IMG/VR virus record: IMGVR_UViG_2667527792_000003
Span: 1 to 6,269 of that record
Strand: one strand, 5' to 3'
Source of the DNA: a virus
Taxonomy: Duplodnaviria > Heunggongvirae > Uroviricota > Caudoviricetes
DNA: 6,269 nt
Part shown: positions 1 through 6,269 of the stretch, one piece after another
How the letters are laid out: every line of letters begins with the position of its first letter
Numbering within the stretch: position 1 is the first letter of the stretch
Made by a program: the position numbers and the translations under genes
The notes under the pieces: model-generated
Told to the model about the DNA's origin: nothing
The model's input: only the letters and a program-made list of their open reading frames with translations
The model's database searches: none

Positions 1-837
1 AGGGTTTGCGACGTTCATGCGCGCACCACCTTCAACCAGTGCAGCGAAGTCCACCGCACCGTTTTCCATCGGCAACTGTTCGCTGGCAGCCTTGATGGCA
101 TCCTGCATTTCATAAAAACGTGCAGTGCGGTTGCCATTATCGTCACGCAGACCATTGACCTGCTTTGCCACACCTTTCATGGCATCTTCCATGCTGGTAT
201 AGCTTTTTACTGCCGCCATCACTGGCGCACCCATTGCCAGCCCTGCAGCCGTGGTGGTGGCTCCGGCACCTGCAATACGATCACGCACCTCCAGCGAACG
301 GGCATAACTGGCACGCGCTGCATTCATCCTGCGCTGAGCTTCCCCCAGTCGCTTCAGCCGCGCCTCCTGTTTCGAAAGTTCCTGGTTATAACGTGATGTT
401 TCACGGGCTAAACGGGCAGTTGCTCCCGCATCGTCTTTCGCAGAAATTCCCGCCCGGTACAGTTCAGCACGCACAAGCGCCGTCTGCTGCTGCAGCTTTT
501 TCTGGCGTTCTTCCAGGCGCTGAACAGCCAGCCGTTGACGGCCCAGAGCAACAACCTGACGTTGCGAAGGCGGCCCCATCGCTCCCAGTTCCTGACTGAG
601 CAAATTTGCACGCTGGCGGGCATAGTTCAGCCTGTCGCCTAATTTCTGATTTTCTGCCTGCAGCTTTCGGAAGCTGTCCAGACTGCTCCCGGCCTGATCA
701 AGCTGCTTTATTGCATCGCGGGATTTTTTGACAGCAGCAGCCAGTTCTCTTGAACTGGCCTGCGCAGATCGAAATGGGCGGGTGAGCTTGTCAACCGCAT
801 TAAGAATGACCTGCAGACGCAGGTTGTTATCACTCAT
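1..837 (-). CDS. T: Phage tail tape measure protein (P2 gpT-like), N-terminal 279 codons; gene continues past window start
   Basis: ATG at 837-835 (minus) preceded by GGGG about 8 nt upstream. I translated the frame by hand from 837 to 1 and found no stops (MSDNNLRLQVILNAVDKLTRPFRSAQASSRELAAAVKKSRDAIKQLDQAGS...GAVDFAALVEGGARMNVANP). The Q/R/A/L-rich, coiled-coil-like composition is typical of tape measure proteins. It sits immediately downstream of E/E' with the E' stop overlapping its start, as in the P2 FI-FII-E-E'-T order. Not in the ORF track because it runs off the window. Confidence 0.8.
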   Translation of the reverse strand, partial: MSDNNLRLQVILNAVDKLTRPFRSAQASSRELAAAVKKSRDAIKQLDQAGSSLDSFRKLQAENQKLGDRLNYARQRANLLSQELGAMGPPSQRQVVALGRQRLAVQRLEERQKKLQQQTALVRAELYRAGISAKDDAGATARLARETSRYNQELSKQEARLKRLGEAQRRMNAARASYARSLEVRDRIAGAGATTTAAGLAMGAPVMAAVKSYTSMEDAMKGVAKQVNGLRDDNGNRTARFYEMQDAIKAASEQLPMENGAVDFAALVEGGARMNVANP

Positions 838-1266
838 CGTTGGCCCCGCTTCTCTGAATCGCTTTATACCGCCATTCCAGCACTTCGGTCAGCGGCATAA
901 CGTCAGTAACGGATGGCGGCCAGTGAAAAATGGTGGCGATATCTGCCACCAGATCGTCAACCGTCAGGCTGTCGGTAAACCGGCAAGCACCGACTTCTTC
1001 AACAAAAAAGTGACAACCTCAACCGACATGGCAGTGAGATCTGCCGGGTCCATCTCTGCAATTTCCTGTGCAGTCAGTGCCGGACTGGAGATGCGGGGGA
1101 TCACGGTCATCATCGCGTTTACATCCATATCCATAATGGCCTGCAGGCGTGTACCGCGTAGCGCACCGGACTGCGGTTTACGCAGCACAATTTCGGTGAT
1201 TTCTGTTTTACCGCGCTTGATGGGGGTATCCAGTTGAATGGTCTTTTCAGTCTGCTTATCGCTCAT
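830..1266 (-). CDS. Tail assembly chaperone E+E' fusion, made by programmed -1 ribosomal frameshift at 1003-1009; about 142 aa
   Basis: Slippery heptamer T TTT TTG on the minus strand (plus 1003-1009, CAAAAAA) in X XXY YYZ phase with the E frame. I translated the -1 frame by hand: FFVEEVGACRFTDSLTVDDLVADIATIFHWPPSVTDVMPLTEVLEWRYKAIQRSGANDE, open for 56 codons to a TGA at 832-830 that overlaps the T start codon. The combined length of about 142 aa is the length I recall for P2 E+E'. Confidence 0.7.
964..1266 (-). CDS. E: Tail assembly chaperone gpE (lambda G analogue), 100 aa, zero-frame product
   Basis: ORF track 964..1266 minus; ATG at 1266-1264; AGGA about 8 nt upstream; positioned between the tail tube gene and the tape measure gene; contains the slippery heptamer near its 3' end. 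Confidence 0.8.
   Translation of the reverse strand: MSDKQTEKTIQLDTPIKRGKTEITEIVLRKPQSGALRGTRLQAIMDMDVNAMMTVIPRISSPALTAQEIAEMDPADLTAMSVEVVTFLLKKSVLAGLPTA
1003..1009 (-). other. Programmed -1 frameshift slippery site (TTTTTTG)
   Basis: Heptamer read directly from the sequence; the zero frame reads ACT TTT TTG and the -1 frame reads TTT TTT GTT. Confidence 0.7.
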
Positions 1267-1291
1267 TTTGCTGTCCTGTCAATTGGGTTCT

Positions 1292-1309
1292 GGCGCGGTA
1301 TCCCGCGCC
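1292..1309 (-). other. GC-rich stem-loop (GGCGCGG-TATC-CCGCGCC) in the FII-E intergenic spacer
   Basis: Perfect 7-bp inverted repeat with a 4-nt loop, about 12 nt downstream of the FII stop and upstream of the E ribosome-binding site. No U-tract follows on the transcribed (minus) strand, so it is not a canonical intrinsic terminator. Confidence 0.45.
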
Positions 1310-1320
1310 GTTCAGATATA

Positions 1321-1836
1321 TCAGAGGCCGAGGGCGTTGCGGTGCGCTTCCATCAGGTCCACACCGTCCACAATTTCCACCATGTTGATAAGGTCCACTT
1401 CATAGAGCACCTCACCATTGATGGTCAGCTTCGCGTAGCTGTTGGTACTGGTCACTTTGGTGGTGTTGCTTTCGCCCGTCTTCCACTCGCCGGAATCCAC
1501 TTCTTTGTGACGTCCACGCACGACAAGCTCCACGGCCTGCACTTCCCCGGTATCGTCACGCTGAATAGAGCCGGTAAAGCGCAGCTGGATGCCATCCACC
1601 GTGGCTTTACCCATCTGTTTAAACAGCAGCAATTCAGTACCACCAATGGAAAATTCTGTGTCCAGCGCACTGTCATCAAGCCCCAGATCCACATCCACCG
1701 CACCCGGCATTCCGCCGCCGCGATACTTCTCATATTTGCGGGTAAATTTCGGCAGCGTCAGCGACTCAACGATCCCCTGCCAGTTGTTCCCGTCGTTAAA
1801 CAGGTTCAGGTGTTTTAATTTGCGTGGTAATGCCAT
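1321..1836 (-). CDS. FII: Phage major tail tube protein (P2 FII-like), 171 aa
   Basis: ORF track 1321..1836 minus; protein begins MALPRKLKHLNLF..., as the P2 tail tube protein does; GGGGA ribosome-binding site 4 nt upstream of the ATG; 9-bp spacer to the FI stop, consistent with translational coupling. Confidence 0.9.
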   Translation of the reverse strand: MALPRKLKHLNLFNDGNNWQGIVESLTLPKFTRKYEKYRGGGMPGAVDVDLGLDDSALDTEFSIGGTELLLFKQMGKATVDGIQLRFTGSIQRDDTGEVQAVELVVRGRHKEVDSGEWKTGESNTTKVTSTNSYAKLTINGEVLYEVDLINMVEIVDGVDLMEAHRNALGL

Positions 1837-1845
1837 GTTGTCCCC

Positions 1846-3018
1846 TTACGCGCTGACCTGGCTGGCGAAATTCACCAGGTACTGATCGGTGATGCGCTGA
1901 CGCAGCATCAGGTTTTCAAGTGGCGGCACTGGCGTGTAGTCGTAGTCGATGGTGAGTTTTCCGGCTTTCAGCGTGTCTTTGTCGTTCACCGACTCATCCA
2001 GCCAGCAATCACCACCAATGAGATAGCCCTGACTGACCAGGCTGCGCATTTTGGCGCGGATACCTTCGATAATGTCGCGGGCCAGCGACGGGTTAAGCGG
2101 TTTATCCACCGCCCACATGTGTGCTTCTGCCATCGTGTCCATCAGCACCTGCGCCGTGCGGGTGTAGTTTTCGAAGGCAAAGAGCGGGTCATCACTCAGG
2201 CAGCGGGAACCCCAGAAGCGGAAACCGTCTTTACGCACAAGCGTGGTGACGTCGTTCTGGTTCAGCAGACCTGCATCGGTTGCCGGGTCCTGCAGATCCC
2301 AGAACACATCTGCAGAAATTCCGGTGACACCGTTCACGCCCACGTTGGACAGGCTTTTGTGCCATCCGGTCTGCTCGTCAATTTTGGCGCGCAGACCAAG
2401 CGCACGGGCGGTGGCATATGCCGTTGCTTCGGCATTCAGCACCGTGTCCCAGCCAGTAAAGTCAGGCCAGATCAGCATCCCTTCGCGCTGGCTGAAGTTT
2501 TCGCGGTAAGTGATCGCCTCCTGCACTGTCTTGCAGCCATACGCTGACAGGTAAGCAAATCCACGCAGGCTTTGCGCCACGCTCAGCAACTCAGTAGCTA
2601 CCGCCTTGGTGTCGTGGCCTGGCACGCCGAGAATGCGCGGTTTAACGCCGAGCTGTGACTGGGCAGATAACAGGGCTTTCATACCTGTTTTTTTACCTTC
2701 AGCAGTCACTGCGCCGATGATATTGGTCGTGGTTTCGTCTTCCGTTTCACCCTGCGGCACACGCACAACAATGGTCACGGGTTTTGCCTGGTCAGCGATG
2801 GCATCCAGCGAACGGGCCAGAGTACCTGACTCACCCGCTTTACCGCTGGCAGTCAGCACATCAGTGATCAGCACGGGTTTATTAAGAGGAAACATTTTTG
2901 CATCGGCATCATCGCCCGTGCAGACCATACCCACGATGGCGGTGCTCACCGTGGTAATAGATCGGGTGCCTTCGTTGACTTCAACAACGCGCACCCCGTG
3001 GTGGTAATCCTGAGCCAT
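1846..3018 (-). CDS. FI: Phage contractile tail sheath protein (P2 FI-like), 390 aa
   Basis: ORF track 1846..3018 minus; translation carries motifs I recognise from the P2 sheath family (…[10 protein letters not shown]…FWDLQ…DDPLF…[10 protein letters not shown]…[14 protein letters not shown]…); strong AGGAGG ribosome-binding site 9 nt upstream of the ATG. Confidence 0.92.
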
Positions 3019-3039
3019 AGTGGCGAACCTCCTGATTGG

Positions 3040-3120
3040 ATTAGGCTTCGCCCTATGTTGAAGTGATTGTGCCTGACAAACAGCTAAGCGCAGTTGTGTC
3101 GTTATTCACACAAAATAACG
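3040..3120 (-). promoter_or_regulatory. Candidate P2-type late promoter (PF-like) for the FI-FII-E-T operon, with a TGT-N12-ACA activator dyad at 3095-3112
   Basis: 142-bp non-coding gap between the invertase stop and the FI start. It contains TGTgtcgttattcacACA (3095-3112), matching the TGT-N12-ACA dyad bound by Ogr/Delta-type zinc-finger activators at P2/P4 late promoters, centred about 85 bp upstream of the FI ATG. The dyad is embedded in a longer inverted repeat, CGTTATT-N7-AATAACG (3100-3120). I could not pick out a convincing -10 hexamer by eye. Confidence 0.35.
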
Positions 3121-3160
3121 GTATTTGTCTGCTTGCAGGGATAATCAACATAATGCTGAT

Positions 3161-3727
3161 TCAGGGGGATTCATTGATCTTATTTGCCGGAAATTTTCTA
3201 TAAATGGTAGAAACGCCTACATCAAAAATCAGTGCAATACGCTGTCTTGATTCTCCGGCCTCGAGTAAACGCCCAATCTGTGCCCACTGTTCGGTGGTCA
3301 ACTTAGGACGGCGTCCACCTACTCTGCCTTTGGCACGAGCTGCAGCCAGCCCTGCCCTGGTACGTTCAACTATCAGTTCGCGTTCCATTTCAGCCAGGGC
3401 ACCCATGACATGAAAAAAGAAACGACCCATTGGGGTACTGGTATCAATACTGTCAGTCAGGCTTCTGAAATTCACACCACGCTGGCGCAACTCTTCTATC
3501 AGCGTAACAAGATGCCGCATACTGCGCCCCAACCTGTCCAGCTTCCAGACAACCAGCGTGTCTCCTGCCGATAGTGTCCTGAGTAGTTTTTTCAGCCCCG
3601 GTCTGTCGGACTTAGTGCCACTGATTTTGTCCTCAAAAATCTGCTCACATCCCGCGCAGTTCAGTGCATTACGTTGCAAATCGGTGTTCTGGTCATTTGT
3701 TGACACGCGTACATAGCCAATAAGCAT
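3161..3727 (-). CDS. pin: Serine-recombinase DNA invertase (Pin/Gin/Hin/Cin family), 188 aa
   Basis: ORF track 3161..3733 minus. The protein has the resolvase/invertase catalytic N-terminus (MLIGYVRVSTNDQNTDLQRNAL, with the catalytic Ser in RVS) and a C-terminal helix-turn-helix. The true start is probably the second ATG at 3727, which has an AGGGGG ribosome-binding site with 6-nt spacing; the first ATG at 3733 abuts it. By recollection it is closest to e14 Pin and Mu Gin. Confidence 0.9.
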   Translation of the reverse strand: MLIGYVRVSTNDQNTDLQRNALNCAGCEQIFEDKISGTKSDRPGLKKLLRTLSAGDTLVVWKLDRLGRSMRHLVTLIEELRQRGVNFRSLTDSIDTSTPMGRFFFHVMGALAEMERELIVERTRAGLAAARAKGRVGGRRPKLTTEQWAQIGRLLEAGESRQRIALIFDVGVSTIYRKFPANKINESP

Positions 3728-3754
3728 GATCATCCCCCTGAATAAAAACCGGAG

Positions 3755-3979
3755 ATGATGCCAGTTAGCTGTTACCTCTGCATTTTCTTAAACGTTGGTT
3801 TAGGAGAAGGCTCTGCATTACCGGTTGGGGTGCCTGTTCCGTGGCCTTCAGCCACTCCGCCAACAGGCTGGCTGAAATGCAATGGTGCGGCTTTTTCTGC
3901 TGAAGAATACCCGGAACTGGCAAAGGCTTACCCGACCAATAAATTGCCTGATTTACGTGGTCACCTGCATTCTGGTTAA
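3755..3979 (+). CDS. Tail-fibre C-terminal variable-domain cassette, silent orientation, fragment; family homology covers only about 3809-3961
   Basis: Translation ...PVGVPVPWPSATPPTGWLKCNGAAFSAEEYPELAKAYPTNKLPDLRG is the conserved start of tail-fibre variable C-termini (Mu S/S', P1 S, e14 Stf, lambda Stf families). It starts at the crossover site and reads away from the invertase, as a silent cassette does. Homology ends abruptly after LPDLRG at about 3961; the ORF's last 6 codons and stop come from the adjoining dcuS fragment. Confidence 0.75.
   Translation: MMPVSCYLCIFLNVGLGEGSALPVGVPVPWPSATPPTGWLKCNGAAFSAEEYPELAKAYPTNKLPDLRGHLHSG
3783..3808. other. Inversion crossover site (gix/cix/pix/hix-like 26-bp imperfect palindrome)
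   Basis: TTTTCTTAAACG-TT-GGTTTAGGAGAA: two 12-bp half-sites, 9 of 12 positions symmetric, around a 2-bp core. It matches the AAACC-NN-GGTTT-type core shared by the Din-family crossover sites, and lies exactly where the tail-fibre variable domain begins, 56 bp from the invertase start. Confidence 0.6.
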
Positions 3980-4205
3980 GGTACTGAAAAAAATCCTTTT
4001 CGGCCTGGAACCCTACGAAATCTCCACGCTGTTTGAGCAACGCCAGGCCATGTTGCAGTCTATCAAAGAAGGCGTCGTTGCCGTGGACGATCGCGGCGAG
4101 GTCACGCTGATCAACGATGCCGCACAAGAATTGCTGAATTACCGTAAGTCGCAGGACGATGAGAAACTGTCGACGCTAAGCCACTCATGGTCACAGGTGG
4201 TAGAC
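3962..4205 (+). pseudogene. dcuS: Internal fragment of the C4-dicarboxylate sensor histidine kinase gene dcuS (about 80 codons, no start or stop of its own)
   Basis: Translation TCILVKVLKKILFGLEPYEISTLFEQRQAMLQSIKEGVVAVDDRGEVTLINDAAQELLNYRKSQDDEKLSTLSHSWSQVVD matches, from memory, the segment after the second transmembrane helix and into the cytoplasmic PAS domain of E. coli DcuS. Homology starts and stops mid-codon-run with no flanking intergenic sequence. Confidence 0.7.
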
Positions 4206-4453
4206 ATCGCGCCAATCAGCGCATCCAGCAGAATATCGCCGGTCAGCGAGGCAAAGATCACCTGAACGCCGTTTGCCTGGGTGATCGGCGTTACGGCCTG
4301 CACAATCAACTCCAGCGCCAGCAAAATCAGCCCAAATATGGTCAACGCCCACTGCGCCGACGCCATGGTCTGCATCTCTAACTGCGACAAAATCACCCCG
4401 GGGATGCTGATGGCTTCCCTGCGCCTGAATATTCCGGTGATCTTTGTTTCCGG
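4206..4453 (-). pseudogene. 5' leader plus first 57 codons of an unidentified inner-membrane protein gene (fragment)
   Basis: Minus-strand translation [57 protein letters not shown], from ATG at 4375-4373, is hydrophobic and transmembrane-like. About 78 bp of upstream sequence is included. The frame is cut at about 4206 by the dcuS fragment. I do not recognise the gene. Confidence 0.4.
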
Positions 4454-4717
4454 CCCTGCACCTTTAGCGACCACTTTCGGTGCGCTCATTTTGTTTTCGT
4501 CATACTGCAACGCTACCGAATAGTGGGTCGGGTTATTGACAATGACATCCGCTTTCGGCACATCGGCCATCATCCGACGCCGTGCGGCAGCTCGCTGCAT
4601 CTGACGGATCCGTCCTTTAACATGGGGGTCGCCTTCGCTTTGTTTGAACTCATCACGAATATCCTGCCGCGACATTCGCAGCTTTTTCAGGTGGCTGAAG
4701 ATTTGGAAAAATACCTG
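4454..4717 (-). pseudogene. flhB: Internal fragment of the flagellar export-apparatus gene flhB (about 88 codons spanning the NPTH autocleavage motif)
   Basis: Minus-strand translation [87 protein letters not shown] matches the FlhB/YscU-family linker and cytoplasmic domain, including the conserved NPTH site. There is no native start or stop. The ORF-track start at 4720 is a GTG created by the junction. Confidence 0.8.
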
Positions 4718-6269
4718 CACCTATTGTTCCGTAGGCTGTGGGCTGTTGATGTACAGCCTCGGTGACGGAGCAAAAAACGCCAAAGCATCTATCTTCCATA
4801 TCGAAGGCGATCCGGATCACCCGGTCAACCGCGGTGCACTTTGTCCGAAAGGCGCTGGCCTGGTGGATTTCATCCACTCCGAAAGCCGTCTGAAGTTTCC
4901 GGAATACCGTGCGCCAGGTTCTGATAAATGGCAGCAAATCAGTTGGGAAGAGGCGTTTGATCGCATCGCCAAACTGATGAAAGAAGACCGCGATGCTAAC
5001 TACATTGCGCAAAACGCCGAAGGCGTGACTGTTAACCGCTGGCTCTCCACCGGGATGCTGTGTGCTTCCGCGTCGAGTAACGAAACCGGCTATTTAACGC
5101 AAAAATTCTCCCGCGCGCTGGGTATGCTCGCGGTCGACAACCAGGCGCGTGTCTGACACGGACCAACGGTAGCAAGTCTTGCTCCAACATTTGGTCGCGG
5201 TGCGATGACCAACCACTGGGTCGACATCAAGAACGCCAACCTCGTCGTGGTGATGGGCGGTAACGCCGCTGAAGCTCACCCGGTCGGGTTCCGCTGGGCG
5301 ATGGAAGCCAAAATTCACAACGGCGCGAAGCTGATTGTGATCGATCCTCGCTTTACGCGTACGGCGGCGGTAGCTGACTACTATGCCCCTATTCGTTCCG
5401 GTACTGACATTGCTTTCCTGTCAGGCGTATTGCTGTACCTGCTGAACAATGAAAAATTCAACCGCGAATACACCGAAGCCTATACCAACGCCAGCCTGAT
5501 AGTGCGTGAGGATTACGGCTTTGAAGATGGCCTGTTCACCGGCTACGACGCGGAAAAACGCAAGTACGATAAATCCTCCTGGACTTATGAACTGGACGAA
5601 AACGGCTTCGCCAAACGCGATACCACGCTGCAACATCCGCGCTGCGTGTGGAACTTGCTGAAACAGCACGTTTCCCGCTACACGCCAGATGTGGTTGAAA
5701 ACATCTGTGGTACGCCAAAAGACGCGTTCCTGAAAGTCTGCGAATACATCGCAGAAACCAGTGCTCACGATAAAACTGCCTCGTTCCTGTATGCCCTCGG
5801 CTGGACGCAACACTCCGTTGGTGCGCAAAACATTCGTACGATGGCGATGATCCAGCTGCTGCTCGGCAATATGGGGATGGCCGGCGGCGGCGTTAACGCC
5901 CTGCGCGGTCACTCCAATATTCAGGGGCTGACGGACCTGGGGCTACTGTCGCAGAGTCTGCCAGGTTACATGACGCTGCCAAGCGAGAAGCAGACCGATC
6001 TGCAAACCTACCTTACCGCCAACACGCCAAAACCGCTGCTGGAAGGCCAGGTAAACTACTGGGGCAACTACCCGAAATTCTTCGTCTCTATGATGAAGGC
6101 CTTCTTTGGTGATAAAGCGACGGCGGAAAATAGCTGGGGCTTTGACTGGTTGCCGAAGTGGGATAAAGGCTACGACGTCCTGCAGTACTTCGAGATGATG
6201 AAAGAGGGCAAGGTCAATGGCTATATCTGCCAGGGCTTTAACCCTGTTGCCTCATTCCCGAACAAAAAC
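4718..6269 (+). CDS. fdoG: Formate dehydrogenase alpha (major, selenocysteine-containing molybdopterin) subunit, FdoG/FdnG family; 5'-truncated and running past the window end
   Basis: Translation starts at the N-terminal 4Fe-4S cysteine motif (NTCTYCSVGCG) and continues ...LAVDNQARV-U-HGPTVASLAPTFGRGAMTNHWVD...GNMGMAGGGVNALRGHSNIQGL...GFNPVASFPNKN, in frame to the last base. The twin-arginine signal peptide and native start are absent from the window. I favour fdoG over fdnG from memory of the two paralogues, but they cannot be separated without an alignment. Confidence 0.85.
5154..5196 (+). other. Selenocysteine UGA codon (5154-5156) with a candidate SECIS stem-loop immediately downstream
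   Basis: In-frame TGA at the conserved ...ARV-U-HGPT... position of formate dehydrogenase alpha subunits. Directly 3' there is dyad symmetry: GACCAA (5161-5166) pairs with TTGGTC (5191-5196), enclosing an inner GCAAG/CTTGC pairing. This is the position where bacterial SECIS hairpins sit. Confidence 0.7.

Follow-up and report, generated by a model that had tools for sequence, protein, structure and literature searches.

The 6,269-nt stretch of DNA analysed here (the window) was found to carry the invertase-proximal end of an invertible tail-fibre segment of the Mu G/P1 C/e14 P type in a P2-like prophage of Escherichia coli, the truncation of this segment most probably being an artefact of a mis-joined contig. 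A probability of about 0.93 is assigned to this reading. The window corresponds to the whole of the 6,269-bp contig CDRT01000912.1, reversed, which comes from a draft E. coli assembly of at least 912 contigs (GCA_001373215.1). When the window was compared with the complete genomes of E. coli (5,426 in number), positions 1–3961 proved to share 99.4–99.8% identity with a P2-like prophage of many strains. The best prophage match was to the F374 prophage (NZ_OY754371, locus L001), and intact loci were also available from Escherichia phage 500465-1 (NC_049342, locus L002) and from strain OkiPb01678 (locus L007).

Invertase gene, crossover site and tail module

The first half of the window (positions 1–3018, minus strand) is occupied by a tail module. 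It contains the tail sheath gene FI (1846–3018), the tail tube gene FII (1321–1836), the tail assembly gene E (964–1266), the gene for E' (GpE'; 830–949) and an N-terminal portion of T, which encodes the tape measure (1–837). The assignments were made from RefSeq equivalents in the F374 prophage and from Pfam matches to Phage_sheath, Phage_tube and Phage_TAC_7. The resulting order of FI, FII, E/E' with a TTTTTTG heptamer, and T is that of P2-like phages (Peduoviridae). This slippery heptamer was located at 1003–1009 on the minus strand, near the 3' end of E and upstream of the overlapping E' ORF, and together with the E/E' layout it matches the classical P2 arrangement for a programmed −1 frameshift yielding E and E+E'. 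A dyad of the form TGT-N12-ACA (TGTGTCGTTATTCACACA) was also identified at 3095–3112, within the gap of 142 bp that separates the sheath start from the stop codon of the invertase gene, and approximately 85 bp upstream of the ATG of the sheath gene. Its position would suit an Ogr-dependent element of the late promoter that serves the F operon, but about 1.8 such dyads are expected by chance in the window, and it is given here as a lead only.

Beyond this gap lies a gene for a serine DNA invertase of the Gin/Cin/Pin/Hin family (3161–3727, minus strand), encoding 188 aa when the RefSeq-equivalent start is used (WP_000905010.1). The ORF as such spans 3161–3733, and use of the ATG at 3733, which is in frame, would lengthen the protein by two codons. 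The protein possesses the features of a small serine recombinase, namely an N-terminal Resolvase domain (PF00239, E 2e-53) with a nucleophilic serine at position 9/10 and a C-terminal HTH_7 domain (PF02796, 1e-15). The catalytic residue is Ser9, within the conserved motif YVRVSTNDQ, and residues 1–184 were aligned with the Gin structures 3UJ3 and 4M6F (E 3e-93). Amino acid identity is 100% with the invertase of phage 500465-1, 86% with that of Fels-2, ~79% with Cin and ~75% with Gin. The exact protein sequence has been recorded on at least 1000 contigs, and its RefSeq name in NZ_OY754371 is simply "recombinase family protein".

The crossover site, 26 bp in length and similar to gix and cix, was identified at 3783–3808 (TTTTCTTAAACG-TT-GGTTTAGGAGAA). 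It consists of two 12-bp imperfect inverted half-sites flanking a 2-bp core, TT at 3795–3796 (AA on the opposite strand), and it lies upstream of the invertase, at 69 bp from the start of the gene. The site occurs once in the window and was not found in shuffled sequence (0 copies). It aligned column for column with gixL and gixR of Mu and with cixL and cixR of P1 in an alignment (A3) for which these four sites were the comparison rows; the row for e14 did not contain a pix site and was disregarded. At the core position the gix rows have TC/GA, in contrast to the AA/TT observed here.

In a sigma-70 scan of the window, neither the invertase nor the tail-fibre cassette on the other side of the site was preceded by a convincing promoter. 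At 3747–3766 (minus strand), in the interval that separates the invertase start from the crossover site, a weak hairpin resembling a terminator was noted, with TTTATT after it. It could shield the invertase gene from read-through of the late operon that emerges from the invertible segment; the terminator-like sites returned by the scan, this hairpin included, were no more numerous than expected by chance.

The sequence-only reading had proposed a Pin/Gin-type invertase on the minus strand that faces away from a crossover site of 26 bp, where a silent cassette for the C-terminus of the tail fibre starts and is read in the opposite direction, and had likened this layout, beside a P2-like tail operon, to that of Mu G, P1 C and e14 P. 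These assignments and their coordinates were confirmed, in agreement with the Pfam matches, the match to the Gin structures (E 3e-93) and the alignment of the site, unique in the window, with gix and cix.

It had further been suggested that a Fis-dependent recombinational enhancer might be recognized in the 5' coding region of the invertase. The P1 record places the enhancer of Cin-mediated inversion at nt 19–90 of cin, and the first 150 nt of the invertase gene align without gaps with gin, cin and pinE. The putative enhancer is placed by homology to the Cin enhancer at 3638–3709 (minus strand; invertase coding nt 19–90), where DNA identity is 78% with cin, 74% with gin and 88% with pinE, compared with 65–74% in the rest of the gene. 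Two 15-bp stretches, GTGTCAACAAATGAC (3692–3706) and GCGCGGGATGTGAGC (3643–3657), have the G...C ends that are typical of Fis cores and are candidates for such cores. The proximal one is centred ~96 bp from the crossover centre, a spacing that matches the distance of ~100 bp reported to separate hixL from the enhancer in the Hin system (PMC3798978). A homologue of the annotated Cin enhancer is present at the expected distance. Of the third codon positions, 26% were invariant in the enhancer stretch against 16% (p=0.22, not a significant excess). Since the same stretch also codes for the conserved catalytic N-terminus and the p-value is 0.22, a recombinational enhancer within the 5' coding region is considered probable by homology, short of demonstrated.

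Chimeric joins after position 3961

In every E. coli genome listed, the prophage match stops at exactly 3961, which agrees with the earlier placing of a cut in the cassette at about this position. The first non-native junction (3961/3962) joins the prophage to dcuS with 0 bp shared. The remainder of the window is made up of unrelated fragments, four of which were recognized from matches to E. coli genomes as pieces of dcuS (3962–4204, plus strand), yjbB (~4204–4335, minus strand), ilvD (4336–4454, plus strand) and flhB (~4453–4711, minus strand), followed by a 100% identical piece of fdnG (~4710–6269, plus strand). Base-by-base comparison with the native context of each piece indicated that the five junctions are blunt or share 1–2 bases. 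No junction was spanned by any of the 5,426 complete E. coli genomes, and a 32-nt sequence across 3961/3962 gave no match in the GTDB-representative genomes or the JGI metagenomes. A distance of ~1.4 Mb separates fdnG from the prophage in strain 503440. A chimeric ORF of 193 aa had an exact-protein match on one contig only, CDRT01000912.1 itself, the chimeric ORFs as a group being recorded from that contig alone, and an exact protein look-up of the 73-aa chimeric ORF that contains the start of the cassette returned no match.

A short motif recurs at these joins. The hexamer CCTGCA follows three of the five junctions within 1–4 nt (at 3964, 4455 and 4714), and two of these three share CCTGCACCT; the dcuS piece starts with CACCTG and ends with ...CAGGTGGTAGA. 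The recurrence has a probability of ~2e-5 by Monte Carlo simulation, a value calculated post hoc, and may reflect a sequence-biased library or assembly artefact. Inspection of the junctions by eye gave no convincing restriction-site or adapter source for the motif.

It could be argued that a real rearrangement broke the prophage at 3961, so that the invertase was orphaned beside one lone site and the switch was locked, given that the sequence stands as deposited and that the non-random occurrence of CCTGCA at junctions could reflect a sequence-directed process. Such an event is very unlikely, however, as it would have required five successive joins with 0–2 bp overlap, involving interior pieces (119–262 bp) of conserved and distant genes on alternating strands. 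These fragment sizes are within the range of short reads or library inserts and the source is a draft of at least 912 contigs; furthermore, the junctions are found in none of 5,426 complete genomes, and neither of two large contig collections contains the one at 3961/3962. A more specific form of this proposal, in which five joins made in vivo, with cutting preferred just upstream of CCTGCA, truly orphaned the invertase and left it one crossover site, is given a slighter chance still. On account of the five-gene patchwork, the overlaps of 0–2 bp and the absence of the joins from complete genomes, the missing half of the segment most likely reflects an artefact of the assembly or the library and not a locked switch.

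The chimeric nature of the contig after 3961 also explains why no second crossover site was found anywhere in the 6,269-nt window. The sequence-only reading was correct that the second site, the assembly genes and the constant part of the fibre gene are missing from the window, the DNA after 3961 consisting of unrelated fragments. Its further, conditional point, that the switch would be locked if the sequence were genuine, found no support: what follows 3961 is a chromosomal patchwork in a draft contig, and the truncation therefore says nothing of the biology of the strain.

Silent cassette and orientations of the segment in intact loci

An inverted partner of the crossover site was observed within the tail fibre gene H, 1.6–1.8 kb away, in every intact relative examined, as the sequence-only reading had anticipated for related genomes. 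In the F374 prophage the invertase is followed by a 165-aa cassette (plus strand), a 200-aa Tfa (plus strand), a 147-aa Tfa (minus strand) and a 467-aa H (minus strand). Pfam domains were identified in each of these, namely Collar in the cassette, Caudo_TAP in both Tfa proteins and Phage_tail_fib at the N-terminus of H. The inverted sites of this prophage are at 12783–12809 and at 14613–14639, the latter inside H, with 1803 nt between the arms. For the segment of the window, the site carried by H is expected to read TTCTCCCAAACCAAGGTATGTGAGAA. Phage 500465-1 and strain OkiPb01678 share this gene layout. Their partner sites are at 7614–7640 and 5748–5773, respectively, the latter located by pattern search at ~1.6 kb from the first site, and the core is AA in the partner sites of all three loci. 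The native loci thus have the organization of the Mu G type, with opposed fibre cassettes, each with a Tfa gene, and the constant N-terminus of H outside the segment.

Two further features of these loci were noted. The locus of strain OkiPb01678 is 100% identical to window positions 3632–3961, and the second Tfa gene of its invertible segment, which is only ~1.6 kb long, has shrunk to a hypothetical ORF of 198 nt (5234–5431), so that one orientation may lack an intact chaperone. In the F374 locus, a gene with a reverse-transcriptase domain and a small hypothetical gene occur at 3695–4610. They are at the end of the prophage nearest ssrA, past its outermost phage gene, ogr, and look like cargo of a retron or defence kind at a locus that is variable in P2.

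The two natural isoforms provide direct evidence for inversion. When positions 12740–14680 (plus strand) of the F374 locus were aligned with the reverse complement of positions 5741–7681 of phage 500465-1, the 1.83-kb segment of the phage was found to be the reverse complement of that of the prophage with one mismatch. In both sites the isoform identity stops at the TT/AA pair in the centre, and a break at the 2-bp core is the signature of serine-invertase exchange. The gene sizes are swapped accordingly (396+444 / 603+1509 nt in 500465-1; 498+603 / 444+1404 nt in the F374 prophage). Both orientations are also common among the 5,426 complete E. coli genomes when a coverage of at least 80% is required, with the invertase-site-cassette junction occurring in 924 (a count that includes e14-like loci at ~90% identity) and the junction of the H constant region, site and cassette in 439. 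Partial genome matches start or stop at window positions ~3790–3810, within the crossover site. Judged on these natural isoforms from other strains, the segment inverts with exchange at the 2-bp core. Phase-variable inversion has been shown by paired-end sequencing in P2-like prophages of EPEC, and inversion of e14 has been observed by paired-end sequencing with PCR confirmation (PMC4272514).

The window retains the first 55 codons of one promoterless tail-fibre C-terminal cassette (3797–3961, plus strand), out of the 152–164 codons of the full-length cassette in intact relatives. The frame from 3797 begins GLGEGSALPVGVPVPWPSATPPTGWLKCNG... (longer reading GLGEGSALPVGVPVPWPSATPPTGWLKCNGAAFSAEEYPELAKAYPTNKLPDLRG), and the native sequence after 3961, as in strain OkiPb01678, is ...GAGTTTATTCGTGG. 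With the segment oriented as in the window, it is this cassette, from 3797 on, that is silent. An apparent ORF of ~73–74 aa spans 3755–3979, and its last five codons and stop come from dcuS, out of frame. The counterpart of this ORF in the F374 prophage is a 165-aa "phage tail protein" CDS on the plus strand which starts at window-equivalent position 3758 and has the Collar domain, without the N-terminal Phage_tail_fib domain of H. In phage 500465-1, H is a continuous ORF of 502 aa in which the window cassette is fused in frame to the 350-aa constant region (...AGLLTYL-GLGEGSALPVG...). Since H of the flipped isoform is one continuous ORF that includes the cassette, the window cassette is an alternative C-terminus of H rather than a stand-alone gene.

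The ORF at 3755/3758, with an ATG and an open frame, is annotated as a CDS in RefSeq and in GenBank, which would favour a small "phage tail protein" gene in its own right. Next to no probability, however, is left to this reading by the missing Phage_tail_fib domain, by the absence of a promoter-like site upstream, by the first 13 codons, whose place outside the invertible segment is taken in the same frame by the 350-aa constant region of H after the flip, and by a layout matching that of Mu S'/Sv' and P1 Sv', annotated in those records as expressed only after inversion. A complete stand-alone fibre gene with its own constant region, the case in which the sequence-only reading would have failed, is ruled out by the same in-frame fusion.

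Relation to known switches and proposed mechanism

The closest known systems are those of phage 500465-1 (Peduoviridae, Wadgaonvirus) and of its equivalents among the prophages of many E. coli genomes, such as F374 and OkiPb01678. Phage 500465-1 is 99.8% identical to the window over positions 3000–3809 and has the same tail module, 26-bp sites and cassette. It differs in that its segment is in the opposite orientation, with the window cassette fused to H, whereas the window ends its native match at 3961. In the Mu G/Gin system the order is likewise the same. The invertase is beside the segment and reads away from a site ~67–69 bp upstream of its start, two opposed pairs of cassette and assembly gene are found inside the segment, and the other site is inside the fibre gene. 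The invertase of Mu shares ~75% identity with that of the window, and the site is gix-like and the enhancer stretch conserved. However, the G segment is ~3 kb compared with 1.6–1.8 kb here, and it is carried by Mu rather than by a P2-like phage.

The P1 C/Cin system is similar in its invertase (~79% identity), in the gap-free alignment of the enhancer and in its cix-like sites; unlike here, cixL is found at the 3' end of the cin gene, and the segment measures 4.2 kb. The stfE-pinE arrangement of the e14 P/PinE system of E. coli K-12 is ~84% identical at the DNA level to window positions 3266–3961, although e14 is a defective lambdoid element, unlike the P2-like carrier of this segment. Fels-2 of Salmonella is itself P2-like and has an 86% identical invertase adjoining a gpH-like gene, but its cassettes differ. 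Several P2-like phages of Klebsiella pneumoniae (KP12, Kp4845-2 and others) were also found to have an invertase with ~98% amino acid identity and an invertase-to-site region with 96.7–98% DNA identity. The matches to these phages stop at the crossover site, and the backbone of the switch is therefore common across genera, with the cassettes being different or flipped.

From these likenesses a mechanism can be proposed. Dimers of the invertase would bind the two inverted 26-bp sites, one upstream of the invertase gene and the other inside H, and the enhancer in the 5' coding region of the invertase, presumably bound by Fis, would assemble the synaptic complex (invertasome). Ser9 would then cut the two sites at the AA/TT pair in their centre, and a half-tetramer would turn by 180 degrees before the DNA is religated, leaving the 1.6–1.8-kb segment flipped. 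The flip would exchange which C-terminal receptor-binding cassette, with its own Tfa chaperone gene, is joined to the constant N-terminus of H, and this exchange may result in an alternating host range. We infer Fis dependence, the cleavage chemistry and the effect on host range from the behaviour of the family.

The inversion system itself is already known, being represented by 500465-1, Cartapus, pro483, Fels-2 and many prophages, and nothing new is described in this respect. The importance of the observation lies mostly in annotation hygiene. A small "phage tail protein" CDS annotated by RefSeq beside an invertase of this kind is a silent cassette and not a stand-alone gene, and switches in draft contigs that appear to be "locked" or truncated should be compared with complete genomes before any biology is inferred from them. 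For the organism and its phages, this is a textbook host-range switch, widespread in P2-like prophages of E. coli, Klebsiella and Salmonella.

Follow-up and report, generated by a model that had tools for sequence, protein, structure and literature searches.

A 750-bp patchwork of Escherichia coli gene pieces between a P2-family prophage and fdoG in a draft contig: a probable production artefact

The window analysed here, a stretch of 6,269 bp, is the entire contig CDRT01000912.1 of the draft assembly GCA_001373215.1 (Escherichia coli). Between a truncated tail-fibre cassette and fdoG it carries a 750-bp patchwork (3962-4711) composed of four internal gene pieces. The patchwork and its two outer joins very probably represent an artefact of draft-genome production and not a chromosomal structure. 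A chimeric or mis-assembled contig had been proposed in a preliminary description of this DNA, and it is favoured, on circumstantial grounds, by every test run, namely the uniqueness of the arrangement, the chance level of the overlaps, the lack of a mobile signature, and the origin of the pieces from self DNA.

Composition of the contig

The left 3,961 bp are P2-family prophage, colinear without gaps with a native prophage locus (L006). The right part, from 3962 to 6269, is fully covered by five native gene pieces with identities of 99.6-100%. The features are as follows.

1-837, minus strand: 3' part of a P2-family tail tape-measure gene, running off the left contig end (colinearity with L006 and its annotation, gene call)
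964-1266, minus strand: P2 gpE-type tail assembly chaperone (Pfam Phage_TAC_7; a GpE family gene follows in native loci)
1003-1009, minus strand: slippery site TTTTTTG for an E/E' frameshift product (heptamer found inside the chaperone gene)
1321-1836, minus strand: tail tube gene (Pfam Phage_tube; major tail tube protein in the L006 annotation)
1846-3018, minus strand: tail sheath gene (Pfam Phage_sheath_1)
3161-3733, minus strand: serine DNA invertase of the Gin/Pin/Hin type (Pfam Resolvase and HTH_7; 'recombinase family protein' in native loci)
3783-3808, no strand assigned: 26-bp invertase crossover site TTTTCTTAAACGTTGGTTTAGGAGAA (exact copy in L006 at 9784)
3783-3961, plus strand: alternative tail-fibre C-terminal cassette, truncated (native-prophage homology stops exactly at 3961)
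3962-4204, plus strand: dcuS internal piece, gene nt 591-833, sense, 243 bp (K-12, 243/243; FORC_069, 242/243)
4205-4335, minus strand: yjbB internal piece, gene nt 410-540, antisense in the window, 131 bp (native locus L002 and FORC_069, 131/131)
4336-4454, plus strand: ilvD internal piece, gene nt 317-435, sense, 119 bp (K-12, native locus L003 and FORC_069, 119/119)
4455-4711, minus strand: flhB internal piece, gene nt 625-881, 257 bp (FORC_069, 257/257; error-free over 4455-4711 in native locus L004)
4712-6269, plus strand: fdoG nt 144-1701, lacking the first 143 nt and running off the right contig end (B1-type genomes; colinear with native locus L005 and K-12)
5151-5209, plus strand: fdoG selenocysteine codon TGA (5154-5156) with SECIS element (Rfam SECIS_3, 84.3 bits, E=1.4e-19)

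The prophage genes follow the P2-family order, with tail fibre and invertible cassettes, invertase, sheath (FI), tube (FII), E/E' and tape measure (T). The crossover site is present in one copy in the window and its inverted partner is missing; in L006 the partner lies at 11380-11405, within the tail-fibre gene. The tail-fibre cassette is cut after about 60 codons, the native version running approximately 330 bp longer. A protein identical to that encoded by the sheath gene is very common in E. coli prophages.

Concerning the right part, the B1-type genome FORC_069 matches the patchwork at 749 of 750 bases and the fdoG part at 1558 of 1558, and the latter is equally identical to many other B1-type genomes. 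As a single genome of phylogroup-B1 type thus matches all pieces almost perfectly, these are DNA of the strain itself. Contamination by K-12 or a cloning host was considered as a source of the scraps and rejected, since the flhB piece agrees with K-12 at only 250 of 257 positions (7 mismatches) and one B1-type genome fits all pieces. The source genes are far apart, as the preliminary description had stated for dcuS, flhB and fdoG, with K-12 map positions of 4.351 Mb for dcuS, 4.228 for yjbB (piece at 4,228,140-4,228,270), 4.085 for fdoG, 3.954 for ilvD and 1.965 for flhB.

The same description had correctly recognized a dcuS internal piece on the plus strand, an flhB internal piece on the minus strand and an fdoG without its 5' end, and had counted three fragments of about 250 bp and four junctions. 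There are actually four fragments and five junctions, because the stretch assigned to 4206-4453 consists of a yjbB and an ilvD piece separated by a further join at 4335/4336. The supposed start of an unidentified membrane-protein gene in this stretch (MQTMASAQW) is no gene start and arises where antisense ilvD continues in frame into internal yjbB. The near-uniform fragment size falls with the miscount, as the sizes are 243, 131, 119 and 257 bp and become similar only if the yjbB and ilvD pieces are lumped (250 bp), and the argument for concatenated reads of uniform size, which rested on it, falls as well. The artificial open reading frames at 4139-4720 (minus) and 4644-5156 (plus) are present as described; the 'stop' closing the second is the fdoG selenocysteine codon, followed by the SECIS element. 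A further open reading frame at 4749-5156, at first taken as 'chimeric', consists entirely of native fdoG and is uninformative.

Junctions and their occurrence elsewhere

The five blunt junctions lie at 3961/3962 (J1), 4204/4205 (J2), 4335/4336 (J3), 4454/4455 (J4) and 4711/4712 (J5), with an ambiguity of 1 nt at J2 and of 2 nt at both J4 and J5. Of the positions given earlier, 3961/3962 stands, and 4205/4206, 4453/4454 and 4717/4718 move to J2, J4 and J5, respectively. The observation that homology to one locus stops dead where another begins, with no intergenic DNA, holds and extends to the lack of filler bases. Indeed, no filler bases, IS ends, att sites, recombinase sites or repeats were detected at any of the five joins; no direct repeats were found to flank them, and neither a transposase open reading frame nor IS homology was found in the whole contig. 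The earlier statement that no IS element, integrase, att site or repeat marks the junctions is therefore correct for the joins themselves and needs amending for their surroundings, where the DNA invertase and its crossover site lie nearby.

The overlaps at J1 to J5 amount to 0, 1, 0, 2 and 2 bp, a total of 5 compared with a null mean of 3.4 (P=0.26), and imperfect in-register homology at the joins gave P=0.07. The microhomology is thus no greater than that given by random concatenation. As regards repeat boundaries at which an assembler might have ended its contigs, J1 sits 23-60 bp ahead of the point at which the cassette alleles diverge, J5 coincides with the start of fdoG/fdnG similarity, where the longest exact match is merely 11 nt, and the contig passes through a 71-nt exact paralog repeat. 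The sequence at both ends of the contig is unique, which fits an assembly limited by coverage. The assembly is very fragmented, with at least 912 contigs as implied by the contig number.

Each piece, taken separately, is present in nearly all of 5,426 complete E. coli genomes and could be matched to its native locus, as the preliminary description had recommended, and the stretch 3700-5000 is contiguous in none of them. The joins occur in none of these genomes. Similarly, a search of 596 Gb of species-representative genomes, of the JGI metagenome contigs and of IMG/VR gave no match to 26-27-mers spanning the five junctions. Among 153 billion gene positions, which include independent Logan re-assemblies of public runs, one contig of one sample was the only place with the chimeric open reading frames of 193 and 127 aa. 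The normal neighbours were always there in 10 native copies of the prophage allele and 10 native fdoG loci.

Proposed route and two non-random features

In the favoured reading, pieces of self DNA only 119-257 bp long would have been butted end to end, bridging two unrelated genuine contigs, one from the tail region of a P2-type prophage and one from fdoG, and the joining would have happened outside the cell. Since one short-read pair cannot cover five joins, the sequence must stem from a concatemer present in many copies, from a clone or long read, or from joining in silico; the patchwork is error-free, a point against this reading, and is thus not a single noisy long read. Two routes may be envisaged. 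Small sheared fragments could have been blunt-ligated into a concatemer, which would then have been cloned or amplified before sequencing. Alternatively, software could have scaffolded tiny contigs with later loss of the gap characters, or filled gaps faultily.

The first route has a close counterpart in the ligation chimeras of shotgun libraries, described for 454 libraries, which are modelled as random concatenations and likewise comprise unrelated pieces of the same genome, joined bluntly without filler, seen once and with microhomology at the level of random concatenation (PMC3411829). Overlaps at chance level are a signature of such concatenation. The present case differs in having six segments in a row instead of two, clustered source loci and a motif at three piece starts; moreover, five joins exceed one molecule of a short-read library, so that one has to assume cloning, amplification of a concatemer or joining by software. 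The second route is reminiscent of mis-scaffolded or gap-stripped contigs, in that four pieces shorter than 300 bp stand between larger contigs, no base is gained or lost and the assembly is so fragmented. In contrast to such contigs, single-copy genes from distant loci are involved here, which paired reads should not link, and the ends of both large pieces lie away from clean repeat boundaries, so that a simple model of glued assembler contigs is not directly supported.

Two features are not accounted for by simple random concatenation. Three of the five right-hand pieces start with NN-CCTGCA at the same offset (CA-CCTGCA-TT, GC-CCTGCA-CCT and TA-CCTGCA-CCT); a 6-mer common to three of ten ends has P=0.006 and a 9-mer common to two ends P=0.004, the statistic having been picked after seeing the data. 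In addition, the chromosomal source loci are clustered, four out of five falling in a 397-kb segment adjoining oriC (P=0.011-0.021, again with a statistic picked after seeing the data). Both count against an artefact, as random shearing and ligation do not predict a motif and ligation chimeras should sample the genome regardless of distance (PMC3411829).

Several sources of the motif were considered and discarded. An IS150-like terminal repeat behind the CCTGCACC motif was compared using the confirmed IRL sequence, and the piece starts resembled IS150 ends no more than expected at random (best score 9; 8-10 at the 95th-99th percentile of the null). Restriction half-sites, type IIS sites (AarI/BspMI, BsgI), CviJI, Cas9 PAM geometry, DnaG CTG priming, the Tn5 target consensus and common sequencing adapters each failed to fit all three motif-bearing ends; these comparisons of the ten fragment ends were made by eye and represent leads, not database tests.

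Alternative explanations and consequences

Chimerism during whole-genome amplification (phi29 MDA), in which displaced 3' ends prime on new templates, is highly improbable. It is known to produce chimeric DNA and fragmented assemblies in E. coli single-cell data (PMC1855051), and by multiplying one chimeric molecule it would allow short reads to cover five joins, so that it shares with the present case an artefactual rearrangement of E. coli DNA in enough copies to be assembled. However, inverted sequences with intervening deletions, arising within one molecule, make up more than 85% of MDA chimeras, and a priming complementarity of 2-21 nt is seen in more than 70% (Lasken & Stockwell 2007, PMC1855051), whereas here the pieces are inter-locus and in mixed orientation, the distances between source loci range from 120 kb to 2 Mb, and the overlaps of 0-2 bp are at chance level. 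Even less credible is a construct assembled on purpose from fragments of genes and introduced into the strain; an engineered or synthetic construct had been among the explanations named in the preliminary description. Blunt, scar-free internal pieces of about 120-260 bp do look designed, and a site of AarI/BspMI type (CACCTGC) stands at the start of the dcuS piece, but this site is native dcuS sequence. All bases from 1 to 6269 are natural, being native prophage or native B1-type E. coli, with no vector, marker, FRT/lox scar, linker or added restriction site; the alleles are not those of laboratory K-12, as the flhB mismatches indicate, and a literature search for CDRT01 and GCA_001373215 returned nothing relevant and no paper citing the accession. 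The least probable of all is a product of a mobile element or site-specific recombinase, by action of the invertase on pseudo-sites or by one-ended IS transposition collecting flanking scraps. An invertase gene and a crossover site are indeed found at a distance of 150-800 bp from J1, and the directional motif superficially resembles the IS150 left end (CTGCACC), a resemblance that does not exceed the random range reported above. The crossover site is, however, 153 bp away from J1 and no junction resembles the 26-bp site, which leads to the rejection of invertase-mediated exchange, and the contig holds no terminal repeat.

A real chromosomal rearrangement is very unlikely. It would require that the P2-type prophage broke within its invertible tail-fibre segment, and that the broken end became linked to fdoG through four short stretches copied from genes of the same cell. 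It might have proceeded by serial template switching during fork or break-induced replication (FoSTeS/MMBIR-like, 'chromoanasynthesis') or by end joining of DNA scraps. The size of the pieces and the multi-piece build resemble the templated insertions of replication-based complex rearrangements, where strings of short insertions come from several, often nearby, loci in mixed orientation, and the pieces are error-free self DNA. The clustered loci belong to one replichore, as predicted by proximity-dependent switching; the common directional motif, read on the minus strand as TGCAGG plus 2 nt at three switches (P ~0.005), could mark a pause site; and three of the five joins overlap by 1-2 bp, with the weak homeology noted above. 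Against these points, J1 and J3 have no overlap and the total is at chance, whereas template switching and alternative end-joining (A-EJ) in E. coli need microhomology. FoSTeS/MMBIR junctions usually carry at least 2 nt of it, and no multi-fragment event of this kind is known from a natural E. coli isolate. Nor is E. coli known to possess a Ku/LigD end-joining system. A-EJ resembles the present joins in being an end joining independent of homologous recombination, and three of them overlap by 1-2 nt; in the Chayot model the ends are resected by RecBCD and pair through microhomology of 1-9 nt, deletions being the typical outcome (summarised in bioRxiv 10.1101/605246), and microhomology of 1-3 nt was present in every event of that study. 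In contrast, the 0 nt at J1 and J3 depart from the 1-9 nt expected at every junction under A-EJ or microhomology-mediated end joining, and four extra fragments are inserted here. Likewise, all experimentally verified spontaneous rearrangements in a Salmonella study needed at least 8-12 bp of microhomology (PMC3411829). Finally, a single small contig from a highly fragmented draft carries the joins, which occur in none of the complete genomes or other collections searched. A more specific proposal is that successive template switches in a natural B1 E. coli repaired the break in the invertible tail-fibre segment onto fdoG, copying the four pieces mostly from the 400 kb next to oriC, with three of the switches two bases after TGCAGG. 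It is very unlikely; if true, bacteria would have their own form of chromoanasynthesis, in which the point of switching is sequence-specific.

If the joins were real, they would represent a rare documented multi-fragment, homology-independent rearrangement in wild E. coli and would open a way to study end joining or template switching where the species is thought to be without such repair; if, in addition, the event were non-duplicative, ilvD, flhB, dcuS, yjbB, fdoG and the prophage would all have been destroyed at once. If the patchwork is an artefact, it is a data-quality flag only: CDRT01000912.1 and the chimeric 'proteins' derived from it would be unfit for studies of gene content, synteny or rearrangement, and the same would probably hold for the whole of GCA_001373215.1. 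One chimeric 'protein' of this contig is already in UniParc, under UPI00070AC8EC.

Prophage tail region and the five gene pieces

The window DNA is that of E. coli, and positions 1-3961 are a P2-family prophage tail region with its genes on the minus strand. It aligns colinearly and gap-free with the native prophage L006 (NZ_AP042495.1) up to exactly 3961, a point 153 bp inside the invertible segment and away from the crossover site. In L006 the cassette runs about 330 bp further and is followed by the tail-fibre assembly gene, the opposite cassettes and genes H-I-J-W-V. The inverted partner of the crossover site, which L006 carries inside the tail-fibre gene (11380-11405), is absent from the window, and thus the tail-fibre switch, as represented in the contig, could not invert. 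All bases from 3962 to the end fall into five pieces, with no filler nucleotides, as established by BLAST searches of 5,426 complete E. coli genomes and by comparing the window base by base with the native loci.

Features of the window (sense and antisense refer to the gene from which a piece derives)
to 837, minus: tape measure, partial
964-1266, minus: gpE-type chaperone
1003-1009, minus: TTTTTTG slippery heptamer, close to the 3' end of the chaperone gene
1321-1836, minus: tube
1846-3018, minus: sheath
3161-3733, minus: serine DNA invertase, Gin/Hin-type
3783-3808, plus: 26-bp invertase crossover site, opening an alternative tail-fibre C-terminal cassette
3962-4204, sense: dcuS nt 591-833 (243 bp)
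4205-4335, antisense: yjbB nt 410-540 (131 bp)
4336-4454, sense: ilvD nt 317-435 (119 bp)
4455-4711, antisense: flhB nt 625-881 (257 bp)
4712-6269, sense: fdoG nt 144-1701, reaching the contig end

The heptamer would be the expected P2 E/E' programmed -1 frameshift site, and a separate 39-aa GpE-family product is annotated in native loci.

A patchwork with blunt joins had been proposed in the preliminary description and is indeed observed, with corrections to the fragment count, the identities and one junction. In particular, the four pieces counted from 3962 are five, as the second one consists of yjbB and ilvD, whose join produced the illusion of an unidentified membrane-protein gene start; the last junction, placed at 4717/4718, was 6 nt off (4711/4712); and the "stop" of ORF 4644..5156 is really the selenocysteine codon of fdoG, accompanied by its SECIS element (Rfam SECIS_3, 84 bits).

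Origin of the pieces and uniqueness of the joins

In K-12, the pieces map to 4.351 (dcuS), 4.228 (yjbB), 3.954 (ilvD), 1.965 (flhB) and 4.085 Mb (fdoG), in mixed orientations. Identity to K-12 is 250/257 for flhB, 130/131 for yjbB and 1553/1558 for fdoG; judged by these counts, the pieces are not K-12 alleles. Many phylogroup-B1-type genomes carry the fdoG piece at 100% identity, and the other pieces match the B1-type genome FORC_069 at 242/243 (dcuS), 131/131 (yjbB), 119/119 (ilvD) and 257/257 (flhB) positions, so that the patchwork is essentially error-free against this genome. The near-perfect match to B1-type alleles indicates that it was built from the strain's own DNA; together with the lack of filler, this leaves the suggested engineered construct unsupported.

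Exact look-up of the chimeric ORFs identifies the window as the entire contig CDRT01000912.1 (6,269 bp) of the draft assembly GCA_001373215.1. From its number, the assembly has at least 912 contigs, several times the number usual for an E. coli draft. The sequence at both contig ends is unique, and a 71-nt exact fdoG/fdnG repeat was read through, which is consistent with a coverage-limited, fragmentary assembly. As had been advised, a native locus was sought for each fragment by BLAST and found; the same joins, and 3700-5000 as a contiguous stretch, occur in none of the 5,426 complete genomes. Ordinary neighbours are kept at each of ten native fdoG loci and in each of ten native copies of the prophage allele. 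The five junction 26-27-mers gave no match in species-representative genomes, metagenome contigs or viral contigs. A search of 153 billion gene positions, which include re-assemblies made independently from public runs, places the 193-aa and 127-aa chimeric products in CDRT01000912.1 alone; the sole other cluster member is a UniParc copy of the chimera that starts at an internal Met. This copy, UPI00070AC8EC, is an active 143-aa entry for the flhB/anti-ilvD/yjbB/anti-dcuS ORF and acts as a cluster representative in protein databases.

Junction anatomy and possible sources of the joins

The contig is very probably an artefactual chimera. The preliminary preference for a chimeric or mis-assembled contig is favoured, though not proven, and the patchwork is in all likelihood no genuine biological feature. 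Parental overlap at the five joins, in order, is 0, 1, 0, 2 and 2 bp, a total of 5, where E. coli DNA joined bluntly at random gives a null mean of 3.4 (P=0.26; P=0.07 when imperfect in-register homology is allowed). As previously noted for IS elements, att sites and repeats, the sequences flanking the five joins contain no repeat, direct or inverted, and no IS end, att site or invertase pseudo-site. A genome-wide study of spontaneous rearrangement in Salmonella modelled ligation chimeras as random concatenation, exactly the type seen here; in every experimentally verified real event, the microhomology at the junction was at least 8-12 bp (PMC3411829). The joins do not fit the RecBCD-dependent pathway requiring 1-9 nt of microhomology, the sole native end-joining route described for E. 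coli (bioRxiv 10.1101/605246), nor MDA chimeras, which are mostly inverted and intramolecular and prime on 2-21 nt (PMC1855051).

A real replication-based event with multiple template switches is very unlikely, but two features keep some probability for it. Of the five right-hand pieces, three begin with NN-CCTGCA at an identical offset, given the ambiguity of the junctions (3962-3969, 4453-4463, 4712-4722), as CA-CCTGCA-TT in dcuS, GC-CCTGCA-CCT in flhB and TA-CCTGCA-CCT in fdoG; the 9-mer CCTGCACCT is common to the flhB and fdoG starts (4455 and 4714). The motif is at none of the five left-hand ends, making the signal directional, and comparison, partly by eye, with restriction sites, adapters, IS ends and recombinase sites gave nothing that explains it. 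Moreover, dcuS, yjbB, fdoG and ilvD lie in a 397-kb arc (3.954-4.351 Mb) of one replichore beside oriC, with only flhB outside. Both statistics were picked after the data were seen: in Monte Carlo draws of non-redundant E. coli DNA, P=0.006 for a 6-mer common to three of ten fragment ends and P=0.004 for a 9-mer common to two, and for the clustering P=0.011 under a uniform null and 0.013-0.021 with origin-weighted copy number.

For an artefactual chimera, an Illumina pair cannot span five joins over 750 bp, the middle join being lost, which leaves three kinds of source. A multi-copy physical concatemer could have arisen from small fragments co-ligated in a clone or from DNA ligated and then amplified; one long accurate read might have carried the joins; or, in a software join, tiny contigs may have been placed between two larger ones in a scaffold, with the gap characters then dropped or "filled". 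All four internal pieces are below 300 bp, which suits both the concatemer and the software-join routes.

Observations on related loci

In K-12, fdoG and its paralog fdnG share 71 consecutive identical bases (window 5151-5221) spanning the selenocysteine codon and SECIS hairpin, with identity of only about 78-86% around this block, a pattern suggestive of gene conversion or of strong purifying selection acting on the recoding signal. NZ_CP026085.1, labelled "Escherichia coli strain DH5alpha", carries a B1-type fdoG allele 100% identical to that of the window, from which K-12 MG1655 differs at 5 of 1,558 positions, and is perhaps not derived from K-12. In one native copy of the prophage (GCA_006097015.1, AAEOSF010000028.1, 488-5858), genes for flagellin, Flag1_repress (FljA-like) and a second resolvase-type invertase take the place of the baseplate and tail-fibre genes that lie upstream of the invertible cassettes; by its predicted gene content, this insert is a flagellar phase-variation module abutting the phage's own invertible tail-fibre segment.
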